From Methanobacteriota archaeon (GTDB taxonomy: Archaea > Thermoplasmatota > Poseidoniia > Poseidoniales > Poseidoniaceae), in NCBI GenBank assembly GCA_038104845.1, contig JAYOBJ010000005.1, forward strand, positions 8,809 through 72,808: 64,000 nt of DNA, in the 5' to 3' direction. The position numbers and the translations under genes are program-made. Of this stretch, positions 1-64,000 are shown one piece after another (positions within the stretch are counted from its first letter, which is position 1; the number at the start of each line of letters is the position of its first letter). The notes under the pieces were generated by a model that was not told the origin of the DNA, ran no database searches, and worked only from the letters and a program-made list of their open reading frames with translations.

Positions 1-50
1 CCGGTACCGGCATCCCCGTCGTTGTTGGGGATGAAGGCAAGTCCCCCAAG

Positions 51-755
51 GTGCCCTTCATCGTGGCCGGGGCACTCGCCGCCATCGGTGTGGTGTCGTT
101 CCTGATCTCAGCGGCCATCGGTGCATCCGCCATCGCCGCCTTTGATGACCTGTCAACAGAGGATTACACGATGCAGCACGGAGACAGCGTGACCCTCACG
201 TACGACGACGATGACGGATTGGGCGAAGAAGGATGGTACCTGCTGATTCCCGGTGATCCCAAGGCCGATGTGAACAACAACGGCATCATGGACGATTGCG
301 AAGGGATCGTCTTCACGGTGATCGACGGCCAAGGCAACGACGTCTCGGACCAAGTGGCGAGGATTTCCTGTTCCACCGACACCGTCGCCGAATCCTCCAA
401 CGCCGGGGAGCCTTACTATGACATTGAGAATCACATCGTCGTAGCCCGCATGTGCTACACCATCGAGGAGTACAACGACGCCGGCGAGTACACCCAAGAG
501 CACGACTGCTCGGAAGGCGACCGGTTCACCTTCAGCAACAACGCCAGCGTGAACATGAGCGTGGTTGACCTGGATGCCATGTTCCTCCCCGTCATCGAGG
601 AGGCCATCGGTGCGGGCATCGGTGCGTTTGCTGCTGGAGCCGCCGGCTGCTTCACCATGTGCGGTGGGATCATCGCACTCATCGTGGCCCTGATTCGGGT
701 GAGTTCGAAGCCAAAAGGTTCGGCAACGATGCAGCAGCAGTTCATCATGCAATGA
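51..755 (+). CDS. Hypothetical membrane-anchored acidic protein (may be 5'-truncated by the window edge)
   Basis: The frame is open back to base 3, and the only in-window start is GTG at 51. Hydrophobic helices at both ends (FIVAGALAAIGVVSFLISAAIG; GCFTMCGGIIALIVALI) flank an acidic, Cys-containing middle domain. No family recognised. Confidence 0.45.
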   Translation: MPFIVAGALAAIGVVSFLISAAIGASAIAAFDDLSTEDYTMQHGDSVTLTYDDDDGLGEEGWYLLIPGDPKADVNNNGIMDDCEGIVFTVIDGQGNDVSDQVARISCSTDTVAESSNAGEPYYDIENHIVVARMCYTIEEYNDAGEYTQEHDCSEGDRFTFSNNASVNMSVVDLDAMFLPVIEEAIGAGIGAFAAGAAGCFTMCGGIIALIVALIRVSSKPKGSATMQQQFIMQ

Positions 756-1547
756 TCATTCGAACACCGGTGGTCGCTTCTCGAGAAAGGCACGAACACC
801 TTCTTTGAACGCTGGTGTGGTACCAGCCGCTTCGATCAAGGTGCGCTCGTGGTCAAGGTGCTTAGCGAAGTCGTGCTCGGATTGAACGTGGAGCAGGTGC
901 TTCGTGGCTTCCTTGGTGTGGGCGCCCCATGCCGACCAAGCCTTGGCCAGCGCCAACGCAGTATCGAGGAGGGCATCGGGTTCAACGAAGACATCGATTG
1001 CACCGGCTTCGTACGCTTCGCGACCCGACCAAATTTCGTTTCCGAAAAAAAACCGACGTGCACGCTGTTCCCCCACAAGCCGAGGCAGCAGCCATGTTGT
1101 TCCGCCGTCCGGTGAAAGGCCCATGCCAGCGTAGGACGCCGCCATGCGTGCATCTTGTGTGCCCACCCGAGCGTCGCATGCCAGCGCCAAGCCGAGTCCA
1201 CCGCCCGCTGAAACTCCGTTCAAGGCGGCGATCACCACGGTGGAGGAGGTTCGAATGCGCATCAACAGCGGATGAAGCACACCGGTCAACGACCGGATGA
1301 GCGCCGGTGCTTCTTGTGCCTCAATCGCCGTTTGAAAGGCGTTGATGTCGGCACCTGCGGAAAAGAAACGCCCTTCACCCGTGAGAACGATGGCCTTGGT
1401 CGCAGGGTCGCTCAAGCCCGCATCGATGGCTTTGGCAATTTGGGGAAGAAAGGCCTCAGAAAACGATTGCGTGGAGGTTTTTCCCGCCATCGTGATGAGA
1501 CGAACCTGGTCCAACTGCTCCTCACGGACGGCCATCGAATCCCTCAC
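756..1547 (-). CDS. Enoyl-CoA hydratase/isomerase (crotonase) family protein
   Basis: Crotonase motifs LTGEGRFFSAGADINAF and GVSAGGGLGLALACD. The GTG start overlaps the upstream ALDH stop (GTGA), suggesting an operon. An alternative ATG is at 1535. Confidence 0.85.
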   Translation of the reverse strand: MRDSMAVREEQLDQVRLITMAGKTSTQSFSEAFLPQIAKAIDAGLSDPATKAIVLTGEGRFFSAGADINAFQTAIEAQEAPALIRSLTGVLHPLLMRIRTSSTVVIAALNGVSAGGGLGLALACDARVGTQDARMAASYAGMGLSPDGGTTWLLPRLVGEQRARRFFFGNEIWSGREAYEAGAIDVFVEPDALLDTALALAKAWSAWGAHTKEATKHLLHVQSEHDFAKHLDHERTLIEAAGTTPAFKEGVRAFLEKRPPVFE

Positions 1548-2980
1548 AACTTCACGTTGACGTTCTTCACCTTGGTGTAGAAGCGAAGCGCATCTTGACT
1601 TTGCTCAACACCGATGCCCGAATGCTTCCATCCCGTGAAGGCGGTCTGGGGGAAGGTGATGGGGTATTCGTTGATGGAGACCATGCCGCATTGGAGGTCG
1701 CGAGCCATGCGGTGGGCTCGGCTGAGGTCGTTGGTCCACACGCCGTTGAGCAACCCGAAGGGGGTGTTGTTGGCCAGGGCCAACGCTTCTTCTTCGGTGT
1801 CGAACGGCGTCACGGCGAGCACGGGTCCAAACAATTCGTCCTGGAACAAGAGGTCGTCCTGACCCACGCCGGTCACCACGGTGGCTTCCATAAAAGCCCC
1901 TTCCCGGTCAAGCGCTTGGCCCCCAAGCACGACGGTTCCACCTTGCTTGAGTCCGGCTTCGAGTTTCTCGAGCACTTCGCTTCGATGACGTTCGTGGACG
2001 AGGCTGCCCATGCGCACGCCGTCCTCCAAACCGGGACCCACCGGCCACTTGCTCACTTCGGCACACACCGCTTCCACCAAGGCGTCGTGGACGTCGCGAT
2101 GAACAAGCAAACGTGAACCGGCCCAGCACATTTGACCTGCGTTCATGAAAATGCCAAAGCAGATCGCTTTGGCGGCGTACTTCAAGTTCGCATCGGCGAA
2201 GACGATGTTGGCGCCCTTACCGCCGAGTTCAAGCGTCACCGGCGTGAGGTTCTCGCTGGCCTTGGCCATGACCGCTTGGCCGGTGGGCACGCCACCGGTC
2301 AGAACCACGCCGTCCACACCGGGATGCCCTGCGAGCGCATCGCCTGCCATGGCACCCGAACCCGTCAGCACCTGAAGCACGCCCGAAGGCAAACCCACGT
2401 CCGCCTCATCGATGGCGCGTGCCCAAGCGAGCAGCGACAAGGGTGTCCAGGATGCTGGTTTGGCGATCACCGTGCAACCGGCGGCCAAAGCGGGGGCGAT
2501 GGAACGCAGAGCCAACTGCAGCGGGAAGTTCCAAGGCACGATGTGGACCGTGACCCCGAGGGGTTGACGGAGGGTGTAGTTCAGGCGAGGACCCGGCACG
2601 GGAATGGTGCTGCCCTCGATTTTGTCGGACAAGCCGGCGTAATACTCGAGGGTCCAAGCACCGTAGCGAATCTCGGACAGGGCTTCACGAAACGTCTTGC
2701 CGTTGTTTTGCGATTCCAGTGTCGCCAAGGTCTTGGCGTGTTGGTACGTTACCGCAGCCATCTTGTTGAGGATGCGCCCGCGCTGGGCTGGGTCCATGGC
2801 CTTCCATTCCGGGGCGTTCAAGGCTGTTCTCGAGGCGGTCACACATCGCTCCACATCGTCCAGCGTCGCTCGCGGAACGGTGGCGATGACCTCACCGGTT
2901 GCGGGGTTCAACACATCGCTCGTCGCACCGTCGCTGGCGGCGCACCAAGCACCGTCCAACCACATCGTTTCCTCGGTCAT
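1544..2980 (-). CDS. NAD(P)-dependent aldehyde dehydrogenase
   Basis: ALDH motifs ELGGKGANIVF and the catalytic-Cys region FMNAGQMCWAGSRLLV. The ORF runs to 3037, but the MTEETMWLDG start at 2980 leaves a divergent promoter gap. Confidence 0.9.
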   Translation of the reverse strand: MTEETMWLDGAWCAASDGATSDVLNPATGEVIATVPRATLDDVERCVTASRTALNAPEWKAMDPAQRGRILNKMAAVTYQHAKTLATLESQNNGKTFREALSEIRYGAWTLEYYAGLSDKIEGSTIPVPGPRLNYTLRQPLGVTVHIVPWNFPLQLALRSIAPALAAGCTVIAKPASWTPLSLLAWARAIDEADVGLPSGVLQVLTGSGAMAGDALAGHPGVDGVVLTGGVPTGQAVMAKASENLTPVTLELGGKGANIVFADANLKYAAKAICFGIFMNAGQMCWAGSRLLVHRDVHDALVEAVCAEVSKWPVGPGLEDGVRMGSLVHERHRSEVLEKLEAGLKQGGTVVLGGQALDREGAFMEATVVTGVGQDDLLFQDELFGPVLAVTPFDTEEEALALANNTPFGLLNGVWTNDLSRAHRMARDLQCGMVSINEYPITFPQTAFTGWKHSGIGVEQSQDALRFYTKVKNVNVKL

Positions 2981-3048
2981 GACCGCACCACCCGGTGTCG
3001 CTTCAAAGCCGCATCGGTGCAGCAGGATGAACACCACGCTCCTGAGGC

Positions 3049-3747
3049 GTGGGCGAGAACAAACCTCATGGCGTGTCCACCGTAACCACCGCCATGGCCC
3101 AGCGCATTGGATTGGCCCAGAGTGCCGCCCAGGCCATCACTGCTCGTCCGCCCCGGTTGTTGCTCATCGCTGGTGCCACCGGTGTGGGCAAATCCACCGC
3201 CTCGGTGGGCTTGGCGGGCCGCTTGCGCATCACGAGGGTCATCTCCTCGGACGCCATTAGAGAAATCATGCGGGCCACATCGGACGATGACGAGCAAGCA
3301 GCGCTGCATCGCTCGTCCTTTTCACAAGGCGAATCGGGTGAGGCGGTCAACGACTGGTTGTCCACCTGCCAAGCAGTGGAGCCCGGTCTGAAGGCCACCA
3401 TCAATCGAGCTCGAAGGGAGGGCATTGACCTCATCGTTGAGGGCGTTCACATCGTCCCGAGCGCTCGGTTGTTGCGCGATTGGACGGACAGCGGCGGCGT
3501 GGCGCTTGGCGTGGTGATGGTGGTGGACGACCCCACCGACCACCGGGCGATGCTGAAATCACGCGATGCCCATTCCTACCGTCGTTCGGACCGCTATCTG
3601 GCCAACTTCGATCGCATTCGCTCCATCCAAAACGGCCTGATCGAGCGTGCCAAAATCGCCAATTGGGATCAAGTGGACCCCACGCGGGTTGACGACGTGG
3701 AACGCATCGTGACCTTGCTGGAACGCACGGTCCGGAACCATCGGTGA
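3049..3747 (+). CDS. 2-phosphoglycerate kinase-like P-loop kinase
   Basis: P-loop LLIAGATGVGKSTASVGLAGRL followed by VISSDAIREIMRA and LIVEGVH, the pattern of the archaeal 2PGK family. The start may instead be the ATG at 3094. Confidence 0.7.
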   Translation: MGENKPHGVSTVTTAMAQRIGLAQSAAQAITARPPRLLLIAGATGVGKSTASVGLAGRLRITRVISSDAIREIMRATSDDDEQAALHRSSFSQGESGEAVNDWLSTCQAVEPGLKATINRARREGIDLIVEGVHIVPSARLLRDWTDSGGVALGVVMVVDDPTDHRAMLKSRDAHSYRRSDRYLANFDRIRSIQNGLIERAKIANWDQVDPTRVDDVERIVTLLERTVRNHR

Positions 3748-3754
3748 ACGGACC

Positions 3755-4192
3755 TCATGCGTCGAGGGTGAAGTCGATGTCGAAGGTCAGCATGGCTTCA
3801 CCGTCCGATACACCAAGTTCACCCGTCACTTCCAACGTGTTCGCATCCAGCTGGGTGACGGTCATGCCGGTGATCTTGATCTCAACACCGCGCACTTCAC
3901 CGTGATGCAACAAGTCGTCGTGGACCGAGGCCACAGCCAGTTCGGCTGCTTCAACGCCTTCCAAGCCACCGTCCATCCACAAGTCGGTGCGAGCCTGGGT
4001 CAGCGGTTGCAACTGGTCCAGCACCTCCTCGGTGGCGACCAAGACATCGTCCGATGCGGGCTCGTGCGGCAAAGTCAACCCGGCGACCTTCACACCAAAG
4101 ATCGCCATGGAAAGCAGCGACATCAGCAGCACCACGCCCGTGGCGAGCAGCATTTGACCCCCGGTGTTGGCCTGCAGGTCACGTCGCTGCAT
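3755..4192 (-). CDS. Type IV pilin-like protein (class III signal peptide, Gln at +1)
   Basis: The ORF extends to 4390, but the ATG at 4192 gives MQRRDLQANTGG|QMLLATGVVLLMSLLSMAIFG, a charged leader followed by G|Q and a hydrophobic helix. This start overlaps the preceding stop (TGATG). It is the last gene of the pilus operon. Confidence 0.55.
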   Translation of the reverse strand: MQRRDLQANTGGQMLLATGVVLLMSLLSMAIFGVKVAGLTLPHEPASDDVLVATEEVLDQLQPLTQARTDLWMDGGLEGVEAAELAVASVHDDLLHHGEVRGVEIKITGMTVTQLDANTLEVTGELGVSDGEAMLTFDIDFTLDA

Positions 4193-4632
4193 CAAGCACC
4201 ACCGCCTCGCGCCCACACGTCCAGTGTCACGGTCCAAGCGTGTGGACCAACCACCACGAGTCGATGAACGGCCACCGTCCCACCCGTGGGTGTCCCCACG
4301 GTGCCGTGAGGCGTGGAGGTGGCGCTGTCCTTGGCCAACCAGCAATTGCCTTCTTTGCCAGCCGGCAGGGCCGATTGAAGGAGGAGGCACGCGGCCTCGC
4401 GGTCGTCGTTGGCCAGCAGTTCACCCAACCGATGGTCCCCTGACGTTTCGGCGGGAACACCCAACCCATACCGGATGGCGTCTTCTCCAGCCATTTCCAA
4501 CGAGGCATCGAGGGCAACCGACGCTGAATCGGGTACGTCAACACGAATGAGGAACGTTGCGGACATGAAGAAGAGCCAAAACAGGGTCAACATCTCAAGA
4601 ATGTGGATTTGACCGCTATCGTCGTCCTTCAC
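4192..4632 (-). CDS. Type IV pilin-like protein (G|Q..E signal)
   Basis: GTG at 4632 lies 1 nt after the upstream stop. The N-terminus (M)KDDDSG|QIHILEMLTLFWLFFMSATFLI resembles EppA-processed archaeal pilins (KG|QI..E..). The track ORF start at 4665 would overlap the upstream gene by 32 nt. Confidence 0.5.
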   Translation of the reverse strand: MKDDDSGQIHILEMLTLFWLFFMSATFLIRVDVPDSASVALDASLEMAGEDAIRYGLGVPAETSGDHRLGELLANDDREAACLLLQSALPAGKEGNCWLAKDSATSTPHGTVGTPTGGTVAVHRLVVVGPHAWTVTLDVWARGGGA

Positions 4633-4633
4633 G

Positions 4634-6208
4634 CTAAACACCCCAATACAGCGGGGTGGGGACAAAGGTGCCCGATGAGGGGTTGAGCCCTGGTACTTCC
4701 GTAATGCCGATGAGATCGGGGGAGAAGGCCACGAAGTTGAACACCAGCAGCGCCACGATGATCATCATCCCCGAATGCTTGAAGCCGGTGGAAAATCGAC
4801 CCGTGGCCATCAACCCGGCCATGGAGCCGTTTCCAAGGGCTTGCATGGTGACTCCATAATAGAAAATGGTCACGAAAAACAGCGGATCAATGTTACGAAT
4901 CGTCATGTTTCCGATGGTTTGACCGCCGCTGTCGCCACCGTCCTCACCACCGCTGTTCGAACCAGCAATAGCAGGAATAAACACCTTGGCCAACACAACA
5001 ATCACGCCGAGAAACACAAAGTACGATGTCCAAATCACCGCAATATAGGAGCCAATGGCGCGTTTACGTTCACCTTCCAGGAACTTGAGTTCTCGGGAGT
5101 CGTTGGCGGCGGTGACCAAAATGTCGGAGATCTTTCCACCGGCACGGTCGGCTTCTGCGATGAGGGCGATGGCCCGTTGAACCAGCGGCGTGCCCACCCG
5201 GTCGGCGAATTGACGAATGACGTCGCTGAACTTGATGCCCCAACTCAATTGGTCGGACATTTTCTTGACTTCGTCATTGAGCGCCCCGTATTCGGACGTC
5301 GCAAGGGTCTGAACAGCGACCGTCATCGACAGACCGCCCTTCCAGTATTCGGCCAGGTCGCGCAAGAAGTCAGGGAACTTCTCCTCCACCTCGTTTTTCG
5401 CATCTTCCACCTTCTCCCAGTAGTAGGAGGCCGGGTAGATGAAGAAAAAGAACGTCAAGCCGAACCAGTTGAGGAACATGGTCGGATGGACACTCACCGG
5501 ACCCGCCGAAACTTTTGGTCCGAGCCAGAGGGATTTGTTGTTCATGTTGCTGGGAATGCCATCGTAGTAGTGGACGGTCATGTCGAACGTGATTTCCTTG
5601 AGGAAGTGTGTGTCTTCAGTCGACATGAACACGAGTTCATATCGGGTGTCCGGGTCAATGGTCACCATGTCCAACCCACAATTTCCTGAGTTAGCGGTGC
5701 CGTTGTAGTACTCGAGTATCTCACCGCGTGGTGCTCGGATGGCCACCGTGTAGTCGTAGTCGTCCACGGCCTCCACGGTGCAGTTCAACCACAGCGGCTG
5801 AAGCACCACGGCGCCACCGGTCGCTTCGGGAGGTACGCCGGGTACGTCGAAATTTTTACCACGCTTGGTGACCGAAGTCCACTCTTCGCCTTCCCAAGTG
5901 ATGCGATCGGGAGCGTCCCTGAGAATGTTGCATGTTTCGTTGGCCGTGTACGTCGGTTGCTGGTTGGTTTGGAAGAATTCACCGGTGGGATTGCCAGCTT
6001 CGTCCTGAGCGGTGGCGCCGCAGTACATGTTGGTGAACATGGGTTCGCCGTTGGCGGTTGGGATGAAGCCGGAATTCGTGATCCAAAACAAGCCGCTTCC
6101 AATACCGAGGATGATGGAGAAAAAGAGAATGATGTAGAGTTTGGTCAAGGTCGTGTCGTCCTTGGGCAGGTCAAGATTGACCACGATTTTCTCCTTCTTT
6201 CGTGCCAC
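4634..6208 (-). CDS. Pilus membrane platform protein (T2SS-F / FlaJ / TadC-like) with large N-terminal ectodomain
   Basis: The C-terminal half carries a T2SS-F type domain (FPDFLRDLAEYWKGGLSMTVAVQ...LVQRAIALIAEADRAGGKISDIL) plus TM helices. After the first TM helix, aa ~44-243 form an extracytoplasmic insert with 4 Cys and N-X-S/T sequons. Confidence 0.75.
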   Translation of the reverse strand: MARKKEKIVVNLDLPKDDTTLTKLYIILFFSIILGIGSGLFWITNSGFIPTANGEPMFTNMYCGATAQDEAGNPTGEFFQTNQQPTYTANETCNILRDAPDRITWEGEEWTSVTKRGKNFDVPGVPPEATGGAVVLQPLWLNCTVEAVDDYDYTVAIRAPRGEILEYYNGTANSGNCGLDMVTIDPDTRYELVFMSTEDTHFLKEITFDMTVHYYDGIPSNMNNKSLWLGPKVSAGPVSVHPTMFLNWFGLTFFFFIYPASYYWEKVEDAKNEVEEKFPDFLRDLAEYWKGGLSMTVAVQTLATSEYGALNDEVKKMSDQLSWGIKFSDVIRQFADRVGTPLVQRAIALIAEADRAGGKISDILVTAANDSRELKFLEGERKRAIGSYIAVIWTSYFVFLGVIVVLAKVFIPAIAGSNSGGEDGGDSGGQTIGNMTIRNIDPLFFVTIFYYGVTMQALGNGSMAGLMATGRFSTGFKHSGMMIIVALLVFNFVAFSPDLIGITEVPGLNPSSGTFVPTPLYWGV

Positions 6209-6220
6209 GACCTCACCCCC

Positions 6221-7240
6221 TCACATGTCCTGTTCCTTGCTGCTGGTCCACACCAAAATGGCGTAGGCAACGTGAATCATCGGAATGAAACCCAGCACGA
6301 TGCCGTAGAGCATGCCTTCGCTCATCTGTGCGCCCGAACCGGACACCCAGAACATGATGACCAGCATGACAATCAAAAACAACGGCATAGCAACCGCCAC
6401 CACAATGTACGATTCAGCCAGCAAAGCGATGGACTCCAAAAAGACACCCAAACGGGTTCGGTTTTCACGCATGTAGTGCTCAGCGCGATTGAGGAAGAAC
6501 AACTTGAGCTGACCACCCGCCGTCAGGGTGCCGACCATGCCCTGGAAAAACTCGGTCAGCCACACCGAAGCGGCCCGGTCGACACTCAATTTCATCGCTG
6601 AAATCAAATCGTAGCCCAACAGCGTGATGTCGCGATAAATCATGGCGGCATCGTCAGCGACGTCGCCGTAGATGTCCTTGTTCATCGCAAGGGAGCGGAA
6701 AATCTTCCCCGGTGTAGCGTTGGCTGCCGACATGGCCGCGGTGTACGAGGCCGCATAGGGCAGGTACTTTTCGATCATGTCACCGCGTCGTTTGGCTTCA
6801 CGAGATGCCCCGCCTTTGTTGTACTTGTACGCTCCGTAGGGGATGAGGACGCCACCGACCATCACGATGATCCCCTTCAAGACGGGAGGGAACACTTGCA
6901 AGGCGAACTCTGGGCAACCGTTGCCAGGCAGGTTCGGGTCCACCAAGGACGGGTTCCAGTACTCCCATTCAAAACAGGGATCGACGGTGGTAGCGTCTTG
7001 GATGCTCTCATAAAAGGCGATCACACCGATTTGTGGAATGAAAAAGATGGCCACGAACGCCCACGACATCAGGGTGATGGCGATGGATGTGATGATGACC
7101 GTGGAGAGATAGACCTCCGGCATCATGCCCATGGAACCCTTGACCAGGTCCGCCGACAGTTCCTTATCAGCACGTGCTCGTTTTTTGACGACAGGGCCAA
7201 GGACGCGATTGCAAATCCTCTGCCAGGCCGTCAAATCCAT
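6221..7240 (-). CDS. Pilus membrane platform protein (FlaJ / TadB-like)
   Basis: It has a cytoplasmic helical N-domain (LSADLVKGSMGMMPEVYLSTVII...), several TM helices and a second helical segment (AMIYRDITLLGYDLISAMKLS). It sits between the ATPase and the second platform gene. Confidence 0.7.
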   Translation of the reverse strand: MDLTAWQRICNRVLGPVVKKRARADKELSADLVKGSMGMMPEVYLSTVIITSIAITLMSWAFVAIFFIPQIGVIAFYESIQDATTVDPCFEWEYWNPSLVDPNLPGNGCPEFALQVFPPVLKGIIVMVGGVLIPYGAYKYNKGGASREAKRRGDMIEKYLPYAASYTAAMSAANATPGKIFRSLAMNKDIYGDVADDAAMIYRDITLLGYDLISAMKLSVDRAASVWLTEFFQGMVGTLTAGGQLKLFFLNRAEHYMRENRTRLGVFLESIALLAESYIVVAVAMPLFLIVMLVIMFWVSGSGAQMSEGMLYGIVLGFIPMIHVAYAILVWTSSKEQDM

Positions 7241-7261
7241 GCCTTCACCACCTTGAGCTTG

Positions 7262-8785
7262 TCACTTCAACCCGTCCACACGGGCCATAATTTCGTTGGG
7301 GCGGACGTAGTACTCCGTAACGATTTGCGAAACTTGGTCGGCCTTACGGATGTCGTTAAGCACCATCCACTCAAGGATGCGCTTTCGAGTGCGGAGTTCA
7401 CGCCGCATCTCTTCTTGGCTGTAGTTGATTTTGACCATAATCTTCTCCAGCACGTACGATTTGCCGCTGAACACGAAATCATCGTTCGTCACGTCCCAAC
7501 GGAACACCTCGTTGGTGATGACTTCCATGGAGTTGGGGTCGATGCCGACGATTTCCACCAGCTGCTTGGTTCGTCGAACACGACGCCCGTTGATACGGGT
7601 TTGAATCTGGATCGCGCAGGCTTCAAGCGCCGGCAGCAACACACGCGGGATGTCGATTGGTTTGTTCTCCAATCGGTGAACGAGCGAAGGCACAGAGTCG
7701 GCGTGGACGGTGGAGTACGCACAATGCCCCGTGGCCATGGCTTGGAACAGCACATAGGCTTCAGCACCACGAATTTCACCGACAATGATGTACTCCGGAC
7801 GTTCGCGAAGCGCAGCTTTGAGGAGTTCGAACTCACCGATGACACCTTCTTTGGATTCACCACCGAAGCCCTGACGCGTCAACCCAGGAAGCCAGTTTGG
7901 CTGGGGGATGTTGACCTCACGGGTGGATTCGATGGAGACGATCTTCATTTGCCAAGGGATGAAGATGCACATGGCGTTGAGGGTGGTGGTCTTCCCGGAG
8001 GCGGTCCCGCCCACGAACAGCATGGGCACTTCGTTTTGGAAGGCGACCCACAGGTAAGCCACCATCAGCGAAGACATGGTCCGGAACGCCACGATGTCGG
8101 CCGGTGAAAACGGGTCGTCCTTGAATCGACGGATACAGAACGAGGACCCGCGTGTGGACACTTCTCGGCCCAATTTCATGACGATACGTGACCCGTCCAT
8201 CAAGGTCGCATCGAGCAACGGGTCGGCAACGGAGATGTGCTTGCCGCAACGCTGTGCAAGCTTGATCACGTAGGATTCGAGTTCGTGGTCCGTCTCCCAA
8301 ACACAAGTGGTTTCCACCGACTCAAACTTTCGATGATAGGCAAAAATGGGGACGTTGGTCCCGTCGAGGGAAATGTCTTCCACGTTGATGTCGTTCATCA
8401 GCACGTCCATCTTTCCATAGCCGATGAGGTCGCGGCGGAGGTAGTAAAACAGCTTGGACTTGGATTTCTTGTTGATTTTCATCGAGTAGGCCTTGATCAC
8501 CTTGTCCATGGCCGTGCGAACATAGGCTTCCGGGTTGGTATCGATTTCCTCAATGTTGGCCGTCAAGGACCGAATGAAAATGTCCATGATTTCTTCCCGT
8601 TGTTCCTGCTCTTTTTTGGTCAACGGGGGTTCAATGATTTGGTAGATGATGTTGAGGGTTTGCTTGTCGCGAACGATGCGAGCAAAGGCGTGAGGGGGCA
8701 TCACGGGGTACTTGTCCAGTTCGTCGTATTGTGCGCGCTGTTTGTTGCGCTGACGTCGTTCCCCACCGCCTTTTTTTCTCGCCAT
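7262..8785 (-). CDS. Type IV filament assembly ATPase (FlaI/ArlI/EpdL/TadA family)
   Basis: Walker A FVGGTASGKTTTLNA, Walker B/Asp box YIIVGEIRGAEAYVLFQAMATGH and His box STVHA. The basic N-terminus is typical of archaeal FlaI-like ATPases. Confidence 0.9.
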   Translation of the reverse strand: MARKKGGGERRQRNKQRAQYDELDKYPVMPPHAFARIVRDKQTLNIIYQIIEPPLTKKEQEQREEIMDIFIRSLTANIEEIDTNPEAYVRTAMDKVIKAYSMKINKKSKSKLFYYLRRDLIGYGKMDVLMNDINVEDISLDGTNVPIFAYHRKFESVETTCVWETDHELESYVIKLAQRCGKHISVADPLLDATLMDGSRIVMKLGREVSTRGSSFCIRRFKDDPFSPADIVAFRTMSSLMVAYLWVAFQNEVPMLFVGGTASGKTTTLNAMCIFIPWQMKIVSIESTREVNIPQPNWLPGLTRQGFGGESKEGVIGEFELLKAALRERPEYIIVGEIRGAEAYVLFQAMATGHCAYSTVHADSVPSLVHRLENKPIDIPRVLLPALEACAIQIQTRINGRRVRRTKQLVEIVGIDPNSMEVITNEVFRWDVTNDDFVFSGKSYVLEKIMVKINYSQEEMRRELRTRKRILEWMVLNDIRKADQVSQIVTEYYVRPNEIMARVDGLK

Positions 8786-8830
8786 GGTTCACGACCCCCC
8801 CGATTCCATTTGCTTACAGCCTCTCCCCGA

Positions 8831-8836
8831 CTATAA
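8831..8836 (-). promoter_or_regulatory. Possible TATA-like box for the pilus operon
   Basis: The minus strand reads TTATAG about 47-51 nt upstream of the ATPase ATG (8785) in a 119-nt gap. This is a weak match. Confidence 0.2.
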
Positions 8837-8904
8837 CACTTGGGTGAAATTCGCCTCCAAAAGGACGGACTGTGAAGCCGTTTTCGGGTCCCAAAGGGAA
8901 GGTT

Positions 8905-9459
8905 TCAGCCCCCAAAATGCTCAGCCATCCATGCACCGCATACGGCCTTGAAACCAGCCAGCGGTTGGTTGTTGTCCAAAACATCGTTCGCACAAGCGAT
9001 CAACCGGTCCAGCCCCCATCCGATTTCCCGGGCGTTGCGAGCTTCAAAGGCGGCCCGGTCGCCGTCCTCGCTTCGTCCCCGCTGCTGGATGCGTTGAAAA
9101 CGAACTTCATCATCGGCAACGATGGCCACCGTTCGGTAGTTGGCTCCCCATCGCTGGGTGAACACCGCATGCTCGGCGGTGCCGCGCAAGCCCTCGATGA
9201 GCACGACCTCATGGTCGCGCAGCAGCGCATCGACGTGGTCGCCCAATCGAACGGCCAACACGTCCTCCCCGTGAGCCCGGCGGAGGTCAGCGGCGACCTC
9301 GCCAAAGACGTGGGGTGCTTCCTCCAAGCCACGTGAGCGCACCTCTGCCCGCACCATGTCGCCCATCGACACCACGGGAACGCCGGCATCGATGAGGACG
9401 TTGGCGAACTCGCCTTTCCCCGAACCGGGCATGCCGCAAACGGCCACGACCTGAGCCAT
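8905..9459 (-). CDS. UPF0200-type nucleotide/dephospho-CoA kinase-like P-loop protein
   Basis: MAQVVAVCGMPGSGKGEFANVLIDAGVPVVSMGDMVRAEVRSRGLE matches the archaeal UPF0200 pattern (GMPGSGKG...VSMGD.VR.E). The start was taken at the ATG at 9459 rather than the ORF start at 9486. Confidence 0.65.
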   Translation of the reverse strand: MAQVVAVCGMPGSGKGEFANVLIDAGVPVVSMGDMVRAEVRSRGLEEAPHVFGEVAADLRRAHGEDVLAVRLGDHVDALLRDHEVVLIEGLRGTAEHAVFTQRWGANYRTVAIVADDEVRFQRIQQRGRSEDGDRAAFEARNAREIGWGLDRLIACANDVLDNNQPLAGFKAVCGAWMAEHFGG

Positions 9460-9511
9460 GGCGTCCAACCGCCGCCCGCCGCCCATGAAGGTACCCCCAA
9501 GTGTTGGGGGT

Positions 9512-11206
9512 TCAGTTGGAGAATTCGGCTCGACCCCACCGACGGTCCATCAGCTTCCACAGCACGGCCGAAGCGAACAGCAGCAGCACGGAGATGGCGA
9601 TCATGCCCATGTAGCCTTGCTGCACCATGGTCTCGTCGTACATTTGTGCGGTGGCGGCCAAGCCGTCTTGCGAGGCGCGCTCCCACCAATTGCCGTACAG
9701 CGACACATCGCCCTGGGTGAACGACAGCAAGAACAAGCCGAGCAAGGGCAGCACCGTGCCGATCCAGAACCAGACCATGATCGAGGCGTCAAAAATGGCT
9801 TTGTTGGGCCGCAAACCCATCAAAAACGCCGTAAGGGCGACGATGTAAATCGAGTTGGCAAACATCACCACGATGCTGGTGGGCAAAGAAGCCCATTCGT
9901 CCAAACGCCAGGCCATCAGCACGATGAAAATGAGGGAAATCCACGAGGTGGCCAAGAAGTAGACCACCACTTTGGCGCGGATCAAATCGGGCACTTTCAG
10001 CGGCAAGCCGTTCATGAACTCCGGGGAATCGAGGATCGTGAGCCACGAGTAAAAGTTGAACCCGAAGAACCCCAAAAACGGGGCGTAGGACAGCAAATTG
10101 ATCGGAATCGGGGCTTCGGCAAAATCAACCAGCCACGCCATGCCCAGCAGCACGAGCAACGGGATGGCGTACGAGACCGTCATCTTCTTGATGGCCCCCG
10201 ACCGGAACAGGTCCACGAATTCCTTCGCAACGATCAGCCGGACGTTTCCTCGACCGAGGAAGCCAAGGCGTTGATGGATGGGGGAAAACAGGTCGCCCCG
10301 CTCCACCACGCTGACATCAAAATCGTCGAGGATAATGAGCGAGGCCCACAAGCCGATCAGCAAGGAGAACAACAACCCAGCAAGGATGGCCAAGGCGCTC
10401 TGTGTGGCTTGTGCAGCGAGGCCCCACAAGAGCCACTGAGCCGGTAACCAGCCCAAACCGACCGCTACGCCAAGGGCGACGATGGCAACGGGACCGAACA
10501 CCGTGAACGGGCGCCCTCGCAACCACAGGGACGAGGCGAGGAACGACAGCGCCAAGCCTTGGCCCAACGTGGTGGCCATGGCAACCCACGTCCACGGCAA
10601 CGAGGACCAGAGCAGGGGTGTTCGGACCCCCGCCACCCCGTCCATCAGGATGCCCAAGGCCATGCCGGAGATGATGGGCGTGAGGATGAGCAACACGTAG
10701 AACAACAGGTCCTTGACGAAGTACGCGAAATGCGCCATGGAGTTGGGCAGCGGTTGAAGGGCAGGTGCTGCCAAGAGGTAATTCTTCGTCCCAGTGCGTC
10801 GTACGATGGCGTCGCGACCCATGAAGGCAAACGTGCCCATGCCCAAGGAGAACATGAACAGGGGAAGATGCAAGGCGAACCTCAACTCGTTCCAAGTGAA
10901 GGTCTTGGCGTCGATGTCCGAAGTTTGTGCCGTTGAATCGCCGACCAAAAACTGCAACCCAACGGTCGAAATTGCGGTGACCAGCGTCAGGAGAAGTGGG
11001 AACAGAACGATTTGGCGCTTTTTCGCAAACTCAACGCTCTTGCGCGATTCTTCGATGAACATGACCTTGAAGGTGGCACTGAAGGCGTTCCAGCCTCGCA
11101 ACGGTTCACGCAACGTCAACCCAGGCACAGCGGTGGAGGGTGAAAGCAACGGTTTGTCGCTGTCGCTCCATGGGCGGGTTTCAATGAAGGTCTCAGCCAC
11201 CTTCAC
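9512..11206 (-). CDS. Polytopic membrane protein, putative ABC transporter permease
   Basis: It has roughly 12 predicted hydrophobic helices. Its start overlaps the stop of the upstream ABC ATPase by 4 nt. No specific family was recognised by eye. Confidence 0.55.
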   Translation of the reverse strand: MKVAETFIETRPWSDSDKPLLSPSTAVPGLTLREPLRGWNAFSATFKVMFIEESRKSVEFAKKRQIVLFPLLLTLVTAISTVGLQFLVGDSTAQTSDIDAKTFTWNELRFALHLPLFMFSLGMGTFAFMGRDAIVRRTGTKNYLLAAPALQPLPNSMAHFAYFVKDLLFYVLLILTPIISGMALGILMDGVAGVRTPLLWSSLPWTWVAMATTLGQGLALSFLASSLWLRGRPFTVFGPVAIVALGVAVGLGWLPAQWLLWGLAAQATQSALAILAGLLFSLLIGLWASLIILDDFDVSVVERGDLFSPIHQRLGFLGRGNVRLIVAKEFVDLFRSGAIKKMTVSYAIPLLVLLGMAWLVDFAEAPIPINLLSYAPFLGFFGFNFYSWLTILDSPEFMNGLPLKVPDLIRAKVVVYFLATSWISLIFIVLMAWRLDEWASLPTSIVVMFANSIYIVALTAFLMGLRPNKAIFDASIMVWFWIGTVLPLLGLFLLSFTQGDVSLYGNWWERASQDGLAATAQMYDETMVQQGYMGMIAISVLLLFASAVLWKLMDRRWGRAEFSN

Positions 11207-11988
11207 TCCTCCGATTCGGTGGCTTCGATCCCTTCTTCGCTGAACCGCTCGGCATCTTCGATGGAATGGCCCACTAGGCGGATGAAGACATCTTCAAGCG
11301 TCTCTTCCTCGGTGGCTTTGAGCCCGCTCACGGTCCCTGCTGCCAGCACCTTGCCGTCGTTGATGATGGCCATTCGGTTGCACATGCGCTCGGCCATTTC
11401 CAGGACGTGAGAGCACAGGAAAATGGTCCCACCCTCAGCAACGTGCTGCTGCAACCATTCGCGGCATTTTCGCTGGTAGATGGGGTCGAGGTTGGCGAAG
11501 GGTTCGTCGAGGAAGAGCAACTTGGGCCGGTGGATGAAGGCGCTGGCCAGCATGACCTTCTGGCGCTGACCTTTGGACAAATCCTTGCACATCGTGTCCC
11601 GCTTGTCCTGAAGACCAAACCAATCCAGCCAGTGCTCAACCTGCGCATTCATCTCCTCAACGCCGCGCAGGCGTGCGACGAATTCAAGGAATTCCGTGGG
11701 CGTCAGGAACGACGGTGGGGATTCGGATTCCGGGACAATGCCAATGTTGGCTTTGACTTTCTGCGGGTCCTTCACGGCGTCCACACCAAGGACCTCGATC
11801 TGGCCTTTGCTTGGACGCAATTGCCCGGTCAGGAGTTTGATGAAGGTGGATTTACCTGCCCCGTTGGGGCCAAAGACCCCGAAGAATTCTCCCGATTGAA
11901 CCTCGACATTCAGCGGGTGAAGCGCAATGAAATCGCCGTATTTTTTGGCCATGTCGCGGGCCTTGACCAACGGTGTTCGCTCAGCCAT
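11203..11988 (-). CDS. ABC transporter ATP-binding protein
   Basis: Walker A GPNGAGKST, signature LSKGQRQKV, Walker B LLFLDEP and H-loop CSHVLE. The start was taken at MAERTPLVKARD (11988), not the ORF start at 12093. Confidence 0.9.
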   Translation of the reverse strand: MAERTPLVKARDMAKKYGDFIALHPLNVEVQSGEFFGVFGPNGAGKSTFIKLLTGQLRPSKGQIEVLGVDAVKDPQKVKANIGIVPESESPPSFLTPTEFLEFVARLRGVEEMNAQVEHWLDWFGLQDKRDTMCKDLSKGQRQKVMLASAFIHRPKLLFLDEPFANLDPIYQRKCREWLQQHVAEGGTIFLCSHVLEMAERMCNRMAIINDGKVLAAGTVSGLKATEEETLEDVFIRLVGHSIEDAERFSEEGIEATESEE

Positions 11989-12083
11989 GACGCCCACACA
12001 GACACGGAGTGTTTTGATACCTCGCTTAGCGGGCAACGGCCAACAGCGATGGGATGATGTAGCCGCGTGGTTTCGCTCACGCC

Positions 12084-12926
12084 ATGAACCCACCCGAAAG
12101 CGATGTGCTGCGCCTTGACCTTCACCCCGTTGACAACGAAGTCGACCTCGGTCACTTTGCCGTGCTGACCATTGACCGCCCGGACAAGCTCAACGCCCTC
12201 AACAAAGACGTGATGGACGGGTTGAAGGCGATCTGCGCATGGGTGGAAGCTCGCGACGATGTCCGCTGCCTGGTCGTCACCGGTGCACCGCCCAACGACC
12301 CTCCTGAAGGCAAGCGGGCCAAACCCCACGCCTTTGTGGCTGGCGCTGACATCACGGAGTTCCTCGGCGCCGACAGCCACACCATCCGAGAGCGGTTCAC
12401 GGACAACGCCGTTGAAGCGCTGTGGGGCCTGAGCAAACCGACCATCGCCATGGTCGACGGCTTTGCACTGGGCGGTGGATGCGAAGTGGCGTGCTCGTGC
12501 GATGTTCGCATTGCCAGCACGCGAGCCGTGTTTGGCACGCCCGAAATCAACCTCGGGTTGATCCCTGGCTACGGGGCAACCCAACGTTTGGAGCGACTGG
12601 TTGGCTACGGCAAGACCCACGAACTCATCATGACCGGTGAGCACATCGATGCGAAGGAAGCCGCTCGAATCGGTTTGGTCAACCACGTGGTCGACCCCGA
12701 GGATCTTGAGGCTCGAGTCTTTGCCATGGCACGCACGATCGGTTCGAAATCGAGCCATGCGCTCAAGGTAGGCAAAGTGACCGTTCGAGCAGCTTTGGAT
12801 GAGGGCTTGACCGATGGTGTGGCCGTGGAGGCCGAAGCGTTCGCCAACCTGTTCGACAGCGAGGACAAGGAAATCGGTGTCCAAGCCTTCCTGAACCGCA
12901 CCAAGCCCGAATGGCAGCACCGCTGA
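12084..12926 (+). CDS. Enoyl-CoA hydratase/isomerase family protein
   Basis: Crotonase motifs LTIDRPDKLNALN, FVAGADITEF and ALGGGCEVACSCDVRIAS. Confidence 0.85.
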   Translation: MNPPESDVLRLDLHPVDNEVDLGHFAVLTIDRPDKLNALNKDVMDGLKAICAWVEARDDVRCLVVTGAPPNDPPEGKRAKPHAFVAGADITEFLGADSHTIRERFTDNAVEALWGLSKPTIAMVDGFALGGGCEVACSCDVRIASTRAVFGTPEINLGLIPGYGATQRLERLVGYGKTHELIMTGEHIDAKEAARIGLVNHVVDPEDLEARVFAMARTIGSKSSHALKVGKVTVRAALDEGLTDGVAVEAEAFANLFDSEDKEIGVQAFLNRTKPEWQHR

Positions 12927-12955
12927 GGGCGCAACTTCGAGCCTGTCGGCCCGGT

Positions 12956-12981
12956 GAGAGGGGAGCCTTTGCTCCCCACTC
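12956..12981. terminator. Hairpin between convergent genes (possible bidirectional terminator)
   Basis: GGGGAGC (12960-12966), loop CTTT, GCTCCCC (12971-12977). GAG/CTC extend the stem across an A/A mismatch. It lies in the 97-nt gap between convergent CDS ends. There is no long T-run. Confidence 0.3.
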
Positions 12982-13023
12982 GGTCCGAGAATGCGCTCGG
13001 TCGCGTGGTTTCAGGTTCCGAAA

Positions 13024-13551
13024 TCAACCCGTCACGCGAACCTTCCTCTCCTTGAGGAAGGCGCGGAAGTGCGCCATGTGACGCCCGTGCTTCCGCACGA
13101 ACCACCGTGGGACCACGATGATGTCGGGTCGCAGCGTCACCGGGTCAATGGCCCGCTGGGTGGTTCCGCGCAGTTCGACCAACATGGCTTCGTTGCGCTC
13201 GTTCAATGCATCCACCGTGACGCAGCAGGGCCCCAAATCGTTTGAGTTCACGATCGGGATGTCCCGCTCAATGGCCCGCTGAAGGGGTGAACCCTGTGTG
13301 GTCATCCGCTGGTTCCGTTCATCGCTCGCCTGAGCCGCCAATTTCTCGGCCTTGGCCTTGGCGTGGGCTTTTGCTCGCTTGGCAGCGACGTGGGGCTTGA
13401 GCCGGTGCGTTTTGGTGACCGGGTCGTACTCGTAATCGCGGTTGTTTTTCGTGCCTGATTTTTTTCGTCCTTTGTTGCTTTTTGACATGTTTTGCCTCCA
13501 ATGTACCTTTGCAGAATCGTCGAGCGATTCCGCGTTCGGGTCTGTGTTCAT
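13024..13551 (-). CDS. Hypothetical basic protein (Lys/Arg-rich N-terminal tail, structured C-terminal domain)
   Basis: The ORF has a codon-plausible composition. The N-terminus SKSNKGRKKSGTKNNR...AKRAKAHAKAKAEK is highly basic, and the C-terminal ~80 aa (GPCCVTVDALNERNEAMLVELRG...VVPRWFVRKHG) look globular. An alternative start MSKSNKG is at 13488. No family recognised. Confidence 0.5.
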   Translation of the reverse strand: MNTDPNAESLDDSAKVHWRQNMSKSNKGRKKSGTKNNRDYEYDPVTKTHRLKPHVAAKRAKAHAKAKAEKLAAQASDERNQRMTTQGSPLQRAIERDIPIVNSNDLGPCCVTVDALNERNEAMLVELRGTTQRAIDPVTLRPDIIVVPRWFVRKHGRHMAHFRAFLKERKVRVTG

Positions 13552-13583
13552 TCACAAATTCCAGGCACTGGATCGTGGCATCA

Positions 13584-13638
13584 TGTCAACAACATCGGGC
13601 ACTCCTGCGGGTTACGCATGAGTTATTTGTTGTTGACA
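13584..13638. repeat. 11-bp perfect inverted repeat flanking a 33-nt spacer, abutting a TATA box
   Basis: TGTCAACAACA (13584-13594) and TGTTGTTGACA (13628-13638) are exact reverse complements. TATAAAAA follows at 13640-13647. Confidence 0.6.
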
Positions 13639-13639
13639 C

Positions 13640-13647
13640 TATAAAAA
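13640..13647. promoter_or_regulatory. Strong TATA-like box (TATAAAAA / TTTTTATA) in a 277-nt intergenic region
   Basis: This is the only AT-rich octamer in the gap. Reading on the minus strand it could drive the basic-protein gene (ATG 13551). Reading on the plus strand it could drive a transcript across the 13715-13824 tandem repeat. Confidence 0.45.
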
Positions 13648-13714
13648 GGAATCGCACATCAATCCGCTTCTGGTCAAGGACGCTCACCACGATGCACGGT
13701 GGTGGACCGGGCAA

Positions 13715-13824
13715 CGGCTTGAACAAAGGGCGGTGGGCGTGAAGACGCCTTTCAAGGGTGGCTCGGCGACGGCTGGAACAAAGTACAGTGGGCGGCAGGC
13801 GCCTCGCAAGGGGGTTGGTTTTCC
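13715..13824 (+). repeat. Imperfect tandem direct repeat (period 55 nt), each unit with a GC hairpin; candidate ncRNA body
   Basis: Unit 1 is CGGCTTGAACAAAGGGCGGTGGGCGTGAAGACGCCTTTCAAGGG. Unit 2 is CGGCTGGAACAAAGTACAGTGGGCGGCAGGCGCCTCGCAAGGG. By manual alignment they are roughly 70 percent identical. Hairpins are GGCGT-GAAG-ACGCC and GGCG-GCAGG-CGCC. A T4 run at 13819-13822 follows. Confidence 0.45.
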
Positions 13825-13828
13825 GATC

Positions 13829-14782
13829 TCAAGCGTTCATTTCGTCTCGCAACGCCGAGAGGGCTTGACTGGAACTGGGGAGGTTGGGCAACGGAAGCGG
13901 TGCGCCGTCCGGGCCAACGGGTAAGGGCAGAGGGTTTCCATCCGGACCGATCAAGGCCGGAAGTTCAGGCGCCTTGGCCTTGACCTGAACCGCCTCGAAT
14001 CCGGTGTCCAGCGGCAAACGCAACTTGAGGATCCGGTTGGCATCGATGCGAATGAACGTGGCACCGTACACATGACCCGGTTTGGGGTGCTCGGGGTCCA
14101 CCATCACGGCTTGACCGTGACCGGGTGTTTGGAGCAGCGCCACGAGGTCTTCCCCCGTCGCATGCTCTTCCCACATCCGGGCGGTGGAGGCACGAATTTC
14201 AGCGAGTTGGCCCAAACGGCGTCGCTTGATGCGCTCACGAATTGCTTCGTGTCGCTTGCGTCGTTCGGTGACGGTGAGTTCGATGTCCGCGTCTTCCATC
14301 GACTCCGGGCTGATCTCCACGACGTATTCATCCGCCACATGGACGTCGTCGAGTTCAACCTGCACCACGGCCTCCAGTTCCTCACCCTCGGCATTGGCGT
14401 CGAGGGCTTGTGAAGCGGTGATTTTAGCCAATTTCCGTTCCCTGAGCGTGGCTCCATCCAACGAGGGTGCGGTGACGGCGGCAGGCAAGTCGTCGTCCTC
14501 CTCCAATGCAACAACCGCCGGTTCGTCATCCACTGCAGCAACGGGTTCCGATGCAGGTTGGGACGTGGCCGAAGGTCGGGCACGCTGGGCCGGAGGTGCC
14601 GGTGCAGCGGGTGCAGCGGGTGCATCACCGAGGCTGACCCATGCAAAGGCCAGCAAACCAAGGAGACCGACAAAACCCCACTTGGCCTCGTCGGTGAGTT
14701 GACCCACCGACGAAAGATAAAACGCCAGCAAGGAGAGGAACGCAACGGCCACGACGTTCCTTGCGAATCCCATGCCCCTCAC
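13829..14782 (-). CDS. Hypothetical N-terminally membrane-anchored protein with Pro/Ala linker and acidic region
   Basis: It has two N-terminal hydrophobic helices (VVAVAFLSLLAFYL; GFVGLLGLLAFAWVSL), a PAAPAAPAPPA linker, an acidic stretch, a basic helix (RRKRHEAIRERIKRRRL) and a C-terminal PLPLP repeat. No family recognised. Confidence 0.5.
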   Translation of the reverse strand: MRGMGFARNVVAVAFLSLLAFYLSSVGQLTDEAKWGFVGLLGLLAFAWVSLGDAPAAPAAPAPPAQRARPSATSQPASEPVAAVDDEPAVVALEEDDDLPAAVTAPSLDGATLRERKLAKITASQALDANAEGEELEAVVQVELDDVHVADEYVVEISPESMEDADIELTVTERRKRHEAIRERIKRRRLGQLAEIRASTARMWEEHATGEDLVALLQTPGHGQAVMVDPEHPKPGHVYGATFIRIDANRILKLRLPLDTGFEAVQVKAKAPELPALIGPDGNPLPLPVGPDGAPLPLPNLPSSSQALSALRDEMNA

Positions 14783-14825
14783 CCAAACGCAGGCCTCGTT
14801 GATTTATCACCCTGCTGGACACCGT

Positions 14826-15497
14826 TCAATCAACGGCACCGTGCATCCCGTTCAGCACGGCCATCAGGTCGTCCAATGCTCGACGTCGATGGCTGTACAG
14901 GTGCTTTTCGCTCATCTTCATGGCACCAAAGGTCTTCCCGTGGGAACTGAATGCACCGAGGTCACCGGGCGACAAAGGTTGCCGGTGTTCATCGAGGTCA
15001 GCTGGGATGAACACGGGGTCAAAACCGAAACCCTCGCCTTCCATCACCGTGGTGGCGATGGAGCCAGGGCACCGGCCGTGGCCAATGTGAACGGTCGTGC
15101 CGTCCCACAGTGCTGCGACAGCTTGGAATTCAGCAGCACGGAGTTTCTTTTCTTGCACCGGGTCCTCGGATTGAAGGTGGCTGAGCAACCGAATCATGCC
15201 TTGGCATTCAATGGTCTTCAGGGCGTGAGCCGAGTACACACCAGGGAAGCCGTGAAGGGCTTGAACGAACAAACCGGCGTCTTCCACGAGGAGGAGATCG
15301 TCGGGGTTGGGCAAATGCGGGCGCGCCTGTTCGATTTTCGCCTTGGCCACGACGACCAAATCGTCGGTTTGTGGCTCCACCAACTCAACACCTGGAACGA
15401 TGAGTTGCTGGATGTCGTACCCGTACCCACTGACGTGATCGCGGGCTTCCTCAACCTTCCCTTGGTTGGTGGTCAGAAACCAAATCGTTCGCCCCAT
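14826..15497 (-). CDS. Non-canonical purine NTP pyrophosphatase (Ham1/RdgB/ITPase family)
   Basis: MGRTIWFLTTNQGKVEEA, FGFDPVFIP and the C-terminal SHRRRAL motif. The ORF extends to 15965, but that extension is antisense to crcB and R/G/Q-rich. An alternative start is at 15512. Confidence 0.85.
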   Translation of the reverse strand: MGRTIWFLTTNQGKVEEARDHVSGYGYDIQQLIVPGVELVEPQTDDLVVVAKAKIEQARPHLPNPDDLLLVEDAGLFVQALHGFPGVYSAHALKTIECQGMIRLLSHLQSEDPVQEKKLRAAEFQAVAALWDGTTVHIGHGRCPGSIATTVMEGEGFGFDPVFIPADLDEHRQPLSPGDLGAFSSHGKTFGAMKMSEKHLYSHRRRALDDLMAVLNGMHGAVD

Positions 15498-15501
15498 GGT
15501 T

Positions 15502-15558
15502 GGCGAGGGCATGCGTTCGCCTATGACGATGACGGCTCGATGAGCAAAGCCATCCTGC
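15502..15558 (+). promoter_or_regulatory. Weak candidate fluoride (crcB-motif) riboswitch-like element
   Basis: It lies 50-107 nt upstream of the crcB ATG. GGCGA...UUCGCC (15502-15506 / 15516-15521) mirrors the P1 of known fluoride aptamers (GGCGAUGGUGUUCGCC). GCUC-GAU-GAGC (15535-15545) mirrors P2 (GCUC-UUCG-GAGC). A GGC/GCC pseudoknot is possible. The conserved GAUG, AAAC and CCUAC nucleotides are NOT conserved. Confidence 0.2.
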
Positions 15559-15608
15559 TTGGTCCGAATCACCGGATGGACTAAGCCTGTTGGGCGAGGC
15601 CTCGGACT

Positions 15609-15980
15609 ATGGTCCAAGATTGGGCGCTGGTGGCCCTCGGTGGAGCGCTTGGTGCCCTGCTGCGCTTTGCCGTCACGGAGCAGGTGGGTTCGTCCACGTC
15701 GCCTTGGGGTACGCTGACCGTGAACCTTGTCGGATCGTTGGCCCTCGGAGCGCTCTCGGCCGCCTTGGCGTTGTCGGTGGTTTCTGAAGGTCAGGCCTTG
15801 CTGTTCGGGACCGGGCTTCTGGGAGCGTTCACCACGATGTCCACGTTCTCGATGGACACCGTTCGCTTGGCTCAAGAAGGCGCATACACCAACGCCGTTG
15901 GCTACGTGGTGGCGACGGCTGCCATCGGGCCGTTGCTGGCTTGGGTGGGTTGGAAGGTCACCCATGCAGGATTGAGCTGA
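15609..15980 (+). CDS. crcB: Fluoride ion channel CrcB/FEX
   Basis: A 123-aa protein with 4 TM helices. Motifs GGALGALLRF, LTVNLVGSLALG and GAFTTMSTF are typical of CrcB. Confidence 0.85.
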   Translation: MVQDWALVALGGALGALLRFAVTEQVGSSTSPWGTLTVNLVGSLALGALSAALALSVVSEGQALLFGTGLLGAFTTMSTFSMDTVRLAQEGAYTNAVGYVVATAAIGPLLAWVGWKVTHAGLS

Positions 15981-17135
15981 TCACCTGGGGATGGCGAGCA
16001 TGCGGTCGAGGGCCAGTTTGGCCCCGTGTTGAACGGCATCGGGCACCACGATGCGGTTGGGGACCTCGCCGTCAACCAAGCGCTCCAGCACGTCCATGAG
16101 GTAGGCCGGGTGAATCATGTACATCGTGGAGCACGGACAAATCTCCTCGTCCAAGCATTCGATGTGCTTGTCGGGGTGCTCCTCTGCAAGGCGGGCCACC
16201 ATGTTGATCTCTGTGCCAATGGCGACCTGAGCCCCCGATGGGAGGTCGTTCACGTAACGACGGATGTACTGCGTTGAGCCGTAGGCATCGGCCAGTTGAA
16301 CCGTTTCCTTTGGACACTCGGGATGAACGACCACCGATCCCTCGGGGTGGGCTGCCCGGAACGCCTCGATTTGTCCCGGTGTGAACCGCTTGTGGACCGA
16401 ACAAAAGCCGTGCCAAAGAACGATGCGAGCGCCCTCCAATTCGCCCGATGCGCCTTGACCGGGTGTCCATGTCGGCATCCTCGCTTCATCAATGCCCATG
16501 GCAAGACCCGTGTTTCGTCCGAGGTGTTGGTCGGGAAAGAAGAGCACGGCGCCGTTGGGGCCGGCCCGTTCAAACGCCCATGTCAACACGCCTTCGGCGT
16601 TGGATGAGGTGCACACCACCCCGCCGTGACGGCCCACGAAATCCTTCAGGTCGGCACTGGAATTCATGTACGTCACGGGGACGAGGAAGGCCTCACCTTC
16701 CCCCGCAGGTGCAGAAGGGTCGTCTCTAGCGATGGGGTCCGCCAAACCCGAGCCGGCAAGGATGTCCTCCCAGGCCACCTCAACCTCGGCCAGCGTGGCC
16801 ATGTCGGCCATGGAGCAACCCGCTCGGAGGTTCGGCAGCATGACCGCTTGCTCATCGGAGGTCAGAATGTCAGCGGACTCGGCCATGAAGTGAACGCCGC
16901 AAAACACGATGTACTTCGCCGATGAAGCCGCAGCCTTTTGACTGAGCATGAAGGAATCACCGAGGAAGTCAGCGTGCATCACGATGCTGTCACGCTGGTA
17001 GTGGTGGCCAAGGATGAGCAGTTGGTCCCCCAAGGTTGCTTTCAACTCCGAGATGCGGTCCGCAATCGCCTGTTCTTCCGGGGACAGCGACGTGTCCATG
17101 AAGTCCACCGAGCACATGGGGAGGGAGACGGTCAT
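15981..17135 (-). CDS. nadA: Quinolinate synthase NadA
   Basis: LLILGHHYQRDSIVMHADFLGDSFMLS, FCGVHFMAE, CSMAD, WHGFCSVH and CPCSTM, which include the Fe-S ligand cysteines. The ORF runs to 17348, but that would overlap the divergent Bud32 gene. The start was taken at 17135 (alternatives 17117 and 17099). Confidence 0.85.
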   Translation of the reverse strand: MTVSLPMCSVDFMDTSLSPEEQAIADRISELKATLGDQLLILGHHYQRDSIVMHADFLGDSFMLSQKAAASSAKYIVFCGVHFMAESADILTSDEQAVMLPNLRAGCSMADMATLAEVEVAWEDILAGSGLADPIARDDPSAPAGEGEAFLVPVTYMNSSADLKDFVGRHGGVVCTSSNAEGVLTWAFERAGPNGAVLFFPDQHLGRNTGLAMGIDEARMPTWTPGQGASGELEGARIVLWHGFCSVHKRFTPGQIEAFRAAHPEGSVVVHPECPKETVQLADAYGSTQYIRRYVNDLPSGAQVAIGTEINMVARLAEEHPDKHIECLDEEICPCSTMYMIHPAYLMDVLERLVDGEVPNRIVVPDAVQHGAKLALDRMLAIPR

Positions 17136-17216
17136 GCAGACCTGTCCACAGGCTGACCCTTTTTCAATGAACGGATGGGCCGTGAAGTTTGAAAACCAAG
17201 GGAACGTGGGCAATTC

Positions 17217-17897
17217 ATGGTCTTCATCGCCGAAGAGCGCTTGCATTTGGGAGCGGAAGCCGAGGTGTGGTCCGGCCAATGGTTTGGCCGGCCGGCCGTG
17301 AGCAAACAGCGGCGGGCACGCGCTTGGCGCCACCCACACCTCGACCACCGGTTGGGCGTTCGACGGATGATCAGCGAAGCAAGGTTGCTCATCCGTCTAC
17401 GAAAGAACGGGATGTCCGTTCCCCCGGTTCTCGACATGGATTTGGCCTCCGGCCGACTGGTCATTGGGCATGTCCCCGGTCGACCCTTGATTGAGGTGCT
17501 CAACGACCCAACGACCACGCAAGAACGCATGGAAAGCCTCCTTCGCTGCGTCGGTGCAGAAATCCGCCAGCTCCACCGATGGGCCGTGACGCACGGCGAC
17601 CTTTCCACCAACAACATCCTGGTCGACGGTGAGCAGGTGCACCTCATCGACTTCGGGTTGGCTTCCATCGAATACGATGTGGAGCGCTACGGCATCGACC
17701 TCCATGTGCTCGATGAAATTCTCAGCGCCTCTCACCCCAACTGGGAGGGCGCGATCGACCGGGCCGTCGAAGGGTACCTCGAGGCCGATCGAACCTTGGG
17801 GCCGGTCCCCGTGCTGAAGGGAGGTGCGGTTCCGGGTGCCGACGAGGTGAACGCACGCCTGGAGGACATCCGAACGCGTGTCCGGTACCACGGTTAG
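17217..17897 (+). CDS. Bud32/PRPK-type atypical protein kinase (KEOPS subunit)
   Basis: LGAEAEVW glycine loop, AVSKQR lysine, RMISEARLL, catalytic HGDLSTNNILV and IDFGLA. No Kae1 gene is adjacent. Confidence 0.8.
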   Translation: MVFIAEERLHLGAEAEVWSGQWFGRPAVSKQRRARAWRHPHLDHRLGVRRMISEARLLIRLRKNGMSVPPVLDMDLASGRLVIGHVPGRPLIEVLNDPTTTQERMESLLRCVGAEIRQLHRWAVTHGDLSTNNILVDGEQVHLIDFGLASIEYDVERYGIDLHVLDEILSASHPNWEGAIDRAVEGYLEADRTLGPVPVLKGGAVPGADEVNARLEDIRTRVRYHG

Positions 17898-19954
17898 GCG
17901 CGTTCACGCCATTCATTCTGTCGCTGCCAGAGGTGAAGGGCCACGACGGCAAAGGCCACCACAACGCCACCCTGGAGGGCCAAACTCGAGTACAGGCGAA
18001 GTTCGGGTTCCCAAGCATGAACCTCCACCGTCAGGCTCTCGCCGTCCGATTCAAGGTAGACGATGTGATTTGGCAGCACTTGCGGGGCCCACTGGTCGGC
18101 GGTGTCGGAGGTCAGCACTTGCGTGGTGTTGGCCTCGAGTTCAAGGAAGTAAATTTCCCGATCCATGTACTTCGCCACCGGGGCCATCGGGTTCAGATGG
18201 TCGCGCACGGCATAGGCCAGGACGTTCTCGCCCATGGACGGGTCGCTCACGGCAAATTTCGGGTTGCTGGCCAGCCACTGGTCGGCCGATGACCGGTTCA
18301 CGACCACCAAGCGGTCCGTTGCGCTCACGTTGACCGTGACGGCCACGAAATCCCGGTTGAACGCCACGTCGCGAATGGAGGCATTCGCCATGTCCACCGG
18401 CGTCCCCCATGAAGCGAGGATGGCGTCTTCATCCACCGTTGCGGAGGCGTTGATGACGTATTGAATCTGGCCAAGCACCCCCATCTGCTGGACATGAACC
18501 GTGAGCGGGTTTCGGGCTTGAACCACCGCAACCTCCAACCCAGCGCACGAAAGTTGCACGACGTCGTCGAACACCACCAACCCCGTGGGGTTGGCCTCAC
18601 CGTTCAGCCCCCAAGCGGTCATGCTGCCGTTGGTCAAGGTCAGCAACTGCGGCTGTTCCGGAGCGCCGCAAAGCGCGACCCGGTCGACACTGGCCAACTC
18701 AAGCGAGTGTTCAATCGACAAAGGTCGGTTCAGATCGACGATGTGGATGCGGGTGGCGTTGGAGACGGCCAACCAATCCCCGTGCACGGCATGGCTGCTG
18801 TTCAACGTCAAGCCGGGCGTGTTGATGACCACAGGTTCGTCCTCAGGGGTGGACAGGTTGTGGAGCGTCAGCACAGCGCCCTCGGTTTGGTTGTCAAGCG
18901 TGACGAGCCATCCGTCCGCAGCGCTGGCTCCCTCGGGGGCTTGAACGCCGCCTGCGGGCAGTGAGCGGTCAGCCAGATCCCAGGTGACCACCATCGCCAC
19001 AAAGATCAGAATGAACACCGCCATCCTTCCGGTCTCTCTGGAGGTGGGGTGACGGTAGCGCTTGAACGTGCGTTGGGTCCTGCCGGCCAACCATGCCCAC
19101 GCTTTGCCCGGACGGGTCAGCACCGTGACGATGCGGGCGTTCATCGTCCGTTCGTCGAAAAACTTCCACCAACCGTTGGAGGTGCGGTCCGCCAACGAAA
19201 CGGCGGCACCGGCGACCAGCATCCCACCGATGATATCCACAAACCAGTGGATGCCGAGGTAGATGATGGTGAAGGCCGTGAGCAAGGTGTAAGCGAGCAC
19301 CGTCCCTCGGTACCTGTTCCATCGTCGATCGTCGTCGAAACGGGTTAAGCACAACCACACGGCGAAGGGGATGCCGATGTGCAAGGAAGGCATCCCGTTG
19401 GTGAACGGATCGATTCGGCGAAACCAGTCCGCAATTTCGGGCGTGAGGGTGTAGGCCAGCGTTTCCATTTCCGGGATGGCGTCCCCGGTCACGCGGACGT
19501 TGAAAAACAGGTAAAACGGCAACGCCAGCACATAGACCCAAGCGATGGACAACGTCACGCGGTCGGCCAGCCAGCGGTCGTCAAAATAGGCGAAATAAAA
19601 CACCGAAACGTAACAGATAAACATGAAACCAGCGACATAAAAATGTGTCAAAGCAGCGGTCAACCAATCGGCTTGGAAGGTCTGCTGCACCCACACCACG
19701 AGGTTGCCTTCCACCGCCCAAATGTAGGGTGTCATGTCCAACCCTGTGCTCGCCATCAGCACACGGTCGATTTGGTCAATGCCGTCCTTGGCGTTATAAA
19801 TCGTGAACACGATGAGGATGTGAACCCAATAGCGTCGGAAGAAATCAACGAAAGGTGGAAGCGACAACTTGGCCCAAGGCGGCTTGAAAACAGGGAGCAG
19901 GATGACGCCCAGCGCAAGCGCTGAAATCATCCAAGTCAAGTAGATGCTCTGCAA
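17894..19954 (-). CDS. PAP2_3 (Aur1/IPC-synthase-like) lipid phosphotransferase fused to a large glycosylated ectodomain
   Basis: The N-terminal ~325 aa are polytopic with PAP2 motifs NGMPSLHIGIPFAV and LGIHWFVDIIGG. Then aa ~326-655 are beta-rich with at least 9 N-X-S/T sequons, followed by a C-terminal TM helix (GGVVVAFAVVALHLW). Confidence 0.7.
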   Translation of the reverse strand: MQSIYLTWMISALALGVILLPVFKPPWAKLSLPPFVDFFRRYWVHILIVFTIYNAKDGIDQIDRVLMASTGLDMTPYIWAVEGNLVVWVQQTFQADWLTAALTHFYVAGFMFICYVSVFYFAYFDDRWLADRVTLSIAWVYVLALPFYLFFNVRVTGDAIPEMETLAYTLTPEIADWFRRIDPFTNGMPSLHIGIPFAVWLCLTRFDDDRRWNRYRGTVLAYTLLTAFTIIYLGIHWFVDIIGGMLVAGAAVSLADRTSNGWWKFFDERTMNARIVTVLTRPGKAWAWLAGRTQRTFKRYRHPTSRETGRMAVFILIFVAMVVTWDLADRSLPAGGVQAPEGASAADGWLVTLDNQTEGAVLTLHNLSTPEDEPVVINTPGLTLNSSHAVHGDWLAVSNATRIHIVDLNRPLSIEHSLELASVDRVALCGAPEQPQLLTLTNGSMTAWGLNGEANPTGLVVFDDVVQLSCAGLEVAVVQARNPLTVHVQQMGVLGQIQYVINASATVDEDAILASWGTPVDMANASIRDVAFNRDFVAVTVNVSATDRLVVVNRSSADQWLASNPKFAVSDPSMGENVLAYAVRDHLNPMAPVAKYMDREIYFLELEANTTQVLTSDTADQWAPQVLPNHIVYLESDGESLTVEVHAWEPELRLYSSLALQGGVVVAFAVVALHLWQRQNEWRERA

Positions 19955-20027
19955 CCCGCCACCTCGTTTTGATGGCAGCAGGTCTGCTTCATGAACGCGT
20001 CGTCCTCACGCAGCGCTGCAGCGCCGT

Positions 20028-20381
20028 TCACCATGCGCCGTGAACGTACGGACGCCCTCGGTCCGGGTCCCGTTTCAGCGCCAAATCGTAAATCCGTTCA
20101 AAACGGAAAATGCCGCTTGAACACCCCTGTTGCCACTCAAAGGCAAGAGCGTAATTCCCCACCGTGCGCACCTGGGGCTTTTCGGCAGGCAGCGCTTCGA
20201 TTTGACGGCGCAGGGTTCGACTGGTGTTGTCTTCGTTGCGCATGGGCGCACACTTGGCACAGGGGCACGCATGGCGAAGATCGTCGTAGGTCACGTTGTG
20301 TGTGGTTCCGTCATCGTAGGTGAGCGCCATGTCCTGAGCCCGACGCTCCAACTTGGTCATCGTGGGCAGCGTCTCCGTCAC
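20028..20381 (-). CDS. DUF971-like small Cys-rich protein
   Basis: A 117-aa protein with LRHACPCAKCAP and YALAFEWQQGCSSGIF, the DUF971 (gamma-butyrobetaine hydroxylase N-terminal-like) pattern. It lies 9 nt downstream of the Mrp gene. Confidence 0.6.
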   Translation of the reverse strand: MTETLPTMTKLERRAQDMALTYDDGTTHNVTYDDLRHACPCAKCAPMRNEDNTSRTLRRQIEALPAEKPQVRTVGNYALAFEWQQGCSSGIFRFERIYDLALKRDPDRGRPYVHGAW

Positions 20382-20390
20382 GGCCTCACC

Positions 20391-21401
20391 TCACACAATT
20401 TCGAGGCTGGACGAACCGCCTCGGTTGAGTTGACCTTGAATGGCATCCACCACCTTAGCGAAGGCCTGGGCGGACGCTCCGTCGGGTTCCGACACGATGC
20501 GATGCACGCCGTCGTCACCGCCGCGAACGAAGCCTGGATCAAAGGGCAAAGCACCGAGGAAAGGCACACCAAATTCCTCAGCGGTCGCCTTGCCACCGCC
20601 TTCCTTGAAGATGTCCAGCGTGAACGAAAACGAACCGTCCTCGCTGGCAGTGGTGCTCAAGGTTTTGCCTCCTGGGGCGCCAACGCTGATGTCGGTTCCG
20701 GGTTGGGCGGTCCCGCTGATGGTGAACCCGCTCATGTTCTCCACCACGCCAAGGACGGGGACCTTGAGGGATTCCGAGAAGGTGATGGATTTACGGCTGT
20801 CGAGGAGGGCCACCTGCTGCGGGGTGGTCACAATGACCATACCGTCAATGTCCGGGAGCGACTGCGCCACCGTCAAGGGCTCGTCCGAGGTTCCGGGTGG
20901 AAAATCGATGACCAAGTAATCCAGTTGACCCCACTCGACATCGCCGATGAACTGTTGAATGGCCCCGAGCTTGATGGGCCCACGCCAAACCACGGGCGTG
21001 TCTTCGTCGTCCAGCAAGAAGGCCATGCTGATGACCTTCACGCCCAGGTGGCCTTCGGCAGGATGGATGCGCTTGTTCTCCACATGGAGTCGACGACCGT
21101 CCAGTCCCATCATTTTGGGCACGTTGGGGCCCGTGATGTCGATGTCGAGGATGCCCACTTTGTGACCTTGTTGCGCCAAGGAGAGGGCCAGACCGGTGGA
21201 CACCGTGGATTTGCCCACACCGCCTTTGCCCGAGAGCACCATGATCTTGTGCTTGATCTTTCGACCGATCTCTTCCATGGCCATCTTCCGCTTCATCTGC
21301 GCATAGGCCTGCTCCATCTGCTTCTGCTCTTGGGGAGAAGGCCCGTTTTCAGACGGGTTTCCGCCTCCGGGCGGGTTGATGGTCACCGGTGAATCGGCCA
21401 T
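20391..21401 (-). CDS. Mrp/NBP35/ApbC-family P-loop ATPase, cysteine-free variant
   Basis: Deviant Walker A VLSGKGGVGKST, ILDIDITGPNVPKMMG, LVIDFPPGTSDE and GVVENMS. The canonical CxxC after ENMS is replaced by a ~40-aa Gly/Ser/Thr insert. The whole protein has no Cys. Confidence 0.85.
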   Translation of the reverse strand: MADSPVTINPPGGGNPSENGPSPQEQKQMEQAYAQMKRKMAMEEIGRKIKHKIMVLSGKGGVGKSTVSTGLALSLAQQGHKVGILDIDITGPNVPKMMGLDGRRLHVENKRIHPAEGHLGVKVISMAFLLDDEDTPVVWRGPIKLGAIQQFIGDVEWGQLDYLVIDFPPGTSDEPLTVAQSLPDIDGMVIVTTPQQVALLDSRKSITFSESLKVPVLGVVENMSGFTISGTAQPGTDISVGAPGGKTLSTTASEDGSFSFTLDIFKEGGGKATAEEFGVPFLGALPFDPGFVRGGDDGVHRIVSEPDGASAQAFAKVVDAIQGQLNRGGSSSLEIV

Positions 21402-21449
21402 GGCCTCACCATCGCAGGGGGCTACTTCAACCCACCCACGGCTGCACCA

Positions 21450-21800
21450 TCATGCATTCATCCGTCGTGCAAATTGAAGCTCCATCGCCACATGGGCCAC
21501 CGCCCAGGCACCCATCACACCCACGAAGGGTCCTGCAGCCCATGCCATGCCGCCGTAGGCCCACGCCAGCCCCAACGCCAGCGGGCAGCCGACAACGGTG
21601 TAATGCCGGTGCCGACGACGACGCTGGTTCAAAGACAGGCCCGGTGATGTCGCCGCACCCAACGGGCCGAAGAGGACCACCTGCACGCTCACGGTGATGG
21701 CCACAACATGGAAGGCCACCGAGGCGTTCAGTGAGGCCGCGACGATGTGCGCTAGAAACAAAGCGCCGAACACCCCAAGGTGAACCAAGAGATGACGCAT
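21450..21800 (-). CDS. Hypothetical small membrane protein
   Basis: The internal start MRHLLVHLGVFGALFLAHIV gives ~116 aa with 3-4 hydrophobic helices. The longer ORF (to 22133) would be antisense to the phosphatase gene. Confidence 0.35.
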   Translation of the reverse strand: MRHLLVHLGVFGALFLAHIVAASLNASVAFHVVAITVSVQVVLFGPLGAATSPGLSLNQRRRRHRHYTVVGCPLALGLAWAYGGMAWAAGPFVGVMGAWAVAHVAMELQFARRMNA

Positions 21801-21879
21801 GAGGCTCTCCCGAGCCTTCGCTTCTTTGAACCCACCTATGGAGAAAGGGTTGAAATCATTGCAAGCGGTCATGCACCCC

Positions 21880-22272
21880 ATGAAACTCCTGTTCGTGTGC
21901 GTGGGCAATTCGTGCCGCTCACAAATGGCCGAGGCGTTGGCCAAAAGCATGGGCTTTGAAGCCGCATCGGCTGGCACCCACCCAGCTGCATCGGTTGCGG
22001 CCCATGCGTTGACCTTGCTTGAACAACGGGGGTTGCCCACCCAAGGTCTCGTCCCAAAAAGCGTGGACCTGATGGACGAAACCGATTTTGACATGGTCAT
22101 CTCCATGGGCTGTGGCGTCGCGTGCCCGAACATGAAGATCCACGAGGATTGGGGACTCGACGATCCCGTGGGCCAGTCGTACGACGTCTACGAAGCCACA
22201 GCAGCGCGCATCGAAGAGCGGTTGCAGATCATCCGCAATCAGTTGGAATCCACCGGTTCGCCTTCACCGTGA
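21880..22272 (+). CDS. Low-molecular-weight phosphotyrosine phosphatase / ArsC-type arsenate reductase family
   Basis: MKLLFVCVGNSCRSQMAEA (CX5R(S/T) P-loop) and a D-P general-acid region (GLDDPVG). The start was taken at 21880, not the ORF start at 21799. Confidence 0.8.
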   Translation: MKLLFVCVGNSCRSQMAEALAKSMGFEAASAGTHPAASVAAHALTLLEQRGLPTQGLVPKSVDLMDETDFDMVISMGCGVACPNMKIHEDWGLDDPVGQSYDVYEATAARIEERLQIIRNQLESTGSPSP

Positions 22273-22556
22273 AGGTCGATGCGCAACACGCTGACCGTGC
22301 GGACGCTCCCGTCGTCGTTCTCCAACGATTCCGACTCGCAAGCGAGGTGTTCGATGGTGACCGTCTCGGGCAAGCCCTGAGCGATGTGACCGCTACGACG
22401 GCGGCACACTTCAGCCACGTCAACCGCCCGGCCAATCGTTGCACCTCTGGCCACCAACTGGATGGAGCGGTCGCCCTCTTCCATGGCCATCACCACCGCT
22501 CGGACGTAAGAGTGGAGGGGTTTTTTTCCGATGAAAATCACGCGTCGCTCGGTCAT
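22239..22556 (-). CDS. albA: Chromatin/RNA-binding protein Alba
   Basis: MTERRVIFIGKKPLHSYVRAVVMAMEEGDRSIQLVARGATIGRAVDVAEV matches the Alba core (IGKKP..YV......ARG..I..AVDVAE). The start was taken at 22556. The 3' end overlaps the convergent phosphatase gene by 34 nt. Confidence 0.85.
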   Translation of the reverse strand: MTERRVIFIGKKPLHSYVRAVVMAMEEGDRSIQLVARGATIGRAVDVAEVCRRRSGHIAQGLPETVTIEHLACESESLENDDGSVRTVSVLRIDLHGEGEPVDSN

Positions 22557-22587
22557 GATGGTCACCGTTTTGTTGGTGCGGTCGTCC

Positions 22588-22593
22588 ATAAAG
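22588..22593 (-). promoter_or_regulatory. Possible TATA-like box for alba
   Basis: The minus strand reads CTTTAT 32-37 nt upstream of the ATG at 22556, which would give a very short leader. Confidence 0.25.
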
Positions 22594-22689
22594 ATTGATG
22601 CTGTTGGCATCCGAACATCGATGAGCACATGGTCCTACGAGCATGCTCGATTCGTCATGCCCACGCCGGCGAGAACCGAAATAGAAGTG

Positions 22690-22863
22690 AGGGAATCACC
22701 AGCGATTGGCGCTCGAGAGGACCGTTGGGGTGTCGTTGGAGCGCGAGTGCCGGGATCCGAGTGTTGGACCGCAACAAGCGGTCGATCAGCCAAGGGAAAC
22801 ACGAGCGTCTGGCGCTCGCAAATCTGCATCAGGGGGAAGAGGAGTGCGAGCGCCGGGACTCGA
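22690..22863 (-). repeat. Two copies (offset 103 nt) of a 71-nt unit that includes the tRNA-Gly 3' end and its trailer hairpin; the distal copy looks like a decayed tRNA fragment
   Basis: Unit B (22793-22863) includes the tRNA acceptor/T-arm. Unit A is 22690-22760. By manual alignment the flanks match 22/26 and 19/23, with a divergent 22-nt centre. Each unit carries a 10-nt inverted repeat with an identical 24-nt spacer: GGCGCTCGCA/TGCGAGCGCC (perfect) in unit B and GGCGCTCGAG/CGCGAGTGCC in unit A. Confidence 0.6.
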
Positions 22864-22916
22864 ACCCGGGTTCAGGCGTTGGCAACGCCCGGTGATAACC
22901 ACTACACTACGCTCGC
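22845..22916 (-). tRNA. tRNA-Gly (anticodon GCC)
   Basis: The reverse complement is GCGAGCGTAGTGTAGTGGTTATCACCGGGCGTTGCCAACGCCTGAACCCGGGTTCGAGTCCCGGCGCTCGCA. It has a perfect 7-bp acceptor stem and a 5-bp anticodon stem with loop TTGCCAA. The T-arm is CCGGG-TTCGAGT-CCCGG and the discriminator is A. It is 72 nt, with no intron and no encoded CCA. Confidence 0.92.
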
Positions 22917-22942
22917 TGGTGATTCCCCCGACCGAGCAGGGG

Positions 22943-22948
22943 TTTAAA
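22943..22948 (-). promoter_or_regulatory. TATA box (TTTAAA) of the tRNA-Gly gene
   Basis: TTTAAA lies 27-32 nt upstream of tRNA position +1 (22916), the canonical archaeal spacing. Confidence 0.6.
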
Positions 22949-22988
22949 CGGTTGTCGGCTAGGGGGATTGGGACCTTCCGTGCAGCCA

Positions 22989-25900
22989 TCATTCCATACC
23001 AAAGCGGTCACCGCTGCGACCGCCAGAGCCACCGCTGCGCATCATGAACACGACCGCTGCAACGGCGCCCAACAACACCAATCCTCCGATGGCACCGAGC
23101 ATCAACGAGGAGGAACCCACACCTGTGCCGTCGCCCTCATCGCCGTCGATGAGGTTCACCGCTGCGGAAGCCGTGTTTTGTTCACCGAAGGCATCGATGG
23201 CCCGAACAGTGATCTCGTGCGTGCCAAGAGGCGTTCCGGAACGCACCGACAGCTCGATGGAGAACACACCGTCACCGGCGACTTCATCGCCCCCTGAACG
23301 GCCGTCATCGTGCATCGTCGCCCATTCAGCAGCACCAACGCCTGCGAACACGCCGAGGTTGGCTTCCACGCGATACACGCCATCGGGATCGCTGACGTTC
23401 ACGGTGAACACCGGTGCGTCGCCTTCCACCTTGACCACGTTGACGGTGGGAGGTGACAGAATGGACGGCCGGTCGTTGAGCACCATCAACGCGATCGGCG
23501 TTGACCCACCGACGGGAACATGATGCGGCCCGAGGGGCGAAGCACCGATCGGCCCGGTGGGCGATGACCATGCCTCGTAGCGCGCAGTGGCACCTTCGCC
23601 GTCCGTCACCACCACGGCGAGGGTCTGCAAGCCAGGTGAAAGCCCAACCGGCGTGTCCACCATCGCAGCCCAAACACCGTCGCTTTCGGCCAACGCCACG
23701 TTGGCTCCGCCGTATTGACGGAGGTCAAGCGCGACCGATGCCACGCCGTGACCGTCGTACGCCCGCACGTTGACCACCAAAGCAGCGCCGCGTTCCAAGG
23801 TCTCAGGAGCCAACGTGACCTCGACCAGCCGTGGGGCATGGTTCACCACATCAACGGTCCCGTGGTGCGTGGTTTGGGCCCCGAAGGCATCGGTGGCCAC
23901 AACCGTCACGTCCTGCTCACCCACCTCGAGGCCGGGCACACGAACGCTGACCGTGTAGACATCGTCGCCGATGGATTGGTCGCCGTCCAGGCCACGGTCG
24001 TTCAACACCACCGTGCCAAGGCCCACCGAACTCAAATCGGCGGTGACGGTGTCGACGTTGAACTCAGCATCGGCGATGGTCACCTCGAGATGCGCCAACG
24101 AGCCGCTTTCACCGACCACCAAGCCTTCTCGCAAGGAAACAGCGTTCACCATGGGCGGAGTGTTGTCGTCTGCGCTGACGATTTGAGGCGAAATCACACG
24201 GTCCAGGTCTTGGGTTTCATTGAGGATCAGCGTGTCGTTGGTGGGGCCAAAGGGCACGCTCAACGAGCGCTGAACGGACGAAAGCAGACCCTGAAGCGGA
24301 CCATCAGCGACGATGGACCCACTGGCCGTGCCCTGAGCGCCGGTGCCATCCAGCCCGTACGTTCCGGACCATCGAACCACGGAGAGGTTGTGACCGTCCC
24401 GCACGTCCACGCCCGGCTCGCCGGCCACGACGTCCAAATCCAGCCCTTCCTGGGCATTGAGGGTCAACCGGTCACCGGTCTGGAGCGGAATGGGCATCCA
24501 ACCCGTTTCCCGACTGACGGTCAGGTTGCCAAGGGACTGGTCAACCTCCGGCGGGGTTGGGTCTTGCTGAATCGGACTCCGCTCAGGGCGCTCGTCGCCT
24601 TCCGAAGCGTCCGCTCCGGTTTCTCGCCAAACCAAGCGCACGGTCCGGTTGTCCCAATCCGCATGCACCACTTGGTAATCCCAAGTTTCGTTGTGCGTGG
24701 CACCCAAACCCGCACCGTCAAAGAAATTCCCGCCGTTCAATCCGGTGATGTTGAACCACGTTTCTTGATGAATGACGTTCACGTCAAACACCTCGCCGGT
24801 GGCGTTGGCTTGCGTTCCGGTTTCTTCGATGCCCCGAACGACACCAAAGGTGCCCTGAACATCACCGGTGAGAACGCCGTCCACATGAAGGTCGTCGATC
24901 GTGGTGGAACCGTTCACGACCTGCGTGTGCAGGTCAAGGATGGTCCCGTTCACTTGGAGCGAAGCGTTCTCGTCCTGGTCGGAAAACCCGAAGGTCCCCG
25001 AACCGTAGAGTTCCTCGTGCTGTTGGACACGCTCTCCATGTTCCCAACGCTCAAGCGAGGAAAATCCGTCCAAGTCGACGTCCAGGCGGGTGCCGTCCTC
25101 AATGAGCACGAACGTGGCTATGGCTTCGAACTGGGTGTGTTGAAGCACGCGCTCACCGTCAACGTCGTGGTATTCGAGGAAAAAGATGGCCAATTCACCG
25201 TCGATGGACAAGGTATCGTTCGATGCGCTGCTGTCGGACAGGTTGAGCACGCCGGTCGCTTCGAGCAGCAATTGCTCTTCGATCACGCCATCGATGGTGG
25301 AACGGTTCAGTTCGGCCTGCGACACGTTGGCGTGAATCACCGTGAGCACCCCGTCTTGGTCAACGGTGGTGTTGAGGGTACCAAACCCGCGTGCGTCGAA
25401 GGTTTGGGCTGTCAAGACGCCCGCCACGATGGTTTCGTTCTTCCAGAGTTGCGTGAGCACGAGATCAAGATCCGTGGCGGTGCCGTTCACTTGCTCAAAG
25501 GTCTCAAAATCCCCGGCCCCGAGTTCCCAAGATTGGACCACATCGCCGATGCGCTGTTGCCACCCTTGGCCGTCAAAGGACAACGCAAACCGTTGGGGCC
25601 CCTCATCGTTCGTGTAGGCCTGCTCGGTGGACCAGCGGGTGGACAACAGGACCTCATGGTCGTCCATGGGTTGGTTCCACTGTCCGACCTGCACGTTGCG
25701 ATCAACGTGAACGGGAGAGGACAATGCGGTCCCATCCACCGCCGTTAGGTTGACGCTGACGGAGACCAATTCGCCCCAGCTGAGGCTGTGGTCAAACGTG
25801 ACCAGCGCCACCCGTCCAGCATCGTTGCTGTCCCACGACACCGCCGTGGGTTCCAGTGTGCCGTTGACAAGGTCACTCGAGAAGCGAGCGTCAAACGTGT

Positions 25901-26078
25901 AGGCGCCGTCCCCGTTGAACTGAAGCGTGTACTGGTTCAGCACACCGCCTTGACCGTCATCGACCCAGTGAACACCAACGGCAACGGTGTGAAGATCGTT
26001 CCCCTCGGCTTGCGTGGGAACGGTTGACAGCGCCATCAGGAAAACCACGCCCACGGCCAACGTGCGTCGAAGGTCCAT
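22989..26078 (-). CDS. Large secreted, C-terminally membrane-anchored cell-surface glycoprotein (S-layer/adhesin candidate)
   Basis: 1029 aa. The N-terminal signal peptide is MDLRRTLAVGVVFLMALSTVPTQAEG. There are more than 20 N-X-S/T sequons. Three Ig-like ~100-aa modules in the C-terminal third share the motif D.G..GD...GD.V(Y/F)(T/S). The C-terminus has a TM helix (LMLGAIGGLVLLGAVAAVVFMM) and a basic/Gly tail. Confidence 0.75.
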   Translation of the reverse strand: MDLRRTLAVGVVFLMALSTVPTQAEGNDLHTVAVGVHWVDDGQGGVLNQYTLQFNGDGAYTFDARFSSDLVNGTLEPTAVSWDSNDAGRVALVTFDHSLSWGELVSVSVNLTAVDGTALSSPVHVDRNVQVGQWNQPMDDHEVLLSTRWSTEQAYTNDEGPQRFALSFDGQGWQQRIGDVVQSWELGAGDFETFEQVNGTATDLDLVLTQLWKNETIVAGVLTAQTFDARGFGTLNTTVDQDGVLTVIHANVSQAELNRSTIDGVIEEQLLLEATGVLNLSDSSASNDTLSIDGELAIFFLEYHDVDGERVLQHTQFEAIATFVLIEDGTRLDVDLDGFSSLERWEHGERVQQHEELYGSGTFGFSDQDENASLQVNGTILDLHTQVVNGSTTIDDLHVDGVLTGDVQGTFGVVRGIEETGTQANATGEVFDVNVIHQETWFNITGLNGGNFFDGAGLGATHNETWDYQVVHADWDNRTVRLVWRETGADASEGDERPERSPIQQDPTPPEVDQSLGNLTVSRETGWMPIPLQTGDRLTLNAQEGLDLDVVAGEPGVDVRDGHNLSVVRWSGTYGLDGTGAQGTASGSIVADGPLQGLLSSVQRSLSVPFGPTNDTLILNETQDLDRVISPQIVSADDNTPPMVNAVSLREGLVVGESGSLAHLEVTIADAEFNVDTVTADLSSVGLGTVVLNDRGLDGDQSIGDDVYTVSVRVPGLEVGEQDVTVVATDAFGAQTTHHGTVDVVNHAPRLVEVTLAPETLERGAALVVNVRAYDGHGVASVALDLRQYGGANVALAESDGVWAAMVDTPVGLSPGLQTLAVVVTDGEGATARYEAWSSPTGPIGASPLGPHHVPVGGSTPIALMVLNDRPSILSPPTVNVVKVEGDAPVFTVNVSDPDGVYRVEANLGVFAGVGAAEWATMHDDGRSGGDEVAGDGVFSIELSVRSGTPLGTHEITVRAIDAFGEQNTASAAVNLIDGDEGDGTGVGSSSLMLGAIGGLVLLGAVAAVVFMMRSGGSGGRSGDRFGME

Positions 26079-26080
26079 GG

Positions 26081-26104
26081 TGTAAAAGAGGACACACTCC
26101 TCTT
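26081..26104 (-). terminator. Hairpin plus U-tract between the DHS gene and the surface-protein gene
   Basis: The minus-strand RNA reads AAGAGGA-GUGUG-UCCUCUU followed by UUACACC-AUG. It is a 7-bp stem with CUUUUA at its 3' side, 26 nt after the DHS stop and ending 7 nt before the next ATG. Confidence 0.3.
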
Positions 26105-26129
26105 CAAGACTTTGGGGAGGGTGTGCAAC

Positions 26130-27092
26130 TCAACGGTCAAGCACGTAACCGAAGAGCAAGGGCATCACGACGGTGGCATCGCTGTGAATGTTGAACCGTG
26201 GCGTATCGATGCTCAACTTCCCCCACGAAATTTTCTCGTTCGGGGGTGCACCCGAATACCCCCCGTACGAGGCCGTGGCGTCCGTCACCTGAGCGAACCA
26301 CGACCACAATGGGGCATCGACCTGCAGGTCCTGGTTCAGCAGCGGAACGACACAAATGGGAAAATCCCCTGCGATGCCGCCACCCACCTGAAGGAACGCC
26401 AGGGGGTGGTGGTTGCGTTGGTAAAAATCCACGAGGTGATGCATGTAGTGCACCCCGCCCAACACGGCGTCGGTGTTCACTTCGCCTTCCAAGGACCGGG
26501 CGGCGAAGATGTTGCCCAGCGTGGAGTCCTCCCAGCCTGGCACGTACAGCGGAAGGTCCAGTTCTGCTGCGGCGAGCAGCCACGAATCGGCCGGTTTGGC
26601 TTGGTAAACATCGTCCAAGTCCCCCGACAACACCAAGTCGTAGAGGAAGCGGTGAGGGAGTTGAGGCTCGGGTGCAGCCTGCCAACGGGCCATCAGGTGG
26701 TGCTCAACGGCTCGGATGGCCTCCTCCTCGGGAATGCAGGTGTCCGTGACGCGGTTCAAATGGCGTTCAAGCAATCCTTGGTCATCGGCAGGTGCGAGGT
26801 CTTCGTGGGAATGGATGCGCACGTAGTGATTGTGGGCCACCAGGTTGAACAGGTCCTCCTCGAGGTTCGCACCCGTGCAACTGATGGCGGCGACGTGCCC
26901 CGCCCGGATCATCGGCGCCAGGCTTCGGCCCAATTCAGCCGTGCTCATGGCCCCAGCGAGGGTGAGAAACACCTTTCCGCCCGCATCGATGAACTCCGTG
27001 AGCGAACGGGCAGCACGCTGCAACGTCCCGGCGTTGAAGTGACGGTAATGTTCGTCCACAAAGGCTCGAACACTCACGGCATCACCCCGCAT
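26130..27092 (-). CDS. dys: Deoxyhypusine synthase
   Basis: FLTLAGAMSTAELG, ISCTGANLEEDLFN and the C-terminal EKISWGKLS (active-site Lys region). Its start overlaps the upstream gene end by 11 nt. Confidence 0.85.
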   Translation of the reverse strand: MRGDAVSVRAFVDEHYRHFNAGTLQRAARSLTEFIDAGGKVFLTLAGAMSTAELGRSLAPMIRAGHVAAISCTGANLEEDLFNLVAHNHYVRIHSHEDLAPADDQGLLERHLNRVTDTCIPEEEAIRAVEHHLMARWQAAPEPQLPHRFLYDLVLSGDLDDVYQAKPADSWLLAAAELDLPLYVPGWEDSTLGNIFAARSLEGEVNTDAVLGGVHYMHHLVDFYQRNHHPLAFLQVGGGIAGDFPICVVPLLNQDLQVDAPLWSWFAQVTDATASYGGYSGAPPNEKISWGKLSIDTPRFNIHSDATVVMPLLFGYVLDR

Positions 27093-27477
27093 GCAAAAAT
27101 CGGTTCACGCGCTCACGGCGCTCCAACACAAGTTCGGGAAAGGCCTTCGTCAGGGCAGCGTGCACATGGTCGGCGACGGCGTCGGGGTTGGTGGCACCGC
27201 AGGTGAAACAATCCAATGCCAGTAACCCTCGGTCGGCGTAGCTGTGAGCCGAAAGGTGACTTTCATCGATGAGCACCACGGCAGCGAACCCCGGCGGCGA
27301 CACCGTGCCGTCAAACGACTCAACATGAGCGTGCACTTCGCGAGCGGGTGTGGCAGCAACGGCCTCGCGCATGCGCTCGAGCATCCACGCACCATCGGTT
27401 TCATTTTGGAAAAACGCGCCCGTGTAGTCAAGGAAGACGTGGGCGCCTTGGGCTTTGATGCTCATCAAATCAACCAC
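27082..27477 (-). CDS. Pyruvoyl-dependent SpeD-family decarboxylase proenzyme (AdoMet decarboxylase or its arginine-decarboxylase paralogue)
   Basis: A 131-aa protein with the self-cleavage motif VLIDESHLSAHSYAD (E|S) and the DCFTCG motif typical of small archaeal/bacterial SpeD. Confidence 0.8.
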   Translation of the reverse strand: MVDLMSIKAQGAHVFLDYTGAFFQNETDGAWMLERMREAVAATPAREVHAHVESFDGTVSPPGFAAVVLIDESHLSAHSYADRGLLALDCFTCGATNPDAVADHVHAALTKAFPELVLERRERVNRFLHAG

Positions 27478-27501
27478 CTTGCGCTCGCCAAGTCATTTTA
27501 C

Positions 27502-28620
27502 CTAAGAACTTGCCGAAGTTTTGCCACCGAAGGTGGTTTGGAAAAAATGCCCTGGAGCAGGTTCTGAAACGTGTTGTGCATCGATTGGCGTCCAGCGACC
27601 TTCCCGTCGTGCCAAGACATGGTGAGCGAGAATCCGGGTGGCCAAGGAGGCAGCGGTGAACTGCGTGAGGGGGCTATCGGTCTGAACGGCGATTTCGTTG
27701 ACGTCTGCGCTGATCACCACCGCCTTGGGGTTGGCGAACAGCACCTCAATCGTCTCAACGACCTGCCAGAACGACAGCCCTCCGGGGACGGGGGTGCCGG
27801 TGGCGGGCACCAACGTGCCGTCCAACCCATCAATGTCCAGCGTCAAGTGAACGGGTCCTTCGACCGAACGAAGTTCATCCAGCCACGCCGACCACGCCGC
27901 AGCACCATGGTGGGGATGCTGAGTGGATTTGGCCAGGAACGAGGTGATGCGCTCGTCAGCCTTCATCCGCTCAGCCTCCTCTTTGGCGTACGCACGAATG
28001 CCCGCTTGCAACAATCGGCCCGCCCCCACGTCAAGAGCTCGAGCAGCCGCACAGGCGTGGGAGAACGGTTCGCCATCGAGGGACGACCGGAGGTCGGCGT
28101 GCGCGTCGAGCTGCACCAGCGTGAGTTGGCTGAGGTCGCCATTGACCCGTGGATGGTCCCGAGCAGCGTGCACCAGCGGTGGCAGAATCCCGTGTTCACC
28201 GCCCAAAAAAAGGGGAAACACGTCACCTTTCATGAAGCCCCTGGCATGGTTGGCCATGTCGTCCAGTTGCGCCAGCAACGTTGGCATGGAACTCTCCCAC
28301 ACGGGGGCGGTGTGAAGGGACAACCCCGCAGGGAGGTCCTCGCCAAGTTCCGCATCGTACAGTTCGACCTGCCCGCTGGCTTCGATGCATGCTGCCGGAC
28401 CGTCGGCCGTGCCATGGCCGTAGGAGGTGGTGAGCTCATAGGCCAGAGGAACCACGATCATGTCCGGTGCATCGGCGGTTGGACCGACGCCCAGAAAGGC
28501 GCCTTCGGCGAAGGGCGGTTCCACAACCTCTGGTCGGACGCGCCCTTCTTCATTCTGCCGATGGGACGCTGCCCCTCCAACCGCTGCAAAAGGTGCGTGG
28601 GAGGAACTGGCGTAGAACAT
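27502..28620 (-). CDS. Agmatinase/ureohydrolase (arginase-fold) family protein
   Basis: Mn-binding motifs LFLGGEHGI, LVQLDAHADLR and HLTLDIDGLD. It lies immediately upstream of the SpeD-like and DHS genes. Confidence 0.8.
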   Translation of the reverse strand: MFYASSSHAPFAAVGGAASHRQNEEGRVRPEVVEPPFAEGAFLGVGPTADAPDMIVVPLAYELTTSYGHGTADGPAACIEASGQVELYDAELGEDLPAGLSLHTAPVWESSMPTLLAQLDDMANHARGFMKGDVFPLFLGGEHGILPPLVHAARDHPRVNGDLSQLTLVQLDAHADLRSSLDGEPFSHACAAARALDVGAGRLLQAGIRAYAKEEAERMKADERITSFLAKSTQHPHHGAAAWSAWLDELRSVEGPVHLTLDIDGLDGTLVPATGTPVPGGLSFWQVVETIEVLFANPKAVVISADVNEIAVQTDSPLTQFTAASLATRILAHHVLARREGRWTPIDAQHVSEPAPGHFFQTTFGGKTSASS

Positions 28621-28698
28621 TTAATATGGGTCGGTGACCAATATAATACAGCAACAGCGACGCAAAAGTGGCCGCTGGGGCGTTTTCGAGGCGATGGT

Positions 28699-29118
28699 AT
28701 GGGAATGACATTGGGGGAATTGACGCGTGCCATTCAGCAGCACATCGACCTGGACATGGACACTGAAGTGGCGCAAGGCATGGCCGAACATGCCCTCGGG
28801 TTTTTCGGATTTTACAACCGCATCATCGACAACGCCCTTGAACCAACCGACCGTAACTTGTTCTACATGTTCCAGGATTACGACCTGTTGACCACAGAAT
28901 CAGAGGAAACCACGCTCTGGGACGGACGTGAATGGCGCATTCACTACTGGAAGTTCAAACCCGACCTTCGGGAGCGTGTTGAAGCCTACATGCAACGCAA
29001 CCTTCAGGAGGAAGATGTCGATCCGTTCGCCGACATCTACAGCAGCGACGGTGCAGGCATCTGGGTTCGCGAAGACGAGAAGGTCACCAACCCCAACGCC
29101 TTCACGTCCGATTGGTGA
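28699..29118 (+). CDS. Hypothetical small acidic protein
   Basis: This is the in-frame tail of a 515-aa track ORF whose first ~375 aa are antisense to agmatinase. The ATG at 28699 (MGMTLGELTRAIQQH...) gives 139 aa of normal composition. No family recognised. It ends ...NAFTSDW. Confidence 0.5.
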   Translation: MGMTLGELTRAIQQHIDLDMDTEVAQGMAEHALGFFGFYNRIIDNALEPTDRNLFYMFQDYDLLTTESEETTLWDGREWRIHYWKFKPDLRERVEAYMQRNLQEEDVDPFADIYSSDGAGIWVREDEKVTNPNAFTSDW

Positions 29119-29167
29119 GTCGACTCGGTAAGCAAGCGTTTTTGATTCGCTTCACCCACGCCCAGCC

Positions 29168-30538
29168 ATGCGAACAGCCGTGGGTTTGGTGGTTTGCCTG
29201 CTCCTTGCAGGCTTGCCCACGGCCGCTGCACAATACGACCCAGCCCGCACCCATGCTTGGCCGGGGGAACCCATCGACAACCACGTTCACCTCACCTGGG
29301 CGTCGCTGACGCTCGACGTCAACAACTGGGCGGAAGACCACCCCGATGTGGTCAGCCTCACCAGTGCAGGCACCTCCGAACTCGGGAAGACGCTCTGGGT
29401 GGTTCGCCTCTCGGACTGGTCCATGGAAACCAAACCCAACGGCAGCGCCAAGGAAATCGTCTACATCGACGGCGGCCACCACGGCAACGAATACCTCGGT
29501 ACGGCGCTGGCCTACTTGACGGCGAAGACCTACATCAACGGCTGGAACGCCGGCGACGCCGCCATCGTGGAGACGCTTCAGAACACGGAGCTCCACATTC
29601 TCATCATGCTCAACCCTGACGGCAACGACATCGACACCCGTTGGAACATCAACCAGGTTGACCTAAACCGAAACTACGACCATTATTGGAACACGTGCCC
29701 CACCACACAACCCGGCAGCAGTGCCTTCAGCGAATCCGAAACGGCCTCCAATTCAGCCTACATGAACACCCACGTGACGGACGCTGACCTGTACGTCACC
29801 ATGCACACTGGCGTCTGGATCATGCTTTACCCTTGGGGCAAATGGCCCGAACAACCGCCCGATTGGGAGCTGTTCCATTTCATTCGCGATGACGTCCACG
29901 AGCAGGTGTCGCCCATTCCCATTCAGAACGCCAACCAAGGCCTGTACCCCAACTGCGGCACCAGCCGTGACTACGGGTATGGGGTCATGGGTTTCCCCAC
30001 GTTCACCTTTGAAACCGACGATGAGCAATTTGTTCCCGGGTCGTTTGAAGCCCTTGAGGACCGCCTTGGCGAAGAAATGGACGTGATGCACCACCTCATT
30101 GAAAACGTCTGGTACTGGCGAGCCCGGTTGTCCGTCGAGACCTTGGAGGTGAGCGATGACCGGGTTTCGCTCACCGTCCACAACCTCGGTCACGCCAGCA
30201 CCGCCAACGCCACGCTTCAGCACCTCGATGAGGAAGGCAACGTACGCTGGACATCCCCCCTGTTCAACGTGAACGCGACGAACACCACGGCGTTGAGCTT
30301 CGATGCCAACCCAACATGGTTGGACACGGAGGGTACGTGGAATTTGAACTACCAGAAGCGCGTGATCAACGCCGCCACATGGGTGAACGAAACCGTCGAC
30401 GACGACCGGGTGGTGCTGGTCGAAGCGGAGGAACCCGGTTTGCTGTTGGGGACCGGCTTGTTCCACCCCTTCACAACGCTGATCGGTTTTGTCCTCATCG
30501 GATGGGGCCGAGGGCGTCGCGAAGAGGGCATCGTGTGA
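29168..30538 (+). CDS. Secreted M14 zinc carboxypeptidase with C-terminal membrane anchor
   Basis: Signal peptide MRTAVGLVVCLLLAGLPTAAA, Zn motif GGHHGNEYLG, then NPDGNDID, DLNRNY and TMHTG. The C-terminal hydrophobic helix is FTTLIGFVLIGW. Confidence 0.85.
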   Translation: MRTAVGLVVCLLLAGLPTAAAQYDPARTHAWPGEPIDNHVHLTWASLTLDVNNWAEDHPDVVSLTSAGTSELGKTLWVVRLSDWSMETKPNGSAKEIVYIDGGHHGNEYLGTALAYLTAKTYINGWNAGDAAIVETLQNTELHILIMLNPDGNDIDTRWNINQVDLNRNYDHYWNTCPTTQPGSSAFSESETASNSAYMNTHVTDADLYVTMHTGVWIMLYPWGKWPEQPPDWELFHFIRDDVHEQVSPIPIQNANQGLYPNCGTSRDYGYGVMGFPTFTFETDDEQFVPGSFEALEDRLGEEMDVMHHLIENVWYWRARLSVETLEVSDDRVSLTVHNLGHASTANATLQHLDEEGNVRWTSPLFNVNATNTTALSFDANPTWLDTEGTWNLNYQKRVINAATWVNETVDDDRVVLVEAEEPGLLLGTGLFHPFTTLIGFVLIGWGRGRREEGIV

Positions 30539-30619
30539 ACGGATGGAACGCGTCCTACCGTTGAACATTCAGCGGACGAGGTTTGAAGAACACCGCCGCA
30601 TTCGGTGGCGTTGAGTCAC

Positions 30620-32113
30620 ATGCAAGTCACGGTCAGTTCAGGAAACAACATCTACGGCACCCTTGTGTTGCCCATCTTCGAAGGTACGGACACCATCGGT
30701 GCCACCAACGAGGGCATCCCCAATTCGCTCAATGCACAAATCAACCGTGTGCTTTCGGAAGGGGACTTCAAGGGCAAAGCCAACAGCACGATGACCTTGC
30801 TCGGGACGGACGGCGGCAAAGCCATGCTCGTCGGTTTGGGTAAGGAAGCCGATGCCACCGTCCACACCTACCGCGATGCTGGCGCCTCCGCCGTGGCCGC
30901 TCGAAAGAAGGTTCACGGGTCTGAATTCACCGTGAATATCTCCACCAAGGACACCGCAGCCATCGCTGCCTTCGCCGAGGGCATGATGCTTCGCGACTAC
31001 GACTACGACGAGTACAAAAGCAAGGACGACGACGACGATGATGCCGACCTGTCCACCCGCATCAACTGCAACGAATCCGATGTGGAAACCTTGGGAGCCG
31101 CTGTCGAGCGAGCCGCTGCCATTGCGGGCGGCGTTCACCTGTCCCGCGACTTGGGCAACTGCCCACCCAACGACATGTACCCGATGGCCTTCGCTGAGAA
31201 AGCCGAGGCATGGGCCAAGCAGTACAGCAACGTGACGGTTGAAGTCATCGAGTACGAAGCAGCCAAGCGACTTGGCATGGGCGGCCTCGTGGCCGTTGGT
31301 ATGGGGTCGGCCCGAAAACCGTGCATGGTGATCTTCACCCTCAACGGCGACCAAAGCGGCCCGCACCCCGTCCTCGTGGGCAAGGGCATCACCTTTGACA
31401 CCGGTGGCATTTCCATCAAGCCCAGCCCCAGCATGGACGAAATGAAGTACGACATGGGCGGGTCGGCCACGGTGTTCGGCACCATGGAAGCCCTCGCTGC
31501 CATCGGCTACGACAAGAAGGTCGTCGGCATCACCTGCATGGCTGAAAACATGCCTTCCTCCAACGCCCAGCGACCCGGAGACGTCATCACCACTCTGTCT
31601 GGCAAGACCATCGAGGTGCTGAACACCGACGCTGAAGGGCGGCTGGTGCTTTCGGACGGATTGTGGAAGGCCGGCACGGACTTTGACGCTGAATACATCG
31701 TGGACTTTGCCACCCTCACCGGTGCGTGCGTCGTGGCCCTGGGCCACGAAGCCACCGGCCTGTGGTCCAACGACGACGATTTCCGCACCCGCATCCACGA
31801 TGCAGGCAACGACGTCGGTGAATTGGCTTGGCCCATGCCGCTGCTTCCCGCCTTTGAGAAGGAAATGACGGATTCCAAGATCGCCGACACCCGAAACCTT
31901 GGTGCTGGTCGATGGGGCGGTGCCAACACCGCTGCTGCCTTCCTCAAGCAGTTCGTTCCAGAAAAAGGCGAAGGCGACGACGCCAAGCAGGTGACCTGGG
32001 CCCACATGGACATCGCCGGCACCTACTGGGGTGCCAAGACCAACAAGACCGTTGGCAACGGAGCGACCGGCGTTCACGTTCGCACCATGGTTCGCCTGAT
32101 CACCGGCGAGTGA
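30620..32113 (+). CDS. pepA: Leucyl aminopeptidase (M17)
   Basis: VGKGITFDTGGISIKPS, MKYDMGGSA and NTDAEGRLVLSD. The track ORF starts at GTG 30605. The ATG at 30620 (MQVTVSSG) is preferred. Confidence 0.9.
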   Translation: MQVTVSSGNNIYGTLVLPIFEGTDTIGATNEGIPNSLNAQINRVLSEGDFKGKANSTMTLLGTDGGKAMLVGLGKEADATVHTYRDAGASAVAARKKVHGSEFTVNISTKDTAAIAAFAEGMMLRDYDYDEYKSKDDDDDDADLSTRINCNESDVETLGAAVERAAAIAGGVHLSRDLGNCPPNDMYPMAFAEKAEAWAKQYSNVTVEVIEYEAAKRLGMGGLVAVGMGSARKPCMVIFTLNGDQSGPHPVLVGKGITFDTGGISIKPSPSMDEMKYDMGGSATVFGTMEALAAIGYDKKVVGITCMAENMPSSNAQRPGDVITTLSGKTIEVLNTDAEGRLVLSDGLWKAGTDFDAEYIVDFATLTGACVVALGHEATGLWSNDDDFRTRIHDAGNDVGELAWPMPLLPAFEKEMTDSKIADTRNLGAGRWGGANTAAAFLKQFVPEKGEGDDAKQVTWAHMDIAGTYWGAKTNKTVGNGATGVHVRTMVRLITGE

Positions 32114-32204
32114 AACCAAACGCAACGGTGGCCAAGACCCTGTTGGGGCACTCAGTCCACCCAGCCTCGCGCCCAGCGCTGAATCCTGGGGTTGGGGGGC
32201 CACA

Positions 32205-35200
32205 TCAGTTGGGGTCGTAATCGATGACCGACGCCAGCCAGTACTCCACTTCACGCCGAGCACATCCTCGACGCTGCGCAAGGTCCATCACTTGACCCTC
32301 GTCCACGCGATTGACCGCGAAGTAGGTGGCTTCAGGGTGAGCGAAGTACATGCCTGAAACACTGGCAGCAGGACGGGTGGCGCAGGATTCGGTCAACTCG
32401 AACCCGTGTTCTTCAGCCCCCAGCAAATCAAACAACGCTCGCTTGTCGCTGTGGTCAGGGCAAGCGGGATAACCGAACGCAGGACGGATGGAACGGTAAT
32501 CGGCGTTCATCAGGCGCTGGTGGGTCATCGTATCGTCATCGGGGAAGCCCCACATCTCACGGATGCGTTGATGCAGCGCTTCGGCAGAAGCTTCCGCAAG
32601 TCGGTCGGCGATGGCTTTGACCATGATGGCGTTGTAATCGTCGTGGTCGGCTTCGTAGCGTTCAGCCAGGGCCTCTGCACCGTGAACCGCCACGGCGAAG
32701 GTGCCAACGTGATCGCTGTGTTCGTGGTCTTCGGGAGCGATGAAGTCGGCCAAACAGCGGTTGTGAACACCGGCATCGCGCTGCTGCCGGAGGAAACAGA
32801 ACGTGTGTTCCCGTTCCCCGGTGACGATGAGGTCCTCGCCTCGGGACCGTGCCGGCCAAAATCCAGCGATGGCCTTGATGCGCAAGTCTCCCGAGGCGAT
32901 GATCTCGTTGAGCATCCGTTGACCGTTCTCAAAGACATCCCGAGCGGCTTCACCTTTCTCTGGGTGTTCGAGGATGCTGGGGTAGGTGCCCTTCATGTCC
33001 CACGCCGTGAAGAAGAAATTCCAATCGATGAACGGCACGAGCTCCTCAAGGTCCAACGCGAACGCCCGTACACCCAAAAACGGTGGAGCGGGCGATGTGG
33101 TGGCGTCAAACATCAGCTGGGGTTGCTTCCCTCTCGCCTTCTCCAGCGTGAGCAGGGGCTGGGCCATTTTCCGCTCAAACAGCGCCGTCAGTCGCCGGTG
33201 TTCCTCCTGCAAGTTTGCCCTGAACACCGTGCGTCGCTCATCGTCCAACAGGGCGTTCAAAACCCCAGAAACCAGCGACGCATCCTTCACGTGAACCACC
33301 TCAGAGGCGTATGCGGGAGCGATGCGGACCGCTGTGTGTTGACGCGAGGTCGTGGCCCCGCCGATGAGCAGCGGCATCGCCATCTCGCGCCGTTCCATCT
33401 CCCTGGCCACGCCGATCATTTCATCCAGGGACGGGGTGATCAACCCGGAAAGACCCACAATGTCAGCGTCCACGGCTTGGGCTTTGTCCAAGATGGTTGA
33501 CATCGGCACCATCACCCCGAGGTCGTGAACGGCGTAGTTGTTGCACTGGAGCACGATGCTCACGATGTTTTTCCCAATGTCGTGGACGTCGCCTTTCACG
33601 GTCGCCAAGACGACCGTGCCTCGTGTCTTCTTTTCCGAAGCCCCATCGTGCATGTAGGGTTCGAGCCATGCCACGGCTTTTTTCATCACACGGGCACTCT
33701 TCACCACCTGGGGAAGGAACATTTTGCCGGAGCCAAACAGGTCCCCCACCACGTTCATGCCGTCCATCAGCGGGCCCTCAATGATGGACAGCGCGTCGCC
33801 GTTCAAGGCGAACGCGGCTTCGACATCGGCCTCGATGTGCTCCGTGATGCCGTGGACCAAGGCATGCCCCAACCGTTCGTGAACGGTGAGGTCGCGCCAA
33901 GCTTCCGATTCCACGACGGCGGTGGCGTTCGTGGCGAAGTTCGCTGCGTTGGCCACCAGACGTTCGGTGGCGTCCGAACGACGGTCGAAAAGAACGTCTT
34001 CCACCAAGGTGAGCAGCGCGGCGTCGATGTCCCGGTAGAGCGTCAAGTGGGAGGGGTTTACGATGCCCATGGTCAGGCCGGCTTTGATGGCGTGATGGAG
34101 GAACGAAGCGTGCATGGCTTGTCGGACGGGGTCGTTCCCTCGGAAGGAAAAGGATAGGTTGCTGATGCCACCGCTGACCATCGTGGTTGGGCACGCGGCT
34201 CGAATTCGGCGGGTGGCCTCGATGAAGTTGATGGCGAACGCGTTGTGTTCCTCCATCCCGGTGGCCACGGCAAGCACGTTGGGGTCGTGCACGATGTCCG
34301 ATGGGTCGAAACCCACCACGTCCACGAGAAGGTGTTGAGCGCGAAGGGCGATCTCGACCTTCCGTTCAACCGTTTCGGCTTGGCCTTGCTCATCGAAGCC
34401 CATGACAATCACGGCGGCCCCGTGGCGGTGAATCGCCTTCGCCTGCTCGATGAACACGGCTTCACCTTCTTTGAGGGAGATGGAATTGACCACGGGTTTG
34501 CCCTGAATGCACTTCAGACCCGCCTCCAGCACGCTCCACTTTGACGAATCGATCATGATCGGGACCGAGGCGATCTCGGGTTCCGTGGCCACGATGTTGA
34601 GGAAGTTGGTCATCACTGCCTCGCTGTCGATGAGGCCTTCATCCATGTTGACATCAATGAGGTTGGCGCCGTTGCGAACCTGTTCGCGGGCCACATCCAC
34701 CGCGCCTTCGAGATCGTTGGCGGCGATCAGGCGACGGAATTTGGCCGACCCCGTCACATTGGTGCGCTCCCCCACCATGACCAAGTTGGATGAAGGGAGA
34801 ACGGTGAACGCATCCAGCCCCGCATAGGTCGTCGTTCTCGGCACCTCGTCCGGAACCCGTGGCTCCATGCCCTCCACAGCGCTTCGAATCGCAGCGATGT
34901 GCTCGGGCGTGGTGCCGCAACACCCACCGACGAGGTTCAACAAGCCGTCACGCACCAAAGCGGCGACATGAGCGGCGGTGATGGCAGGTGTTTCGTCAAA
35001 GCCCGAGGGGGAGAGCGGGTTGGGCAGCCCTGCGTTGGGGTACAGATGGGTCTTGATGTCCGAAATCGAGGCGAGCGTGGTCAATTTGCTTCGCAATCCG
35101 GTCGCTCCAAGACCGCAGTTCAATCCCACGCTGAACGGTTTGGCGTGCCGAACGGAGGCCCAAAACGCCTCCACGCTTTGACCGAACACGGTCCGGTCGC

Positions 35201-35876
35201 CCTCCTCTTGGATGAACGTCACGGAAATCATGATCGGCAACGTCACATCCAGTTGGTCAAACGCATCCAACGTGGCTTTGATGGCAGCCTTTGCATTGAG
35301 CACATCGAAGATGGTCTCGATGAGCACGATGTCGCACCCTCCTTCAATCAACGCCAACACCTGTTCAAGATAGGCCCCGTAGACCTCATCCCAAGATGCA
35401 TCCCGGGCCGATGGGTCATCGACGTTGGACGAGGCGGAGAGGGTGACGTTGGTCGGGCCCACAGCGCCCGCCACCCAAGCCGGTTGACCGGTGGACCGAC
35501 GGTGAGCGTCGACGGCCTCCCGGGCCAGTCGGGCCGATGCAAGGTTCATCTCGCGGGCACGGTGGCTCAAGCCGTACTCCGCTTGGGCGATGGCGGTGGC
35601 GCCGAAGGTGTTGGTTTCCACAATGTCCGCACCCGCTGCGAGGTACTGGGCGTGGATGTCGCGGATGACATCTGGACGGGAGAGGGAAAGCATCTCGTTG
35701 TTGCCTTTGAGGTCGGTTGGGTGGTCGCTGAGCGCCGCATCTCTGAAGTCCGATTCGTCCAACCCGACGTGTTGAATCATGGTGCCCATGGCCCCGTCGA
35801 TGATGACGATGCGTTGGTCCGCTAACGCCATCAAGTCGGTGACCGTGTCCATGCCCTCATCCTCGCATGCGGCCAA
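32205..35876 (-). CDS. metH: Cobalamin-dependent methionine synthase MetH (full four-module enzyme)
   Basis: 1223 aa. It has an Hcy-binding domain ([11 protein letters not shown]), a pterin-binding domain, a B12-binding DxHxxG motif ([11 protein letters not shown]) and a C-terminal AdoMet-activation domain ([12 protein letters not shown]). Confidence 0.95.
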
Positions 35877-36810
35877 TCAGCCGGTTGAACACCCGGCTGT
35901 TGTTCATGGTGAAGAAATGAACACCGGGCACACCGTAAGCCAGCAATGCTCGGGTTTGGGCTTCAGCGTGGTTCAACCCAACCTCCACCACTTCTTCGTC
36001 GCTCGAGCACGCCTCAACGGCCTTGACCAAGGCACCCGGCATCACCGTGTGAAAGATGGCAGGGAGGACCTCGAGCTGCCGTTTGGACGTCAGAACCTTG
36101 ATCCCTGGAACGATGGGAACGTCGATGCCCGCACTTCGGCAGGCGTCAACGAACCGGAAGAAGGCGGTGTTGTCGAAGAACATCTGGGTGATGATGAACG
36201 ATGCGCCGGCGTCAACCTTACGTTTGAGGTTAGCCACGTCGCTGGCCAAGTCGGTCGCCTCGGCATGGACCTCGGGATACCCCGCCACACCGATGTGAAA
36301 ATCGGTGGGCCGAGAATCGTTCACGCCTTCCAAATACTCGCCGCGGTTCAGACGAACGATGTGCTCAACGAGTTGATTGGCATGTGCGTATCCTTGGGGG
36401 TGCGCAACGAACTGGGTGTCGTTTTTGTCTGCGTCACCTCGGAGGGCGAGCACGTGCTTGAGGCCCAAGTAATCGAGATCGACCAAGTAATCCTCCGAAT
36501 CGAATTTGGAAAAACCGCCACAGATGACGTGGGGGACAACGTTGAGCCCGTATCGAAACTTGAGCATAGCGCAGACCCCGAGCGTGCCCGGGTTCTTGCG
36601 GTTCCACACCCATTCACGTCCGTCCTCACCCTCGATTTCAACCCGATGTGCACGGTGGTACGTCACGCTCACAAACGCCGGTTTCCAGCCGTCCAAGGCA
36701 TCGAAGAACTCGTGGATGTTGCGCAGACCAAGGCCTCGGTTGGGCGGCAGGATCTCCACGGAAAACGGCAAGCCTGCTTCGCAGGCGTTGAACATCTCCA
36801 CGAGGTCCAT
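35857..36810 (-). CDS. metF: 5,10-methylenetetrahydrofolate reductase
   Basis: [11 protein letters not shown]...PAFVSVTYH and the C-terminal [11 protein letters not shown]. Its 3' end overlaps the metH start by 20 nt. Confidence 0.85.
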
Positions 36811-36967
36811 GGCCTCGCGAAGTCCGGGTCGTCTTTAAGCCTGTGACTCCGGGCAGGGGACCTCAACCGCTCCAAACGGCTGGTGGCCCATCGTTTGAAG
36901 CATCAGCCCATCTTCCAAAGGAATCAACGCCCACCCAATGGATTCGCTGCGGTCGTTTCAATGGGTT

Positions 36968-36995
36968 TATAGTGGGAGGCGTTGACGCCACTATA
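36968..36995. promoter_or_regulatory. Palindromic double TATA element upstream of the hsp20-like/dnaK/thermosome cluster
   Basis: TATAGTGG (36968-36975), a 12-nt spacer GAGGCGTTGACG, then CCACTATA (36988-36995), a perfect 8-bp inverted repeat. TTTATA on the plus strand sits 42-47 nt upstream of GTG 37013 (54-59 nt upstream of ATG 37025). Confidence 0.45.
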
Positions 36996-37012
36996 CAACT
37001 GATGGTTCAGTA

Positions 37013-37711
37013 GTGGTGAATGCGATGGACGACGATGCATGGGAAGACGACCTTCTGGACAAGTTGGAACAAGCCATGCGAAGCATGGGCATGCCCATCA
37101 CCCGGGACCAACTGCGCCCCTTCCTACGCATGATCAAAGACCAACTCGACAACTCCGGCATCGACCTGAACAAAATCGCCGGCATGCCCAACCTGAACCT
37201 GGATTTGGACAACTTGTTCAAGAGCCTGAGTTCGGGCGAATCCATCGAGGACGTTCTGAAGAATTTGGGTGTGGCCGTCCAAGTGGACATGGCGCCGGTG
37301 GACCTTGATGAATCGGCGCTCGAAACGGACGACGAGGAAACCATTTCCCTGCCGTCCGACGATGTCTACCTCGATGGTTGGAACATGGCGATCACCTTGG
37401 ATTTCGCCTTGAAGGGGGACATTCCCTCTGAACAACTCGAGATTGAACTGGTCAAGGAAGGATCGCAGGTTGAAATCATGCGAAGCACGCAACCCAAACC
37501 GCTCGCCTTGGTCGCTCTGCCCCATCCGTGCGAAGATGTGGTGGAATGGACGTTGAACAACGGCGTCCTTGACATCACCCTCAAGCTCACCCCCCAAGGC
37601 AAAGCACTCGAGATGGAGAACGACGATGTCCCTGCCACCGGGGACGTTCACATCGACGTGGCCAACAGCGACGACGATGATGAAGACGACGGTGGCATCC
37701 CCATTTTTTGA
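37013..37711 (+). CDS. Acidic Hsp20/alpha-crystallin-domain-like protein
   Basis: The C-terminal ~100 aa fit the ACD pattern ([36 protein letters not shown]...[24 protein letters not shown]). The N-terminal ~110 aa and the C-terminal tail are highly acidic. The start is GTG 37013 or ATG 37025. Confidence 0.55.
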
Positions 37712-37731
37712 ACAAAACAGGAAGTGAAACA

Positions 37732-39615
<1,884 letters not shown>

Positions 39616-39679
39616 GCCAAGCGTCCGGCCCACCAACCGGGGGCGTCGGCCTTATGGGGAAGTTGGAGTTGGCGAACGC

Positions 39680-41272
39680 ATGAGCGATGTCCCCATCCTC
39701 AAGGAGACCACGCGGTCGACGGGACGGGAAGCGCTTCGCAACAACATCACGGCGGCGATGGCCCTCGCAGGCGCGGTTCGCAGCACGCTTGGCCCTCGGG
39801 GCATGGACAAGTTGCTCATCGATGACGAAGGGCGGACGATGGTCACCAACGACGGCGTGACCGTCCTTGAATCCGCCAAGGTGGAACACCCCGTCGCGAA
39901 GATGCTGATCAACGCCTCCACGACCCAAGACCGCATCGCCCGTGACGGCACCACCAGTGCCGTGCTGTTCAGTGCTGAACTGCTCCAGAACGCATGGGAA
40001 CTGGTGCTGCAGGGCGTCCACCCCTCTGCGATCGGACGTGGCTACCGCATGGCCGAGTCGGCGTGCCGCGAACGCTTGACCACCCTCCTCATCGAAGCGA
40101 CGCCTGAGCGCCAACGCCGAGCAACCGAAACCTCGCTTGCTGGAAAGATTCACCGTGCCATGCAAATCCACTTGGCTGAAGTTGCCCACGAAGCTGCCAA
40201 GGCCGTGGTTGAGGAACGAAACGGCGACATCGTCGCTGATCCGACCCGAGTGAAGGTGCTCACCAACGTGGGCGGTCAAATGACGGATTCGCACCTCGTC
40301 ACCGGACTGGCCTTACCAAAAAAGCGTGTCACTCGCTCCATGCCTCGCCGACTGAACGCGGGCAAGGTGGCGCTGATCGACGGCGGACTGGAGCGAAAGG
40401 GATTGATGAGCGAAGTCAAGCTGAACGTGACCAACCCAGGGGTGCTCGAAGCCTTCCGGGCGAAGGAACGCACCATGCTGCTCGAGCAAATCGACCATCT
40501 CAAAACGCTGGGTGTCACGCTGCTGGCGTGCAAGGAAGGCATCGATGACGACGTTCACGGAGCGTTGGCCGATGCTGGCATCCAGGCGTTCAGGCGGGTG
40601 GCACGTGCCGACCTCGACCTGCTCGCACGTGGTTGCGGAGCACGGCTCAACCTCGACGTGAACGCGCTGACGGCTGACGACATCGGTGCCTTCATCGAAA
40701 GCCGCAACGAACGGATCAACGGCAAGGACCGATGGACCGTTGACACGGAGGAGGGGGGCGCCACGTTCATCGCCACCGGTTCAACCACCGACACCGTCGG
40801 CGAAGTTGAGCGGTGTTTTGCGGATGCGTTGGGTGTGGCCTGCCAGTTGCTGGAAGAACCGGCGTTGCTCGCCGGAGGTGGTGCGACACAAATCGCCCTC
40901 GCACGCCACCTCCGCCGCCACGCGGAGGCCATCCCAGGCCGGGAACAACTGGCGGTTGAAGCGTACGCTGATGCGCTCGAAGTGATCCCACGGACCCTTG
41001 CCGAAAACGCCGGTTTGGATCCTTTGGACACCTTGCTGCGCGTGGTGTCTCAGCAAGCACAAGGCGGCGAACAGGCCCACCTCATCGGACTGAATGTTCT
41101 CGAGAAGCAACCCGCCAACATGCTTGATTTGGGCATCGTTGAGCCGCTGCGCATCACACAACAAGTGCTTGCAGGCGCCACCGAAGCGGCGTTGTCCGTG
41201 CTCCGCATCGACGACGTGCTCTGGGCCAAGCAGGACCCCACCGAACCCACCTTGGGCGACGAAGACGATTGA
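39680..41272 (+). CDS. ths: Thermosome subunit (group II chaperonin)
   Basis: NITAAMALAGAVRSTLGPRGMDKLLIDDEGRTMVTNDGVTVL, AGGGATQIALA and VEPLRITQQVL. The start is the ATG at 39680, within a longer track ORF. Confidence 0.9.
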   Translation: MSDVPILKETTRSTGREALRNNITAAMALAGAVRSTLGPRGMDKLLIDDEGRTMVTNDGVTVLESAKVEHPVAKMLINASTTQDRIARDGTTSAVLFSAELLQNAWELVLQGVHPSAIGRGYRMAESACRERLTTLLIEATPERQRRATETSLAGKIHRAMQIHLAEVAHEAAKAVVEERNGDIVADPTRVKVLTNVGGQMTDSHLVTGLALPKKRVTRSMPRRLNAGKVALIDGGLERKGLMSEVKLNVTNPGVLEAFRAKERTMLLEQIDHLKTLGVTLLACKEGIDDDVHGALADAGIQAFRRVARADLDLLARGCGARLNLDVNALTADDIGAFIESRNERINGKDRWTVDTEEGGATFIATGSTTDTVGEVERCFADALGVACQLLEEPALLAGGGATQIALARHLRRHAEAIPGREQLAVEAYADALEVIPRTLAENAGLDPLDTLLRVVSQQAQGGEQAHLIGLNVLEKQPANMLDLGIVEPLRITQQVLAGATEAALSVLRIDDVLWAKQDPTEPTLGDEDD

Positions 41273-41321
41273 GCCAAATGGAACATGTCGTCGGAACGTG
41301 ACGCCGTTTGACGGTGTCGTC

Positions 41322-42401
41322 CTAAGCCTCAAAGTCGAGCACCACTTTGCCGCAGTCACCCGACATGGCGAGTTCAACGGCCTCGTTGAATGCCTGAATG
41401 GGCATGCGGTGGGTCAGCACCGTATCGACATCGATGGCCCCACGCTCAAGCAGGTCGTGCATCACGTCCCACGTGGACCACATCTTGCGACCGTTGATGC
41501 CTTTGAGGTGAAGGTAGCGGAAGACCACCTCGTTCATGGGCACGTTGGGCATGCCGTTGCCGTACACGGAGAGGATGTTCACGTACCCGCCCATGCGCGT
41601 GGACCGGATGCAGTTGGCCAGTGCAGCGGGGGACCCTGAGAATTCGCAAGCGTTGTCCACCCCTCGACCATCGGTGGCCTCGAAGATGGAAGCCACCACA
41701 TCATCGTCCTTGCCCAGCACCACATCGGCGCCAAGGGAGCGAGCCAAATCCATCCGGTAGGTGTTGTCCCAATCCACAGCGATGACCTTCGTCGCCCCCA
41801 TGGCTTTGGCGGCGTTGACGGCAAACAACCCGATGGGCCCCAGACCGTGAACAGCGACGGTCGCACCCTCCACCGGACCGCCGGTGAGGGTGTGAATGGC
41901 GTTGCCAAGCGGGTCTTGGATGGAGGCGTGGGCTGGGTCCAATCCTGCGGGGACATGACGGGCGTTCACGGCTGGTATCACAAAGTAGGGGGCAAAGGCA
42001 CCGTGTCGATGAACACCGAAAATGGATCCGTTTTCGCACACGTGCGCGTTGCCTTCCTCGCATCGCGGGCAGGACCAGCACGCCAAATGGCACTCGATGG
42101 CCACCAGATCACCCAATGCATGGGACGTGACGCCATCACCCAGCGCGACCACTTCACCGCAGGTTTCGTGACCGGTGACGGTTCCCAACGGAACGTTCTC
42201 TCGGCTCCAATCGTCCCATTTCCAAATGTGAAGGTCGGTGCCGCACACCGAAGTGGCTTTGGTTTTGACCAACACTTCCCCGGGGCCGGGTGTAGGCACC
42301 GGATGGGTCGTCAACGAAAACCCACCTTCTTCATCCCGGACCTTGGTCCAGGCTTGCATGGTGGACGGTCGTTCGGTCATGGTTCGCCCCGGTTGTCCCA
42401 C
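41322..42401 (-). CDS. tdh: Zn-dependent L-threonine 3-dehydrogenase-like alcohol dehydrogenase
   Basis: VKTKATSVCGTDLHIWKWDDWS, GHETCGEVVALG, the structural-Zn cysteines CHLACWSCPRCEEG and the Rossmann motif VHGLGPIG. The exact start among several N-terminal Met codons is uncertain. Confidence 0.8.
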   Translation of the reverse strand: MGQPGRTMTERPSTMQAWTKVRDEEGGFSLTTHPVPTPGPGEVLVKTKATSVCGTDLHIWKWDDWSRENVPLGTVTGHETCGEVVALGDGVTSHALGDLVAIECHLACWSCPRCEEGNAHVCENGSIFGVHRHGAFAPYFVIPAVNARHVPAGLDPAHASIQDPLGNAIHTLTGGPVEGATVAVHGLGPIGLFAVNAAKAMGATKVIAVDWDNTYRMDLARSLGADVVLGKDDDVVASIFEATDGRGVDNACEFSGSPAALANCIRSTRMGGYVNILSVYGNGMPNVPMNEVVFRYLHLKGINGRKMWSTWDVMHDLLERGAIDVDTVLTHRMPIQAFNEAVELAMSGDCGKVVLDFEA

Positions 42402-42526
42402 CTGCTCGGACGCCTTTTCATCCTTCGCTCATGCTGACTTGAACGCATTCGCTCAACCGACATCGCCGTGGGTCAACGGAGAGTTGATTAGGTAGGCGCG
42501 ACGGCCTCAAAGCCCGTTGATGGCGC

Positions 42527-44167
42527 ATGAAGTACGTGGTCGTGAGTGGGGGCGTGCTGTCGGGATTGGGCAAAGGGGTCACCGCCAGCAGCATCGGTGT
42601 CCTCCTGAAAGCGGCAGGATTGCGCGTGACCTCGATCAAAATTGACCCGTACCTCAACAGCGATGCGGGCACCATGTCCCCCTTTGAGCACGGTGAAGTG
42701 TTCGTCCTCGACGACGGTGGTGAAGTGGACCTTGACCTCGGCAACTACGAACGCTTCCTCGACATCAACCTCTCCAAAGACAACAACCTGACCACCGGCA
42801 AGGTCTACGCCAAGGTCATCGAGGCGGAACGCCGAGGCGATTACTTGGGCAAGACGGTTCAGGTGATCCCTCACATCACCGATGCCATTCAGGACTGGTT
42901 GGAAGACGTGGCGCACCGACCTGCAGACGGAAGCGACGAAACCCCGGATGCCTGCATCATCGAACTCGGTGGCACCGTTGGGGACATCGAATCGTCACCG
43001 TACGTCGAAGCCTTGCGGCAATTCCAATTCCGGGTGGGCCGAGAAAATGTCACCTTCGTCCACGTCTCCTTGGTGCCGGTCATGGGTCCGGTGGGTGAAC
43101 AGAAAACCAAACCCACGCAGCACACGGTCAAGGAATTGAGAGGCCTCGGCATCACCCCAGACATCCTCGTGTGCCGCTCTTCGAAACCGCTGAACGAAGA
43201 AACCCGAGCGAAACTCGCTGCGTTCTGCCATGTCCAACCGCAGGCGGTGATGTCAACGCACGATGTCCCCAACATCTACCACGTCCCGTTGATGCTCCAT
43301 GAACAGGGCATGTGCGACATCTTGGGGGTGGATTGCACCGCCACCAACCTCCTCGACGAATGGCGCACAATGGCCCATCATGTGGACACCTTGACCGACG
43401 AAGTGCACATCGCCATGGTTGGGAAGTACACCGATTTGACCGACGCATATCTTTCGGTCATCAAAAGCCTGCAGCATGCGGCCATGGCCGTCGATCGGAA
43501 GTTGGTCATCGACTGGATCGAAGCGGGTCACCTTGAGAAGGCGTGGGCCGATGAGGACGCAGACGAACACCAGCAAGCGTGGACCCTGCTTCGGCAGGCC
43601 CACGGCATCTTGGTGCCCGGCGGGTTTGGCGACCGAGGGGTGGAAGGGAAAATTCTGGCCGCCCATCATGCACGAACACAAGCCGTCCCTTACCTTGGCA
43701 TTTGTTTGGGCTTGCAAGTCGCCACCATCGAGTTCTGTCGAAACGTCCTGGGGCTCGAAAGCGCCAATTCCACTGAATTTGCTGAAAACCCTGAACACGC
43801 TGCGGTGGTGTTCATGCCTGAAATTTCGAAAACACACCTCGGTGGAACGATGCGGCTTGGCAGCCGTCCAACCCTTTGGCAGGTCGACGACTGCGCGATT
43901 CGGCGGCTGTACGGCGAAGGGGAGGCCGTGGATGAACGCCATCGGCACCGCTACGAGGTCAATCCCGACCTCATCGAAGCCATCGAAGCCGCCGGATTGA
44001 TGTTCGTTGGCAAGGACGAATCCGGGCAACGCTGTGAGATTTTTGAGCTCAAGGACCACCCCTATTACGTCGGTGTTCAGTACCATCCTGAATTCAAATC
44101 TCGACCCAATCGACCGAGTCCACCCTTCCTCGGACTGCTTCGTGCTGCATCGGGGAACAGCGACTGA
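42527..44167 (+). CDS. pyrG: CTP synthase
   Basis: [29 protein letters not shown] and the glutaminase domain GICLGLQ with HRHRYEVN. Confidence 0.95.
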
Positions 44168-44195
44168 ACACGGCATGATGCCCAGCAGCGTGCCA

Positions 44196-44903
44196 TCATT
44201 GGTGAAGCCAAGCCGTGACGAGTTCGGGCAGAAGTTCACCCGCAGGCCCCAGGTGAATCTCATCAAACCGATCCGCATTCTGCGGCCGGTCAAGGTTGAC
44301 CAGGACCGTTGTTGCCCCCCCTGAGCGCGCCACATCGACAAGACCGGCCGCAGGGTAAACGTGACCCGACGAACCAACCACGACAAACACATCGCACGCT
44401 TCAACCGCATCGTAGATTTGGTTCATGCCAAGCGGCATCTCCCCAAACCAAACGATGTGAGGGCGCATGGGTGCTGGTTCAGCACAGCACCGGCACATGA
44501 GGTAACCGTCCATGAGGTCCTCTTCCTCCATGCGGCGTTCAATTTGTCCACTTGATTCGCAACGCATAAGTGGCAATTCACCATGCATGTGAAGCACGTT
44601 GCTGCTTCCTGCACGCTCGTGAAGGTCGTCGACGTTCTGTGTCACGAGCATGAAGTCGGCCAACCCCTGTTCCAATTGAGCCAGGGCTTCGTGCGCTGCA
44701 TTTGGCGCCACCTCCTTCAATTGGCGCCGGCGGGCCTGGTAAAACCGCCACACCAATTCGGGGTTGGCGGCCCACGCTTCGGGTGTTGCCACCTCCTCCA
44801 CGCGATGGTTTTCCCACAACCCGCCGTTGTCCCGAAACGTTCGAACCCCTGATTCAGCTGAAATTCCTGCACCCGTCAACACCACAACACGCTTTGCTCG
44901 CAT
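44196..44903 (-). CDS. cobB: NAD-dependent protein deacylase (Sir2/CobB class)
   Basis: VVVLTGAGISAESGVRTFR, TQNVDDLHERAG, HG..... and VVVGSSGHVYPAAG. The first Zn-ribbon CxxC pair appears incomplete (single C, then CRCC). Confidence 0.85.
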   Translation of the reverse strand: MRAKRVVVLTGAGISAESGVRTFRDNGGLWENHRVEEVATPEAWAANPELVWRFYQARRRQLKEVAPNAAHEALAQLEQGLADFMLVTQNVDDLHERAGSSNVLHMHGELPLMRCESSGQIERRMEEEDLMDGYLMCRCCAEPAPMRPHIVWFGEMPLGMNQIYDAVEACDVFVVVGSSGHVYPAAGLVDVARSGGATTVLVNLDRPQNADRFDEIHLGPAGELLPELVTAWLHQ

Positions 44904-44987
44904 GGTTCATGAAATGCGGCGAGGTTATTTCAGCGCTCGTTGCACTTGAAGCAACACGCCCAGCCCCTTTTGAAATGGAGCGGCGCA

Positions 44988-46169
44988 TCAAACGTCCAAC
45001 ACACGCAACAGGCGAGTGGTGCGGAAGCCTTGCAGCACCTTGACGAATCGCTTGGATTGAAACGCCTCGTCCAGCGATTCATCGCCGGTGTCGATGCGCA
45101 CACCTTCAAGGCCCAGCAGTTTGGACGGTGTGGCCACGCCAAGCACGTTGGTTTGACCGATGGCACGCAGCACATCGGGCGAGAGTTGGAGGTTGCCCCG
45201 GCCGATCAAGAACCCCTGACCGCCCATCGGCGAAAGAAGCAACACGGTGGGGCGCGCACCACCGTCCTCGTCGACGTGTTCCTCAACAACGCTCAGCAGA
45301 TCGCGCTCGTTGAGGTCAGCGTGGAGGGTGGAGCCGTGTTGGACGTCGATGCCCAGCAGTGTGAGGTCCTGCCCAAGGTGTTCGCCCATCCTTCGCAGCG
45401 TTCCGCCGCTGCCCCACACGACCATCAGGTCCGGCTCATCGTCCAACAGGGTTTGGATGTGGTCGGCCAATCCCTCGATGGTGTCCTCTTCGCTGGCTCG
45501 TTCCACCTGCTCCTTGGCACCTTGCATGAACCGTGGTGAGGACGGTGTCCACGCCTCGCCGTACATCCGAACGCGCCACTCACCCTGCAGGTAGACGTCT
45601 TCGTCGAGGTCCATCACTTCGGTGATGGCGCACCGAAGATCGCCCAGACCAAAGGACAGCACGACTTCTGCTGCGGCTTTGGGCGTGGTTGCAAAGCACC
45701 CAGAATGCATTTTCACGCCCCCCGGAACACCCACCAGCGGAATGCGTTGAGCTTCAGGTCCGAGCGCCTCAAGCGCATTGACAATGTCCCGAGTGGTGCC
45801 GTCGCCACCAGCGTAGAGGATGGCATCCACGCCGGCGTGAACCAAACCGTTCACCAGTTCGGTCGTGTCACGGTCCGATGTGGCCGTGGGTGTCGCATCA
45901 AGCCAGTGGGCCGTCATCGCCTCCATGGCACCGGTGCACCAGGTGCTGCCCATGCGACCGGACCACCCCCACAGTTCGATCGACAGACCCGCCCGGTTCA
46001 GCGAGCCTCGTAGAAGCGTCGCAAGGTGATCAAGGCATTGTGCCATGCGTGGACCGGCGCGATCCTCTGCACCAGCGGCTCGGGCTTCCTCGGCCCTGCC
46101 ATCGCTGCCCTTGAACCCCAACTTGCCCCCGAGGCCAGCATCGGGGTTCACCACCAGACCCAGGCGCAT
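44988..46169 (-). CDS. ATP-NAD kinase-like protein (COG3199-type)
   Basis: MRLGLVVNPDAGLGG, ILYAGGDGTTRDIVNAL and IPLVGVPGGVKMHSGCFA. The start was taken at 46169. Confidence 0.7.
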   Translation of the reverse strand: MRLGLVVNPDAGLGGKLGFKGSDGRAEEARAAGAEDRAGPRMAQCLDHLATLLRGSLNRAGLSIELWGWSGRMGSTWCTGAMEAMTAHWLDATPTATSDRDTTELVNGLVHAGVDAILYAGGDGTTRDIVNALEALGPEAQRIPLVGVPGGVKMHSGCFATTPKAAAEVVLSFGLGDLRCAITEVMDLDEDVYLQGEWRVRMYGEAWTPSSPRFMQGAKEQVERASEEDTIEGLADHIQTLLDDEPDLMVVWGSGGTLRRMGEHLGQDLTLLGIDVQHGSTLHADLNERDLLSVVEEHVDEDGGARPTVLLLSPMGGQGFLIGRGNLQLSPDVLRAIGQTNVLGVATPSKLLGLEGVRIDTGDESLDEAFQSKRFVKVLQGFRTTRLLRVLDV

Positions 46170-46273
46170 GGACCGACGATGCGGTGGCGATTCAAATAGC
46201 CGTGCATCGAAACTTGCCCCCCACAAGCGCAGCAAGGCAAAGGCTTCATTCGTCCGACCCCAACTGACCGCTC

Positions 46274-46585
46274 ATGAACCCCACGCGCCGCGGACAACCA
46301 AGCCTCGACGACGTGCTAGCACGCGACTTTGCTGAATTGGGAGCCGGCGAAACTGAAGCGACCAACCCTGCGGAGGCTGCCTCCGATGGCGAGACAAGCC
46401 CCAAGTCGACCCCGGTCCAACCCATTGCCTACAACCAACGCATCGACGCCGTGGAAGACCGGGAGGCCTTCGTGGTGAAACCCCCCACTCCGTCCGTGGA
46501 GAAGGATTCGCCCAACGCGCCATCGCCATCGGCCAGCTCGAAGCCCGTGGCCGCACCGGGGGACGACTTTGATGTGGATTGGTAG
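46274..46585 (+). CDS. Hypothetical small acidic, probably disordered protein
   Basis: A 103-aa ORF filling the gap upstream of thrS. It is rich in Pro/Ser/Ala/Asp/Glu and ends ...GDDFDVDW. Coding status is uncertain. Confidence 0.3.
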   Translation: MNPTRRGQPSLDDVLARDFAELGAGETEATNPAEAASDGETSPKSTPVQPIAYNQRIDAVEDREAFVVKPPTPSVEKDSPNAPSPSASSKPVAAPGDDFDVDW

Positions 46586-46665
46586 GAACCGATGGGTGGC
46601 CCGTCGCCTTCAGCGCGCCCTTGATAGCGAGGGTCAACCCCGAAGGGGTTGCCGGAGGCACCCCC

Positions 46666-48687
46666 ATGTCCATGATTGACGTCACCCTCCCCGATGGAAC
46701 CGTCAACGAATACGTTGCAGGCATCACCTGTGGCGAGGTCATCACCGATGCACTGGGACGAAAACACGGTTGCTTGGCGGCGAAGGTGAACGGCGTGGAG
46801 CACGACATGTCCCATGTGTTGGATTCGAACTGCTCGGTGGAAGGCATCCTCGCCTCGTCCGACGATGGCATGCACATCCTGCGTCACTCCGCCTCGCACC
46901 TGTTGGCGCAAGCCGTGACGGCCTTGTATCCTGGAGCACTGCCCACCATCGGCCCTGCCATTGACCGGGGTTTCTACTACGATTTCGCCATGGACCCCAT
47001 TGCGGAAAGCGACTTGAAAGCGATCGAGAAAAAAATGCACGAATTGGCTCGCAAAAACTTGACCGTGGAACGGGTGGAATTGGACGACACCGCCCTGCGT
47101 GAGCGGTTCGAACACAACCCGTACAAGCTGGAAATCATCAACGACAAACTGGAAGCGGGCGACGGATCCACCGTTTACACCCAAGGCGACTGGTACGACC
47201 TCTGCTTGGGACCGCACGTGCCCAACACCTCCCGGTTGATGTTCGTCCGGCTGACCTCCGTCTCCTCAGCGTATTGGCGTGGGGACCAGGACCGAGAACA
47301 GCTGGTCCGAATCTACGGCATCGTTGAACCCACGAAGGAGGACCTCAAAGCCACCCTCCACCGGATGGAGGAAGCGAAAAAGCGCGACCACCGTAAACTG
47401 GGCAAGGACCTCCAACTCTTCCATGTGGACGAAGATGTCGGCCAAGGACTCATCCTGTGGACCCCTCGCGGGGCGACCGTTCGCCAAGAATTGCAATCCT
47501 TCATCGCCCACCATCTCCAACGCCAGGGTTACCAACAGGTGTTCACGCCCCACATCGGGAAGCTCGATCTTTACCGCACTTCAGGCCATTTCCCCTACTA
47601 CCAGGATTCGCAATACCCACCGTTGGTGGAGCGAGAACTCATGAAGAAACTCGCTGACGAGGGTTGCACCTGCGGCGAACTGTCGAACATGATGAAAACC
47701 GGTGACATCGACGGGTACATGCTCAAGCCGATGAACTGCCCCCACCACGTGAAGATCTACGCAAGCCAACCACGGTCCTACCGCAACTTGCCGTTGCGGC
47801 TGGCGGAGTTTGGCACCGTTTACCGATGGGAGCAATCCGGTGAAATTTCAGGCATGACCCGTGTTCGTGGCTTCACCCAAGACGACGCCCACCTCTTCGT
47901 GACCGAAGACCAAATCGCTGAAGAAGTTCAAGGCTGCATTGAGTTGGTGCAAATCATCTTTGAGAAACTCGGCATGACGGATTATCGCGTTCGTGTTGGC
48001 CTTCGCGACCCCGATTCCTCCAAGTACGTCGGTGACCCGGAACGCTGGACCAAAGCCGAAGAGGCGTGCCGATCCGCTGCAGCATCGCTGGGCGTGGCTT
48101 GGACCGAGGAGGAAGGGGAAGCCGCCTTTTACGGTCCAAAAATTGACTTTGTTGTGCGCGATGTGATTGGGCGTGAATGGCAACTGGGCACCGTTCAAGT
48201 GGATTACAACCTCCCCGAGCGTTTTAATTTGACCTACAAAGGCAGCGATGGCGCCCTTCACCGCCCCGTGATGATTCATCGCGCGCCCTTCGGCTCCATG
48301 GAGCGCTTCTGCGGCGTGCTCATCGAACATTTTGCCGGGAAGTTTCCCACCTGGCTGACCCCGACCCAATGCCACATCATCACGATTTCAGAGAAGCACC
48401 GTGCCTACGCCGAGGAGGTCGCCAACCTCCTCAAGCAACACGGTGTGCGCGTGGAAGTCGATGACGGCGACGACACCATCGGAAAGAAAATTCGCACGCA
48501 CCGGAAATTGCAACCCGCCTACATGGTGATTTTGGGCGACGGTGAGATGGAACAACGAAGCGTCAGTCTGCGTGCTCGTAACGGCGATCAAATCGCCGAT
48601 GTGCCACTCGAGCGATTCCTTGAACAACTCACGGAAGAAATTAGCGAGAAGGTCAGCGAGCCGTCGCTCGTCCCCCCACAAACCTGA
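46666..48687 (+). CDS. thrS: Threonyl-tRNA synthetase, bacterial-type architecture (TGS + editing + class II core + anticodon-binding domains)
   Basis: N-terminal TGS domain (IDVTLPDGTVNEYVAGITCGEV), editing-domain HxxxH (LRHSASHLLAQA), DHRKLGKDLQLFH, class II motifs (FRNLPLRLAEFGTVYRWE; GFTQDDAH) and C-terminal GKKIR. Confidence 0.95.
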   Translation: MSMIDVTLPDGTVNEYVAGITCGEVITDALGRKHGCLAAKVNGVEHDMSHVLDSNCSVEGILASSDDGMHILRHSASHLLAQAVTALYPGALPTIGPAIDRGFYYDFAMDPIAESDLKAIEKKMHELARKNLTVERVELDDTALRERFEHNPYKLEIINDKLEAGDGSTVYTQGDWYDLCLGPHVPNTSRLMFVRLTSVSSAYWRGDQDREQLVRIYGIVEPTKEDLKATLHRMEEAKKRDHRKLGKDLQLFHVDEDVGQGLILWTPRGATVRQELQSFIAHHLQRQGYQQVFTPHIGKLDLYRTSGHFPYYQDSQYPPLVERELMKKLADEGCTCGELSNMMKTGDIDGYMLKPMNCPHHVKIYASQPRSYRNLPLRLAEFGTVYRWEQSGEISGMTRVRGFTQDDAHLFVTEDQIAEEVQGCIELVQIIFEKLGMTDYRVRVGLRDPDSSKYVGDPERWTKAEEACRSAAASLGVAWTEEEGEAAFYGPKIDFVVRDVIGREWQLGTVQVDYNLPERFNLTYKGSDGALHRPVMIHRAPFGSMERFCGVLIEHFAGKFPTWLTPTQCHIITISEKHRAYAEEVANLLKQHGVRVEVDDGDDTIGKKIRTHRKLQPAYMVILGDGEMEQRSVSLRARNGDQIADVPLERFLEQLTEEISEKVSEPSLVPPQT

Positions 48688-48696
48688 GGCAACAGC

Positions 48697-51216
48697 ATGG
48701 TCGCCCCCTCCATCGTCCACGAACCGAGCGGAGCGATGGTGGTGCCGCTGGCCTTGGCCATGTTGACAGCTTGGCTGTTTTGGGATCGCATCGTTCCCCG
48801 ACAACTGCGCGGCCTCCAGGTGGCGTTCAAGACCTCCAGCACCCATTACGAAGTTCATCGCGTGACCCATTCGGTCGACGATGTCAAACACCTGCTCCGA
48901 CGTCGCGGCACCCGCTTCGGTGTGGCGTCGTACCTCATGGCGTTGGCTGGCATCTTGGTGCTTCTGTTCGACTTTTTGATGTATGCCAACGGAGGATCTG
49001 AGGGGATGCATGCGTCCGTGGTGGCGCTCGGCATTGTGTTCGTCGTGCTGCCTGCACTCGTGTCGAGCGGCACCTCACTCGGGGCCCAGGTGATCCGTCC
49101 ATTGGGGACCAGCAAAGCCACCCTTCAGAACAACACGCAGGCGCGGAACGGCGCCTACGTGGCCATGATGCTGGCATGGTTGGGGTTGGCCCTCGCTCTG
49201 GAAGCGCTGCTCAAGACCCAAGGCGTCCAAACGCAACGACGCTACAGTTTGGTCGCTCTGTTCGCCTTCAGTCCGGCGGTCTTGGCCTACGGCCGAATCT
49301 TGGGTTCGTCGTGGAACGCCCTGAAGGAGTCCTCCTCCCACATGGCCAACGGCCGGGCTTCGCCGTTTCACAACCATGTGCCTTCGGCCCGGCAGCAATT
49401 CGTGGCGCAGCTTGTGCACCTCAACCTCATCGTGATGCCGTTTGTGGCGATCAACACCCTGCTGTCCGTGCTGTTGTTGCTGTACAACCCCGACCTCTTC
49501 ACCCACAGCGATCGCGTGCTGGCGCTGCCCGAATATCGCCTGCAAAGCACCTACATGGAGGAGGGCGGTTTGCTTGGCTTCTGGTTGATCGAACTCTTTG
49601 CCCACATACCTGAGGAAGGCATTCGGGTGCCCATGGTGACGGCCGTGCTGTTGTTTTTGCTGATGAACGTCGCCATCGTGGGTTTCCTGTTCGTGTACGA
49701 AGTGGCCCGCATTCTGTTTCTTGATGTACAGGATTTCGCCGGCCGAGGTGGCATTCGCTTGGCGGACAGCCGTCTGCTGCGTGCCGAACCTGTTCAACAA
49801 GCCACGGTCTTGAATTTCTGCTTCACCGGATTTGCCGGTCAATCCATGCTTCTGCTCGCCTTGGCGATGGTCACCTTCTGGGATTCCACCTACCTGCCCC
49901 AAGGGGCAGCCTGCGGCACCTGGGAGACCAGCTTGTGTGCTGTGCTCGAAAAGAACATGCTTGAAGAATTGACGTGGATGCTGGCTGCAGGCGGTCAAAT
50001 CGCATTCCTGGCGGTGTGGTCGGTGTCGCGCAGTCGTTCACGAACCTTGAGCGAATTCACGTTCGATGCGTCCATGGACGAGGACCGTACCCGACTGCGC
50101 AGCATGAGCGACATGATCTACCTCAAGCAGCGACCCATCAACGACCTCATCGGCGAGGGCGACTGGCAGAAGGCCCTCAGTCGGTTTGATGAAGTGAGTC
50201 AAGGAAACATCGACACCCTGGTCGGCTTGGACATGATCCGACGCGCCCATGCAGGGATGGTGCTGAACGCAGGGTTGGGTCGCTGGGATGAGGCGGAAGA
50301 ATTGGCCATCGATCTGTTGGCCATACAGGGCGGACGGGGCGCCGAAGCAACGCGCATGTTCCTGTGCGCCGCCAGCCTGGCCCAGCGCGACCTTCGAGAA
50401 GCTGAGCCAAGGTTGGATCTGTTGCCCGAGCACGACGTGGAGGGTGCGAGGTTGCGCTGGTTCGCCAGCCTCATGAACCCCAAACGTCGGCTGGAAGAGC
50501 ACGCATCCTCCATGCTCGCCATCGACCCCATCAGCCGAGAAAACAAGGCGCTCTTGGAGGCGTACGCCACCCAGCAACTTCGCCAACCCAACCTCGTCAT
50601 GAACAAACCCGTCAACCGGATGTTTTTCTTGGGCCACCTTGCTCGCCTTCGGCTGGACGGGCAATCCGAACATGCCCTCGACCTGCTGGAATCGGCCATG
50701 AAAACCGTGGACCACGATTGGGTCCAAGCCAAGGTGGTTCAATGCCTGCTGAACATGGATGCGGGAAGGGTGAACACAGCGGTGCGCCAAATCGACGATT
50801 TGGCCACCAAGCACCCGCGTCACCCCCATGTTCGAGCGGCGCTCAACTTGATGGCCACATTGGGCCACACCAAAATGCCACCGCGGGAGGACACCAACAT
50901 GCAGTGGGCAACCGAAGGCGACACGGACTGGCGACACGCGTGGTCGGTTCACAACGTGAGCGTTCCCCCCGCCTTGGACCAGCAACACCTGCGCGAACAC
51001 GCATGGCAAGCCAACGCATGGGTGGGATGGGGAAGCAAAGCCATCAGCGTATCGACCTACAAAAAAGCGCAAAAGCACCTGCCGAATCAACTTCCGCTCG
51101 GCCTCCACCTCCACCTTTCCGGCGTGGTTACCACCGTTCAAGGCCAACCCGTCGACCTTGGTTTCCCCGGGTTCATGGACCTCAAGAAAGCCAAGGACCG
51201 GGGCCTCATGGACTGA
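48697..51216 (+). CDS. Hypothetical polytopic membrane protein with C-terminal helical-repeat (TPR-like) domain
   Basis: 839 aa. There are about 10 hydrophobic helices in the first ~450 aa, then alpha-helical repeat-like sequence (GDWQKALSRFDEV..., GRWDEAEELAIDLL...). It starts 9 nt after the thrS stop. Confidence 0.6.
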   Translation: MVAPSIVHEPSGAMVVPLALAMLTAWLFWDRIVPRQLRGLQVAFKTSSTHYEVHRVTHSVDDVKHLLRRRGTRFGVASYLMALAGILVLLFDFLMYANGGSEGMHASVVALGIVFVVLPALVSSGTSLGAQVIRPLGTSKATLQNNTQARNGAYVAMMLAWLGLALALEALLKTQGVQTQRRYSLVALFAFSPAVLAYGRILGSSWNALKESSSHMANGRASPFHNHVPSARQQFVAQLVHLNLIVMPFVAINTLLSVLLLLYNPDLFTHSDRVLALPEYRLQSTYMEEGGLLGFWLIELFAHIPEEGIRVPMVTAVLLFLLMNVAIVGFLFVYEVARILFLDVQDFAGRGGIRLADSRLLRAEPVQQATVLNFCFTGFAGQSMLLLALAMVTFWDSTYLPQGAACGTWETSLCAVLEKNMLEELTWMLAAGGQIAFLAVWSVSRSRSRTLSEFTFDASMDEDRTRLRSMSDMIYLKQRPINDLIGEGDWQKALSRFDEVSQGNIDTLVGLDMIRRAHAGMVLNAGLGRWDEAEELAIDLLAIQGGRGAEATRMFLCAASLAQRDLREAEPRLDLLPEHDVEGARLRWFASLMNPKRRLEEHASSMLAIDPISRENKALLEAYATQQLRQPNLVMNKPVNRMFFLGHLARLRLDGQSEHALDLLESAMKTVDHDWVQAKVVQCLLNMDAGRVNTAVRQIDDLATKHPRHPHVRAALNLMATLGHTKMPPREDTNMQWATEGDTDWRHAWSVHNVSVPPALDQQHLREHAWQANAWVGWGSKAISVSTYKKAQKHLPNQLPLGLHLHLSGVVTTVQGQPVDLGFPGFMDLKKAKDRGLMD

Positions 51217-52974
51217 TCAAACGCGTCGACGCAAGCGCTCCATGCAGGCATCGGCCTCGGCGAGGTGGCCCAAGCACGCCTCGATGTCGCTGACGCCCAG
51301 TGCTTCCCCCGCCAACGCCACGGCTTGCTCGCATGCACGACGGTCGTCGTCCTCCACGCCGATGTTGGAGGCATCGCATTGGTTGCGCAGGATTCGCCAA
51401 CCGTCGTTGACGAAATCGTAGAGTTCCAAAGCCTCGTCTGTGTCTTGACCGGCCTTGTCAAGGGTGGTGGTCATGCGCTCCAAGAGGGTGGCAGCGTGCG
51501 ACCATTGTTGCGCTTGTGCGGCCGATTCAATCTCGGCCAAGCGCTGATGCCAATCCGCTTCATCGCTTCGTCCCTCGAAACGTTGGACGAGTTGCTTCTT
51601 CTGCTTCATGGCTCGACGAACATCGTCCATGGCCCGGCGCTCGCGCTCCAAGGTCCGAACCACACCATCGGCCAAACCGATGGCTTGAGCGGCATTCCCT
51701 TGGTCCAACGCTTCATCCGCCTGAACGAGCCGGTCCGTCAATTCGACCACATCAAGGCCGTCGGTGGCGTTCAGTTGGCGCCGGGCCTCCTTGACCGAGG
51801 CAGCAGCGCGATCCAGCGCCTCACCGTCCGCTTCGAGTTGTGGCGGAATCACGACGGCAAACTCGAAGGCCTCCTTGGGTTGCTCGGCGTTGAGTTTCGT
51901 ACGTGCATCGCTCAGCAGTTCGTGCAAATGCGCCACCCCCGCTCCACGCTGACCGTCCAGCGCGCGTGCCGCTGCTGCGATGGCTTGCTCGGCACGCGCC
52001 CACCATTCAATGACATCGTGGGCCCGACGTTTGGCCTGACGGAAGAGCTGTTCACCTTCACGAAGCGCACCCAATTCCACCTCCCGGACACCCATGGCGT
52101 AGGCTTTGCGAGGGCGCTTGACGATGGGAGCAAGGGCTTCGGCGGCCTCCACAGCCTCCAGGGACGCAAGGCGAACAGCATCCACATCGCCCGCCAGCGA
52201 AACGGCTCGGTTCATGTCCTCTTCGCATTCATCCAAGACCCGCATGCCGTACTGGACATCGAGGTGCCCCTCTTCCTTGGCCGTCGTCAGGAGGCTCGAT
52301 GCCTGTGCGACGGCATCACCGTTGGCCTTCATCGCCAACAAGCGAAGTTCGAGGTCGTTCAAGCGTCGTCGGAACACCTTGCGAAGTTCACGGTCCTCGT
52401 CCCCAGCAAACCAATGGTGCACGGTTTCGGCCACGGCCAACACGAGCACGGCAAGACCGAGCGCACCCGCAGCGGTGTCCATGCGTTCGCCGGTGAGCAC
52501 CAGCACACCACCGGAAAGGCACCCAACACCGGTCATCAAGGACCGAAACCTCAGCACCCCGAACGAACCCCGAAGGACAGTGGTGGACGTGCGGCGGCAG
52601 GCAAGGGCTGCGGACATCACCAAGGCGCTTCCAACCAAACCCACCGCATCCGTGCTGTTGAGGCCAGTGACGCTGAGCACGGCAAGGACCGGCCACGCCA
52701 CCGAAGCCGCCGCTCCAAGCCGCGAACGAGCGGAAGGAGCGTCGACCGCGAGATCTTGGAGGAAGATGCCCCACAGCAGCAGCAGCAAAGGGGCCCCGAA
52801 ACTCGTCAAATCAACCGAGCGGCCCGACATCAAATCGTCAATGGACGGCCAGGCCAGCCAAGCAGCCGATGCGAGCATCAACAAAGCGGTCAGCATTGTC
52901 ATGGACTCGACCGACCGTTCACGACGCGCACGTTCGGCTTCGATGGCCGAATCCGTGTCCGCCCACGTCACCAT
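51217..52974 (-). CDS. Hypothetical membrane protein with long cytoplasmic all-helical domain
   Basis: 585 aa. There are about 6 N-terminal hydrophobic helices, then ~390 aa of Ala/Glu/Arg/Leu-rich helical sequence. No family recognised. Confidence 0.55.
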   Translation of the reverse strand: MVTWADTDSAIEAERARRERSVESMTMLTALLMLASAAWLAWPSIDDLMSGRSVDLTSFGAPLLLLLWGIFLQDLAVDAPSARSRLGAAASVAWPVLAVLSVTGLNSTDAVGLVGSALVMSAALACRRTSTTVLRGSFGVLRFRSLMTGVGCLSGGVLVLTGERMDTAAGALGLAVLVLAVAETVHHWFAGDEDRELRKVFRRRLNDLELRLLAMKANGDAVAQASSLLTTAKEEGHLDVQYGMRVLDECEEDMNRAVSLAGDVDAVRLASLEAVEAAEALAPIVKRPRKAYAMGVREVELGALREGEQLFRQAKRRAHDVIEWWARAEQAIAAAARALDGQRGAGVAHLHELLSDARTKLNAEQPKEAFEFAVVIPPQLEADGEALDRAAASVKEARRQLNATDGLDVVELTDRLVQADEALDQGNAAQAIGLADGVVRTLERERRAMDDVRRAMKQKKQLVQRFEGRSDEADWHQRLAEIESAAQAQQWSHAATLLERMTTTLDKAGQDTDEALELYDFVNDGWRILRNQCDASNIGVEDDDRRACEQAVALAGEALGVSDIEACLGHLAEADACMERLRRRV

Positions 52975-53071
52975 GGTTCCGCTTCACCTCATCACCCCCA
53001 TAATCCATGCGCTGACCCGTGACCGTCTCAACGGCTGTCCCCCCAAGGTTCAAGGGTGGGTTTCAACGGTG

Positions 53072-54043
53072 ATGAACAAGCGAGGGGACCACATGACCGG
53101 GCTCATCACCATGGACGATTTAACCAATGAGGCGATTCTTGAGATCCTCGACGATGCGGAGCGCTTGTTGCCCGTCGCTCGGGGCGACACCTACCTGCCG
53201 TTGCTTCAAGGCAAAATCCTCGGCAACCTGTTCTTTGAGCCAAGCACGCGCACCCGGATGTCGTTTGAGACCGCCATGAAGCGCTTGGGCGGCGATGTGG
53301 TGAACCTTGGCGACGTCAAGACCTCATCGGTCGTGAAAGGCGAGACCCTGTACGACACCATCCAGATGGTCGACGGTTACACCGACATCATCGCCATGCG
53401 GCACCCTCGGCAAGGCGCAGCCCAATACGCACAGGATTCGGCGCGTGTCCCGGTGCTCAACGGCGGCGACGGTGCTGGGCATCACCCCACGCAAACCATG
53501 CTTGACCTGTTCACCATTCGCCAAGCCCACGGTGCGCTCGAGGGCCTCAAGGTGGTGCTGGCCGGTGATTTGAGGTATGGACGCACCGTCCACTCGTTGA
53601 GCCACGCGCTGACTCGCTTCGGGTGTGAACTCGTGCTCGCCAGCCCCAGCCTTTTGCGGATGCCGCGAGAAATCGTCGACGATTTGACGGCTCACGGCGC
53701 CACCGTCACGGAAACCGAAGACCTGTTGGGTTCCATCAACGAGGCGGACGTGGTCTACATGACCCGCATCCAAAAGGAGCGGTTCGCTGATGAGGACGAA
53801 TACACCAAGGTGGCCGGTGCGTACAAACTGCATGCGAACAACCTCGATGGCGCCAAGGCATCGATGATCATCATGCACCCACTCCCAAGGGTGGACGAAA
53901 TCCATCCTTCGGTCGATGGGACACGCCACGCTCGCTACTTTGAACAGGCCTTCAACGGGGTTGTCGCACGCATGGCCCTGCTGTGTCGGCTGCTGGGCGT
54001 TTCAGTTCCAGCCGATGTGCCGCAAGGGGGTGAAGCCCGATGA
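53072..54043 (+). CDS. pyrB: Aspartate carbamoyltransferase catalytic subunit
   Basis: FFEPSTRTRMSFE, HPTQ, HPLPRVDEI. The start is ATG 53072 or 53093. The longer track ORF upstream is antisense to the neighbouring gene. Confidence 0.9.
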   Translation: MNKRGDHMTGLITMDDLTNEAILEILDDAERLLPVARGDTYLPLLQGKILGNLFFEPSTRTRMSFETAMKRLGGDVVNLGDVKTSSVVKGETLYDTIQMVDGYTDIIAMRHPRQGAAQYAQDSARVPVLNGGDGAGHHPTQTMLDLFTIRQAHGALEGLKVVLAGDLRYGRTVHSLSHALTRFGCELVLASPSLLRMPREIVDDLTAHGATVTETEDLLGSINEADVVYMTRIQKERFADEDEYTKVAGAYKLHANNLDGAKASMIIMHPLPRVDEIHPSVDGTRHARYFEQAFNGVVARMALLCRLLGVSVPADVPQGGEAR

Positions 54044-54516
54044 GTCAAGAGCACAACATGCGAAGGGTCACGGCGATCCGCAACGGCACGGTGATCGACC
54101 ACATCCCCTCGGGCCAAGGCATGAAAGTGCTGGAAATGTTGGGCGTCCAATCCTCCACCACCGTGCCGGTGTCGATGGTGATGAACGTCCCATCGAAGAA
54201 AATGGGCACCAAGGACATCATCAAAGTCGAAGACCGGGAATTGAATCAGGACGAGTTGAACCGCCTCGCCTTGGTCGCTCCCGAAGCGCACGTGGCCATC
54301 ATTCGAGCCTACAGCGTCGCCGAGAAACTGACCATCAACTTGGGTGATGAGGTCGTCAATGTCGCCCGATGCACGTTCTCAAACTGCATCACCACCAACC
54401 CTCGGGAGCCGTTGCCCCATCGTTTGAAGGTCAGGGGAACCGAACCTTTGGACCTTCGATGCCACTACTGCGGCCGACCCCAAGATTTGGACGATTTGGT
54501 TCACAATCTGCTGTGA
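54040..54516 (+). CDS. pyrI: Aspartate carbamoyltransferase regulatory subunit
   Basis: VTAIRNGTVIDHIPSGQG and the Zn domain C..SNC...(N)..CHYCG. ATGA overlap with the pyrB stop. Confidence 0.9.
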   Translation: MSQEHNMRRVTAIRNGTVIDHIPSGQGMKVLEMLGVQSSTTVPVSMVMNVPSKKMGTKDIIKVEDRELNQDELNRLALVAPEAHVAIIRAYSVAEKLTINLGDEVVNVARCTFSNCITTNPREPLPHRLKVRGTEPLDLRCHYCGRPQDLDDLVHNLL

Positions 54517-54540
54517 CGGCCGAACTGAACAGAGGTTGAT

Positions 54541-55560
54541 TCAGACCGCTTTGTCATCAATACCAAGCAAATCGCGCATGTCGCATGCCTTGCACTGCGA
54601 ACCTGAGGTGATGCTGCCACACCGGGGGCACGAGACGGGTGGAGGCGTTTGGTGACCCACACCGCCCGAAGCCACCGCTCGGTCGCGCAGCGCCTTGACT
54701 TGGTCAGCCATTTTCACCAAACCGTGCCGAGTGCCGGGCACGTCCGCTTCCATGTTGGCCACCATTTCCCTGTGACGCCACCGCAGGGCGCCGCGGGCGT
54801 TGGGGCATTCTTCGTGGTGCAACGGTAACGTTCGATGAAGTGCATAGAGGTGGATTTCCTGCTCGGGAACCCAACGAAGCGGTACGATGCGGGGGGCCAA
54901 CCCCTCGACCGGTGTCGACGTGTGTGGGGCAAGGCGCAACGTGCGTTCCAGATCGCCGTTGGTCACGTTCATCAGAACGGTTTGCGCCATGTCATCGAGG
55001 TTGTGACCCAGCGCCACCACATCGGCACCGACCCGTTGGGCGAGGTGATTGATGCCTTGACGCCGGAAGACGCCGCAATAGGCGCACGCCATGCGCGGCG
55101 CATTCTTGTCCTTCGCCAGGACGGTTGGCAAACGCTCGACGACACGATCCATTTCGACGAAGGACAACTCGGGGTAAGTCACCACCTCGTGACGCACCCC
55201 CAACCGGTCGCAAAGCTCCTTGGCGCACTGGATGGACGGGGGGCGATAACCTTCGATGCCCTCGTCCACGGTACCGGCAACGATGGTCACGTCCCTGCGC
55301 TGACCCAACAATTCCACAAGGACGTCCAGCAGCACAGCGGAGTCCTTGCCTCCAGAAACGGCCACCAGCACGGTCGTATGAGCGCCTTTTTCCAACGGCA
55401 GCTGCTGTCGCAACTCCTTGCTGATCTTCTTACGAACCGACTTGGCAAGGTGCTTGCCGCACAGGATTCGGCCCGAATAGGCTTGTTCAACCACGGCAGG
55501 GCGGTCACAAGCATCGCAGGTTGGGACGGAGAAAGCGACGCCTTCGCTGTCGCCCACCAT
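54541..55560 (-). CDS. PP-loop tRNA 2-thiolation ATPase (NcsA/Ncs6/TtuA family)
   Basis: N-terminal zinc finger CDACDRP...CGKH, PP-loop VAVSGGKDSAVLL, central CAYCG and C-terminal CPRCG...CKAC. Confidence 0.8.
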   Translation of the reverse strand: MVGDSEGVAFSVPTCDACDRPAVVEQAYSGRILCGKHLAKSVRKKISKELRQQLPLEKGAHTTVLVAVSGGKDSAVLLDVLVELLGQRRDVTIVAGTVDEGIEGYRPPSIQCAKELCDRLGVRHEVVTYPELSFVEMDRVVERLPTVLAKDKNAPRMACAYCGVFRRQGINHLAQRVGADVVALGHNLDDMAQTVLMNVTNGDLERTLRLAPHTSTPVEGLAPRIVPLRWVPEQEIHLYALHRTLPLHHEECPNARGALRWRHREMVANMEADVPGTRHGLVKMADQVKALRDRAVASGGVGHQTPPPVSCPRCGSITSGSQCKACDMRDLLGIDDKAV

Positions 55561-55603
55561 GGTGATGCGAGCGAGGAGAAGGGTTTGAAACCACCCCCTT
55601 TCC

Positions 55604-55670
55604 CATGAATGTTCTTGATGAATTTTACAATTACAAAATCAAATTTTGTATTGAAAATTTTGATGTGATG
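55604..55670. promoter_or_regulatory. Sharply AT-rich island with palindromes in the divergent gap between the thiolase and Roadblock genes
   Basis: The sequence is catgaatgttcttgatgaattttacaattacaaaatcaaattttgtattgaaaattttgatgtgatg. It contains the 8-bp inverted repeat TACAAAAT-caa-ATTTTGTA (55632-55650) and the palindrome AAAATTTT (55654-55661). The flanking DNA is GC-rich. Confidence 0.45.
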
Positions 55671-55851
55671 CGTGAAGGAATGAATCGCTTGGAAATCTGG
55701 CTTGGCGGTGGCTTGACAGTGAGCGATTTCAAGGGCAGGCCCGCGTGAATTTCAGTTGGAATTTCCACACGACCCTGCAAATCGCCTGATTTGGCCAACC
55801 AAGCGGTAAACTTCTTGAAGCCTACAGCAGTGTGGTGACTCTTGAGCCACC

Positions 55852-56211
55852 ATGCTGAACCGTGTGTTGACCGCCCTCATGGATCGTGAATCGCTTCGGC
55901 AAGTGGCGATGATCGACGACATGGGTCGGTTGCTGGCCGGCGTGACCGAACCCGGCCAGGCACCCGAGGCGCTTGATCAGATACCGCTGCTCGTCACCGC
56001 ACTCGAAGCGCAGCAACACCTTGGCTTGGGCGAGCTCCATGAAATCTGGACCGAAGGTGAGGAGCGAACCTTGCTCGACCTGATCACGCCCTACAGGGTG
56101 CTGATTCTCCAAGGCCAACAGGGTCGTTTGGGTCGATGGCGACACACCGTCGATCACCTTCGCTCAGCGCTCGCACACGCCCGAATCTCAGAGGTGAATC
56201 AGCATGTTTGA
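55852..56211 (+). CDS. Roadblock/LC7 (MglB-like) domain protein
   Basis: A 119-aa protein whose pattern parallels MglB/Roadblock. LRQVAMIDDMGRLLAG resembles ALLIDRKGFVLA. The central helix is LLVTALEAQQHLGLGELHEI, followed by EGEERTLLDLITPYRVLILQG and a terminal helix. The stop overlaps the next gene start by 8 nt. Confidence 0.6.
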   Translation: MLNRVLTALMDRESLRQVAMIDDMGRLLAGVTEPGQAPEALDQIPLLVTALEAQQHLGLGELHEIWTEGEERTLLDLITPYRVLILQGQQGRLGRWRHTVDHLRSALAHARISEVNQHV

Positions 56212-59200
56212 ACTCCCGCAAGGTCAACCGTTTGAAGACGACGTTACGCTTGAAGATGGCACCTTGTTGCCGTTCGCTCACGGGGCCATCACCACCACGG
56301 TGGGTCGACGGAAAACCCCCAGCGGCCACCGTTTGGTGCGAGGTGGCAAGCCCGTGGCCTGGATGGCGAAGGATGCCAACGGTGACCTGTTGGGGGGCCT
56401 CGAAGCGCGGCTCGAACTGGAACGTCTTGAGCGCGAATCCAACACCAAGTGGGCGGCCACCGTCTACACCATCCGAGGATTGGGTGAAGTGGCGGATGCC
56501 GTTCCGGAAGCGTTTGAGCACCAAGCAGACCGCCAAGGGCTGGGAGCACGCGTCAACCACGTTGAACGCTTGCTCGCAAGAGACCTCTCATCGGTGGTCG
56601 AGCAGTTGGCCGCTCACGTCACGGTCCGCGGTGCACTGGCCATGGACGGAGGCTTGCTCATCGATCATGCCGGCGACCTGCCCGGTCTCGGAGAGGCTGA
56701 AGCCGTGTGCGCCCACCTCCACGATTTGCTCAGCGGCATGAACGCCGAATCCCTGACCAACGAATTGGGGCTGCACGGCCAGGGCCACATCACGTTGCAC
56801 AGCGACAAAGGCTCCCTGCTGTTGGCCCAAAGCGGTACGATAGCGCTGGCAGCATGGACCGAGAAGGACGCCAACCACGCTCGACTCCTCTCCGGGGCAT
56901 CCTTGGCGTTGGAAGGTGAGTTGGGTGCGGCCGGGCATGGGGGGGCCGCGTTGCCCGAGGGGTTCACGCTGCGCGAGGGCAAGGGCGGTCCGGATGCTGT
57001 GATCTCCATGCTCAAAGCTGCCATGGACGAATCCGTCACCGGCCACGTCCAAGCAGGCGCATCGAGCAAGGCCGTTTCCATGGTGCTCGATCGGGGCGTA
57101 CCCGTCGCGTGCTGGGCGACGTCCACCGAAAGCATGGACGAGGCCATGCGGATGTTCACCGACCCAAAACGGAAGCTCAAGTTGATTCGTTTCCCCTCCG
57201 GAACCATCGTTTCGCCTCAATCCGGCACCGTGGAGGGGTTCACATTGGCGGGTTTCTGCAAGGACCTGGCCACCGTCCGCACCCGTTCAGAGGCGAGGCA
57301 AACCACCCTCACGGCGATGTTGAACGAGGCGTTTGGATTCGAAATGGGCCTTCAAGAACTCAAATCAGCCCGAGCCAAAATGGCCTTCGTTTCGTCGGGC
57401 GCTGATGTGGCAGAACCCCTTCCCGTGATGAAGGACCAGGCCGTTGCGGCCATGGACGCTGGGTTGCGTCGACGGCTCGAACAGTCACAGCAACGCGAAG
57501 ATGCCCTCACCCGGGAGAAGGCCAAACTTGAACGGAAGGTGGCTCAACTTGACCAGCAACGACACGCAGCCGACATCGTGGCAAGGGAAGCCACGGAAAC
57601 CCGGCAAGAACACACCCTCGCCCTCGAAGAAGCCAACGCATCCCTCAACCGCATGCAGGTTGACTTGGCACAGGCTCGAGCCGTGGCTGAAGAAGCCGAT
57701 GCCCGCGCCGAGCGGCTGATGCGACGGGTCAACGAACTCGAGCACCAAGTCAGCGAACGAGCAGCAGAACTGGCCAAGGCCCTCGGCGAATCCTCGTCGA
57801 GTGCAGCCCTTCACAACACCATCACCGACCTGTCCTTGAAGGAAGCCGAGTTGAAAGCCAACCTCGACGAGGGGAGCCAGCGCCTGGCCAATGTCCGGCA
57901 GCAAAGCGACGACGAAGAGCGTCGTTTGCGTGTGCTGACCGAGCAGGTGAGCACGGCCCGGGAGCGACATGCCCGGGTGCAGGCCGACCTTCTGTCGTTG
58001 CAGGAACAAGTCCATCTTCAACAGGTGGAACTTGAGGCATCGAAGTCGGAGGTCAAGATGGCGCAAACCCGCTTGGACGAGGACCGTGAACGCCGATCGG
58101 AAGAGGAGGCTCGTCGCGCCCACGTGCAGGCTGAACTTCGTGAATTGATGGACGAACGTCGTGTGCTGCTTCGGGAATTGGGCGACTTGGGCGCCCGTCG
58201 AGGGCATGCTGAGGCTGAGTTGTCGTCCTTGGTGAACAAAGCCACCGTTCTCGCCGAAGCGCATGAGGAAGCCTTGGCGGACATCAAAGAGGCCGAGCGC
58301 CTTCGTGCTCGATTGGCAGAAGAACCCTTGGCCCAAGCCTTGCTCAACGACAACGCCACCTTCGAGGGGCTGGGTCCTGTGCTCAACCGCCTGGAACACG
58401 CCCGAACCTTGGGCTATTCGGTGACGATGCTCGACCGCGCCGTTGAACGTTCGCTGCAGGTCATCCAGTCCACGGTGGACCATGTTGCCTCGACACCTCG
58501 CCACCTTCTTTCCAGTGAGGTCATGACCCTGTTGGAACGTCAAGTCCCCCAAACTGCGGGTGCGGTAAGGGGCTTGGCACGGTGGTCCGTCCAGCAACGG
58601 CTTGAACACCAACTCGGTGAAACGGTCAATCACGTGGTTCTGGACCTCGAGCATTTGCTGGAGGATTTCGATCGCTCGATCACGATGCTTCGGCGGATCC
58701 GGCACGTGTTGGAACAAGTGCAACGACTTGGCGCTCCCGAGCATGAGGTTCGCGCCCTGCTGGCGAACTGCCAGCGGCCCGAAGCACTGCCATCGTTGGC
58801 GCAAGGCACCCGCCGCCTGATTCAAGTGGCCCTCGACGACATTTACCTCGAAGCCGACCAGCGCAACGCTGGCGAAGCCATGGCGCTGGAGGAAACCGCC
58901 AAGGTTCTCGAAGAATTGATCTCGCAAATCGACGCCTCAGGTTTGGCCGACGGCATCCCGCAAGGCCACCTTTGGGACTTCCAGCGGGATGGATTGTTGC
59001 CCTTTGAACGGGAATCCATTCCCGAGACCCAACGGTTACCGGTCACAGCAAGCATGCTGGAGGATTTGGAGCCGCACCTGTTGGCTGAAGATCACCTTGA
59101 GGTGGCCGCAACGGTGACATCGTCCGACGTTGACGATGAGGGTTGGTCTTCACTTCCGCCACCGCCGTTGGACGAAAGCCCGGCCACATCACCTTCACCA

Positions 59201-59386
59201 ACACCTCTCGAACCCACCCCCGAAGTCTTGGCGAGCCCCGAAGACGAACGGGCATCGTTGGAAGCCGAGTTGGCAAGGATCGACGCAGCATGGAGCCACC
59301 GCGAAGCCAAACCCTCACCGTTGACCAACGCCAAGGATGTTGCCTTGACCGACCTCGAAGCTCGCTTGTCAGAACTTGAATTCTGA
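56204..59386 (+). CDS. Giant multidomain protein: N-terminal unknown region, Roadblock/LC7-like domain, PATAN/DUF4388-like domain, ~290-aa coiled coil, helical domain, Pro/Glu/Ser-rich tail
   Basis: 1060 aa. Residues ~128-232 (VRGALAMDGGLLIDHAGDLP...ITLHSDKGSLLLAQSGTIALAAW) fit the Roadblock pattern. Residues ~263-335 (PDAVISMLKAAMDESVTGHVQAG..AVSMVLDRGVPVACWA...MDEAMRMF...LKLIRFP) resemble DUF4388. Residues ~418-708 are heptad-like and E/R/A/L/Q-rich. The last ~100 aa are acidic and proline-rich. Confidence 0.7.
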   Translation: MFELPQGQPFEDDVTLEDGTLLPFAHGAITTTVGRRKTPSGHRLVRGGKPVAWMAKDANGDLLGGLEARLELERLERESNTKWAATVYTIRGLGEVADAVPEAFEHQADRQGLGARVNHVERLLARDLSSVVEQLAAHVTVRGALAMDGGLLIDHAGDLPGLGEAEAVCAHLHDLLSGMNAESLTNELGLHGQGHITLHSDKGSLLLAQSGTIALAAWTEKDANHARLLSGASLALEGELGAAGHGGAALPEGFTLREGKGGPDAVISMLKAAMDESVTGHVQAGASSKAVSMVLDRGVPVACWATSTESMDEAMRMFTDPKRKLKLIRFPSGTIVSPQSGTVEGFTLAGFCKDLATVRTRSEARQTTLTAMLNEAFGFEMGLQELKSARAKMAFVSSGADVAEPLPVMKDQAVAAMDAGLRRRLEQSQQREDALTREKAKLERKVAQLDQQRHAADIVAREATETRQEHTLALEEANASLNRMQVDLAQARAVAEEADARAERLMRRVNELEHQVSERAAELAKALGESSSSAALHNTITDLSLKEAELKANLDEGSQRLANVRQQSDDEERRLRVLTEQVSTARERHARVQADLLSLQEQVHLQQVELEASKSEVKMAQTRLDEDRERRSEEEARRAHVQAELRELMDERRVLLRELGDLGARRGHAEAELSSLVNKATVLAEAHEEALADIKEAERLRARLAEEPLAQALLNDNATFEGLGPVLNRLEHARTLGYSVTMLDRAVERSLQVIQSTVDHVASTPRHLLSSEVMTLLERQVPQTAGAVRGLARWSVQQRLEHQLGETVNHVVLDLEHLLEDFDRSITMLRRIRHVLEQVQRLGAPEHEVRALLANCQRPEALPSLAQGTRRLIQVALDDIYLEADQRNAGEAMALEETAKVLEELISQIDASGLADGIPQGHLWDFQRDGLLPFERESIPETQRLPVTASMLEDLEPHLLAEDHLEVAATVTSSDVDDEGWSSLPPPPLDESPATSPSPTPLEPTPEVLASPEDERASLEAELARIDAAWSHREAKPSPLTNAKDVALTDLEARLSELEF

Positions 59387-59388
59387 GC

Positions 59389-59643
59389 GTGGTTCCCATG
59401 GCCACCCCTGAGACCTTGATGGGACGTGAAGAACGGCTCGGTCCCGCAGCACCGCTGTGGCGGGAACGCATCTTGTTGGCGCTCGTGGTGACCGGGGTCG
59501 TCTTGGCTGGTCCAACGGTGCACAACGCCCTCGGCACCGGCTGGGGGTGGGGCATCGTGGCCTATGTCAGCCTTGCGCTGGGGCTGTTGGGCGTGTCCGA
59601 ATCGATCGGGCGTTGGCTCCAACGTCGCCTCAAAGCTGACTGA
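59389..59643 (+). CDS. Hypothetical small two-TM membrane protein
   Basis: A GTG start lies 2 nt after the giant gene stop, with an alternative ATG at 59398. It has two hydrophobic helices (ILLALVVTGVVLAG; GWGIVAYVSLALGLLGV) and a basic C-terminus. Confidence 0.4.
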   Translation: MVPMATPETLMGREERLGPAAPLWRERILLALVVTGVVLAGPTVHNALGTGWGWGIVAYVSLALGLLGVSESIGRWLQRRLKAD

Positions 59644-60847
59644 AATCCTTCGACGGCGGTTCGACTTGAACCGGAGCCAAACGGGATTGGACAAAACCAA
59701 TCACTCGCTGCCATGGGATGAAAAAGCGGAGCAGGGCCATCATCCCAAGGAACAGCAGCGCGGAGATCACAAGGCCGTAGGTGAGGGTCAATTCGATCGA
59801 TTCCGATACTTGACTCGCCCATTGGCTTCCGGTCGTGTCCGAGACCAGGGTCAGCAGCACCTTGTGGAACCCGAGTGCCATCATGGTAGCGGCTCCAGTG
59901 AACCCGAGGAACAGGAAGGTATGGCGAAGGTGGGTGTTGAGCACGTTGTCCATTTGTCGAACGTATTCAGGGTCACGCTTGCATGACTCGGGAAGACGGA
60001 ACGCGTATTCCAGGTTTCGAATCACGCCGTAGGCTGCTTCCTGGAACACCATGATGAGGATGGCGATCATGATGAGACTGAACTGCTCCTGGGTCACCAG
60101 TTTGAGCCCGAGGAACCCAATGGTCGGGTTGGACGATTGACTTTCGAGCGTGGTCAAGGCGCCACCGTAGTCACCCAATTGGCCTCGAATCAGCGGGAAG
60201 GTCAGGAGCGCATGGATGCCCAGGAACAACAGCGTGAACCCGATGGACCAAGCGATGGAACGGCGGGACAGTCCCCAAATGCCGCGTGTCCCCATGATCA
60301 CCGGCAGGAGGTAGATGAAGAGAATCATCAGCGAGAGAATCATCAACAACGGCCACTGCAAGGTCTCAAGTTCGGAATCCGTCGGCAAACGGAGGTCAAA
60401 CGTGAACAGCATGCCCGCCAACCAGGACACCACGAGCCGTCCGATGAGCAGCACCATCAAGCCAACGATGAAGCCCAACTTCAGTCGCTGTTGGACTTTC
60501 GGCGATTGGAAGGCGATGAAGGCCATGACACCGCCCAGCCCAACGCCCAGCACCAGCGGAACCACAAATCGACCCATTCCCGAACGGCCCTCGCCCGTGA
60601 GCCAATCGCCGATGGGCAGTTGGTCGGCGATGAGCAATTCGATGGTGTCAAACACGATGGTGTGGTCGATGGATTCAACCACGTAGGTGGACACAACTTC
60701 GAGGTACATGGCAACGAGCGCCACGGTGGCAAGCACCTGAAGCGCCAAAATTTGCCATTGACGGCGCAGATTCTTCAGATGCAAGGTTCGCGGCCGAGCG
60801 CTGCCTTCCAACAGCACATCGGATTGCAAACCAACCTCGCCTGCCAT
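59630..60847 (-). CDS. Hypothetical polytopic membrane protein (last gene of the DUF4350/DUF58 cluster)
   Basis: 405 aa with roughly 9-10 hydrophobic helices. It starts 1 nt after the DUF58 gene stop. No family recognised. Confidence 0.6.
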   Translation of the reverse strand: MAGEVGLQSDVLLEGSARPRTLHLKNLRRQWQILALQVLATVALVAMYLEVVSTYVVESIDHTIVFDTIELLIADQLPIGDWLTGEGRSGMGRFVVPLVLGVGLGGVMAFIAFQSPKVQQRLKLGFIVGLMVLLIGRLVVSWLAGMLFTFDLRLPTDSELETLQWPLLMILSLMILFIYLLPVIMGTRGIWGLSRRSIAWSIGFTLLFLGIHALLTFPLIRGQLGDYGGALTTLESQSSNPTIGFLGLKLVTQEQFSLIMIAILIMVFQEAAYGVIRNLEYAFRLPESCKRDPEYVRQMDNVLNTHLRHTFLFLGFTGAATMMALGFHKVLLTLVSDTTGSQWASQVSESIELTLTYGLVISALLFLGMMALLRFFIPWQRVIGFVQSRLAPVQVEPPSKDFSQL

Positions 60848-60848
60848 C

Positions 60849-62102
60849 TCAGTACCCCCTCACTTGCATCAATGCCTGGGACAAATCCATGTCGGGCATC
60901 CAATCGATGACCTGCGCCCCCGATCCGGCCAGGGTGGTCAGACGGTTTTGTCGCTCGAGCTTCAACACCTCATACGACATCCGAGGAATGCGACTGACCA
61001 GCCGCTCAAAGTCCACACTGGATGGCGACAGCACGGTGACTTCATGGCCTCGTCCAACGAGGTCGCGTACCGCTGCCGGGACCGTCCCGTCCCCTTCACA
61101 GGAGGAAATGATGAACACCGGGCTGCCGCGACTGAACCGGCCGCTGAGGGAATTGGTCACGGCTTGCAGAGGCATGGCGCCCTTGGGTGTCACGCCAGCA
61201 AGGGCGCTGAGGATCTTGAAGTACTGCTTGTCACCGGTGTCCGGCGGCAGATAGGCGAGTTTTTCGTCATAGATGGCCAGCGCCACCGAATCGCGCCGCT
61301 TGAGGAAGAACGCCGCAAGACTGGCGGCCGATACCGTTCCCATCTCAAGCGGGTTCTTGAGGACCGTACCGATGCGAGCCAGATCTCGGCTGTCAAGAAT
61401 GAGGTACAGATCGGTGACAGCGTCTCGGCACTTTTCGTTGACCATCAAATCGCCCGTTCGAGCGTAGGCCTTCCAATTGATGTTTTTGAACGGGTCACCG
61501 GGGACATACTCTCGAAGCGAGTAAAATTCCGACCCTTGACCGGGTGTTCGCAAGGTGGTGGCACCGGTGTACATCTTCGGCGTGCGGCTGCGCAAAATCG
61601 CTTCCTCCACGTTCTTGATTTGGGGGAAGATGACGATGTCGCTGTGGTGGTTGACGAACATTTCCTCCACACCGAGGTTGAACGTGTTGCGGGCACGCAA
61701 CGATACGGGACCGATGGAATAGTGGCCCCGCAAGGGGCAGCGGAGCACGTAGCGGATGCGAGCGCTCTCACCGGGCTTGAGGTTCAACTGCATTTGATTG
61801 AGCCCGCTGCGCAACTTCATTTCGTGGGGGATGTTGTCGTAGACGTCCAGCATCTGAGTCTTTCGATTGCTTCGGTTCGTCACCAACAACTCGACATACA
61901 AATCGTCGCCTTTGTAGAGGTTATCAGCCGAGAGGGTGCGTTGGACTTCGACTTCACCGTGGCCTGAAATCCACGAGTTGACGACGATGAAGGCCACCAG
62001 CGTGAGCCCCAAGATCATCATCTGCTGGTTGGAGATCATCATCCCGATGAGCACCAGCGCAATCCCGCCGGTGAAGGTGAAAGCTGCCTTACGCGTCCAC
62101 AC
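60849..62102 (-). CDS. DUF58 domain protein
   Basis: It has two N-terminal TM helices and then the DUF58 core REYVPGDPFKNINWKAYARTGDLMVNEKCRDAVTDLYLILDSRD. Confidence 0.75.
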   Translation of the reverse strand: MWTRKAAFTFTGGIALVLIGMMISNQQMMILGLTLVAFIVVNSWISGHGEVEVQRTLSADNLYKGDDLYVELLVTNRSNRKTQMLDVYDNIPHEMKLRSGLNQMQLNLKPGESARIRYVLRCPLRGHYSIGPVSLRARNTFNLGVEEMFVNHHSDIVIFPQIKNVEEAILRSRTPKMYTGATTLRTPGQGSEFYSLREYVPGDPFKNINWKAYARTGDLMVNEKCRDAVTDLYLILDSRDLARIGTVLKNPLEMGTVSAASLAAFFLKRRDSVALAIYDEKLAYLPPDTGDKQYFKILSALAGVTPKGAMPLQAVTNSLSGRFSRGSPVFIISSCEGDGTVPAAVRDLVGRGHEVTVLSPSSVDFERLVSRIPRMSYEVLKLERQNRLTTLAGSGAQVIDWMPDMDLSQALMQVRGY

Positions 62103-62111
62103 GGTACCACC

Positions 62112-63734
62112 TCAGCTGCGCCCCCACGCTTTGATGCGTTTTACAAGGGCCACGGTTTGCTCCAAACTGTAGCGTCCGCTGGTGTCCACAGCGAACTTGG
62201 AGAGCACGGGGTCGTTGATCATCGAGACGAGTTCGTTGGCCCGCATGTTCTGGAATTCTTCGCGCGTCAACCCGTTTTGATTGCGGACCTTGGACAGGAA
62301 GACCTGCCGGATTTTGTCCACCTTGGCGTAGTAAGCATACCGATTGGCGTCGCCAAAACCGTAGTAGATGATGCTGAAGACGTGCCGCCAAGGTTCGGGG
62401 TCGCGCTTTCGAATGAGGACCGCTTCAAAGACGATGAAGAGGATGAGGAACAGCAGCAACATGGCCAACCCTTCACCGGTGAAGTACACCAGCAGGAAGT
62501 ACACCGTGTTGTAGGAATCGGCGGCCAGAGCGCTCTGCGGGTGCCGTGATTCGTCAAAAATCACCATGGCATTTACAGCGGGTTGTCCCGCCTCCTCCGG
62601 AACCTCGCTCATCAACGCCTCTGCAATGAAATCGAGGGCCCATTTCCGGTTGTCGTTGGCGGGCATTTGGGTGTCGGTTGGTCCGTATTCACCATCGTTG
62701 AACCCTTCGTAGTCGTACATGGCGTTGATCAATGCCGACCCGTCGGAGATGAACACAACACGCCCGCCGTCGGTTGGCGAGCAGCTGGCGCGAGCGCAGA
62801 CCTCGATGCTGAGGTTGAATTGACCCCAACGGTCGGGTGTTTCCGGTGTGATTTCATTGCCAACCCAAATTTCACCGTCACCGTTGACGTCGACCGTCGC
62901 TTCGTTGCTCGTGATGGCACGCACCGACACCTCTGGAAGGGGGCCACGGACTCCGGGTATGACCTCTAGACCGGTGATGTTGTTGACCAACATTTGGTAG
63001 CTGGCGTTGAACGCCAGCGTGCCCGCCTCCAGGTGGTGCGCACACAACCCTGCTTCCTGTTCAGTCAGTTGTTGGCCGTTCAAAGCTGCGCACGGGTGGC
63101 TTCCGGCTCTGTTGGTGTTCGCCCATCGCTCGTGCGAGGTCAGTGTGGTCGGGTCAAGTTCCGTGCCGTTCATCCCGCACGGGCTGGCTTGCATGCACAT
63201 CCAGATGTAGTTGTAATCCAGGCTGGCCGCATACGTGGTGTCGAACACCTGTTCACCGGTGTAGCGGATCCCAAACGCTTCGGCAATCGTGCTCGCAAAC
63301 CCGTAATCCTCGAGCACCAAAGCGGTACCACCTGCCTCGACGAATTCGACAATGGCGTTGATCTCGGAGGGGGAGAATCCCTTGCCGGATGCCACGCTGA
63401 TGAAGCCGTCGTCATCAAACTGCGGCAGCGTGAGCGTGTCCCGTTCCACCCCGGCAAGGACGTACGTGGTGTTGCGGGGGTCGTCAATGTCGGCCAACAA
63501 CAACGGGCTGCTCACCAACGAGTGGGTTTCAATGCCCATGGCTTTGATGTCGGACCGGAACGCCGACATGTCGTTCCAATCGTCGTCGTAAGCAGAAAGC
63601 TGATTGGTGGCGCTCAGGTTGATAAAATTGGACAACACGGTCAACAGCAAAACGCCCAGCACAGCCCAAAATGCCACCTGCAAGGCGACCCTTCGGGCGT
63701 TGATGGAAGCGAACGGGCCAGACATGAGCATCAC
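62112..63734 (-). CDS. DUF4350-like membrane-anchored protein
   Basis: After an N-terminal TM helix comes DDDWNDMSAFRSDIKAMGIETHSL...TYVLAGVERD...INAIVEFVEAGGTALVLEDYG, the DUF4350-like pattern. It also has a large Cys-containing ectodomain, a C-terminal TM helix and a cytoplasmic tail. Confidence 0.55.
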   Translation of the reverse strand: MMLMSGPFASINARRVALQVAFWAVLGVLLLTVLSNFINLSATNQLSAYDDDWNDMSAFRSDIKAMGIETHSLVSSPLLLADIDDPRNTTYVLAGVERDTLTLPQFDDDGFISVASGKGFSPSEINAIVEFVEAGGTALVLEDYGFASTIAEAFGIRYTGEQVFDTTYAASLDYNYIWMCMQASPCGMNGTELDPTTLTSHERWANTNRAGSHPCAALNGQQLTEQEAGLCAHHLEAGTLAFNASYQMLVNNITGLEVIPGVRGPLPEVSVRAITSNEATVDVNGDGEIWVGNEITPETPDRWGQFNLSIEVCARASCSPTDGGRVVFISDGSALINAMYDYEGFNDGEYGPTDTQMPANDNRKWALDFIAEALMSEVPEEAGQPAVNAMVIFDESRHPQSALAADSYNTVYFLLVYFTGEGLAMLLLFLILFIVFEAVLIRKRDPEPWRHVFSIIYYGFGDANRYAYYAKVDKIRQVFLSKVRNQNGLTREEFQNMRANELVSMINDPVLSKFAVDTSGRYSLEQTVALVKRIKAWGRS

Positions 63735-63823
63735 GTGGACTGAATCCTATCATTTCACGGGCTCACTTGCCTTTAGAAGGTTGTCCACAACGGTTGGGAA
63801 AATGCTCACCGTCATCGGTTGGT

Positions 63824-64000
63824 TCAGCGGTTGAGATGAACGCTCGTCGCCACACGAGCCACGGACGCTGCTGGAATCATGACGGAAGAACCGTGGCTGG
63901 CAAAGGGCAGCGCCGACGCGTCGATCCCTTCGGCCACTTCAACCAACAATTCGCTCACGCTCCCCGTGTTGAGATCGATGTGAAGGTCAATCAGCCGACC
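63824..64000 (-). CDS. 3' end of an unidentified gene running off the window
   Basis: A minus-strand frame is open from the window edge to a TGA at 63824-63826 (...GRLIDLHIDLNTGSVSELLVEVAEGIDASALPFASHGSSVMIPAASVARVATSVHLNR*). It is not in the ORF track because no start codon lies in the window. Confidence 0.3.
   Translation of the reverse strand, partial: GRLIDLHIDLNTGSVSELLVEVAEGIDASALPFASHGSSVMIPAASVARVATSVHLNR

Follow-up and report, generated by a model that had tools for sequence, protein, structure and literature searches.

A conserved Poseidoniales operon of a free Roadblock protein, a giant Roadblock/coiled-coil protein and a small membrane protein, and its possible role as a membrane-associated scaffold

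A 64,000-nt stretch from a Methanobacteriota archaeon (GCA_038104845.1, contig JAYOBJ010000005.1, positions 8,809 to 72,808, forward strand; hereafter the window) contained three ORFs, all on the + strand, that encode a stand-alone 119-aa divergent Roadblock/LC7 family protein (g1, 55852-56211), a 1060-aa multidomain protein with an embedded Roadblock fold and a coiled coil (g2, 56204-59386), and a small protein with two hydrophobic helices (g3, 59389-59643). The trio was conserved in every checkable Poseidoniales (Marine Group II) genome. We propose, with confidence and doubt in about equal measure, that these genes form a lineage-specific, vertically inherited Poseidoniales operon for a membrane-associated coiled-coil scaffold around a Roadblock dimer platform, a function that we infer. 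The searchable literature contained no description of the module, in line with the initial annotation, which could not match it to any described archaeal system; likewise, no description of the g2 architecture (embedded Roadblock plus coiled coil in 1060 aa) was found there.

The coordinates and the junction sequence (ATGTTTGA) agreed with the initial annotation in that the three genes are co-directional and the first 8 nt of g2 coincide with the last 8 nt of g1. Among 80 species-level GTDB genomes with g2, g1 accompanied g2 in 79, and g3 was located downstream of g2 on the same strand in 76; all misses, including the four for g3, were contig ends or one truncated g2. The trio is therefore syntenic in related genomes, a point that the initial annotation had left to be checked. 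Carriers of g2 comprised 147 GTDB species genomes, and within the best 80 of these, all that were titled below the phylum level were Poseidoniales, Poseidoniaceae or Poseidonia. The g1-g2 pair was still together in the relative L098 at 23% (g1) and 33% (g2) identity, and likewise persisted in the relatives L013-L015. Synteny alone is weak evidence for a functional linkage, because the entire order shares this collinear neighborhood (NcsA, the trio, a TM protein, DUF58, DUF4350, PRC, and CDC48), and this conserved regional gene order would also fit three genes that are neighbors by descent only and share no joint function. We consider such a coincidence very improbable, as the junction spacing of -8 to +11 nt was maintained in 79 genomes, the g1-g2 pair remained intact in the relative L011 despite rearranged upstream genes, and two Roadblock modules lie side by side. 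Furthermore, another, unrelated archaeal lineage (L096/L097) possesses a small free Roadblock gene that overlaps a larger Roadblock-containing partner, which is an independent recurrence of a g1-g2-like arrangement. Searches of the three proteins and their neighbors against the PADLOC defense models returned a single match, in the coiled coil to JetC at 17 bits. A defense island was considered and is opposed by the fixed core-genome position of the trio across the order.

The non-coding region directly 5' of g1 (55745-55851, + strand) was also conserved in an alignment of 78 genomes. It contained an invariant CAGTTGG box, which in most genomes formed the palindrome TTCCA-GT-TGGAA, a second invariant box, AAACTTCTTGAAG(G/C)C, with the palindrome CTTC-TT-GAAG, and an invariant TTGAG immediately 5' of the g1 ATG. 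RNAalifold detected no common structure in this region (-0.64 kcal/mol, zero compensatory pairs), Rfam and tRNA searches gave no match, and the boxes did not recur above chance elsewhere in the 64-kb window. The spacing of these elements suggests that the region probably serves as the core promoter and operator for the three genes.

The g1 protein was assigned to a divergent Roadblock family at the family level on the basis of sequence profiles. By itself, the window protein had no Pfam match, although 16 of the 62 members of its family matched PF03259 (best E=2.5e-5), and the family profile matched the Roadblock structures 7yh1_D and 7f8m_A at E≈0.03 (positions 3-93). The remote relatives that were recovered with the g1 profile matched PF03259 in 10 of 19 cases (best E=3.6e-13), including P0138 (1.4e-10, profile positions 5-90 of 91), and two of them matched the MAPKK1_Int (LAMTOR3) Pfam model. 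These profile links to Robl_LC7 proteins bear out the previous assignment of g1 as a Roadblock protein. A clade-specific GRxxRWRH motif was conserved after the last core strand in the g1 family. The AlphaFold model of g1, which was built from a 6-sequence alignment, had a pLDDT of 45.

Orthologs of g2 had a median length of 1057 aa (76 complete genes). The AlphaFold model of g2 covered 412 aa and was built from 21 sequences; its pLDDT averaged 75, and it included loops of low confidence. In this model, residues 128-235 (domain B; 56585-56908, + strand) adopted the alpha-beta-beta-alpha-beta-beta-beta-alpha topology (H128-137, E141-148, E151-157, H165-187, E195-199, E204-210, E213-219, and H225-235). 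A Foldseek search of the PDB yielded Roadblock, LAMTOR or MglB structures for all of the best 50 matches listed (E=9e-6 to 5e-4, target TM-scores of 0.54-0.71, probability 1.00); the query was the whole 412-aa model, and the matches were placed at residues 128-235 by topology and by sequence-level matches. The latter included 7f8f_A (Robl_LC7; E=0.077 over 86 residues) for the domain B profile, PF03259 for orthologs (E=0.0035-0.004, profile positions 5-89 of 91), and remote Roadblock proteins in hhalign (E=2e-4 over 94 columns). Scores against PF03259 were below the gathering score of 23 bits, with 17.3 bits for the best orthologs and no match for the window sequence. A weak direct profile similarity was also observed between g1 and the Roadblock module of g2 (hhalign, E=3e-4). 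The model and the profiles together identify residues 128-235 as an embedded Roadblock fold, as was initially annotated for residues ~128-232. Conservation of this domain was in the lower range for g2.

Two further domains were predicted in the N-terminal part of g2. Domain A (residues 1-112; 56204-56539, + strand) is a β-rich domain with strands at 26-33, 39-46, 49-56, and 81-87 (pLDDT 80-89), in which 31 of the 112 columns, and the basic motif GRRKTPxGHRLVRxGR, were invariant; a PDB sequence search found no relative, and no fold family was matched. Domain C (residues 263-335; 56990-57208, + strand) was modeled as a small α/β domain with the order alpha, three strands, alpha, strand. It had been annotated as DUF4388/PATAN-like, an assignment that received no support: none of 14 family sequences matched PF14332 at E<=10, nor did the window segment, and a PDB sequence search found no relative. 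The sole matches obtained were weak ones to VMAP-C (vWA-MoxR associated protein C-terminal domain), for 5 of the 14 sequences (E=0.016-0.04).

The coiled-coil region of g2 (residues 418-707; 57455-58324, + strand) was delineated by composition, heptad-like periodicity and HMM matches, and residues 408-707 were proline-free and heptad-like. The coiled coil itself is thus as originally described, but it is not the uninterrupted ~290-aa segment that was reported, as two conserved breaks, at ~526-545 (ALG-D/E-S, Ser-rich) and at 656-667 (LRELGDLGARRG), split it into two ~110-aa arms and a 40-aa connector. Long coiled coils with internal breaks are shared with SMC, Rad50 and MukB proteins, and two equal arms around a conserved break could in principle form a hairpin. 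The NCBIfam SMC and Rad50 models and the PADLOC JetC model also gave matches. However, these were confined to coiled-coil segments (SMC TIGR02168 at 354-700, E=4e-7; JetC/MukB-like at 422-682) and remained far under the cut-off (28 bits against 567 for SMC), and g2 contained no Walker A motif, ATPase head or hinge domain. A chromosome organizer of this kind is hence exceedingly unlikely, membership in these families being effectively refuted by the missing ATPase head, and g2 stands apart from the SMC/Rad50-like proteins that the initial annotation had named as an example of a characterized family.

The region that follows the coiled coil, domain D (residues 708-935; 58325-59008, + strand), is a near-invariant helical domain. 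Across 74 orthologs that were 52-92% identical overall, at least 97% of the sequences shared one residue in 94 of the 123 columns of residues 708-830 and in 64 of the 105 columns of residues 831-935, and domain D was 69-72% identical in lineages whose g1 was only 24-31% identical. No other part of the system, the Roadblock module included, is as constrained. No match in Pfam or the PDB and no detectable relatives were found. The initial annotation had overlooked this constraint. The tail of g2 (59009-59383, + strand) consists, by composition and conservation, of a variable, disordered, acidic, Pro-rich linker (residues 936-1012; conservation 0.45) and a moderately conserved C-terminal amphipathic helix (residues 1013-1060; conservation 0.69) with the motif DDERAxLEEELARLDAxW. 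The last 100 residues contain 23 D/E, 6 K/R and 13 Pro, which agrees with the acidic, Pro-rich tail noted before.

The g3 gene is annotated with a GTG start at 59389 and a product of 84 aa. Its true start is most likely the ATG at 59398, because orthologs begin MSEHETLMGRDER, as compared with MATPETLMGREER here, and this start would give 81 aa and an 11-nt gap to g2; the 2-nt gap that was noted previously holds from the GTG start but not from the likelier ATG. Two conserved hydrophobic segments are consistent with the small 2-TM protein that was initially described. Conserved motifs that appear cytoplasmic are located at the N terminus (R-E..YPLW-ER) and at the C terminus (E..GR..Q), and K/R residues are found in the two tails but are absent from the loop.

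Downstream of g3 is a convergent membrane operon (405-aa TM protein, DUF58, and DUF4350; vWA/MoxR-type), which adjoined the trio in every genome examined, and the 3' ends of g3 and of the gene for the 405-aa TM protein overlap by 14 nt. This arrangement, together with the VMAP-C matches of domain C, raises the possibility that the trio is a regulator or scaffold accessory of that operon. We regard such a role as improbable. The convergent orientation means that the two are separate transcripts, adjacency is little informative in a neighborhood that is collinear order-wide, and the block contains no MoxR ATPase. Moreover, the VMAP-C matches were sub-threshold, spanned ~35 residues, and came from closely related sequences.

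A six-frame Walker-A scan together with Pfam searches detected no canonical P-loop small GTPase in the 64-kb window, in agreement with the initial annotation that none is encoded nearby. Nine ORFs in the window contained a Walker A motif, and each was other than a small GTPase or had no Pfam match; the candidates found were an AAA_33 kinase, a T2SSE ATPase, an ABC transporter, Ham1, ParA/Mrp, an M14 peptidase, and Sir2. The flanks of the fetched relatives also contained no small GTPase within ~10 kb. The initial annotation considered this unusual for Roadblock modules, which is overstated: the missing linked GTPase is not unusual because 328 of 749 (44%) prokaryotic MglB-family proteins are orphans (Wuichet and Sogaard-Andersen, PMC4316618). 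The Roadblock pair could act, as in MglB-type regulators, as a GAP, a GEF or a platform for a Ras-like small GTPase that is encoded elsewhere, although we consider this unlikely. Such a regulator would provide a switch for polarity, motility or membrane identity, comparable to MglA-MglB or Ragulator-Rag, and the coiled coil would position the module. MglB and LAMTOR2/3 were among the listed Foldseek matches, the JGI label on orthologs of g1 (P0078) and g2 (P0012) is "predicted regulator of Ras-like GTPase activity," a PilB/FlaI-type ATPase lies in the window at a distance of 47 kb, and a majority of MglB homologs have a coupled MglA (PMC4316618). On the other hand, besides the lack of a small GTPase in the window and within ~10 kb in the fetched relatives, archaeal Group 4 MglA occurs almost solely in methanogenic Euryarchaeota (PMC4316618), and the low conservation of the Roadblock domain relative to other parts of g2 argues against such a regulator.

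Comparison with known systems places g1 and domain B closest to the stand-alone archaeal Roadblock/LC7 proteins (Asgard 7F8M, 7F8F, 7YH1, and 9JUE; PF03259), which share their fold or family, provide the best structural and sequence matches, and agree with them in size (~115-120 aa). In contrast to these proteins, the window proteins fall under the Pfam threshold, g1 carries GRxxRWRH, and domain B is embedded in 1060 aa between two unassigned domains and a coiled coil. MglB, MglC and RomY of the Myxococcus xanthus MglA polarity switch also have the Roadblock fold, and Roadblock paralogs act in pairs there (MglB-MglC). The M. xanthus Roadblock/MglA system also employs coiled-coil partner proteins, which are separate there, whereas in g2 the coiled coil is fused to the Roadblock domain; the trio has no linked MglA-like GTPase, and any GAP function would be putative. 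Ragulator (LAMTOR1-5), of which LAMTOR2/3 were among the top structural matches to the g2 model, is similar in concept, as its Roadblock heterodimers are held at the membrane by a small anchor, and the trio may be tethered likewise. The Ragulator anchor, LAMTOR1, is a lipidated protein that wraps around the Roadblock dimers, whereas the anchor in the trio would be a 2-TM protein. The trio also has no Rag-type GTPases bearing C-terminal Roadblock domains, and Ragulator lacks the coiled coil and domain D that are present in g2. The Streptomyces conservon protein CvnB (Roadblock/LC7, e.g., 3KYE) matched in fold at Foldseek ranks 9, 40, and 43, and CvnB and the trio are both operon-encoded prokaryotic (bacterial or archaeal) Roadblock proteins. 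Conservons contain a histidine kinase and the Ras-like GTPase CvnD (PMC4316618), whereas the trio contains neither a histidine kinase nor a CvnD-type GTPase.

In the proposed scaffold, g1 would most likely pair with the Roadblock domain of g2, or cap a g2-g2 pair, because Roadblock proteins of solved structure (e.g., LAMTOR2/3, MglB, and those of Asgard archaea) form homodimers or heterodimers and g1 would be equimolar with and translationally coupled to g2. The coiled coil would mediate dimerization of g2, whereas g3, its two tails facing the cytoplasm, would tether the assembly to the membrane, and domain D would be the end in contact with a cellular partner that is itself highly conserved. 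The Roadblock platform of these Poseidoniales proteins may recruit or regulate an NTPase that is encoded elsewhere, although none of the present findings calls for one, and a GTPase-independent adaptor role is at least as likely.

Three open reading frames, g1 (55852-56211, +, 119 aa), g2 (56204-59386, +, 1060 aa) and g3 (59389-59643, +, 84 aa counted from a GTG), were found at exactly the positions claimed in the initial annotation, and the reported 8-nt overlap of g1 and g2 was seen at their junction (ATGTTTGA). The gap between g2 and g3 is 2 nt, as claimed, only when counted from this GTG; because g3 orthologs begin MSEHETLMGRDER, the start is more probably the ATG at 59398 (MATPETLMGREER, 81 aa), which leaves a gap of 11 nt. 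The G+C content of the operon region (~60%) is ordinary for the window. Relatives of g2 were detected in 147 GTDB species genomes, and among the best 80 of these 147 all titles naming a lineage below phylum were Poseidoniales, Poseidoniaceae or Poseidonia, with the MG-II chromosome CM001443 among them, the remaining titles being generic archaeal MAG labels only. The trio proved syntenic in these related genomes: g1 lay directly upstream of g2 in 79 of the best 80 loci, the sole exception being a contig end, with stop-to-start distances of -8 to +11 nt, and g3 followed on the same strand in 76 of the 80, the four misses being three contig ends and L030, a locus with a truncated g2. The median length of g2 was 1057 aa (76 complete genes). 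Two short versions among the 76, in L030 and L069 (641 and 811 aa, respectively), are probably due to frameshifts or assembly errors, and g2 is split by frameshifts in L008 and L009, two long-read "pilon" contigs. In L011, the g1/g2 pair was intact despite rearranged upstream genes, and an uncalled g3 ORF was present. Three remote, taxonomically unassigned loci (L013-L015) kept the pair, with a downstream gene beginning MFSLPSG or MIELPNG, and another such contig (L098) carried a g1 with 23% identity and a g2 N-terminus with 33% identity (E=1e-20). These unassigned contigs suggest a wider spread.

Synteny alone is a weak sign of a functional link because the whole neighborhood (NcsA, g1 g2 g3, a 405-aa TM protein, DUF58, DUF4350, PRC, and CDC48) is collinear across the order. 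The tight junctions appear to be a stronger argument, and that the three genes have no functional link is very improbable. Further upstream lie the conserved genes of two lineage-specific proteins, found on that side of the trio in relatives too: one of 839 aa with multiple TM segments and TPR repeats (48697-51216, +), the other of 585 aa, which has TM segments at its N-terminus plus a long helical region (51217-52974, -); one locus (L010) contained two paralogs of the 585-aa protein. BLASTP revealed no relation of g2 to either protein, and such a kinship was rejected. A PilB/FlaI-type T2SSE ATPase (7262-8785, -; PF00437, E=1e-25, plus PilB3_C) suggests a putative type IV filament or archaellum locus approximately 47 kb from the operon.

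The region upstream of g1 (55745-55851) is conserved at the nucleotide level in 78 genomes over approximately 110 nt before the start codon. Its invariant boxes include CAGTTGG, located in the palindrome TTCCA-GT-TGGAA, and AAACTTCTTGAAG(G/C)C, with the palindrome CTTC-TT-GAAG, as well as TTGAG, which sits 6-10 nt before the g1 ATG; CTTCTTGAAG is also among the conserved boxes, and a clade-variable GC hairpin (CCCCCTTTAGGGGG and others) occurs between boxes. A structured RNA was rejected, as there was no Rfam or tRNA match, an RNAalifold energy of -0.64 kcal/mol and no covariation, and a regulon inside the window was rejected because the boxes do not recur there. Judging from the spacing, the element is probably a conserved core promoter plus operator. 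The NcsA/g1 intergenic region contained a further AT-rich element (55625-55665), which in relatives carries a double CAATTG box approximately 17 nt apart and is likely a divergent promoter region; a perfect palindrome within it (TACAAAAT-CAA-ATTTTGTA, 55632-55650) occurred in the window only and not in other genomes.

The assignment of g1 to the Roadblock proteins was borne out at the family level. Pfam and NCBIfam scans of the window g1 gave no match, a profile from five close homologs matched no solved structure in the PDB, and the AlphaFold model from a shallow 6-sequence alignment had a pLDDT of 45. The divergent loci L008 and L009 contained 113-aa genes at the g1 position, and enlarging the query with these genes yielded a g1 family of 62 clusters, 16 of which individually matched PF03259 (Robl_LC7; best E=2.5e-5). 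The family profile matched two "Roadblock/LC7 domain" proteins in the PDB (7yh1_D and 7f8m_A; E ~0.03, positions 3-93). An exhaustive profile search of 1.8 billion representatives returned only 58 proteins; of its 19 mostly weaker full-length matches, 10 were Robl_LC7 proteins (best E=3.6e-13) and two matched the LAMTOR3 model, and one profile match, P0138, aligned with PF03259 at E=1.4e-10 (profile positions 5-90 of 91). The matches of the 62-member family, the two PDB proteins and the Robl_LC7 proteins among the remote matches form a chain, transitive and statistically sound, that establishes Roadblock homology of the g1 family at the level of sequence. Four proteins of 1078-4761 aa (P0096, P0098, P0108, and P0115), each matching g1-profile positions 79-103 up to 15 times, were Thr/Ser/Gly-rich and repetitive, and were rejected as compositional artefacts.

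A second Roadblock domain, embedded in g2, was confirmed at residues 128-235 (domain B). When the products of g1, g2 and g3 were scanned directly with Pfam and NCBIfam, no Roadblock or PATAN match emerged, just coiled-coil noise, and shallow profiles against the PDB gave nothing useful, the g2 profile being swamped by influenza HA2 and tropomyosin coiled coils. The N-terminal 412 residues of g2 had 24 homolog clusters, including P0012, named Roadblock/LC7/MglB family by JGI, and the AlphaFold model of this part (21 sequences, mean pLDDT 75) contained three globular units, of which residues 128-235 showed the H-E-E-H-E-E-E-H topology of Roadblock/MglB proteins. Foldseek returned 75 PDB matches at E<=0.001 (output without query ranges, assigned to residues 128-235 via topology and sequence-level matches); the best 50 of the 75 were all Roadblock-fold, with a probability of 1.00 and target TM-scores of 0.54-0.71. 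Those listed include Asgard Roadblock proteins (9jue, 7f8m, and 7yh1), LAMTOR2/3, Streptomyces 3kye, MglB (1j3w, 6h5b, and 6hjm) and dynein LC7. Furthermore, an ortholog segment of domain B matched PF03259 at E=0.004 (profile positions 5-89 of 91), and the top PDB match of the domain B profile was the Robl_LC7 protein 7f8f (E=0.077, 86 residues). In hhalign comparisons, domain B matched remote Roadblock proteins (E=2e-4, 94 collinear columns) and the g1 family (E=3e-4); the shallow g1 profile gave no signal against g2.

Of the flanking N-terminal units, domain A (residues 1-112) carries the invariant motif GRRKTPxGHRLVRxGR, and domain C (residues 263-335) is a small alpha/beta unit in the model. 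The suggestion that domain C is a PATAN domain was not upheld: PF14332 was matched by none of 14 orthologous segments at E<=10, and there was no sequence relative in the PDB. Profiles of domains A, C and the helical domain D described below found no relatives in the PDB or Pfam, and a Foldseek comparison of the N-terminal model with viral structures, aimed at domains A and C, gave nothing significant, with weak longin- and profilin-like matches only. The sole recurring match of domain C was a weak one to VMAP-C (vWA-MoxR associated; E=0.016-0.04, ~35 residues). This match points toward a link between the trio and the convergent conserved block downstream (59630-63734 and beyond, -), which encodes a 405-aa multi-TM protein, DUF58 (a vWA-like, MoxR-associated family) and DUF4350; the block, however, contains no MoxR ATPase, and such a link is improbable. 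The 405-aa TM gene and g3 overlap tail to tail by 14 nt. In relatives, the DUF58/DUF4350 block continues with a PRC-barrel gene and CDC48.

The coiled coil of g2 had been described as uninterrupted. Residues 408-707 are indeed free of proline and have heptad-like periodicity, so the coiled coil itself stands, but conserved breaks at ~526-545 and at LRELGDLGARRG (656-667) divide it into two arms of approximately 110 aa each and a 40-aa connector. HMM matches of g2 to SMC, Rad50 and JetC were far under the cut-off and limited to the coiled-coil segment, and g2 is not an SMC-type ATPase because it has no Walker A motif; an SMC-like role is hardly tenable, and g2 was placed outside the SMC family and, by sequence match, outside PATAN. 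The acidic, Pro-rich tail was seen in the last 100 residues. The small product of g3 was likewise recognized correctly as a 2-TM protein, with two hydrophobic segments in 36 of the 39 sequences analyzed and conserved N- and C-terminal motifs. Its K/R residues occur in both tails and are absent from the loop; under the positive-inside rule, this distribution suggests a cytoplasmic location of both tails.

The strongest constraint, overlooked in the initial annotation, lies in domain D (residues 708-935; window 58325-59008). Among 74 full-length g2 orthologs, each from a different species and sharing 52-92% identity with the window protein, conservation was very uneven: counting columns with at least 97% of one residue as invariant, the Roadblock domain (128-235) had 26 of 108, whereas the first part of domain D (708-830) had 94 of 123 and the second part (831-935) 64 of 105. 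No other part of the operon came near this conservation. The invariant runs include LLERQVPQTAGAVRGL and RWSVQQRLE, and domain D keeps 69-72% identity in lineages whose g1 is down to 24-31%. Probably, g2 has its functional end in this orphan domain.

The absence of a nearby GTPase was verified within the 64-kb window, in which all nine Walker-A ORFs were checked (including an AAA_33 kinase, the PilB/FlaI-type T2SSE ATPase, an ABC transporter, Ham1, ParA/Mrp, an M14 peptidase, and Sir2) and none was a Ras-like GTPase; no small GTPase was seen in the flanks of relatives' loci. On the other hand, this absence is not as unusual as had been supposed, because 328 of 749 prokaryotic MglB-family proteins surveyed were orphans and archaeal Group 4 MglA is almost restricted to methanogens (PMC4316618). 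As of 2014, none of the orphan MglB proteins had been experimentally characterized (PMC4316618). A trio that regulates a GTPase, with none in the window or in relatives' flanks, is unlikely. The trio most resembles Roadblock-based scaffolds of the kind seen in Ragulator or in MglB-MglC; in contrast to the MglA-MglB module, it has no GTPase in the 64-kb window and falls outside that module. A defense-system identity was rejected. In another archaeal lineage, two loci (L096:272-1725 and L097:4108-5561) contained a gene for a genuine Roadblock protein of 115 aa (PF03259, E=1.4e-10), which shares 4 nt with the gene of a 369-aa protein whose Roadblock domain is C-terminal (278-344, E=9e-6). This partner was rejected as a short g2, being unrelated in sequence and having its Roadblock domain at the C-terminus. 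As an independent combination of a free and a larger Roadblock protein, the pair suggests that the pairing of Roadblock genes recurs as a design. A prepilin-type peptidase and a PIN-T2SSE-KH ATPase are encoded among the neighbors of this pair.

The analysis shows that the trio combines two Roadblock modules and a coiled coil with a membrane protein, its genes being tightly coupled; it may, with roughly even confidence, be a membrane-associated coiled-coil scaffold with a Roadblock platform. Because solved Roadblock structures are dimers (LAMTOR2/3, MglB, and Asgard homodimers), we infer that g1 would pair with the Roadblock domain of g2, the coiled coil would mediate g2 dimerization, g3 would anchor the complex to the membrane, and domain D would bind a conserved partner. 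A bolder, doubtful proposal is that Poseidoniales possess, as a clade-defining feature, a filament or tether that is fixed to the membrane and works without a GTPase, and in which the heterodimer of g1 and domain B would serve purely as an assembly platform, the hinged coiled coil of ~290 aa would reach tens of nanometers from the g3 anchor, and domain D would engage one of the core machines of the cell, for example that of division, the envelope or the chromosome.

As single parts, the Roadblock fold, coiled coils and small TM proteins are already known. No description of the trio module was found in the literature on Poseidoniales/MGII, whether for the succession of domain A, Roadblock, domain C, hinged coiled coil and invariant domain D, for the association of this protein with a free Roadblock partner and a 2-TM protein, or for the fixation of the whole across Poseidoniales. 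Few archaea of the surface ocean are as abundant as Poseidoniales (Marine Group II), which are uncultured; to our knowledge, they are not open to genetic manipulation and almost nothing has been established about their cell biology. The operon was found in all genomes in which checking was possible. Since domain D is conserved to a degree otherwise typical of core machinery, the operon probably matters to the cell. It provides a concrete non-Asgard archaeal case of Roadblock modules in a large scaffold and a second Roadblock protein without a linked GTPase, and, the function of the trio itself being putative, it bears on the role of many orphan Roadblock proteins in prokaryotes. If the GTPase-independent tether is real, it would represent a new archaeal cytoskeletal or membrane-organizing module, built on a Roadblock part that eukaryotes also use in Ragulator and dynein.
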